A DNA stretch of 63,072 bases, the filler included, from a bacterium (GTDB lineage Bacteria > JAMOTN01), in NCBI GenBank assembly GCA_027062325.1. It is 7 parts of 7 records of this genome, joined end to end, with 100 filler letters (N's around TTAATTAATTAA, not from the genome) between each part and the next. Parts side by side here need not be neighbours in the genome. Positions count along the whole stretch, not along the records: positions 27,948 to 41,671 come from JAMOTN010000004.1; 6 more parts are not named here. One strand, given 5' to 3'. The first letter of the stretch is position 1, and each line of letters begins with the position of its first letter. Below are positions 1 through 63,072 of this stretch, piece by piece. The notes beneath the pieces were generated by a model, which was not told the DNA's origin, searched no databases, and saw only the letters and a program-made list of their open reading frames with translations. The position numbers and the translations under genes are program-made.

Positions 1-1
1 A

Positions 2-1837
2 CATGCAGTGTAGACGCTTTTGATATGTGATTATAGCATTTGTTAATTCGCTTTCATCAAAGTTGTAAGTAAGATTTACATTCATAGACGAGCGCCAATA
101 AAAGCTGTTGTTCAAGCGTGTTGAAAATTTGAGTGACATACTGTGAAACGAAAGGTCTTCGGGATCCAGGTTTCCAGAAGCTGTGAGATTCCAAACGTCA
201 CGCATTTTATATGAAGCGTTCATTCCAAGACTTGAAACCTTTGCATCCCAGTTAAGTTTAAAAAAATCAGAAATTTCAGTATTGTTCATGTTTATTCCCG
301 CAGATAGACTAAGGCTTAAACTCTTCCCATCTTCATTGTAGCGAAGATTTAGAGATGATGCACCTGAGGTGAAGTGTTGATTTACAAAGTCATAGGTTCC
401 TGAAAATAGGGTGAATGAAAGGTTTGAGTTACCAAGTTTTTTACTTCCCGTAAAACTCATACTCATACTCTCACCTTCGGAAACTAAGCCCATTCGCCAT
501 TCTTGGTGTTCCCAGCGTTGAGTTTTCTTGTAGTTAAAGTTTGAGTTTAGAAAGAAGAAGCGACGTGAATAACCGGCATTGTAAACTAAAGATACTGAGT
601 TATTTCCGTTTGCTGGGATGAGGTAGGTGTAAGAGGAAGAGAGTCTAAGTTTTCCGTTTATTAGTGGGGGCGTTATAGGAGTTTTGTTTGCAGTGAAAGT
701 AAATAGTTTGTCAGTATAACTTTTTTTACCAGCGTAGCTTATCTGCTCGCGACGTGTGTACTCAATTTTAGTGTTGAGAGAAAGTCCTAAGCCTTCTATA
801 CGCTTTGGCTTAAGATTTATGGTTATTTTAGGAAAGTAGAATGTTCCGGTGTAGTTTTTATCTCCATCCAATGAGAACTGCCTGTTGAAGATCATATTGA
901 TTGTGTATGCACGAGCGTTGTAAGTACTGTTTACATTAATGCGAGCAGTAGTCACGGCTGGAGAGTTGGAAGAGTCTATTCTATATATTCCTCCGTTTGT
1001 GGAAAGAGAGATGTTACCAAGTGTTTTTTCACGATGCAAAAATTTCCACTCTAGCCTTTTTTGGTGAGTAACTCCGTTATCAGAGTAATTGATGCTTTGA
1101 GAAAATGTGCGTTTAGCAGAATCTTTTTTTCTGCTGGCAGATATTGAAGAACCTTTTTTAGTTGTCAGGTTGAATGAGTAGCTCCAACCTTCAGACTTTC
1201 CAAATTCGTAGCCTCTTCCTCTGTAAAAAAGTCCCAGAGTTGAAGAGTAGCCTAAACGCCATGAGAATATCGGCTCTTCTTCCAATGAAATTTTCTTAGC
1301 AGGGTAATAGAAGACCGGATGATCTTTTATATATAGCTTTATGTGCCTGATTTCGAGCCATTTGTTTGGCTTGCCATAGGCTTCTTTAAAACGGATCGAC
1401 CAGTGTGGCGGATGCTCTGGACAGCTTGTTATGTAGCCGCCCTGTGGAACGCGAATTCCAGAGTAGTCGAATGATAGGTGATTAAGTTGATAGATGAAGG
1501 CTCCACTCTTCATGCGAGCATTTTCAACTTCGCCTTTGTAATTCTTGAGGTCGTAGAATACTTGTGAGCCGTATATGTTTTGTTCTCCGCCTTGTCTGAA
1601 GAAAACTTCACAGCTTCCTAGTATGACGGCGCGTTTATTGGTAGTATCTACCTCAATAACGTTTCCTGATACATCTATGTCTTTTTTTGATACAAATCCA
1701 TCACGAATGTAGACTCTATCTTCCGTTAAGTACCACTCAAGCCACTTACCTCCAACTTTGACCTTTGCAAGTAGAATATGTGAAAAGAGTAAAATTGCTA
1801 AAAGCCCCCACGTAAATCCAGCCTTTATTTTAAGCAT
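2..1837 (-). CDS. lptD: LPS-assembly protein LptD-like outer-membrane beta-barrel (3' end runs off the window)
   Basis: Not in the ORF track. Partial hand translation from ATG 1837 gives signal peptide MLKIKAGFTWGLLAILLFSHILLA, an OstA-like N-domain, the motif YITSCPEHPPHWSIRF (LptD TTC..P.W), and QKRLHCM at the window edge (RDLHCW-like). The middle of the frame was not checked codon by codon. Confidence 0.75.
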   Translation of the reverse strand, partial: MLKIKAGFTWGLLAILLFSHILLAKVKVGGKWLEWYLTEDRVYIRDGFVSKKDIDVSGNVIEVDTTNKRAVILGSCEVFFRQGGEQNIYGSQVFYDLKNYKGEVENARMKSGAFIYQLNHLSFDYSGIRVPQGGYITSCPEHPPHWSIRFKEAYGKPNKWLEIRHIKLYIKDHPVFYYPAKKISLEEEPIFSWRLGYSSTLGLFYRGRGYEFGKSEGWSYSFNLTTKKGSSISASRKKDSAKRTFSQSINYSDNGVTHQKRLEWKFLHREKTLGNISLSTNGGIYRIDSSNSPAVTTARINVNSTYNARAYTINMIFNRQFSLDGDKNYTGTFYFPKITINLKPKRIEGLGLSLNTKIEYTRREQISYAGKKSYTDKLFTFTANKTPITPPLINGKLRLSSSYTYLIPANGNNSVSLVYNAGYSRRFFFLNSNFNYKKTQRWEHQEWRMGLVSEGESMSMSFTGSKKLGNSNLSFTLFSGTYDFVNQHFTSGASSLNLRYNEDGKSLSLSLSAGINMNNTEISDFFKLNWDAKVSSLGMNASYKMRDVWNLTASGNLDPEDLSFHSMSLKFSTRLNNSFYWRSSMNVNLTYNFDESELTNAIITYQKRLHCM

Positions 1838-1857
1838 AAATTTGTGTTCATTCCCCC

Positions 1858-2793
1858 TTATAAACAACCGTAATGCAACTTGGCTTCTGCTATCTGAACA
1901 GCGTTATATGCGGCACCTTTTAAAAGGTTGTCTGCTACTATCCACATGGCAAGTGAATGCTCATCAAAAATTTCGATCTTTCCAATAAAGACAGCGTAAT
2001 TCCCAGCAGATTCTTTTGGAGTTACTGCGCGTTTTAGAATGAGGTGAGGCTCGAATTTTCTCAAAGCTTCTAGAAGAGTTAACCGAGAGATTCTGCGTTT
2101 GGTCTTGATGTAAACTGCCTCACCGTGGGAACGAAAAGTTGAGACTCGCACAGTTATTGAACGTGGATGCACATCGGATGATGTAATTTTAGCGTATTCT
2201 GTAGATATTTTTTCCTCTTCTTGGTTTGTATAGAATACAGAGTCTTTTTCCCCTTTTTGAGTGCCAACTAGTGGAACACAGTTGTCATGCCAAATGCTGT
2301 CTTCATCTTGCCATTCAGATATGAGTTTTTTACCACCGCCGGATACAGATTGATAAGTTGCTACAAACATATCTTCAATCCCAAAGTGCTTGAGAATTGG
2401 ATAGGTTGCTACGGCAAGCTGCGCAGTTGAGCAGTTTGGGTTTGCTACGAGAATAGAAGTTGCTCTATGTGAGTTTATGGGAGGTACCACTATCGGAGTC
2501 TCGCGGTGAAATCTGAAGGCTGAGCTGTTATCTATTGTGTGAATTTTTCTTGAGAAAAACTCTGGTAGAATCTTAGCTGCGATGTCTGTCGAAAGAGCAC
2601 TGAATACTAAATCACACTCCACAAAGCGAATTTGAGTTACTTTAACCTGTCCCCACTTTGTTTCAATTTTTTTTCCTTCACTTTCTTTTGATGCCATTAA
2701 TATGAGTTCGGTGGGTTGAAGACTTGAATTTTCAAGGCATTTTAATATCTCACTTCCAACAACACCGGTTGCACCAAGTATTGCAATTCTCAT
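1858..2793 (-). CDS. asd: Aspartate-semialdehyde dehydrogenase
   Basis: GATGVVG Rossmann motif, IDNSSAFR, catalytic ANPNCST, TYQSVSGGG, VADNLLKGAAYNAVQIAE. Confidence 0.93.
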   Translation of the reverse strand: MRIAILGATGVVGSEILKCLENSSLQPTELILMASKESEGKKIETKWGQVKVTQIRFVECDLVFSALSTDIAAKILPEFFSRKIHTIDNSSAFRFHRETPIVVPPINSHRATSILVANPNCSTAQLAVATYPILKHFGIEDMFVATYQSVSGGGKKLISEWQDEDSIWHDNCVPLVGTQKGEKDSVFYTNQEEEKISTEYAKITSSDVHPRSITVRVSTFRSHGEAVYIKTKRRISRLTLLEALRKFEPHLILKRAVTPKESAGNYAVFIGKIEIFDEHSLAMWIVADNLLKGAAYNAVQIAEAKLHYGCL

Positions 2794-2921
2794 GAATGTT
2801 CCCCCGCTCTTCCAAGTAGTTGATTCTAATTCGATAAAAATATTTTAAACCACGCTTGTTGCAAAGTCTATTGAGACTTGTATGGTAAAATCGGAGTGTA
2901 AATGAGAAAAGAGAGGCGATA

Positions 2922-3998
2922 TTGTTGGAAAATGCTGTGAAGTCGGTATTAGTGGCAGTAGAGCTTCCAGATTATATTCCGGATATTCAAGAAACTATAA
3001 GGCTTTGTGAAACTTATGGATCAAAGATAGGAGAAGTTTTTTATCAGAAAAGAAGGGAGCCTGATCCTGCTTACTTTATTGGGCGTGGAAAAGTAGAAAT
3101 GGTGAGAGAATTTATAAAATTAAATGGCATAGAACTTGCGATTTTTGATAACACGCTCACGGGAAGCCAACTTGCGAACTTACAAGATGTACTGGAGTGT
3201 GAAGTACTGGATAGAGTTGAGTTGATCTGCCGCATATTTGAAAAGCATGCAACGACTCTGGAGGGAAAATTACAGACTCAGTATGCACTTTTGAAGGTGC
3301 AGCTGGCGAAGTTAAAGGGACGAGGTGTTGAGCTTTCGCGTCTTGGTGGAGGAATTGGAACTAGAGGTCCGGGAGAGCGCCAAATTGAGCGTGAAAGGAG
3401 AGCTATAAGGAAGAGATTGGCAGCGTTAAAGAAGCAACTGGAAGAAATTGAGAAAAATTTTGAGACTCAGTCACGGCGACGCCGGCAGAGTTTAGCAACG
3501 GTTGCTCTTGTAGGTTATACAAATGCTGGTAAGTCAACTCTTTTTAAGAGAATAACGAATGTAGATGTTCTGGCTACGGATAAATTGTTTGCGACGCTTT
3601 CTAATAAAGGAAAGGTTGTGTGGTGGAAGGGAAAAAAGTTCTTCTTGGTTGATACTATAGGTTTTATTAAAAATCTTCCTCATGAGTTAATAGATGCTTT
3701 TAAGGCTACATTAAAGGTGGTGTTAGAAGCAAGAGTAGCACTTCTTGTTCTTGATATAAGAAAGGAGAGGGAAGTGGATATTGTAAATGAAGTGCTGGAT
3801 GATATTGGATTTGAGGGTAGAAGGATAGTTGCGTTGAACAAGGTAGATTTATTGGGGGAAGAGGAGGCAGCGTTGAAGATTGGAAACATGAAAAGTAGAT
3901 TTGGACAAGATGTGATTGCAATCAGTGCGTTGAGAGGAGAAGGAGTTAGAAGATTACTTGATGTGGTTGTTGAGGTTTTAGATGAAGGAGGCTTATAG
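2922..3998 (+). CDS. hflX: GTPase HflX
   Basis: LSRLGGGIGTRGPGE, GYTNAGKST, DKLFATL, DTIGFI, NKVD. Confidence 0.96.
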   Translation: MLENAVKSVLVAVELPDYIPDIQETIRLCETYGSKIGEVFYQKRREPDPAYFIGRGKVEMVREFIKLNGIELAIFDNTLTGSQLANLQDVLECEVLDRVELICRIFEKHATTLEGKLQTQYALLKVQLAKLKGRGVELSRLGGGIGTRGPGERQIERERRAIRKRLAALKKQLEEIEKNFETQSRRRRQSLATVALVGYTNAGKSTLFKRITNVDVLATDKLFATLSNKGKVVWWKGKKFFLVDTIGFIKNLPHELIDAFKATLKVVLEARVALLVLDIRKEREVDIVNEVLDDIGFEGRRIVALNKVDLLGEEEAALKIGNMKSRFGQDVIAISALRGEGVRRLLDVVVEVLDEGGL

Positions 3999-4013
3999 TG
4001 AGGGGGGAATGAG

Positions 4014-4670
4014 TTGAGGGAGGCAATTGTATTTCTGTTGGTAGTTGTTGCAGTCATGCTTTTTTTGACTTATCGGGAATCCTCGCTTTTAAAAAAAAGG
4101 GTGAATAATGTTTACGTTTTGAATTTAAATCTTGATGAGGATGAGTTTATAAGGGAAGTTGAATTAGAGGAGGTTAAAGAGCAGTTTACAAAAGCTCTCG
4201 AGAATGTAAAGGTAAGAAAAAGAATAAAGAAGAGAGTAAAAAAGGATTTATGGAAAAAGGTGCTGCCATCTCTTGGAAAGGTTACAGAGGAGAAAATTGC
4301 AGCAGCTTTGCGAGTTGTGAAAAGAAGCTTAAAAGATGGAAATAGAGATAAGGCTGCAGAAGTGTTTTTTAGGTTAGTGGTTTCAAAACCAGAGTATGTA
4401 AAATATGATGAATGGGGGTTGATAGACTATTTAATTAAAAAATACGAGCAGAAGAAGGCTTTGAATCCAAAAGACTGGGTTGTCAGAGTCCGATTGGGGT
4501 GGTTGTATTATCGAAGGACGCGTTTGAAGGATTCTCTATATGAATTTATAAAAGCGTATAAAATTGCTGACAGCGAGGGTATCTCTTCCCATGTTTTAAA
4601 GAAGATAGGTTGGTGGGTTGCAAAGGTAAAAGGAGAGTTGAAGTATATTTTAAAGGAGGGAGCGAGATGA
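4014..4670 (+). CDS. Membrane-anchored hypothetical protein with C-terminal TPR-like helices
   Basis: N-terminal hydrophobic helix; LNPKD...RLGWLYY TPR-like segment; lies in the operon after hflX. Confidence 0.6.
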   Translation: MREAIVFLLVVVAVMLFLTYRESSLLKKRVNNVYVLNLNLDEDEFIREVELEEVKEQFTKALENVKVRKRIKKRVKKDLWKKVLPSLGKVTEEKIAAALRVVKRSLKDGNRDKAAEVFFRLVVSKPEYVKYDEWGLIDYLIKKYEQKKALNPKDWVVRVRLGWLYYRRTRLKDSLYEFIKAYKIADSEGISSHVLKKIGWWVAKVKGELKYILKEGAR

Positions 4671-5386
4671 CCAGGGTCAAGTTTGGTGGGTTGGTTCACG
4701 ATGTAAAGTTAGTCTGTTTTGATAAAGATGGAACACTTATAGACTTGGAGGTTTGGAAAGAGGTTCTAGAGGCAAGGCGCAAGCGTTTGCACGAATTGTT
4801 TCCGGGAAGGGAGAGGGAGATAGATCAGGCATTGTTTATAGATGAGAATGGGAAGTATGATTTTATAAAGTTTATGAATACTCCGAGACGCGATAATATT
4901 GAAAGAATTGTCATGCTTCTCAACATGGCTGGGGAACGAGTAGATTACGAGATGATAGATAATGTATTGAATGAGGTTGATTTTTCGTTTGGAGATAAGT
5001 TGATAAGACCCATTAAAGGGGCAGTTGAAGTGGTTAACACTTTGAGAAAGGCTGGCGTGAAGGTTTATGTTGTTACAGCAGATGGAATAAAAAGAGCAAA
5101 TTACGTGTTGGAGAAGGCAGGAATAGAAGTTGATTTTGTAGTGGGAAGTGATAATCTTCCTTGGAAAAAGCCAGCTTATGAGTTATTAGTCTGGATTGCT
5201 GAGAAAGAAGGGATTGTATTTGAAGAGATTGCGGTAGTTGGAGATACTCCTAATGATATAAAGTTTGCTCATGGGAAAGCTTTGGCTGTTGGAGTCAGAA
5301 CTGGATTTGGTAGCATAGTTGATTTGGAGAGTTATAATCCTGATGTAATAATGGATGGTGTTTGGCAAATAGAGGTGCTTAAGTAG
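4667..5386 (+). CDS. HAD-family hydrolase (phosphoglycolate phosphatase-like)
   Basis: FDKDGTL motif I, VVT motif II, KKP, VGDTPND motif IV; start re-set to the ATGA overlap with SD AAGGAGG. Confidence 0.88.
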   Translation: MTRVKFGGLVHDVKLVCFDKDGTLIDLEVWKEVLEARRKRLHELFPGREREIDQALFIDENGKYDFIKFMNTPRRDNIERIVMLLNMAGERVDYEMIDNVLNEVDFSFGDKLIRPIKGAVEVVNTLRKAGVKVYVVTADGIKRANYVLEKAGIEVDFVVGSDNLPWKKPAYELLVWIAEKEGIVFEEIAVVGDTPNDIKFAHGKALAVGVRTGFGSIVDLESYNPDVIMDGVWQIEVLK

Positions 5387-5410
5387 CATCTATAAAAGTT
5401 GAATTGATAG

Positions 5411-5440
5411 TTGAAATACGACTTAGATGTTGAGTAAAAT
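5411..5440 (+). promoter_or_regulatory. Sigma70-type promoter upstream of tRNA-Gln
   Basis: TTGAAA-N18-TAAAAT. Confidence 0.45.
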
Positions 5441-5463
5441 AATAATTGTGAGCTTTTGATCGC

Positions 5464-5535
5464 TGGGGGGTCGTCCAATCGGCAGGACATCGGACTTTGG
5501 CTCCGAGAATCCAGGTTCGAATCCTGGCCCCCCAG
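5464..5535 (+). tRNA. tRNA-Gln(TTG), CCA not encoded
   Basis: Acceptor stem TGGGGGG/CCCCCCA (U1-A72), anticodon arm TCGGA-CTTTGGC-TCCGA, T arm CCAGG-TTCGAAT-CCTGG. Confidence 0.96.
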
Positions 5536-5570
5536 CTTAATTTTTTAGATTTATTTTTAGGGAGTTTGAG

Positions 5571-6236
5571 ATGGATATTGAAGTTGTGTTGCCCCAGATT
5601 AAAAAAAGGGTTGAAGATTTTAGAAGTGTGTGGCGTTCAAAAAATGAGGTTGTGATATTAAAGGAGGCTGTATTTTGTCTCTTAACTCCTCAATCTAAAG
5701 CTGTTGTCTGTTGGGAGGCAGTAGAGAGGTTATTTGAGAATTTTGGATTAGAAGGGGTTTTCAATTTGTTTCCTGTTGATATTGAGATTAGGTTGCGGGG
5801 TGTAAGGTTTAGGAGAAATAAAGCTGGTTACATTGCCAAGTTTTTAGAAAGGATTGAAGAGAGTGGTGGGGTGCTGAGATGGCTTGATAGATATTTTAAA
5901 TCGGTGGGTGTTGAGTTGAATGATGAGTTCAGTTTAGAGGATCAGTTTAAGTTGCGTAATGCTTTGGCCCAAGAGATTAAGGGATACGGTTTAAAAGAGG
6001 CTACGCATTTTTTAAGAAATATAGGTGTAGCAATGGATCTTGCGATCCTTGATCGTCATATATTAAAAGGAATGCTTGAAGAAGGTGTGATAAGGCAGCT
6101 TCCAACGAGTTTGAGTGCTAAGAGATATTTTGAGTTTGAAAAAAAGTTTATTGAGTGGGCGACTAAGAAGAAGTTAAGGCCGGTGGAGCTTGATCTTTTT
6201 CTCTGGTACAAAAAAACAGGTTTTGTATTTAAATAA
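5571..6236 (+). CDS. ogg: 8-oxoguanine DNA glycosylase/AP lyase (Ogg2, archaeal/Thermotoga type)
   Basis: FCLLTPQS, HhH motif KGYGLKEATHFLRN, AILDRH, C-terminal Lys. Confidence 0.9.
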   Translation: MDIEVVLPQIKKRVEDFRSVWRSKNEVVILKEAVFCLLTPQSKAVVCWEAVERLFENFGLEGVFNLFPVDIEIRLRGVRFRRNKAGYIAKFLERIEESGGVLRWLDRYFKSVGVELNDEFSLEDQFKLRNALAQEIKGYGLKEATHFLRNIGVAMDLAILDRHILKGMLEEGVIRQLPTSLSAKRYFEFEKKFIEWATKKKLRPVELDLFLWYKKTGFVFK

Positions 6237-6255
6237 TGGAGTGGAGTGAGTTAAA

Positions 6256-6828
6256 GTGAAAAAACTCACCAAACGTCGTATAAAGCGAATAGAAGAAGTT
6301 GTTGCGAAGCGCCAACCTGATTTGTTGGTGGCTCTTAATGCTATAAAAAATCCTCACAATGCAAGTGCAATTGCAAGGACAGCTGATGCGGTTGGAATAT
6401 ACCAGCTATATACTGATAATGCCATGCTTTTTAAAGCGTCTACCTCAAAGGGAGCACACAGATGGCTGATTATAAATTACGTTCAAGATATGCCTTCTTT
6501 TCTCAAGCAAAAGAGGAGAGAAGGCTTTCAAGTGGTAGTGACCTATGTGCACGGTGGAGTTCCTTACACCGAGATTGATTACACCAAGCCTACCGTGTTA
6601 GTCATGGGAAATGAAGCAGAAGGTGTGGAAGAAGAAGTTTTGGAAGTTGCAGATAAAAGAATTTGGATACCGATGTACGGCATGGTTGAAAGTTTAAATG
6701 TTTCTGTTGCAACAGCTGTGATATTGTATGAGGCGCTTAAACAACGTCAGACTGCTGGATTTTACAATAAAATTAGGCTTGAGGATAGCGAAAGGAGAAG
6801 GTTAATAGAGTACTACACAGGAAAGTAA
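6256..6828 (+). CDS. trmH: tRNA (guanosine(18)-2'-O)-methyltransferase, SPOUT family
   Basis: NPHNASAIARTADAVG, VMGNEAEG, IPMYGMVESLNVSVA. Confidence 0.88.
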   Translation: MKKLTKRRIKRIEEVVAKRQPDLLVALNAIKNPHNASAIARTADAVGIYQLYTDNAMLFKASTSKGAHRWLIINYVQDMPSFLKQKRREGFQVVVTYVHGGVPYTEIDYTKPTVLVMGNEAEGVEEEVLEVADKRIWIPMYGMVESLNVSVATAVILYEALKQRQTAGFYNKIRLEDSERRRLIEYYTGK

Positions 6829-6892
6829 GAAGCTTACGTTAGGTATGGGTAGTCTTTTAAAGTGAAAAGAGAATTTTTGCTAGATTAATAAG

Positions 6893-6920
6893 AAAGGCTG
6901 CCCTGAAGGGGCAGCCTTTT
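6893..6920. terminator. Bidirectional intrinsic terminator
   Basis: AAAGGCTGCCC-TGAAG-GGGCAGCCTTTT between convergent genes. Confidence 0.85.
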
Positions 6921-6956
6921 ATTGAGAGACTTATCTTTCGTTTTGGCAAAATAAAT

Positions 6957-7079
6957 TTATTGCTTTTCATCAATCTTTTGACACCTTACCAAGTTAAAGC
7001 GAGGATCATGCTTGAGTTCATAGATAAGAGTTACTTCGCGTCCATCAACTTTTAACGACACTTCCTTGATCTCGTTCAT
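6957..7079 (-). CDS. Small hypothetical protein, 40 aa (MNEIKEVSLKVDGREVTLIYELKHDPRFNLVRCQKIDEKQ)
   Basis: Below the ORF-track cutoff; strong SD AAAGGAGG 7 nt upstream, sigma28-like promoter upstream, terminator downstream. Confidence 0.6.
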   Translation of the reverse strand: MNEIKEVSLKVDGREVTLIYELKHDPRFNLVRCQKIDEKQ

Positions 7080-7115
7080 CTGCAGCCCTCCTTTCAATAG
7101 TCTGTTCAATTATTG

Positions 7116-7142
7116 TAATCGGCAAAAATATTTCTGCAATTA
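7116..7142 (-). promoter_or_regulatory. Putative sigma28 (FliA) promoter
   Basis: TAAT-N15-GCCGATTA versus consensus TAAA-N15-GCCGATAA. Confidence 0.55.
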
Positions 7143-7163
7143 CTTTATTTAAACATGGTTCAG

Positions 7164-8297
7164 TTAATCTTGGGTGATGAACTTCTTTGAATCACCAGTT
7201 GCCCAAGGAAGGCTTTCTAACTCATTTAAAAGCCAAATAAGGGCTTTATATACGTTGTCAGAAATAGGTTTTATCTGTGTTTGATCTGGTATAAACCATT
7301 TACCTAGCTCGAATACAAATGGATAAGCTTTAGCTTTTGCATACAACCAATCAAGCTCTATACCACTTGCTATGTAAAGAGAACTAGCAGGTTCTGGGGT
7401 GTAGTTGCCAAGGAGCTTTGCCATTCCAGAGGCTAAGTGTTCAAATATTTCTCTTTGAGGAACTGAATTTTTTGTGAATCCATATGGATAAAGTACCAGT
7501 CCTGAGTAGCTGTGCATGGATACTACTGCTTTTGGTGAAACCTTTAAAATAAAGTCTCTAAATGCTTGAGTTTCTTTTTCTGAAAATGGAGCTGGGCCAC
7601 GATAAGTAGAAGAACTTTCCCAACTAGAGGCGCCCCCTTCGCCCCAGTGGTAGCCATAGTTTCTATTTAGATCAACTCCGTAGTAATCTCCGTGAAGATG
7701 ACGTCTATTTTTTCTCCACATTGTGTACTTTGTCATAGAGTAGACAAGACCATCGGGATTGAGAACAGGTATGACGTATATAGTGTACTTTTTGAGAAGA
7801 TTAGCTGCCTTTTTGTCATTTGATAAACGCATTGCAAAGCGAATTGCAGCTTCTGATGAGATCCATTCTCTAGCGTGATGAAGTCCTACCAAAACAAATG
7901 AGACGGGGCCGGACCCAAATTTTACACCTAGTATATCTCTGCCTTCCCAAGATTTACCAATGTTTATAAGAGTGCATTTGCCACTGGATGCTAACTCCTT
8001 CAATTTGCTTACAATCTCTTCGTAAGTCATGTATCCCTGATTTGTCCTGAGAGTTTCTATGTCTTTTTTATTAACTATCTTAAATTTTTTCAAGATATCA
8101 AGTTCTTTTTGGGAGTGAACAATCACATCTGCTATTCCATTTTTAAATGAAGCAATGTCAAGCTGTGATTGTAATTGTTTTGCAAATTCAGGGGATACGC
8201 GAACTTGCACAAATTTTGGAAAATGCTTTGTAAATGCAAAACTTAAAAAGAATACACTCAGCACCAATAAAACTAATACTCTACCCACATACTTCAT
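7164..8297 (-). CDS. Secreted M14 zinc carboxypeptidase (carboxypeptidase T-like)
   Basis: Signal peptide from MKYVGRV (SD GGAGG), HHAREW, WRKNR, GVDLNRN, SMHSYS, FVFEL. Confidence 0.9.
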   Translation of the reverse strand: MKYVGRVLVLLVLSVFFLSFAFTKHFPKFVQVRVSPEFAKQLQSQLDIASFKNGIADVIVHSQKELDILKKFKIVNKKDIETLRTNQGYMTYEEIVSKLKELASSGKCTLINIGKSWEGRDILGVKFGSGPVSFVLVGLHHAREWISSEAAIRFAMRLSNDKKAANLLKKYTIYVIPVLNPDGLVYSMTKYTMWRKNRRHLHGDYYGVDLNRNYGYHWGEGGASSWESSSTYRGPAPFSEKETQAFRDFILKVSPKAVVSMHSYSGLVLYPYGFTKNSVPQREIFEHLASGMAKLLGNYTPEPASSLYIASGIELDWLYAKAKAYPFVFELGKWFIPDQTQIKPISDNVYKALIWLLNELESLPWATGDSKKFITQD

Positions 8298-8368
8298 CCT
8301 CCATCCCTCCTTAACTCCTAAATTCAGGGATTCTACCCACTTCACTATTATTATAAGGATGACTAACA

Positions 8369-9733
8369 TTAGGGTGCCACGTCTGTAGTCTGCAATCTGT
8401 ATGGCTCAGGAACTGAAAGTTCGTTAATCTTGCCTTGTTTTATAAATACTTCTCGAATATCTTCGACTGCTCTTGCGTCTATCAAATCCACTTTAACCAT
8501 CTCTCGCATCATGGCTATGGCTTCCTCAGCTGGCATTCCGCGACGATATGAGCGATGTTCTGTGAGAGCTTGGAATATGTCCAGAGCTGCCATGAGACGG
8601 CATTCGTAAGAAAGATTAGCTGCTTTTTTCTTCTCAGGATATCCTGTTCCGTTTAACTTCTCGTGATGATTACCTGCCCAGCTGGCAACTTTTTCAAAAT
8701 GTGGGATTGTACGAAGAATTCTCTTAGTAAGGTAGACGTGGAATTTTATTATTTCGAATTCACGAGTCGTTAATTTTCCCGGTTTATCAAGGATTTTGGT
8801 AGGTATGGCTAGTTTCCCAATATCATGAAGTGCTGCTGCAGTTGCAAACATAAATTTGCGTTGAGTGTTATAACCGTAATAATCTGCCATTATGAGGGCT
8901 TTTTCAGTAATTCCTGTAGTGTGGTAGCCTGTAAATTGACTTTTTGAATCTATAAGTTTTACAAAACTATCGGATAGGGTAAAAATATAACCCCAATCGG
9001 CCAAAATTTTGTTTTCAGGTAAAAATGAGGATAAGTAAGAGGCATCCAAGGTGAATATGTCAAACCAAAACTTTTCACGCTCAGAAATTTTTAGAAAACC
9101 TTCGACTACGTAGGGATCAAAAAGTTTGCCGGACAATTTTTTAGCAGCTTCGATTATATCGTTGGTGTTGGGAGTGTATGGGTTAATATTGAAGGTTGTA
9201 TCTATCCAGTCTGCTAATCTGACAATTCTTGCTCCAAGGGGAATATTATCTCCGGAAAGACCAAATGGACCAGAACCATCCCAATTTTCGTGATGATATA
9301 AGATTATCTTCTCGTCTAGTTTTTTAAATGGGAAACCGCGCACATTTTCTGCCCCGACCTCACAGTGCATTGAAAGACTCTCGGCATAATTCAGCATGTC
9401 TTTTTTACTCATAAATATACGCTTTTTGAAAAAAGACAATGTAGTTTCAATAAATCCATTATCATGCAGAAGACCACAGTAGAATATGTCTAAAACTTCG
9501 TCTTCAGGTAATCCCAGTCCTCTCGAGATCATTAGAGAAAGGTACGCAACATTCCATGAATGATTAGAAAGTGAAAAATTTTCCATGAGTGCGTAATCGA
9601 TACTGTGCGCCAGTGCTTTTACGAATTTGTTCAAGTCAAATTCAAAGAAATTTTTCAATTCGGAAGAAAGCTCATTTTTATCAGACTTAGCAGAATTACT
9701 TACTGTGTTTGAATTGTTGTTCATTTGGCCCAC
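8369..9733 (-). CDS. Tandem HD-GYP domain cyclic-dinucleotide phosphodiesterase
   Basis: Two HD modules: LLHDNG...HHENWDGSGP and LHDIGK...HHEKLNGTGYP. Confidence 0.88.
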   Translation of the reverse strand: MGQMNNNSNTVSNSAKSDKNELSSELKNFFEFDLNKFVKALAHSIDYALMENFSLSNHSWNVAYLSLMISRGLGLPEDEVLDIFYCGLLHDNGFIETTLSFFKKRIFMSKKDMLNYAESLSMHCEVGAENVRGFPFKKLDEKIILYHHENWDGSGPFGLSGDNIPLGARIVRLADWIDTTFNINPYTPNTNDIIEAAKKLSGKLFDPYVVEGFLKISEREKFWFDIFTLDASYLSSFLPENKILADWGYIFTLSDSFVKLIDSKSQFTGYHTTGITEKALIMADYYGYNTQRKFMFATAAALHDIGKLAIPTKILDKPGKLTTREFEIIKFHVYLTKRILRTIPHFEKVASWAGNHHEKLNGTGYPEKKKAANLSYECRLMAALDIFQALTEHRSYRRGMPAEEAIAMMREMVKVDLIDARAVEDIREVFIKQGKINELSVPEPYRLQTTDVAP

Positions 9734-9839
9734 CTCGTAAACTTGTAAAGTTGAGTGGTTATATTTATCTCTATAATCCCTATATTTTATATTATAAATC
9801 TTAAACTCAATTTGAACCTCTGTTTAATATATTGAAAAG

Positions 9840-9864
9840 AAAGTGCTCCCTTAAGGGGCACTTT
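9840..9864 (-). terminator. Intrinsic terminator after aspS
   Basis: Minus strand AAAGTGCCCC-TTAAG-GGAGCACTTT followed by a T-rich tail. Confidence 0.75.
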
Positions 9865-9871
9865 TTATGGT

Positions 9872-11578
9872 TTAATGCTGACCTTTTAAAGAGATGCCAA
9901 GCTCTACCAGTTGCCTTTCGCTTACTGGACTTGGAGCATCAGTTAATGGACACATTCCACTCGTTGTTTTTGGAAATGCTATGACGTCTCTTATATTGTC
10001 CAAGCCAAGCATAATCATTGCAAGACGTTCTAGTCCGAATGCAATTCCTCCATGTGGAGGAGCTCCGCTCTTTAAAGCTCTCAAAAGAAACCCAAACTTT
10101 TCCTCTGCTTCTTCAGGTGAAATTTTCAAGAGCTCAAAAACTCTTTGTTGCTTTTCAGGAGAGGAGATTCTTATGCTACCTCCACCAACTTCTTCGCCAT
10201 TTATCACCATATCGTATGCAAGAGAGGTTGCGTGTTCTAACTTGCCATCTGCTGGCTCTTCAAAGTCGGTGAAAGGATGGTGCACGCTTACAAAGCGTTT
10301 CTCTTCTTCATCCCATTCGAAGAGAGGAAAATCTATTATCCATGCTGGAGCAAAACGCTTCTTAGCTAAATTAAACTTTCTTATAAGCCAGTTTCTTATA
10401 TCTCCTATCAAAGTTGTGGCAGCGTCGTTCGCAACAAATATGACTGTTGCTTCAGAAGGTAACGATAGTTCTTTGATTACCAACTCTTGAAATTCAGAAG
10501 AAGTGTTTTTACCTATGGGACCAGAAAAATTACCATCTGAGAATGGGACAACTGCGGCTTTACAGAAATTCTCTTCTAGCTCCTTTTCAAGATTTTGAGA
10601 TTCTTTTCTAGACAGTTTAACCGGAATAAATGTAGCGGATAAATGATTTGCAGATTCGAAGATTCTGAAACCGCATCCACCTTTTACATTGTCAAGGTGC
10701 ACGACGGTGATATCTTCAGCTCTTAAATCTGGCTTGTCACTTCCATAGTCTTCAATTGCCTCTTTATAAGTCAGTACTGTAAATTGTGAAAATTCAATGT
10801 TTAGAAGTTTTTCAAACAAGTACTTTACAAGCTCTTCTGCCAGGCTCATCACATCGCCACGCTTTACAAAGCTCATCTCGATATCGATTTGAGTAAATTC
10901 TGGCTGCCTATTTGCTCTGAAGTCTTCGTCTCTGAAACACTTAACAATCTGAAAATACCTGTCAAAGCCTGACATCATTAGGATTTGTTTAAAAAGTTGA
11001 GGAGATTGAGGAAGTGCATAAAACTTACCACGATGAAGACGCGATGGGACAATGAAATCTCGTGCTCCCTCAGGTGTGCTTTTTGTAAGAAATGGAGTTA
11101 TGATCTCTTTAAATCCTTTGTTGTGCAGAAAGTTGCGCGTTTCGAACATGAGATCTGATATGAATTTGAATATTTGCTGTTTATCTTCGTGGCGAAGCAT
11201 TACGAAACGCCATTTAAGATTTGTCTCTTCTGAAGTGGTGTCGTATGGTTTAACGGGGGCATGAGCTCTGGAAAGTAAATTGAGTTTCTCTACTACAACT
11301 TCAATGTCACCTGTGGAGAGTTTTGGATTTTTATTTTCGCGTTCTCTTACAACTCCTTCTACTTGAATCACAAATTCTTCTTCCAAATTGGAAGCAAGTT
11401 TGAGATTTTCTCCTTCGAATACCAGCTGAGTTATGCCATAAGAATCCCTTAAATCTATAAACACTATATTACCGAAGTCTCTAATTTTTCTTATCCAGCC
11501 TGCTAGTACAACGCGACTTCCCGCATTTTCCAAACGAAGTTGTCCACATGTGTGTGTTCTCATGGATGTTTGAAACAT
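9872..11578 (-). CDS. aspS: Aspartate--tRNA ligase
   Basis: MRTHTCG, STPEGARDF, LPQSPQLFKQ, CFRDED, PPHGGIAFG; start set at the ATG with SD AGGAG. Confidence 0.97.
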   Translation of the reverse strand: MFQTSMRTHTCGQLRLENAGSRVVLAGWIRKIRDFGNIVFIDLRDSYGITQLVFEGENLKLASNLEEEFVIQVEGVVRERENKNPKLSTGDIEVVVEKLNLLSRAHAPVKPYDTTSEETNLKWRFVMLRHEDKQQIFKFISDLMFETRNFLHNKGFKEIITPFLTKSTPEGARDFIVPSRLHRGKFYALPQSPQLFKQILMMSGFDRYFQIVKCFRDEDFRANRQPEFTQIDIEMSFVKRGDVMSLAEELVKYLFEKLLNIEFSQFTVLTYKEAIEDYGSDKPDLRAEDITVVHLDNVKGGCGFRIFESANHLSATFIPVKLSRKESQNLEKELEENFCKAAVVPFSDGNFSGPIGKNTSSEFQELVIKELSLPSEATVIFVANDAATTLIGDIRNWLIRKFNLAKKRFAPAWIIDFPLFEWDEEEKRFVSVHHPFTDFEEPADGKLEHATSLAYDMVINGEEVGGGSIRISSPEKQQRVFELLKISPEEAEEKFGFLLRALKSGAPPHGGIAFGLERLAMIMLGLDNIRDVIAFPKTTSGMCPLTDAPSPVSERQLVELGISLKGQH

Positions 11579-11611
11579 TATACTCACTCCTTTTGATTTG
11601 TTTTTTCTAGA

Positions 11612-12877
11612 CTAAGCCGTGATTATGTTTTTGATATTCTCTAAGAGAGAAGCTATTTCTAAATCTACAATGTGCTGTTCTGAGGTAACCATGTTTTTTA
11701 GGACAACTTTATTTTGTTTAAATTCTTCTTCAAAGAGGATTATTGCTAGGGAAGCGTTTTTACCTGCAAATTTCATCTGGGCTTTAAATGAACCGGAGTG
11801 ATGAATAAATGATAGGTTTAAATTTTGCTCTATTGCTTTATTGACAAGGGAGCTCTTCAGAGTTAAAGCGTGAGGTTTCAACTCTTTGGAGCGCCAGCAT
11901 AATGCTACATTGAGAGGGCTTTTTTTAGGAATGGTTGAGGAGTATAGGAGAACTCTTTCTACCCCGATTCCTACACCAACGGCAGGTTGAGGTTGACCTC
12001 CAAGATCTTCAATCAAATGATTGTACCTTCCCCCACTTGCAACGGCGTCTTGAGATTTTGACTCCCTAATTTTGAATTCAAAAACTGTCTGTGTGTAATA
12101 GTCAAGGCCCCGCACCAATAAAGGATCTACTAAAAATTCTATATTCAATTTCTCAAGTGTTTTCTTAACTTCTTCAAAGTGTTCCCTGCAGTTGTCGCAT
12201 AGGTATTTGGTTATGTTAGGGGCTGATTGGTTTACAATTTTGCAGCTTTCTTCTTTACAATCAAGGACTCGTAGCGGATTTATCTCTAATCGGCTTTGGC
12301 ATGTTTTGCATAGTTTATCCTTATTAGAGTTTAGATACTCAACTAGAGCTTGTCTGTATTTAGGACGACAAGATTTGCAGCCGATTGAATTTATGTGAAG
12401 TTTAAACTTTATCCCCAACATTGTAAGTAATTTGTAAGTGTAGTCTATAATTTCAGCGTCAAATGAGGCATCTTCCCAGCCAATTGCTTCTAAACCAAAT
12501 TGATAAAACTCACGTTGTCTTCCTGCTTGGGGCTTTTCGTATCTAAACATAGGACCAAAATAGTACAGCTTTTGCAGAGGATTCGATTTATCAAGACCAG
12601 CTTCAACATAAGCCCTTACAGTTCCTGCAGTTCCTTCTGGTCTCAATACAATCTTTCTGCCACCCTTGTCTTCAAATTCGTACATCTCCTTTTGAACTAT
12701 GTCTGAAGCTTCCCCAACGCTTCTTGAAAATAACTCATGGGGTTCAATGATAGGAGTTATTATGGGTTTGTATCCAAATTTTTCAGCAAGGTCAGAGGCT
12801 GTTTTAAAAAACAGTACGAATCTTTCTGCCTCTTGGCCTAGCCAGTCTTTTGTTCCACGCAGTTTTTTGTATCTCAC
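11612..12877 (-). CDS. hisS: Histidine--tRNA ligase
   Basis: LRPEGTAG, FRYEKPQAGRQREFYQ, LVRGLDYY, GGRY. Confidence 0.97.
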   Translation of the reverse strand: MRYKKLRGTKDWLGQEAERFVLFFKTASDLAEKFGYKPIITPIIEPHELFSRSVGEASDIVQKEMYEFEDKGGRKIVLRPEGTAGTVRAYVEAGLDKSNPLQKLYYFGPMFRYEKPQAGRQREFYQFGLEAIGWEDASFDAEIIDYTYKLLTMLGIKFKLHINSIGCKSCRPKYRQALVEYLNSNKDKLCKTCQSRLEINPLRVLDCKEESCKIVNQSAPNITKYLCDNCREHFEEVKKTLEKLNIEFLVDPLLVRGLDYYTQTVFEFKIRESKSQDAVASGGRYNHLIEDLGGQPQPAVGVGIGVERVLLYSSTIPKKSPLNVALCWRSKELKPHALTLKSSLVNKAIEQNLNLSFIHHSGSFKAQMKFAGKNASLAIILFEEEFKQNKVVLKNMVTSEQHIVDLEIASLLENIKNIITA

Positions 12878-12962
12878 AATACCACCTTCTTTTGTTGTTT
12901 TGTTCCAATTGGTAGATTTTTAACCACTTTCATTGCCTTAGAGAATTTAATATCATAAAGAT

Positions 12963-13685
12963 ATGAAGAACTACAAGGAAATTATAAAACAAAATTGGGA
13001 CCGCATTAAAAAAGAGATAGAGATGGCCATGGATAGAGTAGGCCGTACGGATTTTCCAAGTGTACTACCTGTTGTCAAGACTTTTGAAGATGAAGCAATA
13101 TTTGCTATTTCTCGAGAGGGATTTGAAGTTGTTGGTGAGAATAGGGTAGAGAGGGTAGAAGAAAAACTTAAGGTTTATCAAGCAGCAGGTTTGGGAGTTG
13201 ATATAATAGGTCATCTTCAGAGTAAAAAGGTTAAGAAGTTGATCAGACTGCTTAAAGATGGATTAAAGTTAAGGTTTGTACATTCTCTGGATAGGGAGTC
13301 GCTTCTGAATGAGCTTATAAAAAGGGCAAATTCTTACCGTAAAGAGGTGAAGGAGTTTAAGTGGCAGGTTTTTTTGGAGTTAAAAACTTCTTTTGAAGAG
13401 ACTAAACACGGGGCAGATGAAGAGAGTTTGCTTGCACTTGTTGAAAGCCTTAAAGGGCGTGATGAGGTGGAAATTGTTGGAATAATGACGATGGCTCCTT
13501 TTGTAGAAGATGAGGATGTGATAAGAGCTTCTTTTAAAAAAGCAGCAGATTTTAGGAAGCGTTTGGAAGATAAATTTGGTAGAAAGATGTTGCTTTCTGC
13601 TGGTATGAGCTCTGATTTTAAGATTGCAGTTGAAGAGGGATCAGATTTACTTAGGATTGGAACAGCTTTCATCGCAGGTTTGTAA
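12963..13685 (+). CDS. yggS: YggS/PROSC pyridoxal-phosphate homeostasis protein
   Basis: VVKT (PLP Lys), GENRV, IGHLQS, GMSSDFKIAVEEGS, RIGT. Confidence 0.92.
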   Translation: MKNYKEIIKQNWDRIKKEIEMAMDRVGRTDFPSVLPVVKTFEDEAIFAISREGFEVVGENRVERVEEKLKVYQAAGLGVDIIGHLQSKKVKKLIRLLKDGLKLRFVHSLDRESLLNELIKRANSYRKEVKEFKWQVFLELKTSFEETKHGADEESLLALVESLKGRDEVEIVGIMTMAPFVEDEDVIRASFKKAADFRKRLEDKFGRKMLLSAGMSSDFKIAVEEGSDLLRIGTAFIAGL

Positions 13686-13732
13686 TTGCTGTATGAAGTA
13701 AGGTGTGATGTATGGGGTTTGAGAGTGCTCTT

Positions 13733-13832
13733 NNNNNNNNNNNNNNNNNNNNNNNNNNNNNNNNNNNNNNNNNNNNTTAATTAATTAANNNNNNNNNNNN
13801 NNNNNNNNNNNNNNNNNNNNNNNNNNNNNNNN
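13733..13832. other. Artificial contig spacer
   Basis: 44 N + TTAATTAATTAA (stops in six frames) + 44 N. Confidence 0.98.
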
Positions 13833-14340
13833 TTTCGTAAAATTCGCGTGGCAAAGCATAAAGGTATACATGCTCTGGAATTGTTTGATGAAAAGCAGTA
13901 TCAAATACTCCAACCTGTGGAACATCAGGCAAAAGTTTGGTTATAGCCTCAATCCCTGCAAGATTCGGCGGATTATGAAGAGGAGCAAGTGTGATACACT
14001 CTTTTAACTTCTCAATAACCTCTTCCGTTATCTTCACAGAACTTGCAAACTTTTCTCCTCCATGAACTACACGATGACCCACTGCCGAAATCTCTGACAA
14101 ATCCTTTATAACACCCTTTTCTTCATCTACTATTACCTCTAGGATTCTCTGGATAGCCTGTTCGTGATCCTTAGCTTCAACTTCAAACTTGTACTCGTTA
14201 TCTTGAGTTTTGTGCTTTACAAAAGCATCATCTTTCCCAATTCTATCCACTATTCCCCTACACAACACTTTTTCCCCTTCCATATCAATTATCTGGTACT
14301 TTGCAGAAGAGCTTCCACAGTTCAAAACAAGTATTTTCAC
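13833..14340 (-). CDS. ackA: Acetate kinase (N-terminal part, truncated by the contig end)
   Basis: ILVLNCGSSSAKY, GHRVVHGG, LAPLHNPPN, VFDTAFHQT. Confidence 0.95.
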
Positions 14341-14538
14341 AACAAAACCCCCCTTTGACTTTTATTTGCACCTGAACACTTATTCACTTTTATTTTACAA
14401 CACAAAAAGCAAAAATCATTTTATTCGCTAAATTATCACTACAGGGAATCCCTTAATAAAATTTCGAAGATTAAAATTCTTCTAAATTCAAAGCAAACAA
14501 TTAAACAAAATTCTTACAATCATTTTGTTGGTACAAAA

Positions 14539-15177
14539 CTAGGTGCTAAACCTTGGTGCAAGCCAAATCTCATATGCCAATTCTCTCACTTTAAAAGAAA
14601 AAACCACACTCTTTACCAAAGTACGCAATCTTTCAACATCATGATAACTGCACTTTGCCTTCAAAAGCGTTTTCAAAAGTATGTAAACTATTTCTTCATC
14701 CGTCTCTTTCTCCACCTTATCAAGTATCCACTCCTTCACTGCCTCTTTTTCAACAATTATTGCCTTTAAGATAGCAGAAAGCTTTCCCTTAGAAGAAGCC
14801 TCATACATTCTCTCCAAATACTCTACTGTCTTTTCAGGATCCCACAAAGACAACACCTTGAAACTGGCTGCAACCACTCTTCTATCTTTGGAATTCAAAC
14901 CCTTTTGAATTATCTGGCAATCTCTTGCTGGATCTCCAATAACTCCCAAAGCTTCTATTGCATTTGCCCTCACTCGAACATCCTTGTGATAAGCCAAAAT
15001 TCGCGCCTGCCCCGCAAATTCTTTTAACCTAAATTCCCTCACCACTCCCAGTGCAAAAGCCTTAACAAACGGCTCCTTCCAATTCAAAAGATTCTCCAGT
15101 TTCTCAACATCAACCTTTCCATCTTCTCGTATCACAGATCCCCTTAAAAAACCAATCTTCTTTCTCTTAAACTCCAC
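14539..15177 (-). CDS. HEAT-repeat protein
   Basis: DVRVRANAIEALG and related helical repeats. Confidence 0.75.
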   Translation of the reverse strand: MEFKRKKIGFLRGSVIREDGKVDVEKLENLLNWKEPFVKAFALGVVREFRLKEFAGQARILAYHKDVRVRANAIEALGVIGDPARDCQIIQKGLNSKDRRVVAASFKVLSLWDPEKTVEYLERMYEASSKGKLSAILKAIIVEKEAVKEWILDKVEKETDEEIVYILLKTLLKAKCSYHDVERLRTLVKSVVFSFKVRELAYEIWLAPRFST

Positions 15178-15210
15178 AGTTCCTCACTTCCACCAAACAC
15201 TTTTAACAAA

Positions 15211-17193
15211 CTACCTAAAAAACTCCGCTACTTTTCTCAACTCTTCATTCTCCAACCTTTCAATTTTTCTGAGAACGAGAGGATTTTCCTTTATTACTGC
15301 CCCCAACTTATCTTTAACCACAACATCCTCTGCCTCTTTCCACCACATCACAAACTTTTCTATATCTTCGTTCGCACATCTTAACAATGCCTTTGCCGTA
15401 TACTCTCCTCCCACCTTAAATGGTGCTCCTTCAACTTTTGCCAGCTCTGATACATCAAGAACCTTGAAGAAAAAGTATATGGAGGCTGCAACCATCATGG
15501 GGCTGTCACTCTTGAAAACCTCTCTCATGCGTTCTATTCTGAATTCGTCTGGATTTTCCGCTAAAACCGATGCCACCCAAAGAGAAAAATCAAAACTTTC
15601 TGCTTCAAGTGCAACTATCAGAGAATCTATTGCAATAGGAGTTCCAATCTTTCCAAGAGCAGTGGCTGCATACCTTCTAACCCACTCATCTGTATCGTTC
15701 AACATCACATCTATCAACTTGTCTGTCGCCTTCTCATAACGAATCATACTCAGTCCATATGCCGCAAGCTGTCTTTCTTCCCTATTCCCATGAATTAACT
15801 TGTTCAACAACACATCCGGATACCTAGGCCCAACATCCTCAAGTACTCTCTTGGCCCAGAATCTGATATTCTCATCCTGAAGTTGTATGTAACGCAGAAG
15901 TTCAATCAGTACAACCGGCCCAAGTTTCTTCAGACTCTCTGCCGCAGCAGATCTTACTATCCACTCAGGATCACCAAGTGCTTCTATCAAGGCACGCACA
16001 GCCCTCTCGTCACGGGTCTCTCCAAGTGCAATAGCCGCATGCTTCCTTATCAACTTTTTATCGCTCTTTATCAAGTTTATAAGCGCAGGAACACTTTCTT
16101 CCCCAATTTCTCCCAAAACGCTTGTAATCCAGTAAATCTCGGACCCTGTCGCCTCCCAAAGAGCATTTACCAAGTCTTCTACCGCTTTACCACCAAGACG
16201 CACCAAAGCTTTAGCTGCTTCTTTCTTTACAAGCCAAACGCTATCTTTTAACCTCTCAATCAAAGGCTTAATAGCCTCTGCATACCCACTCTCTCCTAAA
16301 AAGTGGGCCGCAAGTATTCTCATCTCACTGTCAGGATGTGATAGCAATTCTATAAGAGGTCTAAGTTTCTTTCTTCCCAACCTATCTAAAACCTTCTTGA
16401 CCCATATGTAAAGTTCTTCTTTTCCCTCTTTAAGAACAACCAAAATCGGCTCAACTATCATTTCTCCCATTTTAGCTAGAGCATCAGTTACCGCCTCCCT
16501 CACACTCCACACTGGATCCAGCAATGCTTTGACTAAATATCTGATAACTGCAGGATTCTCCGACTCTGATAAAGCCTCCGCTGCCATAGCCTTTAAGCGA
16601 CTCTCCGAAAAAGAAAGAACTCTTATAAGGAGTTTTACACCTTGGTTTCCCCCTCGAGCAAAGTATCTGAACAGCCAATATAGTTTATTGTAAGAGGACT
16701 TCTTTAAAGCAAGCTTTGCCTCTTCAAATGCCAAATCCTCCAAAACTATGAGAGAACGAACAGCCTCATTACATACCAACCAATCCTCATCCTCAAGCAT
16801 CGAAATCAAAATTTTGGCGCTCTCTTTGGCTTTGACTTTACCAAGCGCCGTAGCCGTCCACTGACGAACGGTAGCAGCGCTATCTTTTGCATAACGTACA
16901 AGAAGCTTAAAAGCCTCTGGAGTTCCAATATATGCTAGTGTATTTATAGCCCAGAAAACCTTATCTTCATTTTCCCTTTTTTCAATGACCTCTTTCAATT
17001 TAGGAAGAGCAGAGACACCATAATTATTAGCAACTGCAAGCGCTGCCTGCCTCCTTTCAAACCACTTAGGAGAAGAAAATTTCTCTATCAATTTTTCTAA
17101 AGACAACTTCGACAAATTTTCCATCTCACTTCCTGAAACCACCATATTAGAATTACCTCCAGCACTTTGGCTTTCCCAGATTAAACAACTCAC
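15211..17193 (-). CDS. Long HEAT/PBS-lyase repeat protein
   Basis: Many repeats such as LxDxxWxVRxxAAxAL; the true start may be slightly downstream (MVVSG). Confidence 0.9.
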   Translation of the reverse strand: MSCLIWESQSAGGNSNMVVSGSEMENLSKLSLEKLIEKFSSPKWFERRQAALAVANNYGVSALPKLKEVIEKRENEDKVFWAINTLAYIGTPEAFKLLVRYAKDSAATVRQWTATALGKVKAKESAKILISMLEDEDWLVCNEAVRSLIVLEDLAFEEAKLALKKSSYNKLYWLFRYFARGGNQGVKLLIRVLSFSESRLKAMAAEALSESENPAVIRYLVKALLDPVWSVREAVTDALAKMGEMIVEPILVVLKEGKEELYIWVKKVLDRLGRKKLRPLIELLSHPDSEMRILAAHFLGESGYAEAIKPLIERLKDSVWLVKKEAAKALVRLGGKAVEDLVNALWEATGSEIYWITSVLGEIGEESVPALINLIKSDKKLIRKHAAIALGETRDERAVRALIEALGDPEWIVRSAAAESLKKLGPVVLIELLRYIQLQDENIRFWAKRVLEDVGPRYPDVLLNKLIHGNREERQLAAYGLSMIRYEKATDKLIDVMLNDTDEWVRRYAATALGKIGTPIAIDSLIVALEAESFDFSLWVASVLAENPDEFRIERMREVFKSDSPMMVAASIYFFFKVLDVSELAKVEGAPFKVGGEYTAKALLRCANEDIEKFVMWWKEAEDVVVKDKLGAVIKENPLVLRKIERLENEELRKVAEFFR

Positions 17194-17202
17194 ATCCTCC
17201 CT

Positions 17203-18633
17203 CTACTCTTTTTGTGGCTCAACATCAGGTGAAGGTTGTGGCTTTATAGGCTTTTCATCCCTCTTTTTATCCTTTCTTCCCCCTTCCTTTGGAGGTGAGA
17301 ATATTGCTCCTCCTTTTCCTTTACCAGATCCACCGGGACCTTTTTTGTAAAGCTTAAATCTTATGCGCCCACGTTTAGAATCAACAGAACATGTGATAAC
17401 ATCACCACGCGAATACTTACCGGCTATTATCTCCTCTGCCAGAGGTGCTTGAACATGCTTTTGAACAACACGGCGCAAAGGACGCGCTCCGTATTTTGGA
17501 TCAAAACCTCGCTCTACCAAGAACTCTTTTACCTTTTTAGGCACACGCAACTCCATCCCCAAATTTTCGCGCAATCTAACAAGCACTTCTTCCTCTAACA
17601 TTATGTCTACAATCTTCAGCATATCCTCCTTAGATAGAGGATTAAACACAACTATTTCATCAACACGGTTTATAAACTCGGGAGGAAACACCTTTTCAAG
17701 TGCCTTAATAGTCTCATCTTCCCTAACCTCATCAGTAACTTTGTGAGTTCCAAAACCTATTGCGCGCTTTATCTCCTCGAGCTTCGCCACACCAACATTC
17801 GAAGTCATAATTATAACAGCCTCTCTAAATGAAACCTTTTCTCCCTTAGCATCGGTTAAAACTCCATCTTCCAAAATCTGAAGCAGTATGTTGTGAACCT
17901 TTTGGTGGGCTTTCTCTATTTCATCAAACAGAACAACTGAGTGCGGCTTGGCTTTGACTGCCTCTGTAAGCTGTCCTCCTTCTTGGTATCCAACATATCC
18001 CGGAGGAGCTCCTATGAGCTTTGCATATTCGTGTGCCTGAGCATACTCTGAACAGTCAATTCTTATAAGCTCATCCTCACTTCCAAATAAGAACTCTGCT
18101 AGAGCCTTAGCAAGAGCTGTCTTTCCAACACCGGTTTGCCCTGCAAATATGAAGCTTCCTATGGGACGCCGTGGATTTCTCAACCCAACATAAGCACGCC
18201 TCACTGCCTGCGCTAGAACTTCAATTGCTCTATCTTGACCTATTATCTTCTTCTTGAGGTGCTCCTCCATGTTTATGAGGCGCTTCAATGTATCTTCTGG
18301 CTCCTCATCCTCTTGACCCACAATTGCAAGCTTTTTATCCTCTTCGTCCTCCTCAACCTCTATGCTTACACGCTTTATATCAAGCTGTGGATTTACTTTT
18401 ATGCACAAGTTGTAAAGCTCCTGCTCAGCAATATCTGCAAACAAAGAATAGTCCTTCTTGTTTTTCAAAACAGGCTCTATTTCCTGGAAGTAATCCACCA
18501 CACAAACGGTAATAACCAATCGCTTGTAAGACTTTTTGTCGTTTATTTTTGCATCTTTGAATATTCTCTTTACCTCCTCATCACTAAGCACTTTTATCTT
18601 CACAAATCTGTCTAAAGACTCACAGTATTTCAT
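17203..18633 (-). CDS. Clp/Hsp100-family ATPase with only the D2 AAA+ module and an unrecognised N-domain
   Basis: IIGQD, Walker A GQTGVGKT, LIGAPPGYVGY, Walker B LFDEIEKAH, PEFINRVD, YGARPLRR; no D1 domain; start re-set to MKYC. Confidence 0.88.
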   Translation of the reverse strand: MKYCESLDRFVKIKVLSDEEVKRIFKDAKINDKKSYKRLVITVCVVDYFQEIEPVLKNKKDYSLFADIAEQELYNLCIKVNPQLDIKRVSIEVEEDEEDKKLAIVGQEDEEPEDTLKRLINMEEHLKKKIIGQDRAIEVLAQAVRRAYVGLRNPRRPIGSFIFAGQTGVGKTALAKALAEFLFGSEDELIRIDCSEYAQAHEYAKLIGAPPGYVGYQEGGQLTEAVKAKPHSVVLFDEIEKAHQKVHNILLQILEDGVLTDAKGEKVSFREAVIIMTSNVGVAKLEEIKRAIGFGTHKVTDEVREDETIKALEKVFPPEFINRVDEIVVFNPLSKEDMLKIVDIMLEEEVLVRLRENLGMELRVPKKVKEFLVERGFDPKYGARPLRRVVQKHVQAPLAEEIIAGKYSRGDVITCSVDSKRGRIRFKLYKKGPGGSGKGKGGAIFSPPKEGGRKDKKRDEKPIKPQPSPDVEPQKE

Positions 18634-18759
18634 TACAACTTTCACCTTTTTTATCCCCCCCAGTATTTGATTAATCACATTGTTTGCTTCGCACAATCCA
18701 TCGCTAAAGTTTTGCTAGTAAAATTCTCGACCTTTATATGGCATCCAACACCATTTTTG

Positions 18760-20040
18760 CTAAACATTTTGCCTCTTTTCTATATCCTCCCCTATATCCT
18801 TTCGGTAATACATTCCATCAAAGTATATCTCTTTCAACCGCCTATAGGCATTTTCTCTCGCTTCTGCCACATTTTTACCCTTACCTATCACATTTACAAC
18901 CCTTCCTCCATCCGTAACATACGAATCTTTATCTTTTTTGACAGCCGCCAAATAAATTAAGCTTCCATCCTTTTCTTCCAAACTCAACCCCTTTATTTTA
19001 AAGCCCTTTCGGTACTTTATTGGGTAACCTTCAGAAACTGTCACAACTCCAACTGTCACAAAATCCTCCCACTCTATTTCTATCTCATCTAAGCGTTTTT
19101 CCATACAATGTCTTATTATCAACCCAAGATCTGTCTTCAAACGAGGAAGAATAACTTGAGTTGCTGGATCGTTAAACCTAACGTTTAAATCCACAACCTT
19201 AGGGCCTCTTTCTGTAACCACAACATGCAAAAACATCGGCCCAACATAAGGGGTTCCCTCTTTCTTTAAAGCCTCAAGCAACGGAGCTATAATTTCATCT
19301 TTTATTCGTAGCATATCTGCTTTATCAACCATAAATGACGGAGAAAGTGCTCCCATTCCACCCGTATGCGGTCCCCTATCCCCATCCATTGCTCGCTTAT
19401 AAACCACCGCGTCTTCTCCAATCACAAAATTTTCTCCATCCGAGAAAACAAGTATCCCTACTTGCACCCCTTGTAAAAACTCTTCAATCACAACCCTGCT
19501 TCCAGCATCTCCAAAAGCCCGATCTTTCAATATTACACTAACTGCAAGCTTGGCTGTAATTTCATCCCTTGCTATTATCAACCCCTGCCCACCTTCTGCA
19601 CCATCTGCTTTCACCACAACCGGCATACTCATTGTATCGATGTATTCAAACGCTTCCTGTTCATCGTCAAATACCCCGTATTCAGGAACTGGGATTTCAT
19701 ATCGCCTCATTAAACTTTTAGCAAATGACTTACTTAGCTCAAGTTGAGCTGCTCTAAAAGACGGCGCAAAAGCGTATATTCCATTTTCTTTTAAAACATC
19801 CGGCAACCCCATAGTGAGTGCAACTTCCGGATTTATTATCACAACATCCACACCATTTTCCTTGCAAAATTTAACTATATCTTCAGTATCTTCCGCCCAC
19901 ATCGGCACATTTCCTGCAATTTCTGCAGTGGCAGCATTTCCACGTGCACACCATACTTTATCAACTTCGCTGCTTTTTACAAGTTTATCTACAATAGCAT
20001 GTTCACGCGCACCTTTTCCTAGCACCAGTACCCTCATCAC
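18760..20040 (-). CDS. PurD-like ATP-grasp ligase with divergent active-site motifs
   Basis: Full-length PurD architecture (REHA, SKSFAK, VVKADG, TGGMGA, GGRV, YRKDIG) but many signature substitutions. Confidence 0.85.
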   Translation of the reverse strand: MMRVLVLGKGAREHAIVDKLVKSSEVDKVWCARGNAATAEIAGNVPMWAEDTEDIVKFCKENGVDVVIINPEVALTMGLPDVLKENGIYAFAPSFRAAQLELSKSFAKSLMRRYEIPVPEYGVFDDEQEAFEYIDTMSMPVVVKADGAEGGQGLIIARDEITAKLAVSVILKDRAFGDAGSRVVIEEFLQGVQVGILVFSDGENFVIGEDAVVYKRAMDGDRGPHTGGMGALSPSFMVDKADMLRIKDEIIAPLLEALKKEGTPYVGPMFLHVVVTERGPKVVDLNVRFNDPATQVILPRLKTDLGLIIRHCMEKRLDEIEIEWEDFVTVGVVTVSEGYPIKYRKGFKIKGLSLEEKDGSLIYLAAVKKDKDSYVTDGGRVVNVIGKGKNVAEARENAYRRLKEIYFDGMYYRKDIGEDIEKRQNV

Positions 20041-20206
20041 TTTACCCCCTAATCTTTAATCTTTAGTTATTGTCAATTATCCCCAATTCAGCTTCTACAT
20101 TCTCCGCATACATTTAAACAGCTTACTTTCATTAACCTCACATCATTAACTTTTATCGACGAACTTAGCATTAATCTTTCCACCCCAATTTCAATAATCA
20201 AAAATC

Positions 20207-20235
20207 TTGCCTCTTTTTAGTTTTTCCAATACGAT
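20207..20235 (+). promoter_or_regulatory. Sigma70-type promoter of the galT-glgA operon
   Basis: TTGCCT-N17-TACGAT. Confidence 0.5.
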
Positions 20236-20283
20236 TATAACAATAGGTAGGTTGTAAACTAATTATCCTAATTTCTTTAGGAG

Positions 20284-21300
20284 GTGGCAGGAGTGCCGGT
20301 ACTTAGAAAAGATCCTGTTGTTAAAAGATGGGTAATAATAAAGGACGATCAGCCATTTAAACTCTCTCAACTTCAAGTTGAAGACACCACCCCAAAAGGG
20401 GATACCTCAAAATGCCCATTCTGCCCAGGGCATGAGGAAATGACTCCTCCAGAAGTTCTAGCTTATCGCTCAAAAGATTCAGAACCAAACAAAGAAGGCT
20501 GGGAAGTGCGTGTAATCCCAAATAAATTCGCAGCTTTGAAAAACGAAGGAGAATTAAATCGCAAACTTTTTGGAGTTTACGATAAAATGAACGGAGTTGG
20601 AGCTCACGAAGTTATCATAGAAACCCCTGAACATTTTGAGTCATTCTATACATATCCGGTAAGCAAAGTTGAACAGATAATTTGGGCATTCGTAGATAGA
20701 TATGATGATCTGCGCAAGGACAAGAGGCTCCGCTACATCCAAATCTTCAAGAATCACGGTAAAGCAGCAGGAGCTTCTCTTGAACATCCACACTGTCAAA
20801 TAATCGCAACACCAGTTGTTGTCAAACGTGTTATGGAAGAGATTGACGGTTCAAAAGAGTATTACATCTATCATGACAGCTGTCTTTTCTGTGATATGAT
20901 TGATCAAGAAATTGCAGAAGGTATAAGAGTTATAGAGAAAAATTCCCATTTTGTCGCATTTTGTCCATTCGCATCCAGGTTTCCTTTTGAAATTTGGGTA
21001 CTTCCACTAAAACACAGGGCAGACTTTGGCCATATAAGTGAGGAGGAAGTAAGAAGCCTAGCAGAGATAATGAGCAACGTTTTTAAACGTCTAGGAAGAG
21101 CTCTCTCTAATCCTCCTTACAACTTTATAATTCACACATCCCCTGTTAATTCACCAGGAATCGATTGCAGTAAATTTTACCACTGGCATATTGAAATCAT
21201 GCCAAGAGTTATCAAAACTGCTGGTTTTGAATGGGCGAGTGGTTTCTATACCAATCCGTTATCACCTGAGGAGGCAGCAAAACTCCTCAGAAACGCATAA
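20284..21300 (+). CDS. galT: GalT-family nucleotidyltransferase (HIT superfamily)
   Basis: CPFCPG, RVIPNKF, GAHEVIIETP, FKNHGKAAGASLEHPHCQ, HWHIEI, AGFEW. Confidence 0.88.
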   Translation: MAGVPVLRKDPVVKRWVIIKDDQPFKLSQLQVEDTTPKGDTSKCPFCPGHEEMTPPEVLAYRSKDSEPNKEGWEVRVIPNKFAALKNEGELNRKLFGVYDKMNGVGAHEVIIETPEHFESFYTYPVSKVEQIIWAFVDRYDDLRKDKRLRYIQIFKNHGKAAGASLEHPHCQIIATPVVVKRVMEEIDGSKEYYIYHDSCLFCDMIDQEIAEGIRVIEKNSHFVAFCPFASRFPFEIWVLPLKHRADFGHISEEEVRSLAEIMSNVFKRLGRALSNPPYNFIIHTSPVNSPGIDCSKFYHWHIEIMPRVIKTAGFEWASGFYTNPLSPEEAAKLLRNA

Positions 21301-21388
21301 TGATAATATTTTTGCCAATCTAACTTAATGCCGATCTAATCTAAGGCAAAAATTGCTTAGATTAAAAATATTTAGGAGGGTGATAAAC

Positions 21389-22822
21389 ATGAAAGTTTTG
21401 ATAGTCTCGTCAGAAGTTGTGCCTTTTGCTAAAACAGGAGGCCTTGCTGACGTTGCAGGTGCTCTTCCAAAAGCACTTAAAGCAAAAGGTGTTGATGTTC
21501 GCGTCGTAATGCCGAAGCATGATTGCCCAAATTGCAAATGCGAAGGTGAATATTTGACTCACTTTGGAGTAGAGTTTGATGGTAGAACAGAAACTGCTGT
21601 CGTTTTAGAGACAAGTATTGACGGTAAAATTCCAGTTTACATCATTGATAATAAAAATTTCTTCTCTCGACCCGGACTTTATGGCGAAAGTGGTAAAGAT
21701 TATGATGATAACGCTTTGAGATTTGGCTTTTTCTCAAAAGCAGTACTTGAACTATGCTTAAATATGGATTTTATTCCAGACGTTTTGCACATAAACGATT
21801 GGCAGAGCGCAATGGTTGCCGTGTACAAGAAGGTATTTTATGAAGACAAGATAAGCTCTAAGGTTCTTCTTACTATCCACAATCTACAATACCAAGGAGT
21901 ATTTGATCCACTCTTTTTACCACGTTTGGGGTTAGGCTGGGACTTGTTTGATATGGAAAAGCTCGAATTCTATGGGAAGATTAATTTCTTAAAAGGAGCA
22001 ATAGTATTTTCCGATGCTATAAATACTGTTTCTCCAACCTATGCAAAAGAGATACAAACTCCTGAGTTTGGTTACGGACTTGATGGAATACTAAAACACC
22101 TAAATTACAAGCTTTACGGTATTCTAAATGGCATAGATTACGATGTATGGAATCCAAAAACAGATCCTCTTATTTGGGAAAATTACGATGTTCAAACGCT
22201 GGAGAAAAAGCAAATAAATAAAAAAGAGCTTGCAAAATATACAAATCTTCCTGAAAATCGTATGTTCTTTGGTTTAGTTTCTCGCCTAGTTGATCAAAAG
22301 GGCTTGGATATACTTATTCCCGCAGTAAAAGAGATGATTAAGTACACAGACGCATGCTTTGTCTTTTTGGGTAGCGGACAGCCCGAATATGAGGAAGAGG
22401 TTGCTAAGTTGAGTAAGGAATTTTCCGACAGAGTGTGGGCAAAGATTGGCTATGACAATGAATTAGCGCACAAGATTTATGTAGGCGTAGATGCTTTCTT
22501 AGTTCCTTCTAAATTTGAACCATGTGGACTTACTCAGATGATAAGCATGCGCTATGGTACTCCTCCAGTTGTCAGAAATACTGGTGGACTTGCTGATACT
22601 GTTGTGGATCCAAACGAAGACAGACCAGAAGCACCATGCGGTATTAAATTTGATGATTATACTGCTCATGCATGTTTTGCTGCTATGAAACGTGCCTATG
22701 AAATTTACACATCCTCACCATCAACGTGGCGTGATTGGATGACAGCAGGAATGAGAAAAGACTTCTCCTTCTCATCATCTGCAGAGGAGTACATAAAACT
22801 TTACAAGAAGATCTCCTCTTAA
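21389..22822 (+). CDS. glgA: Glycogen synthase (GT5)
   Basis: KTGGLADV, HINDWQ, TIHNLQYQG, PSKFEPCGLTQM; start at ATG with SD AGGAGG. Confidence 0.95.
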   Translation: MKVLIVSSEVVPFAKTGGLADVAGALPKALKAKGVDVRVVMPKHDCPNCKCEGEYLTHFGVEFDGRTETAVVLETSIDGKIPVYIIDNKNFFSRPGLYGESGKDYDDNALRFGFFSKAVLELCLNMDFIPDVLHINDWQSAMVAVYKKVFYEDKISSKVLLTIHNLQYQGVFDPLFLPRLGLGWDLFDMEKLEFYGKINFLKGAIVFSDAINTVSPTYAKEIQTPEFGYGLDGILKHLNYKLYGILNGIDYDVWNPKTDPLIWENYDVQTLEKKQINKKELAKYTNLPENRMFFGLVSRLVDQKGLDILIPAVKEMIKYTDACFVFLGSGQPEYEEEVAKLSKEFSDRVWAKIGYDNELAHKIYVGVDAFLVPSKFEPCGLTQMISMRYGTPPVVRNTGGLADTVVDPNEDRPEAPCGIKFDDYTAHACFAAMKRAYEIYTSSPSTWRDWMTAGMRKDFSFSSSAEEYIKLYKKISS

Positions 22823-22875
22823 TTCTAAAATTGAGACAACATTCATGATTGCTGGTAAAATTTAAATATTGAGGA

Positions 22876-23922
22876 GTGATAAATATGCCAGAGTTGAGGT
22901 TTGATCCTATAACGCGAAGATGGGTTATTATAGCAACAGAGCGTGCTAAGCGCCCCTCTGACTTCGGAGGGCATTCTCCCACAGCTGGATCTGAGGTAGA
23001 ATCAACCGATTTTCACCCTGATTGTCCCTTTTGTGAGGGGAATGAAGCTAAAACACCTCCAGAAGTTTTAGCTTTTAGAAAACCTGGAACAAAACCTAAT
23101 GAACCTGGATGGTGGGTACGCGTTTTTCCGGATATAAGTCCGCTAGTTTCAACAAATACCCCAATAAATAAGCGCGGTTATGGAATATACGATGAAATTT
23201 CAGGATACGGTTATCACGAAATAGTAGCTGAAACTCCAAAGCATTTAGCGGATCTTTCTGATCTTGACGATGGGCACGTGTATGAAGTGCTATGGGCTTA
23301 CAAAGAGAGGATGATCAAAATCAAAACAACAGATCCAAATATAAAGCAGTTTATAATTGTCAGAAATTTTGGCGTAGAAGCAGGTGAACGTTTTGTTATA
23401 AGGCACAGCCACTCTCATATAATAGGTCTTCCAATAATTACAAAGCGAATAAATGATGAATTGATTGGTAGCAGTATCTTCTACAGATTCCACGAAAGAT
23501 GCATATTCTGCGACATAATAACAAATGAACTTGAGAGTAAGGAACGCATAGTATTGGAAAGTGATCACTTCGTGGTAATAAGTTTTTACGCTGCACGCGT
23601 TCCTTTTGAGCTTCACATATTACCAAAACGACACAATCCGTTTTACGAAACCTCTACAGAGGAAGAACTTCGGGACTTAGCTAAGGTTATTCGGACAACT
23701 TTGATAAAGCTCAAGAAAGTTGTAAATCCTGCGTACAACATGATTCTGCATACAGCTCCTTACTACAGTCCAAATCCTGTATATCCAGTGGAAGAAATTT
23801 ACCATTGGCATATCGAAATAATGCCTCGTCTTACCAAAGCAGCTGGATTCGAGTGGGGAACTGGTTTCCATATCAATCCAGTTCCACCTGAGAAGGCTGC
23901 CCTCTACTTGGCTGAGGCTTAG
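22876..23922 (+). CDS. Second, divergent GalT-family protein
   Basis: ELRFDPITRRWVIIATERAKRP, CPFC, HSHSHI in place of HPHxQ, AGFEWGTG. Confidence 0.85.
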   Translation: MINMPELRFDPITRRWVIIATERAKRPSDFGGHSPTAGSEVESTDFHPDCPFCEGNEAKTPPEVLAFRKPGTKPNEPGWWVRVFPDISPLVSTNTPINKRGYGIYDEISGYGYHEIVAETPKHLADLSDLDDGHVYEVLWAYKERMIKIKTTDPNIKQFIIVRNFGVEAGERFVIRHSHSHIIGLPIITKRINDELIGSSIFYRFHERCIFCDIITNELESKERIVLESDHFVVISFYAARVPFELHILPKRHNPFYETSTEEELRDLAKVIRTTLIKLKKVVNPAYNMILHTAPYYSPNPVYPVEEIYHWHIEIMPRLTKAAGFEWGTGFHINPVPPEKAALYLAEA

Positions 23923-23962
23923 TATAAATCTGGTTGAATTTTAATTTTAAGATTATGGAGGG

Positions 23963-25393
23963 ATGGAGATGCTTAAATTCGGAACAGATGGATGGAGAGC
24001 TATCATAGCAGATGAATACACATTTTCAAACTTGAGAATAGTATCGGAAGCTGTAGCACGCTATGTTGATTCAAAAGGAGCACAAGATAAAGGAGTGCTG
24101 ATAGGATACGATTGCAGGTTTCTTTCCGACAAATTTGCTCGTGAAGTAGCTGAGGTATTCGCAGCACATGGAATAAAGGTCAAAATTTCTGATTCGGTCA
24201 TTCCAACACCTGTTCTTGCATTTGCTGTTAAGCATTTCAGAGCTTTCGGAGCAGTTATGATAACTGCATCTCATAACCCTCCAGAGTACAACGGATTCAA
24301 ATTTATCCCTGAGTATGCAGGTCCAGCCTTTCCTGAAATAACAAAGGTCATCGAGGAAAATATTAAACAGATATTAGAAAATGAGACAAAAATAGACAAA
24401 ATTCCCTTCGAAGAGGCAAAAGTTAAGGGATTGGTTGAAGAATTTAATATTCAAGAAATCTATTTAGAACACATAAAATCCATTGTTGATGTGGATGCTA
24501 TAAAATCGCTCGGCTCTAAAGTTATCGTTGATCCACTTTTCGGGGCAGGGGCAGGTTATATTGAAAAATTCTTAACCTCTATAGGCGTTGAGGTAAAGTC
24601 CATGCACAATTGGAGGGATCCTCTATTCGGTGGTGGTATGCCAGAGCCTGCAGAGAAGTTTTTAACCCCACTTAAAAATGCAGTTCTTACAAATAAAGCT
24701 ATAATTGGCCTTGCAATGGATGGAGATGCAGATAGATTCGGCGTCATAGACTCGAAAGGTGAGTACATCACTCCAAACTACTTAATAACCATTTTGGCAA
24801 TGCATCTTATAAGATATAAAAAGTTCACTGGTTCTCTAGTAAGAACAGTTGCCACAACCCATCTCATAGACAGAATTGGAGAAAAGTACGGCATAACTGT
24901 TCACGAAGTTCCTGTTGGCTTTAAGTACATCGCAGAGAAGATGCTTTCTGAAAAAGTTATCATAGGCGGCGAAGAGAGTGGAGGTCTGAGTGTTCTAGGC
25001 CATATACCTGAAAAGGATGGAATTCTGGCAGATCTATTAGCTCTTGAAGTTGTTGCTGTTGAGAGAAAACCGCTATCAGATGTACTATTTGAAATTATGA
25101 GGGAAATCGGCACTCTCTATTCAAAACGCATAAATCTTCCAGTAACGGAAGAAGCTAAGGAAGGAGTTATATCATCTCTCAAGTCAAATCCTCCTGAGTA
25201 TGTGGCTAATATTAAGGTTTTGAACGTTACAACCATTGACGGCGTTAAATTGATTCTCAGAGACGGCAGCTGGATTTTGATGCGTCCATCCGGAACAGAA
25301 CCTGTTGTGAGAATATATGCGGAAGCCACAACATTTGAAACTTTAAATAGGCTAATCAAATGGGGGGAAGAGATATTTGCAAAGTATAAATAA
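23963..25393 (+). CDS. Phosphoglucomutase/phosphomannomutase
   Basis: FGTDGWR, ITASHNP, DGDADR, GGEESGG, RPSGTEP. Confidence 0.93.
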   Translation: MEMLKFGTDGWRAIIADEYTFSNLRIVSEAVARYVDSKGAQDKGVLIGYDCRFLSDKFAREVAEVFAAHGIKVKISDSVIPTPVLAFAVKHFRAFGAVMITASHNPPEYNGFKFIPEYAGPAFPEITKVIEENIKQILENETKIDKIPFEEAKVKGLVEEFNIQEIYLEHIKSIVDVDAIKSLGSKVIVDPLFGAGAGYIEKFLTSIGVEVKSMHNWRDPLFGGGMPEPAEKFLTPLKNAVLTNKAIIGLAMDGDADRFGVIDSKGEYITPNYLITILAMHLIRYKKFTGSLVRTVATTHLIDRIGEKYGITVHEVPVGFKYIAEKMLSEKVIIGGEESGGLSVLGHIPEKDGILADLLALEVVAVERKPLSDVLFEIMREIGTLYSKRINLPVTEEAKEGVISSLKSNPPEYVANIKVLNVTTIDGVKLILRDGSWILMRPSGTEPVVRIYAEATTFETLNRLIKWGEEIFAKYK

Positions 25394-25422
25394 GAGTATC
25401 GCTCAAATAGGAGGGAAGGAGA

Positions 25423-26055
25423 ATGAGTGAAGTAAGCGAGAAGGAAAAGATCAAAGAATCCTCAATGTCAGAAGCTATGAAGAGATTTGTAATGAGGAGA
25501 AATTATCTAGTCAAATCAGGTTATCAGTTTAAGATTATAATGTCACTTGTTTTACTTTTTGCTCTTATTTCACTTGTAGCAGTTATAAATCTTTATTTTG
25601 TTGGATGGAGAGTAACTGCAACAATAACCGGCACAAACGATCCATCTGTGTGGCATTCGCTTATCAAACTATTTTTTGATAGATATATAAACCTTATAAT
25701 AGGAGTTGCTCTCATAGACATATTAGTTGTAATTCTCCTCGGAATACTATTTTCTCATCAATTTGCAGGACCTATTCACAAACTTGAAAACTTCTTCTTA
25801 AAACTTAAAAATACCGGTAAAGCCGAAAAACTTCAATTTAGAAAAGAGGATAACCTTGATGATCTGGCAGATAGTGTGAACTCATTTACCGAAAGATTAA
25901 ATCTTATAACGGAAGAGCTGAAGTTTTTAATAAAAGCTCTTGAAACCGATGATATTAAAGGAGCAAAAGAAAGAGCTGCTCTTATTAAAAAGATTGCACC
26001 TGAATGGTTTGGAGTAATTAAATCTGAGGATAAGGAGGCTGAAGGAACAGCGTAA
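25423..26055 (+). CDS. Two-TM membrane protein with HAMP-like domain
   Basis: Two hydrophobic helices, then AGPIHKLE...FRKEDNLDDLADSVN. Confidence 0.65.
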   Translation: MSEVSEKEKIKESSMSEAMKRFVMRRNYLVKSGYQFKIIMSLVLLFALISLVAVINLYFVGWRVTATITGTNDPSVWHSLIKLFFDRYINLIIGVALIDILVVILLGILFSHQFAGPIHKLENFFLKLKNTGKAEKLQFRKEDNLDDLADSVNSFTERLNLITEELKFLIKALETDDIKGAKERAALIKKIAPEWFGVIKSEDKEAEGTA

Positions 26056-26100
26056 GCCTCCCCTTTTTTTGTTAAAATATTTGTAAGGGAGGGGAGGCAG

Positions 26101-26673
26101 ATGTCTATTGAAAAGTTCAAAGTGGGTTGCAAAGTGGTCCACCCCGATCATGGAGCAGGTAGTATCAAATCAGTGAGCGAAGAAAATTTCTTTGGCTTCT
26201 CGAAAACCTATCTGATAATAGAGTTTTTTTCAACAGGTTCTGTTGTAAAAATTCCAGTTGACGAAGTTTTGAATGGAAATATTCCCTTGCGTGAAGTCTT
26301 GCCGCGCAATATCCTGGAAGAAAAATTAAAGCTCTTGGGACAGGACGTAGGAGTCTTCAAAGAAAGCTACCAACGTTATCTTCTGGATGTAAAAAGTGGC
26401 TCTATTGATAAATTAATTGAAGTCATAAATGAACTGTGGTTTAAACGTACTAAACGTCAGCTTCACTCCAGAGAAAACAAACTTCTAAAAGAAGCCATAA
26501 ACTTACTTGCAAGCGAAATTTCTATAGCCTTTGACGTCATGCAAGATGAAGCACGTAGTATGATACTTCAAGCTGTTGGGGCAAGTGAAGAGGATGCAGA
26601 GAATTTATTTGATACAACTTTGAAGAATGCACGTGGAATAAAGTGGGTCTTGAAAGAGAACGCTTCAAGTTAA
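26101..26673 (+). CDS. CarD-family transcriptional regulator
   Basis: FKVGCKVVHPDHGAGSI RID domain; EAINLLASEIS C-terminal helix. Confidence 0.8.
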   Translation: MSIEKFKVGCKVVHPDHGAGSIKSVSEENFFGFSKTYLIIEFFSTGSVVKIPVDEVLNGNIPLREVLPRNILEEKLKLLGQDVGVFKESYQRYLLDVKSGSIDKLIEVINELWFKRTKRQLHSRENKLLKEAINLLASEISIAFDVMQDEARSMILQAVGASEEDAENLFDTTLKNARGIKWVLKENASS

Positions 26674-26709
26674 CTAGTAACTCATCTTATTCTTTTAGGG
26701 AGTTGTTAT

Positions 26710-27717
26710 ATGAAATACATTTTCGGACCAGTCTCTTCTAGAAGACTTGGTTTGTCATTAGGAGTCGACCTTTTCAAAGGCTTCAAACTCTGCTCAATGA
26801 ATTGTGTTTATTGTGAAGCAGGGAAAACCCTACTTCTTTCTTCCGTTAGAATGTCTGTGGCAGATCCCGATGAAGTCTTGAGAGAGCTACTAGCATTCAA
26901 GGAAGTAGATTTCGAATATATAACTTTTTCTGGAACAGGAGAGCCAACTCTTTCTCTGGAAATTGAAGACGTAGCAAGGGGCATAAAAAAACTCTTTCCT
27001 GACAAAAAATTGTGTCTTCTTACCAATGCAACATTTCTATCTCCTGAGATAGCAAAACTATTCGATTTGATAATTCCTTCACTTGACGCAACAGATGAGA
27101 GAGTTTTTGGTCGCGTTAATAGACCTGCTTGGGGCATAGATCTCGAAACTGTCATGGAAAACATTATCTCTGCTGCAGCCTACTCTTCAGCCGAATTCTG
27201 GATTGAGATTTTAATAGTAAAAGGCATAAATGACAAACCTGAGCATTTCTCAAGAATAGCAGAAGTGGTTCAAAAAGCCGCTGTTAAAAATGCTAATATT
27301 AAAAATATCCAACACGGCAAAATTTTATCTCCCATAACTAAGATCCAAATTGGAACTGTATCACGCCTTCCAGCAGAATCTGTCTTCTCTTCTGAAGCTC
27401 GAACTCTTGTAAACATAGCAAAATACATAGAATCACAGCTAGATAAGCTAAGTGATAAAATTCAACCTCCAACTGTGGAGATAATAAGCAGAATTTACAA
27501 ATCTCAAAACATAGACAAAACTGAACTAGAGAAGAAACTATTTGAAATCTCCATTAGAAGGCGTTTGGCTCTTTCAGAAGCATGCTCTACATTTGGAACG
27601 TCTGCCGCCGTTATAAGAAAGGTTGTAAAATACTCTCCACGGCTAGATCTAACTGTGTTCGATGGGGAAGAGTTTATCATCGCCGTCCCCACTTCCGACG
27701 ACACCGCTCCCCACTAA
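26710..27717 (+). CDS. Radical SAM protein (COG0731-like)
   Basis: FGPVSSRRLGLSLGVD, CSMNCVYC, ITFSGTGEPTL. Confidence 0.88.
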   Translation: MKYIFGPVSSRRLGLSLGVDLFKGFKLCSMNCVYCEAGKTLLLSSVRMSVADPDEVLRELLAFKEVDFEYITFSGTGEPTLSLEIEDVARGIKKLFPDKKLCLLTNATFLSPEIAKLFDLIIPSLDATDERVFGRVNRPAWGIDLETVMENIISAAAYSSAEFWIEILIVKGINDKPEHFSRIAEVVQKAAVKNANIKNIQHGKILSPITKIQIGTVSRLPAESVFSSEARTLVNIAKYIESQLDKLSDKIQPPTVEIISRIYKSQNIDKTELEKKLFEISIRRRLALSEACSTFGTSAAVIRKVVKYSPRLDLTVFDGEEFIIAVPTSDDTAPH

Positions 27718-27846
27718 AAGATTTTTTAGAAACTTCACGAAACCTTTGAACTGCACATCATTTTTAAACTTAAGTCGCAATTCAACTGCACTTTTTTTCT
27801 TTGAGATCTTTGCATCTAAACCAAGCTTCTTAAATTCTTCTTCGTA
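27649..27846 (-). CDS. C-terminal fragment of a truncated gene, possibly a ParB dimerisation domain
   Basis: Hand translation YEEEFKKLGLDAKISKKKSAVELRLKFKNDVQFKGFVKFL resembles the ParB C-terminal LGxxVxI...IxFxxxEE pattern. Confidence 0.35.
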   Translation of the reverse strand, partial: YEEEFKKLGLDAKISKKKSAVELRLKFKNDVQFKGFVKFLKNLLVGSGVVGSGDGDDKLFPIEHS

Positions 27847-27847
27847 A

Positions 27848-27947
27848 NNNNNNNNNNNNNNNNNNNNNNNNNNNNNNNNNNNNNNNNNNNNTTAATTAAT
27901 TAANNNNNNNNNNNNNNNNNNNNNNNNNNNNNNNNNNNNNNNNNNNN
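27848..27947. other. Artificial contig spacer
   Basis: 44N-TTAATTAATTAA-44N. Confidence 0.98.
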
Positions 27948-27948
27948 G

Positions 27949-28416
27949 CTTGATCACTGGAGTAATCCTTCTGCAGTTGTTACTGTTGACCTTGATTACT
28001 GGGCAAGTGTTGAAGATGTGTTTAAAAAGGCTTGCAATGATATATTGGACGGTGTAGGAGGTGCTACTAAAGCTAACTTTAAGAACGAGTTAGATAATGA
28101 CACAACAGAGGTTCAGTATGCATACTTTTGGTTGGCTACAGAAGAGGGATGGTCTTTCATAGATATGCACCGGATACTTGAAATAGCTGGAGGTAAGACA
28201 GGTATGAATTATTTGAACGACATGGATGCAATAATGCAGAATTTGATACTCAAGGTTTATAAAAGTCCTTTGACAAATTCCAATAACTACGGTATCTACG
28301 TTGCTTTTAAAAAGAACGCAACCACTGAAACAGATGATTTGACACTGTGGGATCCCAGTTACTTAAATAGAGGCTTTTGTGTTTACACTAGGTGGCGTGA
28401 AATTTTAGAACCTTAG
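27949..28416 (+). CDS. C-terminal fragment, clostripain (C11)-like
   Basis: Frame open from the gap; VVTVDL, SFIDM, YGIYVAF, YLNRGFCVYTRWREIL match the pattern of C11 C-termini (IDL, GLSIYFP, Y..L.F...T.W..FL). Confidence 0.5.
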   Translation, partial: LDHWSNPSAVVTVDLDYWASVEDVFKKACNDILDGVGGATKANFKNELDNDTTEVQYAYFWLATEEGWSFIDMHRILEIAGGKTGMNYLNDMDAIMQNLILKVYKSPLTNSNNYGIYVAFKKNATTETDDLTLWDPSYLNRGFCVYTRWREILEP

Positions 28417-30183
28417 TTATTCTTCTTCTTTGTCAATTCCGAATGAGATTAAGAAGTTGCGTATATCATTCCTTGTGAATGGATAGCGGGGGATGAGCGT
28501 TTTGAATTGAGAGGGAAGAGTTAACTCTACACTTAAGCTTTCTATAGCAGCTTCGAATTCACCCTGTATATCTTCTACAAAAGCGGCGAGTTGAGAAGCA
28601 TGCTCTGTTAGGAAAAAGTTGAAAACTGCTTTTGGACACAGACCTAGGTTTTCGCTCATAGCACTGAAAATTAGAAGGTAGCGGCTCAGTTCCGTAACGG
28701 GACCTTTTTTGCTCAAGTCGTAGTTGTGGAGTTGTAGAATTCCGGATGTAAATGAGTAAAGAGGAAGATAGTCAAATGTTGGTACTGGAGAGAGGGAAAG
28801 ATTAGCAGCAGTGTGTAATTCATTCGAAGTTGATACAACACTGAAACTTTTAAAAGATGTGGATGGAATCATGTTGAATAGGTGATTTAAGATTTGAGGA
28901 GACAATTTTACAGCTTCTTGAGAAGAGATTCTTGAAGCAGCTTCTATGGGAGATAGGCTATTTTCAAGCCAGTATTGAATTTCAGCTAAGGTTTTTGCTT
29001 CATCTGAAAATGAAAAGAACAAAAGATCTTCCAAGGTAGGAACGGGAAGGGTTCCTTCAAAGTGAAGACGTCCCAGACACTTTATACTACAGCCAAAACA
29101 GCCAAACTTTTCTCTTTCTTCAAACAATTGATACATTCCGGAAGATATAGGACGACTTATAGCTCCAGTATCGTTTAATTTTTCTACTATTGCAAGATCA
29201 GAATAGAGTGGAAGTCCCACTTCTAAAAATTCTGAAAGTATGGGAATATCAAGTTCTGGAAGTTGCGCACGCTCTACAGCGATTGCTAGCAGATTTTTCT
29301 TTGCAAAGGCGAAAGCTGCTCCCCCTCTTGCTCCATAGCTTGTGAAGTTTCCGTCACGGTGGAGGATAACAGATGAAAATGTTTTAAAGGGACCCAGGTG
29401 AAGGAGTGAGTAGTCTGCTACTAGAGATTCGATAAATGAGGCTTCCTCACCTTCAATTTCAATGAAATCAATTCCGGATTTGGTAATTAGTAGAACTGTA
29501 GGTTTGGATGCAGTGCCTGTTATTTTCAGCACTGGGATTTTAAGTTGAGCTAAGTGTTTCCCAAGGTTTCCAACCATCTTAGCAGAATAAGTTAAGAAAT
29601 TGTTGTTTACTACTACACTAAAACCACCTGTCAGATTTGCAGCGTACTTTGAAAGCTTTCCAGCAAAGATTACTATTGATCCTTTTGAAGCTTCTTTTAA
29701 AGCAAATGATCTACGGTTTGCTGGTAATTTTTCAAGTTTGAATGTTTTGGAAGAAAGGTCTATGTAACAGGCTGCGTCTTCTGAGTGAGTAAATAGGATG
29801 GGGGCTTCTTCTGTGAAAAAGATTACGTTTGCAATGGAAGAGGCTAAGTCCTTGTATTTTATGGGGATTAAGAATTGAATTTGAGTGTTAATGGAGGATA
29901 ACTCCTCTATTTCTTCTCGAATTCTAACTATATCTCTGTGCTCAAAGTTTACAAGATTTGGAATAAAAGCTACAATGTCAGCGCCATTTCTGATGGCAAA
30001 TTGAGCTTCAACAAGTTTTGCATTGACAGGGCTTATACCCCATGGATAACCTATTACGGCAACAATTTTGAAACCTTTCTCCTTCAAGGAAGTTGCGTCT
30101 TTTACACAAGCTGATACAGTGTATATTAACTTACCTACTGGCTTAAAATTTGTGTCCAGAGCAACAAATTTTGGTGTTATCAT
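28417..30183 (-). CDS. Fusion of a degenerate DeoC-like domain and an aldehyde:ferredoxin oxidoreductase-like domain
   Basis: N-term VIGYPWG...[17 protein letters not shown] parallels the adjacent DeoC; then [49 protein letters not shown] (AOR motifs). Confidence 0.72.
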
Positions 30184-31022
30184 GATCTTTTAAGCTCTGC
30201 CTCCTCTTTTGCAATCTTGACGCCTGAACTAGTTCCCAGTCTATTTGCACCTGATTTTATCATCTTGACAGCGTCTTCGTAACTTCTGATTCCCCCTGCA
30301 GCTTTGACTCCCATCTCTTCTCCTACAGTTTTTCTCATGAGAAGAACATCTTCAGCACGTGCTCCCCAAGATCCGAATCCAGTAGAAGTTTTTACGAAGT
30401 GAGCACCTGCTGCTTTTGAAATTATGCAAGCGGTGATTTTTTCTTCATCTGTTAAGTAGCAGCACTCTATTATTACTTTGACAACATTTCCGGATGCTGC
30501 TTTTACGACTTCTTCAATATCATGCTGAACAGCTTTGTAATCCTTATCCTTGAGGGCTCCAATGTTTATAACCATGTCTATTTCTGTTGCACCGTTTTTT
30601 ATTGCCTCCTCGGTTTCCTTTGTCTTTGCATAGGTTGTAGTTGCTCCAAGGGGAAATCCGACCACTGTGCAAACGTCAATCCCTGTCCCAGATAAAACTT
30701 CTGAGCAGAGTTTAACCCAGTAAGGATTTACACATACACTTGCAAAACGATACATTTTTGCTTCTTCACATAGTCGCAATATATCGTTCTTTTGAGCAGT
30801 TGGTTTTAAAAGAGTGTGATCTATCATTGCGGCAACGTTTACGTTGAGTGTTTCGCCGCGTTTAATGTAAGGCGTTTTGTAGTAGCTGGTTAATCTGTCT
30901 TCTGATGAGGTTATGCGCCGTGATACTTTAGCTCCTTCTGAAGCTGAAAAGTTGAGACCGCCTTCTTTCAATGGAACTGAAAAATCAAGGTTGTTGAGAA
31001 CTTTTCTTATTTCTGCGTCCAT
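30180..31022 (-). CDS. deoC: Deoxyribose-phosphate aldolase with a ~60-aa N-terminal extension
   Basis: [45 protein letters not shown]. Confidence 0.96.
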
Positions 31023-31297
31023 TTTCTTCCCTCCCTATACACCTCATCAACTATACCTATTATGCCATATATGAAAGGTGCTTCTTTGTCACCTAATATG
31101 GATTGAACGCTTCCTCCTTCTTTTATGAAAAGGACAATGTCTCCTACTCTGGCACCTACAAAGTCTATCATAACTTCACTCTTACCAGTTGAATTTAAAT
31201 TGATATCCAGCACCTCTACTAAGAACAAACGCTTGTTTTTAAGTTTTCCTATCTTCTCATTCAATACGACTTCTTCTTTAACACGGCCGAACTGCAC
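31007..31297 (-). CDS. BMC vertex (pentamer) protein, EutN/CcmL family
   Basis: GTG start with SD GGAGG; MQFGRV...K..KL...LFLVE...[12 protein letters not shown]...GGS...IIGIVD. Confidence 0.88.
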
Positions 31298-31310
31298 AGT
31301 ATATCCTCCC

Positions 31311-31592
31311 TTATTTGGTTCCTTCTTTTTTTCCAGACTTGTCGACGATTCCAATTATTGTGGCATCAGAGGGTACTATGCGCTCTGGAAATACGAGACC
31401 TGCTTCGAGGCCCCCAGTGGTCATCACAACATACTCACCATAGCCTGCACCTATTGCATCTGTTGCTATTAAAAAATTACCTGTTTCTTTCAACTCTTCA
31501 TTGAGTTCTTCTACAAGGAGAAGAGCCTTGCCTTCAACCACTGGATAAAGATAAGAAGGTGTCACTTTACCAACTACTTTTCCAAACTTCAC
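31311..31592 (-). CDS. BMC vertex (pentamer) protein, EutN/CcmL family
   Basis: MKFGKVVGKV...LLLVE...ATDAIGAGYGEYV...PSDATIIGIVD. Confidence 0.93.
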   Translation of the reverse strand: MKFGKVVGKVTPSYLYPVVEGKALLLVEELNEELKETGNFLIATDAIGAGYGEYVVMTTGGLEAGLVFPERIVPSDATIIGIVDKSGKKEGTK

Positions 31593-32431
31593 ACTATCAC
31601 GAACTCCTTTCCTAAATCTTTGGCGATGTCTCGAGCAAGCGGAGTAATGATAGTTTTCTTAGTTATAGGAATTTGATTTCCCTTCCAATGCTTTACAGTT
31701 TCCTCTGATACGAATTTTAAGGGTTGCATGGATGAGTTTAGCTGCGAATTGGTATTATTTACCAACTGACGCTTGACGTTTTCAATTTTTGCTTCTAGTG
31801 AAGTTGGTTCTTTTAGACTACTGGGTGTATTACAAAATGGAGAGGTACACTCTTCAGGTAGAGAGTTTATGCCATAAGGATCAGAACGACTAGAGAAAAT
31901 TTTGGACGTTGTATTTGGTAGTAAGTTGTTTACAGAATAAGCAGATGCTGACGATGCTTCTTTTGCTACAATTTGTGCTTGAAATAGAACACGGTTTTCA
32001 ATTGCGGTTATTTTGTCCACTCGTCTTGTATGGCGTCCACCTTCAAATTCAGTAGTTAAAAATGTTTCTACTACCCTTTTGGCAACCTCTTCACCTATAA
32101 CACGTGACCCCATGGTCAGCACGTTTGCGTTGTTGTGGGCGCGTGCATTGTAGGCTGAGAATATTTCATTGCAGCAGGCTGCTCTTATTGTTGGAATTTT
32201 GTTGGCAACCATTGCGCTTGCAACTCCGACTCCATCAATCATTATTCCAAATTCAGCTTCCCCGTTCGCAACTTTCAGTGCAACTTGAATGGCAAAGTCG
32301 GGATAATCAACAGATTCTGGGGAATGGGTGCCAACATCTATTACTTCAACTGAAAATTTATCAACTATCCATTTTTTCAATTTCTCCTTTAATTCGAATC
32401 CACCGTGATCAGAGCCTATGACGATTTTCAT
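31589..32431 (-). CDS. rpiB: RpiB/LacAB sugar-phosphate isomerase with a long C-terminal extension
   Basis: IGSDHGG, SVDYPD, ANKIPTIRAA, HNNANVL, FEGGRHTRRVDKI; ~130 extra residues ending IITPLARD. Confidence 0.9.
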   Translation of the reverse strand: MKIVIGSDHGGFELKEKLKKWIVDKFSVEVIDVGTHSPESVDYPDFAIQVALKVANGEAEFGIMIDGVGVASAMVANKIPTIRAACCNEIFSAYNARAHNNANVLTMGSRVIGEEVAKRVVETFLTTEFEGGRHTRRVDKITAIENRVLFQAQIVAKEASSASAYSVNNLLPNTTSKIFSSRSDPYGINSLPEECTSPFCNTPSSLKEPTSLEAKIENVKRQLVNNTNSQLNSSMQPLKFVSEETVKHWKGNQIPITKKTIITPLARDIAKDLGKEFVIV

Positions 32432-32462
32432 ATCCTTTCCACCTCACAAGTTTACCTCTTCA

Positions 32463-32494
32463 ATTATACAAAAAACTTCCTAGTATGCTATAAT
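32463..32494. promoter_or_regulatory. Overlapping divergent -10 boxes between rpiB and etfB
   Basis: Plus strand TGCTATAAT (extended -10, 32486-32494); minus strand TATAAT (32463-32468). Confidence 0.5.
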
Positions 32495-32560
32495 CCTAGC
32501 GAAATGTGAAAGTTCTTTTACAGAGGAACTTCTTTAACAATTTTAAAGAGGTGATTTGAT

Positions 32561-33310
32561 TTGAAAGTAGCGCTTTTGGTGAAGGGAACACCTGTTGAAC
32601 TAAGACCGACCAAAAGTGGTGGATATGTAAGAGAAGAATTAATATTAAATGAGACAGAGTTGAGTGCAGCAGGTTTTATTAACAAACTTTGTGCAGCAGT
32701 TAATGATGTGACGGTAGATGTCGTAAGTATGGGGCCAGAGGTTAATACTGAGGTAATTGTTCAGGCAGCGAGCGTGTTTGATGAGGAGTTGTGGGGGGAA
32801 TTTTATCTGCTTTCTGATCCGCGGCTTAAAGGTTCTGATACTTATGCGACGTCTAACGTGCTGGCTTCTTTTCTAAAAAAGAAGAATTATCAACTTATTC
32901 TTACTGGAAGTTACACTCAAGATAGTGCTACTTCTTTTGTACCTGCTCAGATTGCTCATATACTTGGTTATGCTTTTGCTGGTGATATAGTTGAAATTGT
33001 GGAAGTTAGATCTGAATATGTGCATTTAAAAGCTGGAGAAAATTGGTTAGATGAGATGAAAGTTAAGTATCCTGCTTTGCTTGCCTTTGCCCCTTCTAAA
33101 GTAGCAATAAATTTTGGTAGAATAGCAAAGGCGTTGAAAAGGGAAGTTAAAGTTATAGAAGGAGACGAAATAGAGGTCAAACCTTCCTTGACGGAGGTTG
33201 TTGCTGTAGAGAAGATTAAGTTTGAGAAGAAGGCGGAGAAAATAGAAGGGGATGTGTTGGAGAAGGCTAAGAGGGTATTGGAGATAATCAAAGGAGGGGA
33301 GGAGTTATGA
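32561..33310 (+). CDS. Electron transfer flavoprotein beta subunit-like (divergent)
   Basis: VVSMGP, LLSDPRLKGSDTYATSNVLA, LILTG...QDSATSFVPAQIA. Confidence 0.8.
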   Translation: MKVALLVKGTPVELRPTKSGGYVREELILNETELSAAGFINKLCAAVNDVTVDVVSMGPEVNTEVIVQAASVFDEELWGEFYLLSDPRLKGSDTYATSNVLASFLKKKNYQLILTGSYTQDSATSFVPAQIAHILGYAFAGDIVEIVEVRSEYVHLKAGENWLDEMKVKYPALLAFAPSKVAINFGRIAKALKREVKVIEGDEIEVKPSLTEVVAVEKIKFEKKAEKIEGDVLEKAKRVLEIIKGGEEL

Positions 33311-34632
33311 AAAGACCAGAAATAAAAACTCAGCTTCCTGGACCGGAGGCAAAGAAAATTTTGGCAGATGATGAACTGTTTATTTCTCCATCATATACTA
33401 GAAGTTATCCCATGGTTGCCAAAAAAGGGAATGGATGTTGGGTAGAAGATGTTGATGGTAACACTTACCTTGACTTCAATGCAGGAATTGCTGTTTGTTC
33501 AACTGGACACTGTCATCCAGAGGTTGTAGAGGCTATAAAAAAGCAAGCAGAAGAGTTAATTCACATGTCAGGAACTGATTTTTACTATCCTCAGCAAGTT
33601 GAGCTTGCCAAAAAACTTGCGGAGATTGCCCCAGGTGATAATGCCAAGCGTGTATTTCTTTCCAACTCTGGTGCTGAGGCAAACGAAGCTGCGATAAAGC
33701 TTGCTCGTTATCATACAAAGCGTCAGTATATTATAGCTTTCTACGGAGCTTTCCACGGTAGAACTTACGGAGCAATGAGCCTTACTGCTTCCAAGTATGT
33801 TCAAAGGAAGCACTTTGCTCCTCTTGTTCCTGGCGTTATTCACGTACCATATCCAAATCCATATAGACCTCCATTTTCAAAAGATGTTTCACCTGAAAAG
33901 GTTGCGGAAGAGGTAGTTCAATTTATTGAGGAAGTTGTATTCAATACTGTTGCTCCGGCAGAAGAAGTGGCGGCTATAATAGCGGAGCCAATTCAGGGAG
34001 AGGGTGGTTATGTTGTTCCGCCGGATAACTTTTTCCCACTTTTGAAGAAGTTGTGTGAAAAGTATGGAATCTTGCTTATAATTGATGAAGTTCAGGCAGG
34101 AATGGGAAGAACTGGTAAAATGTTTGCAATTGAGCACTTTGGAATAGAGCCTGATATAATTAGCGTTGCAAAAGGTATCGCTTCTGGTATGCCTTTGGGT
34201 GCTACAATTGCTTCTCGTGACGTTATGGATTGGCCTCCAGGGGCTCATGCGACTACTTTTGGAGGAAATCCAGTATCTTGTGCAGCTGCGCTAAAGACAA
34301 TAGAGCTTCTTCAAAATGAGTTGATTGAGAATGCGGCACGTCAGGGTGAGTACTTACTTGGAGAGCTTAAGAAGTTTATGGATGAATTTGAGTTCATAGG
34401 AGATGTTCGTGGAAAAGGTTTGATGATAGGTGTAGAGATAGTCAAAGATCGTGAGACCAAAGAAAGGGATGGTGCATTGCGCGATAAGATCGTTGATGAA
34501 GCATTTCGTAAAGGTTTGTTGCTTCTTGGAGCTGGTGCAAATGTTATAAGATTTTGCCCACCACTTGTAGTTACTAAGGAAGAGATAGATGTTGCACTTG
34601 AAATCTTGCGTGATGTTATGAAAAGTGTTTAA
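33307..34632 (+). CDS. Class III PLP aminotransferase (4-aminobutyrate/ornithine omega-aminotransferase type)
   Basis: NSGAEANE, FHGRTYG, EPIQGEGG, DEVQAGMGRTG, AKG, TFGGNP. Confidence 0.93.
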   Translation: MKRPEIKTQLPGPEAKKILADDELFISPSYTRSYPMVAKKGNGCWVEDVDGNTYLDFNAGIAVCSTGHCHPEVVEAIKKQAEELIHMSGTDFYYPQQVELAKKLAEIAPGDNAKRVFLSNSGAEANEAAIKLARYHTKRQYIIAFYGAFHGRTYGAMSLTASKYVQRKHFAPLVPGVIHVPYPNPYRPPFSKDVSPEKVAEEVVQFIEEVVFNTVAPAEEVAAIIAEPIQGEGGYVVPPDNFFPLLKKLCEKYGILLIIDEVQAGMGRTGKMFAIEHFGIEPDIISVAKGIASGMPLGATIASRDVMDWPPGAHATTFGGNPVSCAAALKTIELLQNELIENAARQGEYLLGELKKFMDEFEFIGDVRGKGLMIGVEIVKDRETKERDGALRDKIVDEAFRKGLLLLGAGANVIRFCPPLVVTKEEIDVALEILRDVMKSV

Positions 34633-34678
34633 GGTGCGATAAGAGCTTTTGCTTGGTGGAGGTAAAATAATGCTTGAT

Positions 34679-34723
34679 GGGGTGGCAAGGGAGATCTTGT
34701 AAGTGATCCTTTGCTGCCCCTTT
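34679..34723 (+). terminator. Putative intrinsic terminator
   Basis: GGGGTGGCAAGG...CCTTTGCTGCCCC followed by TTTGTT. Confidence 0.6.
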
Positions 34724-34788
34724 GTTATTATTTGTAGAAAGTATTGTGAATGTTAAAAGGTAGGAGCAAAGAAAGGAGGATGAGAGGG

Positions 34789-35184
34789 ATGGAAGTGATT
34801 ACAGTAAAAACTTCTCGTCGTATTCAGATGATTGATATAACTGCAGAGGTTGAATCTGTGGTGAGAAAAAGCGGTATTCAAAATGGAATAGTAGTGGTAT
34901 TTATTCCTCATACGACTGCTGCTATCACGGTGAATGAAAACGCAGATCCATCTGTAAAACATGATCTTGAGGAATTTTCAAAGGAGCTTGTACCGCATAA
35001 TTGGCGTTGGACGCATGGTGAGGGAAATTCAGACAGTCACTTTAAGAGTTCAATGTTTGGTCCGTCATTGACGCTTATCGTGGAGAATGGTCGTATAGCT
35101 TTGGGAACTTGGCAGGGAATAATATTTGCAGAATTTGATGGACCGCGTACCAGAAAGGTGTGGATACAAGTTATTGGTGCTTAG
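34789..35184 (+). CDS. yjbQ: YjbQ/UPF0047 family protein
   Basis: PHTTAAITVNENADP, HGEGNSDSH, LGTWQGI, EFDGPR. Confidence 0.92.
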   Translation: MEVITVKTSRRIQMIDITAEVESVVRKSGIQNGIVVVFIPHTTAAITVNENADPSVKHDLEEFSKELVPHNWRWTHGEGNSDSHFKSSMFGPSLTLIVENGRIALGTWQGIIFAEFDGPRTRKVWIQVIGA

Positions 35185-35212
35185 AAAGTGAAAGATGTGG
35201 GATTTTTAAGAG

Positions 35213-35662
35213 GTGATAAATGTGAACTGGAGAAAATTTTTTAGAGAAAAGGCTTGGTTAGGGGGGACTATTTTAGTATTTGTTTTGTTGCTTTCAGGGG
35301 AGTTTGCTAATTCTGATTCGTGGTTTGCAGGTAAAAGACCGTATGCTTTCATGGTTGGTGGCGGTGAGGCTGATGTTTACTCAAATTGGTTTTTGTTAAT
35401 TGGATCTGATTGGAGAATAAAGGGGAAAAATGTTGCCACACCGGATGATGGAACGTTTGTCTATATGCTTAAAAAGTACGTTTATATCATAAAGAGAATA
35501 GGTTATAACGGCAAAATTTTGCCAATTGCCTTTAAAAAAGGGAATTTTTTGATGATGGGTTTGGAACTTGATGGTTATTATATTGTGTTTTTGCCAATTG
35601 TTGGTATGCAAAGTGAACCATATTTGACACCCTATCAATTAATGAATATGAGGGAAAAATAA
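35213..35662 (+). CDS. Hypothetical exported protein
   Basis: SD GAGG, N-terminal hydrophobic segment, terminator directly downstream. Confidence 0.55.
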   Translation: MINVNWRKFFREKAWLGGTILVFVLLLSGEFANSDSWFAGKRPYAFMVGGGEADVYSNWFLLIGSDWRIKGKNVATPDDGTFVYMLKKYVYIIKRIGYNGKILPIAFKKGNFLMMGLELDGYYIVFLPIVGMQSEPYLTPYQLMNMREK

Positions 35663-35666
35663 GTAA

Positions 35667-35693
35667 GCCCGGCTGAGTTTGGATCAGCCGGGC
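35667..35693. terminator. Hairpin terminator between convergent genes
   Basis: GCCCGGCTGA-GTTTGGA-TCAGCCGGGC. Confidence 0.75.
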
Positions 35694-35736
35694 ATGTTTT
35701 TTGATATTTTTGATAAGTTGTCTAGAGCGTATTTTC

Positions 35737-36729
35737 CTAATTGTCAAACAAGTTATCTATAAAGTTGTGAATCTCTTGAGTTGCTGCATTGATTAGCTGT
35801 TGAGTTGCTTGATTTACTGCATGTTCAAGTTCTGAATGAAAGTGATCTGTCTCATTCTGAATGGCAGGTATTAGCTGATCTGCTGCAGATACGTATCCTG
35901 CTACATAGCCAAGTGCTGATGAAAATTCAACGTTTTTCTGAGTAAGCTTTTTAGCATACTTTGGATCTTCGACGTAATACATTACAAGAAGTCCTTGTAT
36001 AGCTTTTTCGATTTCTTTAGCAGCGTTAACTAATCCCCTCAAAGCTCTTGTAGGGGGATTTTCAGAACGAAGTGCTTTCACAAGAATATCAATAACATTG
36101 AGCTTTTTGGCTTTTATAGCTTTTACAGCTTCCTCTGCAACAGCTTTTGATAACTTTTTCTCCTTGTCAACCAAAGCTGCATATTGATCAGCAATGTCTG
36201 GATTGTTGAGAAGCTCAATTTCCAATTGATAACGCTTTTTCCCAACAGCGAGCAACTTTCTTACAAGGCTTGCGAAGCCAAAGGCAACCTCTTGAACTTT
36301 CTTCTTGGCGATTTTTACTTCCTGCATATCTGAAACATTAAGAGTTATTACAACCTTTTTAGTTTTCCCGGTAAAACTCTTTGCAATTAGTGTTTTGTTG
36401 ACGGAAGAGCTATTGACTATTTTGTGGTAAACTTTCAAGGCGTCTTCTTTGTAGTTGTGTTTTTCTAAAATGGTTGCTGCCTTGAATAGGATACGGATAG
36501 CATCTTGCAACTTCTTGATTGAGCGGTCTTTGTATATCTTCAACGTTTCGTCGAAAGAAAACTCTGCTACGTATAGCATATTTTCTGTTTTTGCAGCTTC
36601 TCTTATTAGGCCATCAGCTTTTTTAACCAGTTCACCAACTGTTGCAGCATTTATAATTAAGTTTACAATCAATACACTGATAGGGATTATTTTTGCAAGA
36701 TTCATATCTACCACCTCCATACTCCCCAC
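35737..36729 (-). CDS. Hypothetical exported all-helical protein
   Basis: Signal-like MNLAKIIPISVLIVNLIINA with SD GGAGG just upstream, so the true start is probably that Met; Ala/Lys-rich helices. Confidence 0.65.
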   Translation of the reverse strand: MGSMEVVDMNLAKIIPISVLIVNLIINAATVGELVKKADGLIREAAKTENMLYVAEFSFDETLKIYKDRSIKKLQDAIRILFKAATILEKHNYKEDALKVYHKIVNSSSVNKTLIAKSFTGKTKKVVITLNVSDMQEVKIAKKKVQEVAFGFASLVRKLLAVGKKRYQLEIELLNNPDIADQYAALVDKEKKLSKAVAEEAVKAIKAKKLNVIDILVKALRSENPPTRALRGLVNAAKEIEKAIQGLLVMYYVEDPKYAKKLTQKNVEFSSALGYVAGYVSAADQLIPAIQNETDHFHSELEHAVNQATQQLINAATQEIHNFIDNLFDN

Positions 36730-36802
36730 GCTAGCAGGCTACTTCATTCTACCCTTCCACAGTGAATTTTAATGATTTGATGAGGTGGTGTATCATACTT
36801 GG

Positions 36803-37150
36803 CTAATTACTTTTTATCCACGTTGCTAGTTTTTGTAAAGATATAGGTAATTTAACGGAACTTGTTGAAGTATAAGTTGTGTATTTAATGCGAATATCTC
36901 CTTTGTTTATGACTATTGAGTTAATAGCTAATTCATCTGGAAGTTCATTTTCGAGTTTGTTCAGTGTTCCAAGAATGGATGGAGGAGATACGGTTTTTTC
37001 TTCGTATTTAAAATTAATAAAATTTAAGATTGCTCCAATTAAAAGTGTTGAAAGAGCAATAACAGCTAAGATTGAATAAAAATGTGGTGAGATTGGGAGA
37101 CTTCTTGCCCATACCGGGACTAAATTATTAAGTTTCTTACTTTTTCCCAT
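36803..37150 (-). CDS. Small membrane protein, PilN-like
   Basis: One TM helix, then LNKLENELPDELAINSIVINKGDIRI resembling PilN. Confidence 0.4.
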   Translation of the reverse strand: MGKSKKLNNLVPVWARSLPISPHFYSILAVIALSTLLIGAILNFINFKYEEKTVSPPSILGTLNKLENELPDELAINSIVINKGDIRIKYTTYTSTSSVKLPISLQKLATWIKSN

Positions 37151-37767
37151 AGTGAATCAACCTCACATTTTATCTCTCTGTTTAGTGATTCTTCAATACT
37201 GCTTTTAATCTGATTTATACTCTCTGAATCTTCAAATAGAAAAAATACTTTTTCACCTTTTTCTTCGATGTCAGACATAGTAGAAGCGATGTTTACAATA
37301 CTTTCTGAAGAGATTTCTCCTTGGGATGTAGAGAATTGCTCAGATGTTCCAATTATAAATTCGAAGTAAGGTGAGATTTCATTACTCTGTTCTTTTGATG
37401 AATAAGGTTTTTGAGTTTTCAAAGATAAAATTAGAAGGTTTAGCTTTGTCTCTTCAAGTTTTCCTATAAATACAGGGAGCAGGGCATTATGGATACAACA
37501 GTGATGTATATGAGCTGGATCAAATTTTGAGGAGGTGAGAATTATACATTTGGTAAAGGTTGGTATGTCCAGTTTTTCTCTTAAAGATAAAATCTTTATA
37601 GGTAGTTCTTCTACTATATCAAAGCTTTCAATGGCTACATTGTATTTATAAGTATCAATAAGGATTGTGTGGTTTTGTGAAAAGATTAAAAAAGCTTGAG
37701 GAATAAAAGGCTTCATTTTTACCCAACTTTTAATACGTTTTTTCACGGCTTCTAACTTTTCGTTCAA
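37120..37767 (-). CDS. Hypothetical protein (possibly a degenerate PilM/GspL-like protein)
   Basis: SD GGAGG, 215-aa ORF directly upstream of the PilN-like gene. Confidence 0.45.
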   Translation of the reverse strand: MNEKLEAVKKRIKSWVKMKPFIPQAFLIFSQNHTILIDTYKYNVAIESFDIVEELPIKILSLREKLDIPTFTKCIILTSSKFDPAHIHHCCIHNALLPVFIGKLEETKLNLLILSLKTQKPYSSKEQSNEISPYFEFIIGTSEQFSTSQGEISSESIVNIASTMSDIEEKGEKVFFLFEDSESINQIKSSIEESLNREIKCEVDSLWEKVRNLII

Positions 37768-37803
37768 TACTGCTACCTCCTTGACTTGATAATAATTTAC
37801 CTT

Positions 37804-38901
37804 TTAAAGTCTTGTGTATTTTAAGGGGTTCACAGGTTTTCCGTATTTTCTAATCTCAAAATGAAGATGAGGGCCTGTGGCAATTCCAGTTTTACCAACT
37901 TTACCTATCACTTGACCTTTTTTAACATGCTGTCCATTTTTGACAAGTATTTTAGAAAGATGCGCGTATCGGGTTTCAAAACCTTTTTTATGCTTTATTA
38001 CAATAACTTTTCCGTATCCACGAAGCCATCCTACAAATGTGACAACTCCATCAGCTGCAGCATATACTGGCCTTCCAATTTTACCGCGTAGATCAATTCC
38101 GGTATGAAGTAGCCTTATGTGATATACAGGATGAATGCGATATCCAAAAGGAGAGGTTATGATGATTTTACCTCTTAAAGGTGAAGAAAACATGTACTTT
38201 TTAGAGATATGTTTTGGTTTTTCTAGAAACATTGCTAAGTCAACATTACCTTTTGCTTTGTAAGAAGCAGGTGGTATCAAGAGTTTCTGGCCTTCTTTTA
38301 ACATTGCAGTTTTTAAATGATTGTACTCTATCAAATTTATGAGTTTAACTTTAAATTTTCTGGCAATTGTCCACAAGCTGTCACCACGTTTCACAGTGTA
38401 AATAATAGGTTTATTTTGTTCTGTAGATTTTGTTAAAACTGTAGAAGAGATGGTTTGCTTGCGGTTTGAAAGGTTAAGTTGTGCTGGGAAAGTGTTTTGA
38501 GTTTGTATCTTAGAAGTTTTGGAATAACTTATCTTTGAATTGACATTTGAAGTTTCAACGAGCATTTGCGTGTTAGAGGTGAATTTTTTTGCTTTTACCT
38601 GGAGTTTTATCTCTCTTCCTTTCATTACTTTGAAAGAAAGTTTGTTTTGTGATGAGCTTTTTACTTGATTAAAAATTTTGTCTAGAGCTTTGACAAGTGT
38701 GATATTAACTTTATCGTTTTTATGCTGCCATTGCCAGTATTGAGTTAATTCTAATGTTGTTTTGTATACATGACCTGATTTTAAAGGGGTGGCTTGAAAT
38801 GAAAAAAGAATTGCTATGAGTGTGATTGAAAATATGATTGCTGCTACAGTGGTTGAAAGTGTCATTAGATCTAATTTGATGTTGTTCAGTTTTAGATTCA
38901 T
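37804..38901 (-). CDS. Membrane-anchored LysM + M23 peptidoglycan endopeptidase
   Basis: YTVKRGDSLWTIA (LysM), HTGIDL, YAHL, TGPHLHFEI. Confidence 0.92.
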   Translation of the reverse strand: MNLKLNNIKLDLMTLSTTVAAIIFSITLIAILFSFQATPLKSGHVYKTTLELTQYWQWQHKNDKVNITLVKALDKIFNQVKSSSQNKLSFKVMKGREIKLQVKAKKFTSNTQMLVETSNVNSKISYSKTSKIQTQNTFPAQLNLSNRKQTISSTVLTKSTEQNKPIIYTVKRGDSLWTIARKFKVKLINLIEYNHLKTAMLKEGQKLLIPPASYKAKGNVDLAMFLEKPKHISKKYMFSSPLRGKIIITSPFGYRIHPVYHIRLLHTGIDLRGKIGRPVYAAADGVVTFVGWLRGYGKVIVIKHKKGFETRYAHLSKILVKNGQHVKKGQVIGKVGKTGIATGPHLHFEIRKYGKPVNPLKYTRL

Positions 38902-38935
38902 ATTTTCCCCTCCCAGATTTTTGACTCCATAAAAG

Positions 38936-38962
38936 ATATCGGTAAAGAATAAAAAAAGTTAA
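38936..38962 (-). promoter_or_regulatory. Putative sigma28 promoter
   Basis: TTAA-N15-ACCGATAT. Confidence 0.55.
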
Positions 38963-38965
38963 AAT

Positions 38966-39003
38966 AAAAGCCCCGCCTCAGCTTTAACGCCAAGAGGCAG
39001 GGC
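38966..39003 (-). terminator. Intrinsic terminator after flgE
   Basis: Minus strand GCCCTGCCTC...GAGGCGGGGC-TTTT. Confidence 0.75.
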
Positions 39004-39055
39004 AATTCCCAAAGCACTCACGGAGGGGTGGTGGTTGCTATGGGAGGGGGTGGGG

Positions 39056-41671
39056 TTATCTCCGCAAGTTAACCAACTCCTCTAGGATTCTATCTGAAGT
39101 GGATATGACGCGTGAATTCGCTTGGAATCCACGTTGGGCTATTATCATATTTGAAAATTCCTCAGATAAATCAACGTTGCTCATTTCCAAAGCGCTTCCG
39201 ATAATCTTACCACGTCCTCCAGTGTTTGGAATACCAATTTGTGCTATTCCAGAGTTTGCTCCTTCAATGAAAAGAGTGTTACCTATGGATTCTAGACCTG
39301 CTGGGTTTCTAAAAATGGCCAGTGGTATCTGACCAACTTTTCTCCTGACACCGTTGTCGTAAACCCCAGTGATTGTTCCTATTTCGTCAATTTCGAATGA
39401 TTTCATCATACCCATTGAATAACCATTTTGTTGACGAGGAGTGGTTGTGGTTTCGCTTTGGAATTGAGTGACTCCAACCATATCAAGTGAAATTTCCTGC
39501 TTTGTTCCATCAGGATACGATATTGTTAAAGGAGGAACAATATTTGGAGGAGATACATTGTTTGCTGTTGCAGTTTTTGTTTGATCTAAGCGACCGTATT
39601 CGTCAAAAATCAAATATCCCCAGTTGTCAGAGATTTGCTCATTTAATGGATCTCCTTCGTCGAATTCTGCTTTGTATATCCAGTGGTCTTTACCAATTTT
39701 TTCAAATGATACACGGAGGTTGTGCTCTCCACCTTGTCTGTCGTATATTTTTATGTTTGTAACGTGTGTTTTTCCGGGAGTTAGGTTTATATCCATTGGT
39801 GAACCTCTACCGTTTTCAACAATTCTTACGTTCAGTCCACTTTGATCAGGAGTAGGAGATATTGCCATCTTTACCTTTTCGGTAACGTTTATTGGAGCTT
39901 CGGTTCGAATAGTTGCATTTCCTGCTTTAAGTTGATCTATTGAAAGCTTTATGTATCCGATATTTGAGTCTCCAATTGTTATCTCTTTTGAGTTTGCAGA
40001 TACGTTTTCTAAACTTATAGTCATTTCTACTTCTTCATCTGTACCGCTTGTTTTTCTTATACCTTTGAACTTGTCTACAACATTGTAAGTTATATCTTTT
40101 CCAGTACCGGTAATGTTTTCGGCTGTTGTTGGGTCACCGTGACCTGTATCTGTTGCACTAGTTGCACTACCTGTGGTTATCCAGTTATCTAAAAATCCTC
40201 CAGTGTCTCCATTTTCATTAACTGTAATAGTTGCTCCTGTTCCGCCTTCCTTTGAAAGTAAAACAAATCTTCCATTTTCTATGTAAGCATCCATTACGTC
40301 TTTAAGTTGTAATCCACTACCATTTGCATCTGTTACGCTCATCAAAGAGTTGATAAAGTCTTCAAACGTAGTAGTAGATGTGGCTCCTGTGTCAGATATG
40401 TAGAATCTATAAGTTCCTGATGAGTTTGTAATTTCGATGTATTCGTTTGTATAAGAAGTAGTGTTGACGCCAATTTCAGTGGTTGGAGAAATACTTAAAG
40501 TATTGTCACTGTAAATTTTTGCACCTTCAATTTCTGTGAATAGAACTCTGTAAACACTTGGGGTATTCAAACTACCGGAGACTTCTAAACTTATATCACT
40601 GCCTGTATAAGCTGTCTCAAGAACAAGTTGACCTTCTTCAAGTTTTGCTGTAACCATACCCGCCGTTTGATCATTTATGGCGTTGATTAAATCTCCAATG
40701 GTTTTGCAGTTTGAAGGATTAACTTTGTAAACGTATTCTCCAATACCTCTTACAGTTAAGACAAGCGGAGCTGATAAATCAGTGATACCCACATCATTTA
40801 ATTTTGTATCTTCTGTCAAGTACCATGGTTGGAATGATATTGAGTTTCCATCGTTGACTGTGTCTCCGTCTGTACCAGCTCTCTTGTAAGAACCCATTAC
40901 CTTAGCAGGTTCTGCTGGGTTTTCGGAGACAGTTATATTGTGAGTACCATCTAGAAATTCTCTTTGAGCGATTACACTTGGAAGATCTCCGTCGGAAAAA
41001 GATGAATCAAATGGAGATGTTGAAGATTTGTTTGTTGCACCAGTAGAATCCGTCAATGAAAAGTTTACATTTTTGATAACTACATTTTCTAAGTTTGGTT
41101 TCACTGTCATGTATATCTTACCGTTTCTGTACTCAAAATTTACATAGTCTTCTAATTTGTGCGCTCCGTCTGCTGTTCTAAAACCTATATTGTCTGATCC
41201 ATCTGAATAATTTAGTTTTTGTAGTAATGAGGCTGGAGTTTCACCAGCAGCAATTGTTATGTAGTCACTGGACGGAGAAGTTGAATCATCATATAAATTA
41301 AAGGTCAATTCTTGATCTCCCATTTGTAAAACAACTTGACCATATATTCTATCTCCAGCTGAGATATTGTTATTTGAATTGTCGATAGCATCGTTAATTG
41401 CTGCAATATCTCCTGATGAATTTTTAAATTCGTTGTTATTAGCTCCAATTTCAATCCACTTGTGCCACAGATCTGCTAATGGTTCAACTTCTGTAAATCC
41501 TGCAGTGTTTCCCTCTTCAAGATATGCTTTAGCAGGTTGTCCATCTGTTCCATCTGGATCAAATTCTAAGTTTATTTGACCAGAAATTATTTTACCAGCC
41601 CAATCAGCTTGCACTATGGGTGGAATTGCAAAGTTTATTGGTTCTCCATCAACCGTGAGGTAAACGCGCCA
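39056..41671 (-). CDS. flgE: Flagellar hook protein, very large, N-terminus truncated by the contig end
   Basis: IYDRQGGEHNL (FlaE/D2), QQNGYSMG, FRNPAGL, LEMSNVDLSEEFSNMIIAQRGFQANSRVISTSD; frame open to the gap (871 aa visible). Confidence 0.92.
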   Translation of the reverse strand, partial: WRVYLTVDGEPINFAIPPIVQADWAGKIISGQINLEFDPDGTDGQPAKAYLEEGNTAGFTEVEPLADLWHKWIEIGANNNEFKNSSGDIAAINDAIDNSNNNISAGDRIYGQVVLQMGDQELTFNLYDDSTSPSSDYITIAAGETPASLLQKLNYSDGSDNIGFRTADGAHKLEDYVNFEYRNGKIYMTVKPNLENVVIKNVNFSLTDSTGATNKSSTSPFDSSFSDGDLPSVIAQREFLDGTHNITVSENPAEPAKVMGSYKRAGTDGDTVNDGNSISFQPWYLTEDTKLNDVGITDLSAPLVLTVRGIGEYVYKVNPSNCKTIGDLINAINDQTAGMVTAKLEEGQLVLETAYTGSDISLEVSGSLNTPSVYRVLFTEIEGAKIYSDNTLSISPTTEIGVNTTSYTNEYIEITNSSGTYRFYISDTGATSTTTFEDFINSLMSVTDANGSGLQLKDVMDAYIENGRFVLLSKEGGTGATITVNENGDTGGFLDNWITTGSATSATDTGHGDPTTAENITGTGKDITYNVVDKFKGIRKTSGTDEEVEMTISLENVSANSKEITIGDSNIGYIKLSIDQLKAGNATIRTEAPINVTEKVKMAISPTPDQSGLNVRIVENGRGSPMDINLTPGKTHVTNIKIYDRQGGEHNLRVSFEKIGKDHWIYKAEFDEGDPLNEQISDNWGYLIFDEYGRLDQTKTATANNVSPPNIVPPLTISYPDGTKQEISLDMVGVTQFQSETTTTPRQQNGYSMGMMKSFEIDEIGTITGVYDNGVRRKVGQIPLAIFRNPAGLESIGNTLFIEGANSGIAQIGIPNTGGRGKIIGSALEMSNVDLSEEFSNMIIAQRGFQANSRVISTSDRILEELVNLRR

Positions 41672-41771
41672 NNNNNNNNNNNNNNNNNNNNNNNNNNNNN
41701 NNNNNNNNNNNNNNNTTAATTAATTAANNNNNNNNNNNNNNNNNNNNNNNNNNNNNNNNNNNNNNNNNNNN
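41672..41771. other. Artificial contig spacer
   Basis: 44N-TTAATTAATTAA-44N. Confidence 0.98.
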
Positions 41772-41980
41772 GTTATTATGTGTCATAAAAAAATTAGAGT
41801 AAAAAATCACCAGTTATGATTAAAATATAATCTTTTATCTAACTGGAAAAGTTAATACAATTACTAGATTGACTGCTTAAATACGGGGATTTTCTCCAGA
41901 TATGGTTTGGTATACTATACAGGCACAAATTTTGCAATATAATATACGGGGAGTATACCCTCATTTTTGAGGGAGGTGTT

Positions 41981-43117
41981 TTGATGAAGACAAGAGGAAG
42001 GGCGAAGTTGCCAGAGGAGCTAGAGGAGAAGAAAGATTTATCCGAAATTGTAGATGCTGTCGTTGAAAAGGTGGGAAATTCGGGAGCTGTTTATCGCGAT
42101 GTTTTGGAAAGAGAAGTTGCAAAGTTTGATTGGCTTTCGGACGAGGATAGGCAGGAGGTTTTAAAGAGAGTGGAGGACCTCCTGTTTAGCAAAGGAATTC
42201 TTATCCTAGTGAAGGATAGCGAGGGAACTAAGAAGAAAAGCACGGCCAAAAAGAAAAAGAGCAGCTATGACTCAATTGGAGTTATAGATGATATAAAACT
42301 TTATCTTAAGAGGATAGGTCAAATACCACTTCTTACAGCAGAAGAAGAGGTTGAGCTTGCAAAGAGAATTGAACAGGGGGATGAAGAGGCTCGTCAGAAG
42401 CTCATTGAGTCTAACTTAAGGTTAGTTGTTTCAGTTGCAAAAAAGTACCGCCGAAAAGGATTGTCTTTTCTTGATTTAATACAGGAAGGAAATTTGGGGC
42501 TCATGAAGGCAGTTAAAAAGTTTAAGTACAAGAAAGGTTTTAAGTTTTCTACGTATGCTATATGGTGGATAAGACAGGCTATTACTCGTGCAATAGCAGA
42601 TCAATCAAGAACTATCAGGATCCCAGTTCACATGGTTGAGATAATCCACAAACTTAAGAAGGTTACAAAGCAGCTTTCGCAGGAGTTGGGAAGAGAGCCA
42701 ACTTATCAGGAGATAGCAGAACGCGTTGGAATGCCAGCTGAAAAGATAAAGAAAATTTTGAAAATTGCCCAAGAGCCTGTTTCTCTCGATATGCCAATTG
42801 GCGATGAAGAAGACTCAAGTTTTGGAGAATTCGTGGAGGATACCAAGGTATCGGATCCTTACGAGGAGACTGTGAAAAGCTTTAAAAGAGAGCAGGTTGA
42901 AAAGCTGCTTTCGTGCTTGACTGATAGAGAAAGAAGGGTTATAGAATTGAGATTTGGTTTGCGTGATGGGCAGTGTATGACTCTTGAAGAAGTTGGAAAG
43001 ATATTTGGTGTTACACGAGAGAGAATTAGGCAGATTGAAGCTAAGGCTTTAAAAAAGTTAAAGTCCCCTCAGAGGTTAAAGATGATCCTTGAAGACTTTG
43101 ATGAAAGTGTTAGTTGA
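41981..43117 (+). CDS. rpoD: RpoD-type (group 1/2) sigma-70 factor
   Basis: Region 1.2 [54 protein letters not shown]. Confidence 0.85.
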
Positions 43118-43137
43118 GAAGTTGAAAGGATAAGTGT

Positions 43138-43165
43138 TTGTTAGGACCATTGGTTATGTTATAAT
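43138..43165 (+). promoter_or_regulatory. Sigma70 promoter for tRNA-Ala
   Basis: TTGTTA-N16-TATAAT with extended TG. Confidence 0.55.
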
Positions 43166-43190
43166 AAATAGCGATAAGGTAAAGCTTGAA

Positions 43191-43263
43191 GGGGCCGTAG
43201 CTCAGCTGGGAGAGCACCTGGATGGCAGTCAGGAGGTCGCGGGTTCAAGTCCCGCCGGCTCCA
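43191..43263 (+). tRNA. tRNA-Ala(GGC), CCA not encoded
   Basis: GGGGCCG/CGGCTCC acceptor with G3:U70, anticodon GGC at 43224-43226, T loop TTCAAGT. Confidence 0.96.
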
Positions 43264-43275
43264 CTTGAAAAAAAT

Positions 43276-43298
43276 GGGGGTGGTCTCTGGCCACCCCC
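43276..43298. terminator. Bidirectional terminator
   Basis: GGGGGTGGTC-TCT-GGCCACCCCC flanked by an A run and a T-rich tail. Confidence 0.8.
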
Positions 43299-43319
43299 TT
43301 AACTTTTGTACTAATTTGT

Positions 43320-44006
43320 TTAAACTCCTAGGTCTTTGACAAGAGAATCGTAGACTCTTGATACTGGACTGTATCCGTAGCCTGTGTCAAGTTCTTTTGC
43401 TTTTATTATATGACTTCTTGCTTCTGTCATTCTCCCTGTGGCAAAGGCTGCAATTGCGAAAAGAGCGTGTGCTTCTGCTGCATTGTAAGAGAGTCCATGA
43501 TCTGAAACAATTTGAGAGGTCAAGTCTTTGAGAGGAGTTTGGACTAAGACGTTATAAGCTTCCTGGAAGTCTCCATCTTGTCCGCGAGCTATCAAAGCAC
43601 ATGCCAAACCAAACTTAGCATCAAAACTTACCTCTTGTGCTTCTTTGAGGTAAGATATTGCTTTGTCGAGGTCTCCTTTGTATAACCACGCCCAGCCCAT
43701 TGCTTCTGCTACCTGCTGCTTTTCCGTAGTTGTAGCAGCTGCTGAGTAAAGTTTTGTAAGTTCATCTAAGGCCTTGTTATATTCACCATTTCTTATGTAC
43801 TCCCAGCTTTGGGATAAACCGCTTGTTAATGTTGTGTCAAGAGTGTTCATAACCCCCAAGCCGCCACCGCAACCGATGATTCCTGCAAGGCTTATTGCCA
43901 GCAAGACAAATGCCGTAATTATCACCCTACGCCTCGTCTGCCATACCTGTTCCCTGCGAGGTTTTGCTGGTAGCTTTTTTAGAAGTTCAAAATCTAACCC
44001 CTTCAT
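43320..44006 (-). CDS. TPR lipoprotein
   Basis: Hydrophobic helix ending IIGC (lipobox-like); MGWAWLYKGDLDKA and FGLA TPR motifs. Confidence 0.75.
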   Translation of the reverse strand: MKGLDFELLKKLPAKPRREQVWQTRRRVIITAFVLLAISLAGIIGCGGGLGVMNTLDTTLTSGLSQSWEYIRNGEYNKALDELTKLYSAAATTTEKQQVAEAMGWAWLYKGDLDKAISYLKEAQEVSFDAKFGLACALIARGQDGDFQEAYNVLVQTPLKDLTSQIVSDHGLSYNAAEAHALFAIAAFATGRMTEARSHIIKAKELDTGYGYSPVSRVYDSLVKDLGV

Positions 44007-44068
44007 CTTGCCCCCTCCTTAATCAATGTTGATTGAATTAGAATGTTGAGAATTTGACTTCATAAAAG

Positions 44069-44095
44069 AAATCGGCAAATGGTGTTGCTTATTGA
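44069..44095 (-). promoter_or_regulatory. Putative sigma28 promoter
   Basis: TCAA-N15-GCCGATTT. Confidence 0.5.
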
Positions 44096-44137
44096 GAATA
44101 GGTATAATTAAGTTGAAAGAAGATTGTTAAGCTAAAA

Positions 44138-45058
44138 GTGTTAATTAAGGAATTAAAAGGTGTTAATATGGGAAAAAGGTGTGTTTTAGAGGGAAAAGAG
44201 TTGAGTAAAGAGTCAGGATTGAATTTGAAAATTTCCCCAAACGATCTTGGAATTTTAGATTTAAATTTTTTAGAGCCTTTAAATTTCAAAGTTTTTGTTA
44301 AGGCGTTTGTTTCTCAATTAAAAGAATTAGGGTCTAGTAAAGAATTGGAAACTAAAGCATTTGAATGGTTAGATAAGAATTTTAATTTGTTCACTAATTT
44401 TTTAAAAAAAGAACATCACATAATGACAGCAGTTGCATTGTTGAAATTGTTCAGTGAGTCAGATTTGGCAAGGTGGGATATGAAATTGGAGACAGCAGTT
44501 GCCTCTTGTTTGGTTCATGACATTGGTATTCTTTCTGAAATTTACAACTATAGAATAGGTTTACCCCAATCTTTCAAAAAAGCTATAAAGAATCATCCGC
44601 ATATAGGTTTTGAGCTGTTAAAAGAGCTTGGATGGTTAGAGGATGACGATTTGATAGAAGCGGCCTTTGGAGTATGGCAGCACCATGAGAGAGCTTTGGG
44701 AAGAGGATATCCTCTTAGGTTGGGAGTAGGTGATATAAATAAATATGCGATTGTTGTTGCAATCAGTGAAATGTATGCTTTAGTTATGGCTAAATCAAGT
44801 TTGTGGTACAAGAAGATAACAGAGGCTCAGTTTCTTGAAAGGATCAGAGGGGATGCTACTTTTGAGAGATTTTATCCACTGTTGATAAAAAAACTTGGTG
44901 TTTTGGGGAAAGGAAAAGAGGTTCTTTTGTCAAATGGGGAAATAGGAATAGTTAAAACTTCTGGTAAAAACGGAGTGTTTGATGTTGAAGTTATAACCAA
45001 ACGCGGAAGTTTTGCTTTAAAAGTTGATTTTTGGATGGCTGACTTTTCGTTTTACTGA
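44138..45058 (+). CDS. HD-GYP-like protein (possibly degenerate)
   Basis: LVHDIG, HPHIG, QHHERALGRGYP, VAISEMY, VLLSNGEIGIV tail. Confidence 0.8.
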   Translation: MLIKELKGVNMGKRCVLEGKELSKESGLNLKISPNDLGILDLNFLEPLNFKVFVKAFVSQLKELGSSKELETKAFEWLDKNFNLFTNFLKKEHHIMTAVALLKLFSESDLARWDMKLETAVASCLVHDIGILSEIYNYRIGLPQSFKKAIKNHPHIGFELLKELGWLEDDDLIEAAFGVWQHHERALGRGYPLRLGVGDINKYAIVVAISEMYALVMAKSSLWYKKITEAQFLERIRGDATFERFYPLLIKKLGVLGKGKEVLLSNGEIGIVKTSGKNGVFDVEVITKRGSFALKVDFWMADFSFY

Positions 45059-45909
45059 TGGTCATTTAACACAAGTCTAAGCTTTGCTACAACAGCTTTT
45101 TGGCTTGGTATAGTGAGTTTTAATTTTGGAATTTTAGGATTTTCACCAGATATAAGTAAAGTGCTGCCTGCAATTGGGAATTTTTCGGCTATAACTGCTG
45201 CCAGTGACAGTAGGAGGGAGATGGCATATTTATCCTTACCTCGTATTTCGCTTTTAAATTTAACTTTTAGATTTGAAAAGGAGTTTATATTATTGATGAT
45301 AGCTGCATACTTTGCAGGTATTCCAAAAGGAGATGTGTTTTGAAGTTTTACGAATTTTACAGTTAAGAGTGTTCCTCTTGGAATTAATAGTTCCTCGTTT
45401 CCTATCCAGATGTTATCTGCAACTTTATAAATTACCTCTTTGAATTGATTTGTTTTGAGCTTCAGTTTTTTGGGGTGAAGAGGTACTATGAATATTTCAG
45501 TTGTGGGGATGCGTTTTTTGACAAAGGATATGTTTAGTTCTCTTGCTATCTTTTGAGCTGCAGGGAGAATAGGAGAATCTGAAAATCTGTTAAAAAGTTT
45601 ATGTTCTAAGCGATCTTTTCGCTTATCAAGTGTTTCTAGGGGGAAGGAGGTATTCCAAACAGCTACTTCTGCTGCTGAGATTATCCTTATAGATTTTATA
45701 AAACCTGAGACCCAGTCTTTACCAAAATGGTATTTTAGACGTTCTAAACGTTGATGTAAGCTGTAATTTTCAATATTTAATTTTGAAAATGAGAGTTTCT
45801 CAACTGTGGAGATGGGAAGATTTTTTGAATTTGAGAAGCTGTTTGCAAAATGAAAGAATGTTAGGAGATAAAACATAATAACAGTGGTTATGATTCTCAC
45901 ATTCTCCAC
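45052..45909 (-). CDS. Hypothetical exported protein
   Basis: SD GAGGTG, signal peptide, RLERL-type repeats, IPRGT beta domain. Confidence 0.6.
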   Translation of the reverse strand: MENVRIITTVIMFYLLTFFHFANSFSNSKNLPISTVEKLSFSKLNIENYSLHQRLERLKYHFGKDWVSGFIKSIRIISAAEVAVWNTSFPLETLDKRKDRLEHKLFNRFSDSPILPAAQKIARELNISFVKKRIPTTEIFIVPLHPKKLKLKTNQFKEVIYKVADNIWIGNEELLIPRGTLLTVKFVKLQNTSPFGIPAKYAAIINNINSFSNLKVKFKSEIRGKDKYAISLLLSLAAVIAEKFPIAGSTLLISGENPKIPKLKLTIPSQKAVVAKLRLVLNDHQ

Positions 45910-45933
45910 CTCATGATATTGGGTTGAATTTAC

Positions 45934-46911
45934 TTAGAATTTGATAGAGCCGCCTATAAAGTGTTGTGTTAAATCTGTATCATAGTCTGCTAAGAATGCG
46001 TAGTCAATATAAAACGTATCACTAATTCTTACTCCGAAGCCCAAGTTCAGATTTCCATTTTTAGTTCCCACTCTTATGGCGAAGCTGTCATTGACGAATC
46101 TTTTTTCGAGTCCAGCTCTAAATTGTAGGTCTCCCATAGTAGAATCTTCATTAGTGATATTGAATATATCGAGATCAACTGATAATGAGTTGTCCACTTT
46201 TACTCCAAATCCTACAGTTATCAAAGTTGGTAGATCGTAAGGAGAGTCTTTTATGATGTTGTCTGCAACTACCCCAATATTTATTTTGTCAGTTAGCTTA
46301 TAAAGAAGGCCAATACCTAGAGCTGTTTCGGTGAAGTCTGTATATTTACCGTGTTCATTTAAATAGTTTGAATAATTGACATGACGTACTTTTATTCCCC
46401 AGCTGAGTCTTGAACTTTTTAATGTGTCTGCTACCCCAAAAGTTACTTGACGCATCTCTGTGGTTTTGTTTTGTTCACTGGATATAAAGCCTAATCCGAA
46501 TACGTATGAGTAAACCTTTTTCTTAGTGGGATTCTCCAGAATTTCTGGATTAGATAGTATGTCCTTTATTGAGTCAACTTCGTCTACCTCCTGCTCTTGG
46601 GAGTAAGCAGCAGCAACTGCCAGAGCATCGTAGGTGGTTGAGTCCCTATCATTTGCTTTGATAGTTGTGGCGAAGTGTTTGCTCATTTTATTCATGAAGG
46701 CAAGGCCTGCTGGATTCCAAAATACTGCGTTAGCATCATCTGATAAACCTACAAATGCCTCCCCCATTCCTATTACTCTAACTCCTGCTTCCCCTAAACC
46801 AGAAGGGCGTATTGCAGCACCAAAGAGTGTGTTGCTGAGTAGTATTGAAAGAGTGCACACTACGACAAAGGATGTTTTAAAAATTTTATAAATTTTATAT
46901 CTCCGCATCAT
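45934..46911 (-). CDS. PorV/FadL-like outer-membrane beta-barrel
   Basis: GVRVIGMGEAFVGLSDDANAVFWNPAGLA signature; terminal Phe. Confidence 0.85.
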   Translation of the reverse strand: MMRRYKIYKIFKTSFVVVCTLSILLSNTLFGAAIRPSGLGEAGVRVIGMGEAFVGLSDDANAVFWNPAGLAFMNKMSKHFATTIKANDRDSTTYDALAVAAAYSQEQEVDEVDSIKDILSNPEILENPTKKKVYSYVFGLGFISSEQNKTTEMRQVTFGVADTLKSSRLSWGIKVRHVNYSNYLNEHGKYTDFTETALGIGLLYKLTDKINIGVVADNIIKDSPYDLPTLITVGFGVKVDNSLSVDLDIFNITNEDSTMGDLQFRAGLEKRFVNDSFAIRVGTKNGNLNLGFGVRISDTFYIDYAFLADYDTDLTQHFIGGSIKF

Positions 46912-48344
46912 CTGCTACCCCCTGAAACAGTGATTTTTTTGTCTTTATAGTAAAGTGTCAAAGTATCGCTTGAGGGATCGTAGTCTATTTTCATATCTTC
47001 AGTAAATTGATCGGCACTTAAGAACCCTAAATCAATCAACTTTTTCAATGTGATCTTTTTATCGGGACCATATATCACTGTAAACATTTCGCATGCTGTG
47101 AGAATTGAAAGGGCTCTTGCTTTAAGGCTAGATGGAACTTCTGATTGTGCTTTGTTTTTAGTTGTTTTATTTTCGGATTTGTTGCCTAAAGTGCTCGAGG
47201 TTACGTTTTGATGGGATGAAGAAGGTGTACTGGTTTGTTGAGTTTGTGATTTTAATGGTGCATCAGAGGGTTTAGTTACTATATTGGCAGATGGTAAGTT
47301 TTTATTTTTATTAGTTTGGGTGTTTTTTGAGCTTTCTTTTTCTATTTTCACATCTCCAAATTTAGGTTGTGAAGCCATGGTATAATGAGTTTTTTGAGAT
47401 TTTATAGTGTTGTGCAGGATTTTTGATTGTATTTGAGTTGTTTTTTTGACAGTTGAATTTTTCGTATTAGGATTCTTAATATCGAATGATTCAAGAATTC
47501 TAGTTTTATAGCACAGCTTTTGAGATTTTGAATTTAGTATATCTATTGCGTTTGGACAGTTGGAAGATAGCCTTCCTCCAAAAAATTTTTCAGAAGGAGA
47601 TGACTTGACTTCGTTTATCAAAAATAGGGAGGGGTTTGTTTGGAAGGGGTTGTATTGCATGACAGCTACTGCTATACGTTTAATATTGCCCAAATTTTTC
47701 TTGCGAACAAATATTTCTATTTTATTGTTAATAATCATAATTGAGTCTGGAATTACCAGATCATGACGGTACTGGAGCAAAAATTCGTTGTCACTTTTGT
47801 TTTCCAATAAATCTTCAATCCACTTTGGATCTGCCGGAGTGACTACGACTGCTTTTGTCCAGCCGCCTTCAACTTTGAATAGACGTCCTGGAAGTGTTTC
47901 GTATTTGATATCTGACTTGTCAGAAAGTACGTATATATCGATCGCTTGGTTTACAAAATCCCAGTAAAAGTAAGGAAATTGGTTTCTATATTCGTTGTCT
48001 ATATCGTCAGAGTAGTAGTCTTTTGTAGTATAGGTTAAGCTGTCTTCTTTAAAGTTTAGATCGCTCCACTTTGTTATATCTTGAACAAAAGATATGATAA
48101 ATATGTAGTGAGTTTTGTCTTCTGCAATGGTTATCTTTTTTATGTCAAATTCTCCATCGGTAATTTGGTTGGTTGTTGGATATTCAAATGATCCGGGACC
48201 GTAATCATCTTCCCTAGCATCTTTAAAAGAGGCAATTTTGGATAATGCAAATACTTTACTACTTATAGGCATGAAAAAAATTTGAAAAATTAGAACTAGA
48301 GTGATCAAAATACCTCCTTTTTTGAAAATTTTCATATACATCAA
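46908..48344 (-). CDS. Exported glucodextranase-C/DOMON-like domain protein with S/T/K/Q linker and small C-terminal domain
   Basis: FKDAREDDYGPGSFEYPT...FDIKK, QAIDIY, PGR, W, FGG...PNAIDIL as in amylopullulanase/glucodextranase accessory domains. Confidence 0.75.
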   Translation of the reverse strand: MMYMKIFKKGGILITLVLIFQIFFMPISSKVFALSKIASFKDAREDDYGPGSFEYPTTNQITDGEFDIKKITIAEDKTHYIFIISFVQDITKWSDLNFKEDSLTYTTKDYYSDDIDNEYRNQFPYFYWDFVNQAIDIYVLSDKSDIKYETLPGRLFKVEGGWTKAVVVTPADPKWIEDLLENKSDNEFLLQYRHDLVIPDSIMIINNKIEIFVRKKNLGNIKRIAVAVMQYNPFQTNPSLFLINEVKSSPSEKFFGGRLSSNCPNAIDILNSKSQKLCYKTRILESFDIKNPNTKNSTVKKTTQIQSKILHNTIKSQKTHYTMASQPKFGDVKIEKESSKNTQTNKNKNLPSANIVTKPSDAPLKSQTQQTSTPSSSHQNVTSSTLGNKSENKTTKNKAQSEVPSSLKARALSILTACEMFTVIYGPDKKITLKKLIDLGFLSADQFTEDMKIDYDPSSDTLTLYYKDKKITVSGGSR

Positions 48345-48370
48345 CTCCCTGACATTAATTTACATTTCAG

Positions 48371-49042
48371 TTAATTTATCTCTACCTCGATAACACTGGC
48401 TGCGTCATCGCTTTCGTCTTCGCGCTTTGGATTTCCTTTGTCATATATCCATATACCTCCTGTAAAACCATTTGAGGAATTCCAGCTTGTTGGATTTACA
48501 ACGAACTTATACTTGTATATCCCACTTCTTAAAGGAACTTTAACATACCAAACATTGTTGTCGTCTTTTTGAAGTTTGTAAGGGGTAATGTCCTCCACTT
48601 TTCCCCAGTTGTTGAAGTCACCTGCTATATACGCAGACCTTATCGCTACTCCTGCTGCTTCATCGGTTAATTTGAATTTTACAAGGGCAATTTTTTCCAT
48701 AAATTTAGATGCTACAATTACGTTTGATGACTTAACTTGGAGAAGAACTGTTGTATAACTCCTGTCGTATAGGGAAAAACCTACAGAAGTTGAGTTATCA
48801 ATAGAATCAATGGGAATTGAGCTGTAAGGGGTTTTTACGGTTGGGGAAAACCACACCCCGTTTGTTGAGACCGGATCTATGAGGCACTCTGCTGAGTAAC
48901 TTCCTGGTTGAAGATGTACTTCGCTTACCCAGATGTAAGAGGTATATGGAGCAAGATCCCAATAAATTGAGACAGTATCTGCAACCCATTCTTGAATACA
49001 TCCTGTAAGTGTCAGAGCTGTTATCATAAGGGCAACTATCAT
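48371..49042 (-). CDS. Lipoprotein with C-terminal CBM48/AMPK-type glycogen-binding domain
   Basis: LTGC lipobox; YIAGDFNNW, W, LRSGIYKYKFVVN, WIYDKGNP. Confidence 0.85.
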   Translation of the reverse strand: MIVALMITALTLTGCIQEWVADTVSIYWDLAPYTSYIWVSEVHLQPGSYSAECLIDPVSTNGVWFSPTVKTPYSSIPIDSIDNSTSVGFSLYDRSYTTVLLQVKSSNVIVASKFMEKIALVKFKLTDEAAGVAIRSAYIAGDFNNWGKVEDITPYKLQKDDNNVWYVKVPLRSGIYKYKFVVNPTSWNSSNGFTGGIWIYDKGNPKREDESDDAASVIEVEIN

Positions 49043-49064
49043 TGTTAACTTGATAAGATATTTT

Positions 49065-51341
49065 TCAAAAATTGCAGCTCACCTCCAGGGAAAGCATCTC
49101 CTGAGTTTCAGGATATGCGCCGTATTTCTTTATCAGGTATGTAACAGGCTTTGGACTTCCCCATCTTAGAGTTAAAGATGTATCTTGTGTTGGTTTTATT
49201 CTTAAGCTGCTAGTTAGAAGTATGTATGTGTTTAGACGAGTATTATCTTCGAATTTTTTAACATTCCAATACTCAATATCCCAATTCCCATATTTTGAGA
49301 ATGTTTGGCTATATTTTAGGTTTAAGATGTTGTGTCGAACGGGATTATCTGGATCTGTTACCTCTGTTTCTTTCCACAGTTGATTTTCAATTTTTAAGTT
49401 GCCTATTGATCCAATTTTTCTATTAAGAGACAAAGTTAACTCAATGTTTTCTTTTTCCACCATTGAATCAGAGTTGAATTCGTTCCAGCCAACAGCAGAG
49501 TATTTTCTAAAAGCAGATGCATAGATATTTGTTTTTGGAGATGCTGTATAGGAAAGAGATCCTTCTATTGAGCGTATTTTAAATGTATCACCAAAGTTGT
49601 TGCGAGTATCTTTGTCTTCATAATAGGAAAGGTTGAGGGAGGTTGAGAGTTTGTCTGTTAATTTAACTCTGGAATCAAGTGATATGGATTGCTCACCCTC
49701 AGAGTCGGGAAGGGGATATTTTGTGAGACTATATGAAATGTTTGTTGTCATATCCTTTGATAGATTGGCGGTTATTGAAAAGTTGTAATCGTAGGCTTTG
49801 TGTCCATCTGTATTTTTGTTATAAGTTTTATTTTCATCGTTTTTGTCCCATGATTTTTGAAGCATAACTGCGTCAAGTTTTAAAGATTGGTCTCTGTTTG
49901 AAGGGAAAGTGTATTTGTAGCTGATGTGGAACTTAAGTGCGTTTTCACCTAGAATATCTTTTCTGTAATAGTTGGAATATGATTTGCGTCTGATACTCCA
50001 AGGGTTGACATTTAAGTAATTAAAATCCCCTAGGGAGTTGTAAAACCACTTTCCAAAGTTGTAACCATCCACTGTGAATCTGAAAGCTCCTTGAGATAGT
50101 GAAATTTGCCATTTTGTTCCGGTGTCGGAAAATAATTCGTAAGAGTCAAAGTTTGAAAGATTCAAGACCCATGCAGGATTTTTAGATTGCATGTGTTCTA
50201 CATAAAAACGCAGAGATGTATCTTTAAGTTTTGTATTTCCAAGCAGATCTATTGCAAATATACTGCTGAAGTTGTTGTCATGGTCGTATGAGTAAGCCAC
50301 TTCTCCATAAGTTGTACCAAGTTTAAGCGAGAGATTAGCAATGTTGAAAACAGAACTTCTAATTTCTCCGAAGAATCCATCCCAATTTTCTCCATATAGA
50401 TCTTTTCCTATCCAGTGAAGTGTTTGAAGTTTGGCTTTGAATTTTCTCAAAAATTTTGCATTTATCTCTATTCCTCCCCATGGATCGAAGTAATCTTCTG
50501 CCCAGGGAGCTCTTAACCATAAACGTTTAGGATTCCAGACACGTTCTGGATCAGAAGAAGAGGAGTGTCCTTCATTATGAAAGCCTCTAAAAGTGAACTT
50601 GGGATGTTTGAACTTTATGTGAGCTGCATCTGGTATTACGTTTTTATCGTCAAGATCGTTCATTTCAGCGATTAATCTGAAATATACTTCTGAGCTTGCA
50701 GAAGGATTAAACAATTGATGCAAGGTAATTTTGTGCTTTATGTAGTTTATACCATTTGTGTCGTCTTGTATGTCGGTTGTACTTTTGTAATCCCTGACGA
50801 ACAGGCCTTCCATTGTGTATTCCATTGATAAACTCTTCTTTTCAAGTTTTTCCACTCTTTTTTTGTAATCATCAAGTGTTTTTTCAAGTTTTGAGTACTT
50901 GAGTCCTAGATCTTCGAGCTCTTTCCTAAACTCCAGCACAAGTTTTTTGATTAGTTCTGCATCTTCTGGACTGATCACACCACCAGCTGTTTCAATGTCT
51001 TCAAGTTTAGCAACTATTTTTGCTGCTAATAGTGCTAGATCGTAACGCGTGACAAAACTCCTTCCTCTGAAAGTTCCGTCTGGGTATCCATCTATGTAAC
51101 CTTTCCGTGCAAGCTCTTCTATTGCTTCATATGCCCAATGTGTTTTTGGCACATCTTTGAATTCTATATCTTGAGCGCTTGTTTTTTGAAAGGTAATTAA
51201 TAGGGTAGAGAGTACGAGAACTGCAAATGATAGATAGTATTTGATAAAATTAGCAAAAAAAGGAGTATGAGAGTGATACTTTTCTTCAGAGAAATTATCT
51301 GCTTTAAGCTCCATAGTTGTTGGCATAGATGTTAATTTCAT
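49065..51341 (-). CDS. SLH + coiled-coil + beta-barrel outer-membrane protein (OmpM/SlpA-like architecture)
   Basis: FKDVPKTHWAYEAI..GYIDGYPDGTFRG..VTRYDLA, LVLEFRKELEDLG coiled coil, long beta-rich region, terminal Phe; start set at the ATG with SD GAGGGG. Confidence 0.85.
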   Translation of the reverse strand: MKLTSMPTTMELKADNFSEEKYHSHTPFFANFIKYYLSFAVLVLSTLLITFQKTSAQDIEFKDVPKTHWAYEAIEELARKGYIDGYPDGTFRGRSFVTRYDLALLAAKIVAKLEDIETAGGVISPEDAELIKKLVLEFRKELEDLGLKYSKLEKTLDDYKKRVEKLEKKSLSMEYTMEGLFVRDYKSTTDIQDDTNGINYIKHKITLHQLFNPSASSEVYFRLIAEMNDLDDKNVIPDAAHIKFKHPKFTFRGFHNEGHSSSSDPERVWNPKRLWLRAPWAEDYFDPWGGIEINAKFLRKFKAKLQTLHWIGKDLYGENWDGFFGEIRSSVFNIANLSLKLGTTYGEVAYSYDHDNNFSSIFAIDLLGNTKLKDTSLRFYVEHMQSKNPAWVLNLSNFDSYELFSDTGTKWQISLSQGAFRFTVDGYNFGKWFYNSLGDFNYLNVNPWSIRRKSYSNYYRKDILGENALKFHISYKYTFPSNRDQSLKLDAVMLQKSWDKNDENKTYNKNTDGHKAYDYNFSITANLSKDMTTNISYSLTKYPLPDSEGEQSISLDSRVKLTDKLSTSLNLSYYEDKDTRNNFGDTFKIRSIEGSLSYTASPKTNIYASAFRKYSAVGWNEFNSDSMVEKENIELTLSLNRKIGSIGNLKIENQLWKETEVTDPDNPVRHNILNLKYSQTFSKYGNWDIEYWNVKKFEDNTRLNTYILLTSSLRIKPTQDTSLTLRWGSPKPVTYLIKKYGAYPETQEMLSLEVSCNF

Positions 51342-51428
51342 TGCACGCCCCCTCACAATTAGAATTTTCGGCATTAACTTCTTGTGGTTGAGTGAAGTTG
51401 GGGGCTTAATATGAGGGGTGGCTGTATT

Positions 51429-52442
51429 ATGAAGATAGATTTGGGAAATAAGATCCAAGGGTATTTTTCTGGAAAAAAAGTTTTAATAACTGGTGCTACA
51501 GGAACCATAGGAAAAGCTATTCTTAATAAGATACTTAATACAGATGTTGATGTTGTGCGTGTGTTTTCCCGGGATGAGTACAAACAGTTTAACATGATGC
51601 AGGAATATACTGATCCGCGATTGCGCTTTTTTCTTGGTGATGTAAGGGATAAAGAAAGATTAAAATTTGCCCTTTTGGGAGTTAATGTTGTCATACATTG
51701 TGCAGCTTTAAAGCATGTGCCTTTATGTGAGTACAATCCTTTCGAGGCAGTTAAAACAAATGTGTTTGGGACTCAAAATCTTATAGAGGTGGCAATTGAG
51801 GAGGGGGTTGAGCGCTTTATCACGATAAGTACGGACAAAGCAGTGTCACCTACAAGTACAATGGGAGCGACCAAGCTTTTAGCAGAGAGGATGACGGTTT
51901 CTGCAAATAATTTCAAAGGAGGTTCTCCGACAAGATTCATGGCAGTGCGCTTTGGTAATGTTTTGGGTTCTAGAGGAAGTGTTTTAGATTTGTGGGTAAA
52001 GCAGGCTAGGAGTGGTTATATTACTCTCACTCATGAAGAGATGGTACGTTATTTTATGAGAATAGAGGATGCAGCAGAGCTTGTGTTGAAAGCGTTAGTT
52101 GTTGGTGAAGGGGGAGAAATTTTTATTCTACCTATGAAAAAAGTTTTTATGAAGGACTTTGCTCGTGCATTTTGTGATGTTTGGAATGAGCTTACGGGTA
52201 GGAGTTTGGATATTAAGAAGATAGGTGTGCGTCCTGGTGAGAAGATGGAGGAGGAACTTGTGACAGAAGTTGAATTAAGAAGTGCTTTTTTGAAGAATGG
52301 AATGATAGCAATTGATTTTAAAAACGATGTAACCATTTCTGAGGAGGATAGGAGTGTTTTAAAAGATAAGTTGAATGAGTTTATGTCGTATCAGGAGATA
52401 AAGGATCTTATAAATGGGTATTTGAAAGGACTGTTTAATTGA
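51429..52442 (+). CDS. UDP-GlcNAc 4,6-dehydratase (PseB/CapD family)
   Basis: TGATGTIG, FSRDEYKQ, AALKHVP, STDKA, MGATK, VRFGNVLGSRGSV. Confidence 0.9.
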   Translation: MKIDLGNKIQGYFSGKKVLITGATGTIGKAILNKILNTDVDVVRVFSRDEYKQFNMMQEYTDPRLRFFLGDVRDKERLKFALLGVNVVIHCAALKHVPLCEYNPFEAVKTNVFGTQNLIEVAIEEGVERFITISTDKAVSPTSTMGATKLLAERMTVSANNFKGGSPTRFMAVRFGNVLGSRGSVLDLWVKQARSGYITLTHEEMVRYFMRIEDAAELVLKALVVGEGGEIFILPMKKVFMKDFARAFCDVWNELTGRSLDIKKIGVRPGEKMEEELVTEVELRSAFLKNGMIAIDFKNDVTISEEDRSVLKDKLNEFMSYQEIKDLINGYLKGLFN

Positions 52443-52469
52443 AGATTGTTTTATAGGAGGGTAAAGGAA

Positions 52470-53627
52470 ATGAGTAAATATAAAATTGAATTTGCCCCAG
52501 TGGATTTTTCAGATGCTATTAAATATGTTGAAGAGGTACTGAAATCTGGATGGCTTACTAGTGGAAAGTTTGTGAATTTAGTGGAAGAGCGATTGAGTGA
52601 TTATTTTAAGCGTCCATTTTTACTCACGAGTTCATGTACGCACAGCTTGGAGCTTGCTTATAAATTTGCAATTGAAAAAACGGAGAAAAATTTATTTGTG
52701 GTTCCTACTTGGACTTTTGCTGCCACGGCTAATGCTGCTGTCAATGTGGGAGGAAGGATTGCTTTTTACGATGTTGATGATAATTTGAGTGTGGATTTTA
52801 AAAGTTTGGCAAGAATTTTGCAAAAACACGGTAATGATGTTGCAGCAGTAGTAACTGTTGATTACTCAGGGCTTCCTGTTGATTACAAAAAGGTGAGGCA
52901 TTACATAGATATGTACGCCCCTCAAGCTCTTTTCATTGCCGATTGTGCTCACAGTTTTGGTTCCAGTTATTTGAATGAGCCAGCCGGTTTTTTTGCGGAT
53001 ATTGCGTGTTTCAGTTTTTATGCCAATAAAAATTTGCCAGCGGGAGAAGGTGGAGGAGTGCTTATAAAGAGTGAGTGGGAGAGGGATTTTAGATTGATGC
53101 GGCTTCACGGTATTAGTAAAGACAGTTGGGCACGATACGGTTCTGGGAAATGGGATTACTCGATAGAGATTATAGGGAAAAAGGCGAATATGTCAGATTT
53201 ACATGCAGCTGTTCTTATGGCTAAGTTGGAAAGATTTGATGAGGATCAGAAGATTAGATTGGCTTATTGGGCAAAGTATGCAGAGGTAGTGGAAGGAATT
53301 GAGGGTGTTAGGATGTTACCTTTGAGTATTGGAGTACGTCGTGGGAATGCTCATCTTGCTGTGTTGCTATTTGAGGATATAAATAGAAGAGATAGTGTTA
53401 TGCAGTGCTTGGTCGATGCTGGAGTAATGTTGAGCTTTCACTTTCCGCCTTTGCATATACAGCCTGCTTATACAAGTGAAATGTTTGGAGTTGAAGTTGT
53501 TGAAAGTTTTGGAAGTATAGCTGAATATTATTCTAACAGAGTATTTTCGCTTCCGATATCTGCTTATTTGGAGCCCGAGGATGTTGATTACGTATGTGAG
53601 AATTTGTATAGATGCTTACATACTTGA
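52470..53627 (+). CDS. DegT/DnrJ sugar aminotransferase (PseC/LegC-like)
   Basis: SGWLTSG, SSCT, DCAHSFG, FSFYANKNLPAGEGG. Confidence 0.9.
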   Translation: MSKYKIEFAPVDFSDAIKYVEEVLKSGWLTSGKFVNLVEERLSDYFKRPFLLTSSCTHSLELAYKFAIEKTEKNLFVVPTWTFAATANAAVNVGGRIAFYDVDDNLSVDFKSLARILQKHGNDVAAVVTVDYSGLPVDYKKVRHYIDMYAPQALFIADCAHSFGSSYLNEPAGFFADIACFSFYANKNLPAGEGGGVLIKSEWERDFRLMRLHGISKDSWARYGSGKWDYSIEIIGKKANMSDLHAAVLMAKLERFDEDQKIRLAYWAKYAEVVEGIEGVRMLPLSIGVRRGNAHLAVLLFEDINRRDSVMQCLVDAGVMLSFHFPPLHIQPAYTSEMFGVEVVESFGSIAEYYSNRVFSLPISAYLEPEDVDYVCENLYRCLHT

Positions 53628-53686
53628 ACGATACCTCTATAATTATTAGTGGGGTGCAGTATCTTAGAAGTTAAGGAGTGAATTTA

Positions 53687-54679
53687 ATGGCCTATGGTGC
53701 TGGTGCAGTGAAATTGATAGCGGAAATAGGGATAAATCACAATGGAGATTTTAAGTTGGCAGAAAAGATGGTTTATGCAGCTTATGCAGCTGGTGCAGAT
53801 GTAGTTAAGTTTCAATACATTGTTCCGGAGCGTTTGTATTCTGTTGAGAATGCAAATCTGAGGGAATTTTTTAAACCATTTGTTTTGAGTTTGAGGGATT
53901 TCAGGAGGCTAGCGGATTTAACGCATAGCCTTGGAATGGAATTTATGTTGAGCGTTTTTGATGAGGACAGCGTAGCAGAGATTGTCAATATTGTGGATTA
54001 CTACAAAATTGCTTCTTTAGAGATAAATTATAAGTTACTGTTGGAAGAAGTGGCTAGGTACTCCTCTGAGTATGGTAAGACTGTTGTGATTTCTACTGGA
54101 GCAAGTGGTGTAGAGGAAATTAAAAGAGCTTATGAGTTGTTGTCTTCAGAGCTTGAGAGTTACCAATTGTACGTGTTGCATTGTATATCTGGTTATCCTA
54201 CCTACATAGAAAATTTAAATTTGGGAGCAATAGAGCTCTTAAAAAAAGAACTTAGTACAGAGAATATAGGGTTGTCTGATCACACATTTGGAATAGAATC
54301 CAGTATTTTGGCAGTGTGTATGGGGGCGGTTATGATTGAGAAGCATTTTACCATTGATAGGACACTAAAAGGCCCTGATCAGATGATTTCACTTGAGCCT
54401 TCTGAGTTTTTTAGATTGAGAAGGTTTTTGGATAGCTGGATGAACATAGTTGATGAGAGGAAGATCGAAGAAGAGGTTGTAGAGGGTGTTAAGGTTTGGA
54501 AAAGAAAACTTGGGGTAAAGAAAGGAGTAAAGAGTGGAGAAAAGTTAACTAAGGAGGTTCTTACTTCTTACCGGGCGCTTGATGGCATAGATGCGTGGTT
54601 AGTAGAGGAGGTAATTGGTAAAGAAGTAAAAAGGGATCTTGATCTAGGAGGAGTTTTAAAGTGGGATGATTTAAAGTAA
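53687..54679 (+). CDS. NeuB-family nonulosonic acid synthase
   Basis: IAEIGINHNG, VKFQ, KIAS, HCISGYP, GLSDHT, IEKHFT, C-terminal SAF-like domain. Confidence 0.92.
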   Translation: MAYGAGAVKLIAEIGINHNGDFKLAEKMVYAAYAAGADVVKFQYIVPERLYSVENANLREFFKPFVLSLRDFRRLADLTHSLGMEFMLSVFDEDSVAEIVNIVDYYKIASLEINYKLLLEEVARYSSEYGKTVVISTGASGVEEIKRAYELLSSELESYQLYVLHCISGYPTYIENLNLGAIELLKKELSTENIGLSDHTFGIESSILAVCMGAVMIEKHFTIDRTLKGPDQMISLEPSEFFRLRRFLDSWMNIVDERKIEEEVVEGVKVWKRKLGVKKGVKSGEKLTKEVLTSYRALDGIDAWLVEEVIGKEVKRDLDLGGVLKWDDLK

Positions 54680-54701
54680 GCCTTTTTGGGGAGATGGTAG
54701 T

Positions 54702-54968
54702 ATGATAAGGGATGATGGTTTGACGCTTGAAGATTTAGAAGAGGCTTTGAAAATGCACAAATATGAAAAGAAAATTGTTGAGATGATGAATGATAGGCAG
54801 TACGAAGTATTCAAAGAAAATTTAACCATTGGTCAAGTTGCTGATACTAGAAAAGATGCTCTTAGATTGTTGAAGATAATGATTGCCTTGAATTTGAAGA
54901 TGCAGCAGGAGATGAAGCTTAAAGGTGGAAATAACGGTAATAGTGGGAGTGGAAATGGATCGAAATGA
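54702..54968 (+). CDS. Small hypothetical protein
   Basis: SD GGGAG, 88-aa helical ORF. Confidence 0.55.
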   Translation: MIRDDGLTLEDLEEALKMHKYEKKIVEMMNDRQYEVFKENLTIGQVADTRKDALRLLKIMIALNLKMQQEMKLKGGNNGNSGSGNGSK

Positions 54969-55005
54969 TATTGGATGTTTTTGTTTCGAAGAGGTGTAGA
55001 GCAAT

Positions 55006-55065
55006 TTGGTAGGTAATTTAAAAATAGTTTTATGGCAGCCGCTTTTTCCCCATAACGCTGGGGCA
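55006..55065 (+). CDS. N-terminal fragment of a SpoU-family (TrmJ/TrmL) RNA methyltransferase
   Basis: SD GAGGTG, TTG start, MVGNLKIVLWQPLFPHNAGA (IVL..P..P.N.G motif), cut by the gap. Confidence 0.6.
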
Positions 55066-55165
55066 NNNNNNNNNNNNNNNNNNNNNNNNNNNNNNNNNNN
55101 NNNNNNNNNTTAATTAATTAANNNNNNNNNNNNNNNNNNNNNNNNNNNNNNNNNNNNNNNNNNNN
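55066..55165. other. Artificial contig spacer
   Basis: 44N-TTAATTAATTAA-44N. Confidence 0.98.
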
Positions 55166-55167
55166 AA

Positions 55168-55572
55168 TACTTTGAAATAGTTGCAAAGGATTTAAGTTTA
55201 GCCCTTAAAGAGTTGAATAATTGTGGTCTTTATCAAAATGTTTTGGTTTTGTGGAGTCCATTTGTTGAGAGAAAAATTGAGTTTTTAAATGATTTGCCTT
55301 ATGAACTTATGCAGCCTAATGAGGAAATAAAGATGTTGTTTCAAAAGAAAATGGATGCTTTTGGATTTGGTGGTTATCTTGAAAATGGCAAGTATTTAGC
55401 GGATCTTTTCAGAACAGCAGGGGTTGAAGTGCCTGTTTGTTTGGGTGGAAAGGATATAACGTGGAAAGTGCTGAAGATTATATATAAAAAATATGGTTTG
55501 AGTGAAGAAATCTTGGATTTTGTGGTTGAATTATATCGTTTATGGTTGAACGGGGGGTGGAGTTTAAGATGA
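55168..55572 (+). CDS. C-terminal fragment of a Skp/OmpH-like protein
   Basis: Frame open from the gap; KDITWKVLKIIY parallels the downstream gene. Confidence 0.45.
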   Translation, partial: YFEIVAKDLSLALKELNNCGLYQNVLVLWSPFVERKIEFLNDLPYELMQPNEEIKMLFQKKMDAFGFGGYLENGKYLADLFRTAGVEVPVCLGGKDITWKVLKIIYKKYGLSEEILDFVVELYRLWLNGGWSLR

Positions 55573-56516
55573 AAAAAGTAGTTAGAATTGGGGTGTTATT
55601 TTTTGTAATTCTACAGCTTATTAGTTTGGGGAATTTTAGTTTTGCTGGAAGTGGTAGTAAAGGAAAAGCACTAGAGGATATGAGACTGAAAAAATTAAAC
55701 GCTTTTTTAAAAAGATACGCGGTTGTTAATTTACGATTTCTTGTTCAAAAACATCCTATAATGCTTTTTTACAATCCGAGAGTTGGAAGATTTTACAGAC
55801 AGGGTGTAGTTGCTTTTAAGAGATATTTGATTAAACATCCCCTTTACAAGGGAGTTTTACCTAACTATGTTTTGAACAGGGATGTTGATTTTGAGCGCAT
55901 TGAGGAATTGAAGAGAAAGATTAAGAAGGCTAAGGTGGAGCTTCCAGAGATTGATGGATATTATACGAACAAGATTGCTCAAGTAATGGCAGAATATGCC
56001 AAAAAGAACCCCCAAATGGCGACACGCCTTGCTTCACGTTTGAATGAAGAGAGGTGGAAAAAAATTCAGGGAAAAAAGAAGGAGATTGAGAAATTGAGAG
56101 AAGAGTTGATGGATGAGATATACGTGAGTGAGAAGTATTCAGAGATTTTAAAAAAGATTGCTTTGGAAGAGATATTGTTAGCTGTTAGTTACTTGGAGAA
56201 GAAAAAAGGTGTGGAGATTTTAGTTTTGTGGAAGAGCGGTTTGAAGTGTTGTAAGTCTGGTTATTCAGATGATGTTGATGCTATGCCTATGAGAAAAGAG
56301 GATGTTGAGGAGTGGAAAAATGGATACTATGCTGGTGGTTTTGAGTCGATAATAGAGTCTATGTGGTTTGACTCTGAAAAGTTGGGTATTAATTTAAAAG
56401 ATTATACGGAAGATGTTTTAAAGGCTATATACAAGGCTTGGAGAATCGAGTGGAAGTATCATGAAAAGGAATTAGAGGGTCAATTGCCGTGGAGATATGA
56501 GAAGGTTGAGTTTTAA
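55569..56516 (+). CDS. Enlarged Skp/OmpH-like exported protein
   Basis: Signal peptide; YAVVNLRFLVQKHP, coiled coil, AVSYLEKKKGVEILV, DYTEDVLKAI. Confidence 0.55.
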   Translation: MKKVVRIGVLFFVILQLISLGNFSFAGSGSKGKALEDMRLKKLNAFLKRYAVVNLRFLVQKHPIMLFYNPRVGRFYRQGVVAFKRYLIKHPLYKGVLPNYVLNRDVDFERIEELKRKIKKAKVELPEIDGYYTNKIAQVMAEYAKKNPQMATRLASRLNEERWKKIQGKKKEIEKLREELMDEIYVSEKYSEILKKIALEEILLAVSYLEKKKGVEILVLWKSGLKCCKSGYSDDVDAMPMRKEDVEEWKNGYYAGGFESIIESMWFDSEKLGINLKDYTEDVLKAIYKAWRIEWKYHEKELEGQLPWRYEKVEF

Positions 56517-56573
56517 TTCCCCCTATGCCAAAGTGCGTCTAAATTGGTGAAAGAGGGAAAAGGGGGGATCAGT

Positions 56574-57798
56574 ATGAAATTTAAAAAGTGGATGTGGCCA
56601 ATTTTGGCAATATGGCTGATTTTCCAAGTTGCTTTTGTGGTTTCGACTTATGCAGCCATTGATGCTTCTGAGAAAATTTATATCTTGGTAGGGAAGATTG
56701 ACAAGGCTACAAGTCTTTTTACTTCAAATGTTTCTGCTAAAGGAACAGTTTTTTCAGTTAAAACAGATCCCCTGAGCTTGTATTGGAAAAAAGGGTTGGA
56801 TTCAATAAGTTTTACGGGAAAGACTCCGGTTTATGACTTCATATCTATAAACGCAGCATTGGGAATGAGTGGACCCTACATATTTGAAAAAACAGGAATT
56901 GAGAGTGGGACTCCTACTGCAGTCACCGATCCCTCTTTCGCGGTGAATGTTATAACAAGGTGTGATGAAGCAGGGTTTTGGTTTTGTCCCCAGTTTTATG
57001 GTCATGGTGGTGATGGAGGAGCTTACTTGACAGGACACATGGGAAATCCTAGAAACTGTAAAAATTTAGGAAGTTGTAATGATTCTTTCAGTGGTAGCTT
57101 AGTATGTGTTAGGTTATCAACTGCTGAGGTTAAAGATTTATTTCTAAATAAGATTCCGGAATGGGAAGCTCAGCCTATGTGGTTGGGAAGTTATGGAAGA
57201 AATGCTAGCTCTTCAACAAGAACCACTTATCGAGATAGAATGAGAAGCTGGGCTCTTGATGCTGGATATCCTCATGGGAATGTTTATCAATGTTATGGTG
57301 GAACGGCTGCGAGTCAAGATGATTTGTTTCCGTGTATAGTGCCTCCACCTGTTTCTGCACCTGATAAATGTTCATATTGGTTGGATAAGGATTCGGATGG
57401 TAGACCAGATAAGAAGTTGTTTGTGAAGATAAAGGTTGTTAATGGTGATACTTACTATACGTTTTTCCCTGTAAAAAATAGTCACGGAGATAAGGCCTGG
57501 TTTGTTTTGTCTGCTGAAGTTAAAAAGGTGAATTTGGATGTTAACTGTTTTCTACTTGCGGGTGATGGAACTGGAGCTACCTACGATTCAGGAATATCTT
57601 CAAAAGTTAAGGGGATTAAAATAAAGAGTGGGTTTGGCGCGGCAACTGAATGTGATAAGTGTGCTACAAGTAATGATCCTGCTAGGGATGCTGGAGAGAT
57701 AGGAACCCAGGTTGCTTTGACTGTTGATAATGATGGGAATACCTATTACCTCGGATTAAATGGTGGTACTTCCACCATATTTAGAAATGGGTCTCCTT
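56574..57798 (+). CDS. Large Cys/Gly-rich secreted protein (N-terminal part)
   Basis: Signal peptide MKFKKWMW...STYA; 11 Cys in the visible part; truncated by the gap. Confidence 0.7.
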
Positions 57799-57898
57799 NN
57801 NNNNNNNNNNNNNNNNNNNNNNNNNNNNNNNNNNNNNNNNNNTTAATTAATTAANNNNNNNNNNNNNNNNNNNNNNNNNNNNNNNNNNNNNNNNNNNN
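57799..57898. other. Artificial contig spacer
   Basis: 44N-TTAATTAATTAA-44N. Confidence 0.98.
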
Positions 57899-58526
57899 TC
57901 GCTTGATAATACTCTGGAGCCACTTGTTTTCCCATGAGATAACTCAACATTATTAGAATACTTTTCACTTTCTTAGCTCTTTTCTCATCTTTGTAAATAT
58001 CAGCATATAACTTGTAAAGCCAAGATCCTGCAACATACTTCTTTGCTAGATTTTTACTATTTATAAAATACTTAACCCAAATTCTTTCTGCATATTTCAA
58101 TTTACCCTTGTAGTAGTACTCTACAGCTAACTTAAGGTTTCTATCTCTGTCTGCTGCTCTAACCTGTCTCATAAAACTTCTCGAGATATTGGGGAAACTT
58201 CTTAAAAACTCTCTACCTATTTTATAAGCTACTATTCTATCTCTATGATCAACTCTTGGAGGAGATGAAGACAAAAATTTCGCCTGATACGTTCCTGGCA
58301 CCGCCCAGCTTCCATTTAGAGAATTAACTCTAGCAATTTTTCCATTTTCCCTAAGCTTTTTGCTCTTTATAACCTCTTTTTTAAAGCCAAAATCCGAGAA
58401 AACATCTTCCTTACCATTTTCCTCCTCATCCTTTAAAAGAAAAAAATACCCTATTAGCATACCTATCAACCATAATCCTATAATTATAGCCCAATCTTTC
58501 TTAGACAAGCTGATCACCTCTAACAA
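57899..58526 (-). CDS. Membrane-anchored hypothetical protein, TPR-like (truncated)
   Basis: N-terminal TM helix; LAVEYYYKGKLKYA helix pair. Confidence 0.6.
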
Positions 58527-58542
58527 AGTTTAAATTATAAGA

Positions 58543-59307
58543 TTACTCCCCCACTAATAATGACGCATCTCCATAAAACTCTTTCAAATATTTTCTTATT
58601 TTAACCATTGCCTGCGAATGTATCTGAGAAACCCTAGCAGGTGTCAACCCCAAAACTTTGGCAATTTCAGTTACTGTCATATTTTCCCAGTAGTAAAGCT
58701 GTATTACCAATCTCTGTTTTTCTGTCAACGTTTCTAAGGCCTTCATAACCTGTTCTTTCAATTCATCTCTCATCACGATCTCTTCAGGATCAGGACTAGA
58801 AGCAACCGGAGCAAACTTCCCAGCTTTTGTTGCAACATCATCAACTATGAGAAAGTTTATAAGATTCATAATCTTTCTCACCTTAACTTCACTCATTCCC
58901 ATCCGCTCAGCAATCTCTTCAACAGTAGGTTCTCTTCCAAACTCTCTTTCAAGTTCAATTACAACATCAGACAACTTCTTCCAATTCTCCCATAGCTGCC
59001 TACTTAAAGTTGTCATTTCTCGCACTGCATCTAGCATCTCCCCGCGTATTCTCCAATAAGCGAAGGTAGAAAATTCTGCTCCCTTTCCTAACTTGTACTT
59101 TAGAGCCGCATCCCACAATCCATGCAGTCCCCAACTCAACAAGTCATCAAAAGTTACACCAGGAGGAAGGGAAATTGCAACTCTTGAAGCAATTCTCTTT
59201 ATCATGGGAGCAAAAATTTTGGCCAACTCCTCAAATGCCGCATCCTCTCCTGCCTTTACTCTCTCAACAAGCTCATTTACCTTTGCTGATACAACTCTCT
59301 TTCCCAT
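58543..59307 (-). CDS. fliA: FliA/WhiG-family sigma factor (sigma28)
   Basis: DDLLSWG..GL.DA, FSTFAYWRIRGEMLD, GREPT, LYYWENMT..EIA.VLGLT.ARVSQIH. Confidence 0.88.
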   Translation of the reverse strand: MGKRVVSAKVNELVERVKAGEDAAFEELAKIFAPMIKRIASRVAISLPPGVTFDDLLSWGLHGLWDAALKYKLGKGAEFSTFAYWRIRGEMLDAVREMTTLSRQLWENWKKLSDVVIELEREFGREPTVEEIAERMGMSEVKVRKIMNLINFLIVDDVATKAGKFAPVASSPDPEEIVMRDELKEQVMKALETLTEKQRLVIQLYYWENMTVTEIAKVLGLTPARVSQIHSQAMVKIRKYLKEFYGDASLLVGE

Positions 59308-59801
59308 TTAGCACCCTCCTGCCAATATTCTAGTTTATAAGCTAGATCAACGAGCTTCTCCAAAACTCTTTCTATATCAACACGTGAAAAACTCTTAGCT
59401 TTACAATAATAGTACAACCTCTTATACTCTTCATAAGCACTTTTGTACCTGCCGCTCTTCTCATAACTCAATCCCATCTTCCAGTATGGATTATCCTCTA
59501 AACTCTTTCCCAAGCCACTCGTTCGGTAAATTCCATAGGAAGAACTAATCTGCCTATTTTCAGCAATACTTTTTCCAGTAACCAAGCCTTTCTTATTTAC
59601 TTTTTTCAAACTTCGTTTAACCCACCTCTTAAATTCAAAATAACTACTGATAGGCGACTCAAAGTCAAAAACTACATTTACCTTAGGACCTTTGAAACGC
59701 TCAATCTTAACTTTTCCTTTTTCATCACTTCTACACCCTATAAACAAGAACATCATCAAAATCATGCCAACCACAGCACTAAAATGACACATCCTTATCA
59801 A
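59277..59801 (-). CDS. Putative lipoprotein with a TPR motif
   Basis: LFIGC lipobox; MGLSYEKSGRYKSAYEEY. Confidence 0.6.
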   Translation of the reverse strand: MIRMCHFSAVVGMILMMFLFIGCRSDEKGKVKIERFKGPKVNVVFDFESPISSYFEFKRWVKRSLKKVNKKGLVTGKSIAENRQISSSYGIYRTSGLGKSLEDNPYWKMGLSYEKSGRYKSAYEEYKRLYYYCKAKSFSRVDIERVLEKLVDLAYKLEYWQEGAKWERELYQQR

Positions 59802-60354
59802 CAGAGCAAAATACCCCCTTCTTATACTTTTCTTCTACTTTAAACTGAGATACTGCTAATAATTCACGTTTCTGGTAAAGTTCCCGCCTCTTCTCCCTTC
59901 CAAGCAAAATTTTTTCATTAAAAAATACCTTTACCTTAACCCCTAACCCCTTCAGGTAATCTTCAAACTCAGCTTTTTTCAAAGAACTTAAAATCACTCT
60001 ACCGTTCCTGTAAAGTTTTCCACTATCAAAATTGTACTCCACCTTACTCGTCATTACTTTAGCGTTAGACTTCCCTATCAACTTAGGCACATTAGTAAAA
60101 ATCTCTAATATCAAACGCCTTTTGTTCACACAGTTTATCACATACGCAGTTTCCACATCTGATAAAAACTGAGACCTAAATATGCTCCACCGATAATTAA
60201 ACTCCGTATCCTTCGTCATAAATAGCGTCGAAACAACTCCACCACCAAATAATCTGATCACCACTACACCTATCAACGAAAAGATTGCAACAGCAACCAA
60301 TACCTCTATGAGAGTCAAAGCTTTCAGTACACTTCTACAACGGCTCTGCAACAT
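59779..60354 (-). CDS. Prepilin/pseudopilin (PulJ/PilW-like)
   Basis: KA-LTLIEVLVAVAIF class III signal peptide with E5. Confidence 0.8.
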   Translation of the reverse strand: MLQSRCRSVLKALTLIEVLVAVAIFSLIGVVVIRLFGGGVVSTLFMTKDTEFNYRWSIFRSQFLSDVETAYVINCVNKRRLILEIFTNVPKLIGKSNAKVMTSKVEYNFDSGKLYRNGRVILSSLKKAEFEDYLKGLGVKVKVFFNEKILLGREKRRELYQKRELLAVSQFKVEEKYKKGVFCSVDKDVSF

Positions 60355-60493
60355 AAACCTTCAACACCACACCTCTCTTGGAATTAGGCGGTAAAACTTT
60401 TACGGTGAAAATTTTACCACTATCAAACTCCTCTACATTTTCACTAACTTTAAATATTTGGTAAATCTCTTTATCCATCTTAGCAACAGCAAC
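60335..60493 (-). CDS. C-terminal fragment of a truncated upstream gene
   Basis: Frame open from the gap (VAVAKMDKEIY...LKVYVAEPL*), overlapping the prepilin start. Confidence 0.5.
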   Translation of the reverse strand, partial: VAVAKMDKEIYQIFKVSENVEEFDSGKIFTVKVLPPNSKRGVVLKVYVAEPL

Positions 60494-60494
60494 C

Positions 60495-60594
60495 NNNNNN
60501 NNNNNNNNNNNNNNNNNNNNNNNNNNNNNNNNNNNNNNTTAATTAATTAANNNNNNNNNNNNNNNNNNNNNNNNNNNNNNNNNNNNNNNNNNNN
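60495..60594. other. Artificial contig spacer
   Basis: 44N-TTAATTAATTAA-44N. Confidence 0.98.
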
Positions 60595-60681
60595 TCGCAT
60601 CCATTATACTGTACTCAGTGTGATTGTGAAGGTGAACAAACTCCATATTATCACTCTCCGATAAAACACTCCATTAAAAAC

Positions 60682-61899
60682 TCATTCACCGTGAACCGTA
60701 CATCTTACTCGGCCACCGCCAAGATATATGTATTCTCCACCTGAAGGACACTTGTACATGTCAGGCTTTCCCTTTAAATACTCGTCTTTTACCAATTTGT
60801 TCACATCTATTGGTCCAACTGGAAATTCTTCTAAGTGATCTATATTATACAGCTTTATTGCCTCTTCCAGTTCTTTTCTTATCTGGCGACAACTCTTTTT
60901 TCGCGCTTCTCTGAAGGAAGCAACTCTTTTCTCCTCAAAATACTTTTCCACAGGTTTTCCAGTCAACTCCTGAATCATTCGTGCTTTTTCCAATTCTTCC
61001 TCATACAAAATTTTAGCCCTTTTTAAGTAAAATTTACGTAACTTTTCGTAATCTCCACTCACCTTTACACTCTCTAAAACCTTCATAGCAAGCTCATAAT
61101 CTCCAAGAATAAACTCCATAACCCCCAAGTAAAATTTGTAAATAGAACTCTTATCAGAAACCATCTTTAAACGCTCCAAAAGATTATCTGCAATTCTTTC
61201 AAATAGCAACACATCTCTATAACCACCTTGTCGATAAGTCATTTCAAACCATTTGAGTGCCTCATCAAACTCTCCAAGTTTCAAAAGTTCGAGTATTAAT
61301 TTCAATCTCTCATCAACATTTGCCACTTTTATACGCTCCAAAATCCGCGTGGTTTTATTAACTTTATTTACCTTCTTTGACACAGTTCCGGGAACATCTT
61401 CTAAGTTTTCAACCTTCCAACCAACATAAATTCTATCCTTGGAAAATTTTACCGATATGTTATCCAAAAATGCTGCAAGACGCTGAATTTGGGCTATCTC
61501 AACAGTTGAAAGCTTATTCATATATAAAATAACCTTTCCCTGAGAGACTTTACCAACATTTTGCAACTTAAAGCACAGGTGTTCCACCATTTTATCGGGA
61601 TAAACAGCCGACGCCCATACTAGTGCAACTCCCGGCTGTTCAATATTTGCATAAAGCACTGCTAATTTTTCGTACAAAATACGGTAATTTGGAAATATTT
61701 TAGCCAAATTTTCATATTCTGAAATTGCCTCGAGAAGTTTACCCTTATTTTCCAAATCCGAAGCTATAGCAAAATGCTCGACAAACATCTGCATATTATC
61801 AAGGTAAGCTAGGCTTTTGAGAGGTAGAATGAAAAATATAAACAACAAAACAATTGAAAATCCTTTTTTCTTCCAGCAGAAAAGCATCACTCCAATCAC
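60682..61899 (-). CDS. Exported TPR protein with a C-terminal pilin-head-like Cys/His module
   Basis: Signal peptide, TPR motifs, tail KSCRQ...AIKLYNID...LVKDEYL...CPSGGEY...VRCTVHG. Confidence 0.7.
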   Translation of the reverse strand: MIGVMLFCWKKKGFSIVLLFIFFILPLKSLAYLDNMQMFVEHFAIASDLENKGKLLEAISEYENLAKIFPNYRILYEKLAVLYANIEQPGVALVWASAVYPDKMVEHLCFKLQNVGKVSQGKVILYMNKLSTVEIAQIQRLAAFLDNISVKFSKDRIYVGWKVENLEDVPGTVSKKVNKVNKTTRILERIKVANVDERLKLILELLKLGEFDEALKWFEMTYRQGGYRDVLLFERIADNLLERLKMVSDKSSIYKFYLGVMEFILGDYELAMKVLESVKVSGDYEKLRKFYLKRAKILYEEELEKARMIQELTGKPVEKYFEEKRVASFREARKKSCRQIRKELEEAIKLYNIDHLEEFPVGPIDVNKLVKDEYLKGKPDMYKCPSGGEYIYLGGGRVRCTVHGE

Positions 61900-61915
61900 C
61901 TTTTAACACTTTCAA

Positions 61916-63070
61916 TTAAATAAATTCATTCCCTATCAATTTTCGCAATTCTTCAATTATCTCTTTTAACATCTTATATGCTAGATCTTCATTTACAGCT
62001 TCCACCATAACGCGCAAAACCGGCTCGGTGCCAGATGGTCTTATAACACTCCGGCCCCCTTCAAACTCTCTATACTTTTCAACAACTTTCTTATAATCTT
62101 CGTAATTCACAAAATCCTTGCTTCTTACCCCAATATTCTCCACAGCTTGAGCATAAGGCTTGTAAAGAGCTGAAAAGTCCACCCCCCTAGCAACAAGATC
62201 TAAAAACACTGTAGCAGAAACCAATCCATCCCCTGTTTTAAACCCTTCAAACACTACATGTCCTGATGGCTCACTTCCCGCAGCTGCTCCCTCTTTCACC
62301 TCAGTTGCCAACCACCTATCTCCAACGGGAGTCACAATTACCTCAACTCCCGCCTCTCTCAACCTTTCAACCGCTCCCCAGTTAGTAAGAATGCTTACTG
62401 CAACTTTCTTATATCCGTACTCCAAAGCCGCTGCAACCAAAAGAGCTGTACCGTCAACAAACTCATCGTCAACCCAACCAACCATTCTGTCTGCATCACC
62501 ATCAAACGCTATGCCAACCCTGGCTCCAACCTCCTTCATCTTCTTTTTAACAAATCCAGGATGAGTAGCACCACAGCCAGCATTAATTTCACCCATCTTA
62601 GCAACAAACTTTACACTATCTTCCATACCACGCATTCTAAAAAAGCTCGGTGCTACTGTAACAGCAGCACCACAAGCTACATCTACCACCACTTTACCCT
62701 CAAAAATTTTGTAGGGAGAAGTCCTATTCAGCAAAAACTCAACATACTCATCCTTTTTACCACGTCCAAAATCATGATGCCGCTTTTCTCTACTCCTAAC
62801 AAGTTCTTTTAAATCCTGTTCAGATAACTCAGTCCTCATACTACTCATTATTTTCTCAAGTTCTCTTTCATCCTCAACCGGGATTTTTTCTCCATATCTT
62901 AAAACTTTTAATCCATTGTAAACGGATGGATTATGAGAAGCTGAAACTACAACTGAAACTCCATCCAACACCTGGGCAGCAGCTGTCGGTAAGATTCCTG
63001 CAAACTTTCCGCCAATTGCACGCACCAAAAATGGAGTAGAAGACCTAGTATCACCAATAACCCATATTTC
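61916..63070 (-). CDS. glmM: Phosphoglucosamine mutase (5' end outside the window)
   Basis: GDTRSS, SASHNP, INAGCGATH, FDGDADR, VGDR, GDG, RPSGTEPVLRVMVE. Confidence 0.88.
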   Translation of the reverse strand, partial: EIWVIGDTRSSTPFLVRAIGGKFAGILPTAAAQVLDGVSVVVSASHNPSVYNGLKVLRYGEKIPVEDERELEKIMSSMRTELSEQDLKELVRSREKRHHDFGRGKKDEYVEFLLNRTSPYKIFEGKVVVDVACGAAVTVAPSFFRMRGMEDSVKFVAKMGEINAGCGATHPGFVKKKMKEVGARVGIAFDGDADRMVGWVDDEFVDGTALLVAAALEYGYKKVAVSILTNWGAVERLREAGVEVIVTPVGDRWLATEVKEGAAAGSEPSGHVVFEGFKTGDGLVSATVFLDLVARGVDFSALYKPYAQAVENIGVRSKDFVNYEDYKKVVEKYREFEGGRSVIRPSGTEPVLRVMVEAVNEDLAYKMLKEIIEELRKLIGNEFI

Positions 63071-63072
63071 CC

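Follow-up and report, generated by a model that had tools for sequence, protein, structure and literature searches.

What kind of protein is encoded by the last gene of a microcompartment-type operon, when its product, P0001, joins a fragment of deoxyribose-phosphate aldolase (DERA, DeoC) to a body resembling the aldehyde:ferredoxin oxidoreductases (AORs)? Few types of microcompartment (BMC) are as widespread and as poorly understood as SPU (sugar-phosphate utilising)/DERA, and AOR-family proteins are, to our knowledge, treated as obligate W/Mo-metallopterin enzymes. An earlier note on this DNA had offered two readings of P0001, a CoA-independent aldehyde sink and a cofactor-less electron relay or scaffold. 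Because the sequence retains the Fe-S cysteines and has lost most of the tungsten-cofactor site, we conclude that P0001 is probably a helper protein rather than a new aldehyde-oxidising enzyme.

The operon and its contig

The window, that is, the whole stretch of DNA analysed (63,072 nucleotides, filler included), is a concatenation of contigs, and the real contig of P0001 runs from 27948 to 41671 (13.7 kb), ending 470 nt past the gene. The JGI contig L088 (13,724 bp) was 100% identical to window positions 27948-39586 over the 11,639 bases compared. The operon and the boundary of its contig comprise the following features:

27848..27947, no strand: artificial linker N44-TTAATTAATTAA-N44, separating joined contigs
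28417..30183, minus strand: P0001, DERA-fragment::AOR-like fusion (stop codon 28417-28419 included; start ATG overlapping the DERA stop)
30180..31022, minus strand: DERA (DeoC), 280 aa (TIGR00126, 282.7 bits; EIDMV, FVKTSTG and VKAAGG intact)
31007..31354, minus strand: BMC-P (EutN/CcmL) pentamer protein (PF03319, 61.7 bits, residues 21-103)
31311..31592, minus strand: BMC-P (EutN/CcmL) pentamer protein (PF03319, 72.5 bits)
31589..32431, minus strand: RpiB-type ribose-5-phosphate isomerase (RPI), residues 1-146 (PF02502, 189 bits), the operon's first gene

The ORF described earlier does exist on the minus strand: it starts with ATG, encodes 588 aa, and its translation contains every motif that had been quoted from it. 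The gene order is RPI / BMC-P / BMC-P / DERA / P0001, with tight overlaps between genes, and an ATGA stop-start overlap couples DERA to P0001. The real start of the BMC-P gene at 31007..31354 probably lies downstream of the annotated TTG. The RPI carries a 134-aa C-terminal extension with weak matches to TIGR02536 eut_hyp (E = 0.001) and PduM (E = 0.14); this tail by itself had no Pfam match. Neither Rfam matches nor promoters or terminators above chance level were detected on the contig. On a different contig of the bin, AspRS had a best identity of 48%, and its placement in a tree near Thermotogota and 'Ca. Hydrothermia' was weak (SH-aLRT 86).

At its N terminus, the DERA next to P0001 carries an SPU-type extension of 62 aa, the DERA profile beginning at residue 63 of 280, and Chloroflexi/Anaerolineales DERAs align with it from about residue 32. 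Such an extension is an SPU hallmark, DERA together with RPI is the SPU signature, and the two enzymes form a complex in SPU6 (PMC11585597). SPU BMC loci combine N-extended DERA, RPI and BMC-P in one operon, as here (PMC8217296; PMC11585597), but the order at this locus is RPI-P-P-DERA and not RPI-DERA-P...P-P. N-extended DERA and pfam02502 RPI in one operon are thus the SPU-type features present, whereas BMC-H/BMC-T, the BMC-P triplet (there are two BMC-P genes only) and aldehyde dehydrogenase (AldDH) were not found on the contig. No BMC-H/T (PF00936) or AldDH (PF00171) gene was found among ORFs of at least 90 aa in the 13.7-kb contig and the remaining 49 kb of the window; BMC-H genes are usually shorter than this limit, so that small shell genes may have been missed, and a main BMC locus may lie elsewhere in the genome. 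The 13.7-kb contig also lacks genes for PTAC, PduS and phosphopentomutase. The 'BMC operon' of the earlier note is accordingly only partly true: DERA, RPI and the two BMC-P genes stand, but a hexameric or trimeric shell gene and AldDH were not found on the contig. From its genes, the operon can be called microcompartment-type.

With these components missing, P0001 could be an Fe-S redox protein unrelated to a microcompartment, for instance one that senses redox state or carries electrons for cytosolic nucleoside-sugar catabolism, and the BMC-P genes would then be remnants of a lost compartment. The empty BMC-H/T and AldDH scan is in line with this explanation, as is the fact that no convincing encapsulation peptide was found in P0001: a short C-terminal helix (residues 571-579, after a Pro-containing coil) is predicted solely in a low-confidence, single-sequence AF2 model (pLDDT 35) and lies in a tail poorly conserved in its relative P0002. 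However, the same tightly overlapping operon has kept both BMC-P genes intact and a DERA with the SPU-type extension, and related BMC types are known to have satellite loci in which an aldolase accompanies two BMC-P genes (PMC8217296). We consider this explanation unlikely.

An AOR-like ORF accompanied none of 80 related DERA loci, and P0001 is therefore not a standard SPU component. Neither AOR nor pfam02730 occurs as a term in the main text of PMC8217296 or PMC11585597.

The DERA-derived N-terminal domain

Two features of P0001 define its resemblance to DERA:

29779..30183, minus strand: N-terminal domain, residues 1-135, from a truncated DERA (phmmer against PDB DERAs; conservation against P0002)
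29890..30063, minus strand: core DERA-homologous segment, residues 41-98, beta3-alpha3-beta4-alpha4 (hhalign; Ala72 at the catalytic-Asp column)

The homology itself was significant by several methods. BLASTP aligned P0001 with the adjacent DeoC at 31% identity over 59 aa (E = 2e-8), and hhalign matched it to six DeoCs (97.7%, E = 1.3e-12) over 58 columns only, corresponding to residues 41-98. The TIGR00126 deoC profile matched residues 30-92 with E = 8e-7, its score of 28.7 bits comparing with a cut-off of 117.3, and a phmmer search of the PDB returned 12 chains, all of them DERAs, covering residues 27-120 at most. A greedy hhalign run stretched the match to residues 1-140, with low confidence outside 33-98. 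Because the spans found by hhalign, BLASTP, TIGR00126 and phmmer are that short, the significant DERA echo covers about 60-90 aa and not the first 120 or so claimed previously. Within it, residues 41-98 retain the GFPxG...AKxxEA...GA core, with strands 3-4 and helices 3-4, that is common to DERAs (TIGR00126, PF01791), the neighbouring one included; compared with those enzymes, between about a quarter and half of the barrel remains in P0001, with neither of the Lys strands and without the phosphate-binding loops.

At the column of the catalytic Asp (E. coli D102), P0001 and P0002 both have Ala, whereas five of the six DeoCs have Asp and the sixth has Glu. Equivalents of KTSTG and VKAAGG are absent from P0001, and hhalign placed nothing homologous to the Lys167 and Lys201 strands; the low-confidence extension sets Phe122 at the Lys167 column. 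The loss of the Asp and of both Lys motifs, as first described, was thus confirmed. Judged by these residues, the N-terminal domain is a catalytically dead derivative of DERA: having Ala in place of the Asp, and lacking the strands that carry the Schiff-base Lys and the pKa-lowering Lys, it would be incapable of aldolase chemistry.

A hint of what such a domain might do comes from the DERA dimer. Contacts in the E. coli-type dimer involve K58/D82 and the surroundings of A95, with helices 5-7 opposite the interface (PMC4725968). Offset mapping would put this contact region within or beside the segment retained in P0001, and the DERA-like domain may act as a tether to the DERA (or DERA-RPI) core. 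The fragment showed no preference for BMC-linked DERAs over others (median 21.0 vs 22.2 bits, p = 0.10).

The AOR-like body and its cofactor site

The remainder of P0001 contains three features relevant to its relationship with AORs:

28420..29775, minus strand: AOR-fold body, residues 137-588, about 452 aa (AFOR_N, hhalign, Atlas structure match)
29077..29100, minus strand: CxxCxxxC, Cys362/Cys365/Cys369, presumed [4Fe-4S] ligands (Cys in 14/14 AORs and in P0002)
28636..28638, minus strand: Cys516 (ENLGLC), presumed fourth [4Fe-4S] ligand (invariant Cys in 14/14 AORs; Cys571 in P0002)

AFOR_N (PF02730) matched residues 169-304 at 30.0 bits, a borderline score against the cut-off of 29.8, and P0002 at 42.2 bits; AFOR_C (PF01314) did not match P0001 even at E = 10. 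Profile-profile comparison by hhalign nevertheless gave matches to 15 true AORs (98.6%, E = 1.3e-15) and to a set of five AORs (93.7%, 463 columns), and a global run reached 99.4%; for the C-terminal third, the alignment comes only from MAFFT, the global hhalign run and the 5-AOR run, the local run excluding it. The Atlas model of P0001, with a pLDDT of only 0.62, matched the AOR fold with a TM score of 0.62 over 433 residues (within residues 131-573). The body is, on these profile and model matches, which together cover its full length, a very divergent AOR fold. The homologies that the earlier note expected profiles to reveal were accordingly recovered by TIGR00126, by hhalign and, at the border of significance, by AFOR_N, but not by PF01314 or by Pfam DeoC (PF01791), which had no match on P0001.

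The three-domain fold and the CxxCxxxC...C ligands are shared with AORs sensu stricto (P. furiosus AOR, PDB 1aor; 9mqx, 9g7j, 8c0z), and the best AOR matches of the A1 profile, L089 and L093, were close to 1aor (E = 1e-102 and 1e-99). Differences are nevertheless extensive. The body was rightly called short, at about 452 aa against 570-786 aa in the 15 AORs compared (some 120-330 aa less), and identity to them is 14-22%; P0001 also differs from them in its extra DERA-derived domain. Residue mapping at this level of identity aligned the four cluster Cys of P0001 with Cys in 14/14 AORs, as expected from the earlier motif reading, and these are the sole Cys common to P0001 (which has six) and P0002 (which has seven). 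By contrast, only 17 of 59 AOR-conserved columns are kept in P0001 and 18 of 59 in P0002 (15/57 and 16/57 by hhalign), and of the 10 kept by both, four are the cluster Cys. Most pterin-site and second-shell positions are among the 42 columns lost from P0001, bearing out the proposed erosion of the pterin and active-site motifs.

The individual substitutions, given in P. furiosus numbering transferred by motif through L089, are as follows. SPLTG has become NNFLT in P0001 and NKLTG in P0002, and the equivalent of Thr243 is Asp329 and Gln344, respectively. Glu313 corresponds to Glu385 in P0001 and to His404 in P0002, and the Asp of DxxGxD to Ser and Cys. The GAxH loop with the catalytic His448 is deleted in P0001 and reads K-N-x-N in P0002, with Asn530 at the His. 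In the GRxGxG..K..K motif, Arg286 is kept in P0001 only, P0002 having Gly; P0001 also keeps the Lys296 equivalent, and the second Lys is Leu in both. Since Glu313 and Arg286 are replaced in P0002, no active-site residue is conserved between the two proteins. The second-shell catalytic residues of AOR are Thr243, Glu313, Tyr427 and His448 (PMC12096430); three of the four appear lost in P0001 and all four in P0002, the Tyr427 column being not placeable and outside the conserved columns.

These losses bear directly on the possibility that P0001 is an active, divergent metallopterin enzyme, which would oxidise acetaldehyde released by DERA (or glyceraldehyde-3-phosphate), pass electrons through its [4Fe-4S] cluster and replace AldDH as a CoA-independent sink. 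Retention of the whole AOR fold, of the four cluster Cys and, in P0001, of the Glu313, Arg286 and Lys296 equivalents would fit such an enzyme, and AldDH is absent from the contig, but the contig is short and AldDH may lie elsewhere in the genome. Loss of second-shell residues does not by itself prove loss of the pterin, in view of the YdhV and benzoyl-CoA reductase clades, which lack these residues and still bind Mo/W-bis-MPT (PMC12096430). A precedent for a lyase-AOR fusion also exists in archaeal Atlas proteins that likewise join an N-terminal TIM-barrel domain of a carbon-carbon lyase type (OMPdecase, HPS-like) to AFOR_N and AFOR_C (cluster of 61 members, mostly Thermoproteota, 793 aa; TM 0.63 to the Atlas model of P0001). 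Those fusions, however, are built of complete domains that Pfam recognises, AFOR_C being found in 100% of members, whereas both halves of P0001 are degenerate: the DERA fragment attached to the body is dead, PF01314 is unmatched, most AOR-conserved columns are gone together with the His-bearing loop, and P0002 lacks the very residues that P0001 retains. An aldehyde sink is thus disfavoured, and we regard it as distinctly improbable; given the missing second-shell residues and His loop, a cofactor-less relay or scaffold fits better. As most of the residues that hold the W-bis-metallopterin are lost and the four Cys are kept, the body most likely carries an Fe-S cluster but no pterin, and would not oxidise aldehydes.

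Relatives, maintenance and probable role of P0001

The search for the same fusion returned one relative among 1.84 billion representatives. This protein, P0002, is encoded on an unrelated NCBI contig of 252 kb and is 26% identical to P0001, with which it agrees in domain order, in the four cluster Cys and in having Ala for the catalytic Asp. Conservation between the two is highest in the N-terminal domain (31-40% identity), most of the body being 20-25% identical, and this gives indirect support to the docking of the dead domain onto the active aldolase that the earlier note had proposed. Protein homologue searches with P0001, alignment A1 and P0002 as queries returned the queries themselves only. 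Searches for related loci yielded DeoC loci only with the A1 profile, nothing in genome contigs with P0002, and only the contig of P0001 itself in metagenome contigs with the AOR part (A3). At thresholds of 1e-3 to 1e-8, the A3 profile found no family member in 201, 201, 93, 151, 301, 251, 86 and 151 sampled genomes from eight phyla or in five single genomes, its matches in one sample being ordinary AORs only (E = 2e-7 to 6e-4); these blanks show little, because no positive control was possible. On the five single genomes, the A1 profile detected DeoCs only. In the literature we found no paper on a dead-DERA::AOR-like architecture, none linking BMCs with AOR in the sense needed here or DERA with AOR in a fusion, and none on a pterin-less AOR pseudoenzyme or on HPS-AOR fusions.

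A family of two whose members have lost catalytic residues in both halves might be what is left, in decay and now without function, of a DERA-AOR fusion in an ancestor, or P0001 might be an assembly chimera. At the domain junction (about 29780-29830), no read or contig piece from independent runs was found across, the pieces from runs X2 and X3 failing to bridge it and run X1 contributing none; the JGI contig is identical across the junction, so that continuity is seen there, but this contig is probably not independent. Against decay, the frame is open over 588 codons in DNA of 38% GC, and in a strain-variant contig all four differences listed inside the gene are synonymous third-position changes. 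Moreover, the ATGA overlap would couple translation of P0001 to that of DERA, and domain order, cluster Cys and the Asp-to-Ala change have been retained in an independent contig at 26% identity. We therefore consider a relic or chimera very unlikely.

The best reading of these sequences is that P0001 is a functional, non-canonical two-part 'pseudo-enzyme'. Translated as the last gene of the operon, it would most likely assist the SPU-type deoxyribose-5-phosphate module as an accessory protein, its Fe-S-bearing body providing a scaffold and perhaps also a one-electron relay or a redox-sensitive element. We put at about an even chance the specific reading that P0001 carries Fe-S but no pterin and serves the DERA-RPI cargo as an accessory or scaffold. 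A bolder version, in which an AOR fold without pterin now serves as a [4Fe-4S] electron conduit and is fastened by the dead aldolase domain to a DERA-RPI core inside a deoxyribose-phosphate microcompartment, is speculative and rather unlikely; if true, P0001 would be a new BMC redox accessory that functionally takes the place of PduS-type electron export, and no earlier member of the AOR family would have worked without tungsten or molybdenum.

Automatic annotation would label P0001 'aldehyde ferredoxin oxidoreductase', and metabolic reconstructions would then wrongly assign CoA-independent aldehyde oxidation to its host. As an accessory, P0001 would be an unlisted member of the SPU/DERA module and would exemplify a dead copy of a signature enzyme possibly acting as a tether. 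For the AOR family, a conserved member with the Fe-S site only would demonstrate re-use of the fold in the absence of its metal cofactor.

Genomic setting of P0001

P0001, a fragment of deoxyribose-phosphate aldolase (DERA, or DeoC) fused to a body resembling aldehyde:ferredoxin oxidoreductase (AOR), is encoded by one ORF that fills window 28417..30183, as the earlier note had claimed, and all of the motifs quoted there are present in its translation. The window is interrupted by six artificial linkers, each composed of 44 N, TTAATTAATTAA and 44 N. Because the 375,776-bp "contig" is in fact a bin strung together from separate contigs, gene neighbourhood across the linkers is meaningless, and the real neighbours of P0001 are only the genes on the continuous stretch of 13,724 bp at 27948-41671. 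A JGI metagenome contig (L088) matches this stretch exactly in length and was 100% identical to it over the 11,639 bases compared.

Features of the window (coordinates, strand, description)
28417..30183, minus: P0001 ORF, 588 aa, ATG start
27949-28416, plus: 5′-cut ORF, 155 aa seen, convergent with P0001
31592-31993, minus: 134-aa C-terminal extension of the RpiB protein
32561-34632, plus: ETF-beta-like gene and class III aminotransferase, divergent from the isomerase operon
39056-41614, minus: FlgE-like hook protein, unusually long (852 aa), its end 57 nt from the contig end
13777-14340, minus: acetate kinase ORF, first 187 aa only (profile positions 1-168 of 392)
13733-13832, 27848-27947, 41672-41771: first three of the six linkers
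55066-55165, 57799-57898, 60495-60594: last three of the six linkers

The gene order along the stretch is the 5′-cut ORF, which had no Pfam match and whose stop codon abuts that of P0001 on the opposite strand, then P0001, DERA, two BMC-P (EutN) genes and an RpiB-type ribose-5-phosphate isomerase (RPI). The genes from P0001 to RpiB, five in all and on the minus strand, make up a single operon with overlapping gene ends, the start of P0001 overlapping the DERA stop as ATGA. Beyond RpiB lie divergent, unrelated genes (ETF-beta-like, class III aminotransferase, UPF0047, several unknowns, M23 peptidase and FlgE). No ETF-alpha partner was seen for the ETF-beta-like gene, which scores 56 bits with PF01012 and 69 bits with the EtfB model (cut-off, 445) and runs into the start of the aminotransferase gene. 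The acetate kinase ORF overlaps a linker (13789-13832) and is most likely truncated where its contig stops, rather than being a pseudogene.

The adjoining DERA is intact (EIDMV, FVKTSTG and VKAAGG are all present) and carries a 62-aa N-terminal extension, described as a hallmark of DERAs from sugar-phosphate utilising (SPU) microcompartments (Dwyer et al., PMC11585597, section 7); several Chloroflexi DERAs align with it from about residue 32. DERA plus RPI is the SPU signature according to the introduction of PMC11585597, and section 9 of that paper describes a complex formed by the two enzymes. Within 6 kb, BMC-P was found in 25, RPI in 32 and both in 24 of the 80 DERA loci that most closely match this one among species-representative genomes, the usual order being RPI-DERA-P...P-P. 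None of the 80 had an AOR-like ORF, which marks P0001 as a rare extra and not as one of the regular SPU components. The C-terminal extension of RpiB had no Pfam match and no counterpart among the 80 loci, whereas the SPU RPI extensions described in PMC11585597 are N-terminal. Over its final ~55 residues, the RpiB extension shows weak similarity to TIGR02536 (eut-operon hypothetical, E 0.001) and PduM (E 0.14).

The placement of P0001 in a BMC operon thus stands insofar as DERA, RPI and two BMC-P genes share the operon. It does not extend to shell hexamers or trimers, since no BMC-H/T was found among ORFs of at least 90 aa on the contig and in the rest of the window, nor were aldehyde dehydrogenase, PTAC or PduS. 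In the related HO type, satellite loci with an aldolase and two BMC-P genes are known (PMC8217296, section 10). The DERA fragment resembles BMC-linked DERAs no more than it does other DERAs. That P0001 is an Fe-S protein with no relation to any compartment would agree with the lack of BMC-H/T among the ORFs of that size; given the shared operon, we consider this unlikely.

The two domains of P0001

P0001 matched the adjoining DERA by BLASTP (E 2e-8, 31% identity over 59 aa), and residues 30-92 matched NCBIfam deoC (E 8e-7) at 28.7 bits, under the cut-off of 117.3. The Pfam DeoC model gave no match. In a phmmer search of all PDB sequences, all 12 matched chains were DERAs, covering residues 27-120 at most, and a profile-profile comparison with six DeoCs gave 97.7% probability (E 1.3e-12, 58 columns, residues 41-98). 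A greedy alignment could be extended to residues 1-140, but beyond roughly 33-98 it carried no confidence. The DERA echo, put at ~120 aa in the earlier note, is real but judged from these alignments a shorter fragment, roughly strands 3-4 and helices 3-4. The catalytic Asp column holds Ala72 (Asp in five of the six DeoCs, Glu in one), and the two Lys strands have no counterpart, bearing out the reported loss of all three catalytic motifs. Partial DERA duplications occur elsewhere: of two DeoC proteins from the HMMER scan, P0003 (355 aa) repeats a ~130-residue block and P0007 (480 aa) has two DeoC stretches.

The remainder of P0001 is an AOR fold. Pfam AFOR_N matched residues 169-304 at 30.0 bits (gathering score, 29.8), and AFOR_C did not match. 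A profile of P0001 and its one relative, P0002, matched five true AORs with 93.7% probability (E 1.8e-7, 463 columns) and 15 AORs with 98.6% in a local run (E 1.3e-15, 320 columns, P0001 137-460) and 99.4% in a global run; the expected DeoC and AFOR domains were thus recovered by AFOR_N and profile-profile comparison, not by Pfam DeoC or AFOR_C. Of these AORs, L089 and L093 matched best, and both closely resemble the P. furiosus enzyme (E 1e-102 and 1e-99 to 1aor). The ESM Atlas model of the exact protein (pTM 0.63) had AOR/FOR clusters as its nearest structures (TM 0.62 over 433 residues, 131-573); a single-sequence AF2 model (pLDDT 35) was too low for use. The ESM Atlas also holds an archaeal cluster (793 aa, 61 members, mostly Thermoproteota) in which an OMPdecase/HPS-like TIM barrel is fused to a full AOR, with AFOR_N and AFOR_C in 100% of members, on which no paper was found. 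Unlike in P0001, these domains are intact; they could possibly picture the ancestral state of its layout.

Conservation and the cofactor site

When 1.84 billion representatives were searched exhaustively with HMMER, nine proteins were returned at E ≤ 0.001: P0001 itself, seven DeoCs matching the fragment only, and P0002 (643 aa, E 2e-18, 26% identity), the one further case of the fusion. The sole recorded source of P0002 is an NCBI contig of 252 kb. The protein repeats the layout of P0001: the Asp column again holds Ala, the AFOR_N match reaches 42 bits and the four Cys recur. The N-domain is best conserved between the two (31-40% identity); the AOR body is mostly at 20-25%, with local peaks near the Cys motifs. 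Near-identical DNA was found in contig pieces of two other runs. The differences listed within P0001, four in one piece, were all at synonymous third positions, as were synonymous those in DERA (2/2) and RPI (1/1). No piece bridges the domain junction, as a chimera would allow, and the probable source run yielded no piece at all; taken together, however, the shared layout, the conserved N-domain and the synonymous differences make a decaying relic or assembly chimera unlikely, and we give a relic or artefact very little weight.

Among 59 AOR columns conserved in at least 12 of 14 AORs (MAFFT alignment), P0001 keeps 17 and P0002 keeps 18, ten of them common to both. Cys362, Cys365, Cys369 and Cys516 account for four of these ten; each is matched by Cys in 14/14 AORs, and no other cysteines are common to P0001 (six in total) and P0002 (seven); the apparent [4Fe-4S] ligands are all retained, as first proposed. 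The erosion reported for the pterin-binding EYE and DxxGLD motifs was likewise evident.

AOR motifs in P0001 and P0002
SPLTG: NNFLT in P0001; NKLTG in P0002
Gly-Glu pair (MAFFT; unaligned by hhalign): Lys-Thr; Ala-Ala
Arg of GRxG: Arg kept; Gly
Second Lys of KxxK: Leu; Leu
Gly-Thr: Ser-Asp; Ser-Gln
EYE: TLE; KWH
Asp of DxxGxD: Ser; Cys
GAxH loop: deleted; unlike

The review PMC12096430 describes Thr243, Glu313, Tyr427 and His448 as conserved AOR second-shell residues; judged by motif, the Glu alone survives in P0001 and none of the four in P0002. The loss of AOR-type catalysis from P0001 is well supported by these alignments. Loss of the metallopterin is only probable, since the YdhV and benzoyl-CoA-reductase clades, as presented in PMC12096430, bind it without the second-shell residues. 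An active but atypical aldehyde oxidoreductase could draw on that precedent and on the retained Glu and cysteines, and in view of the replaced motifs we regard it as improbable.

A putative accessory of the DERA-RPI core

The main texts of the SPU papers PMC8217296 and PMC11585597 contain no AOR or pfam02730, and full-text literature searches yielded no paper joining BMCs with AOR in a relevant sense, no DERA-AOR fusion and no pterin-less AOR-family protein. In E. coli-type DERA, dimer contacts involve K58/D82 and the vicinity of A95, helices 5-7 lying opposite the interface (PMC4725968); by offset mapping, these contacts would fall in or beside the segment retained in P0001, a hint of a tether. 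We give an even chance to the reading that P0001 is a non-catalytic accessory with a predicted [4Fe-4S] cluster. It would be made together with DERA and probably be tethered through its DERA-derived domain to DERA or the DERA-RPI core, while its body would still bind the cluster, which may serve as an electron relay, in redox sensing, or only to support the fold.
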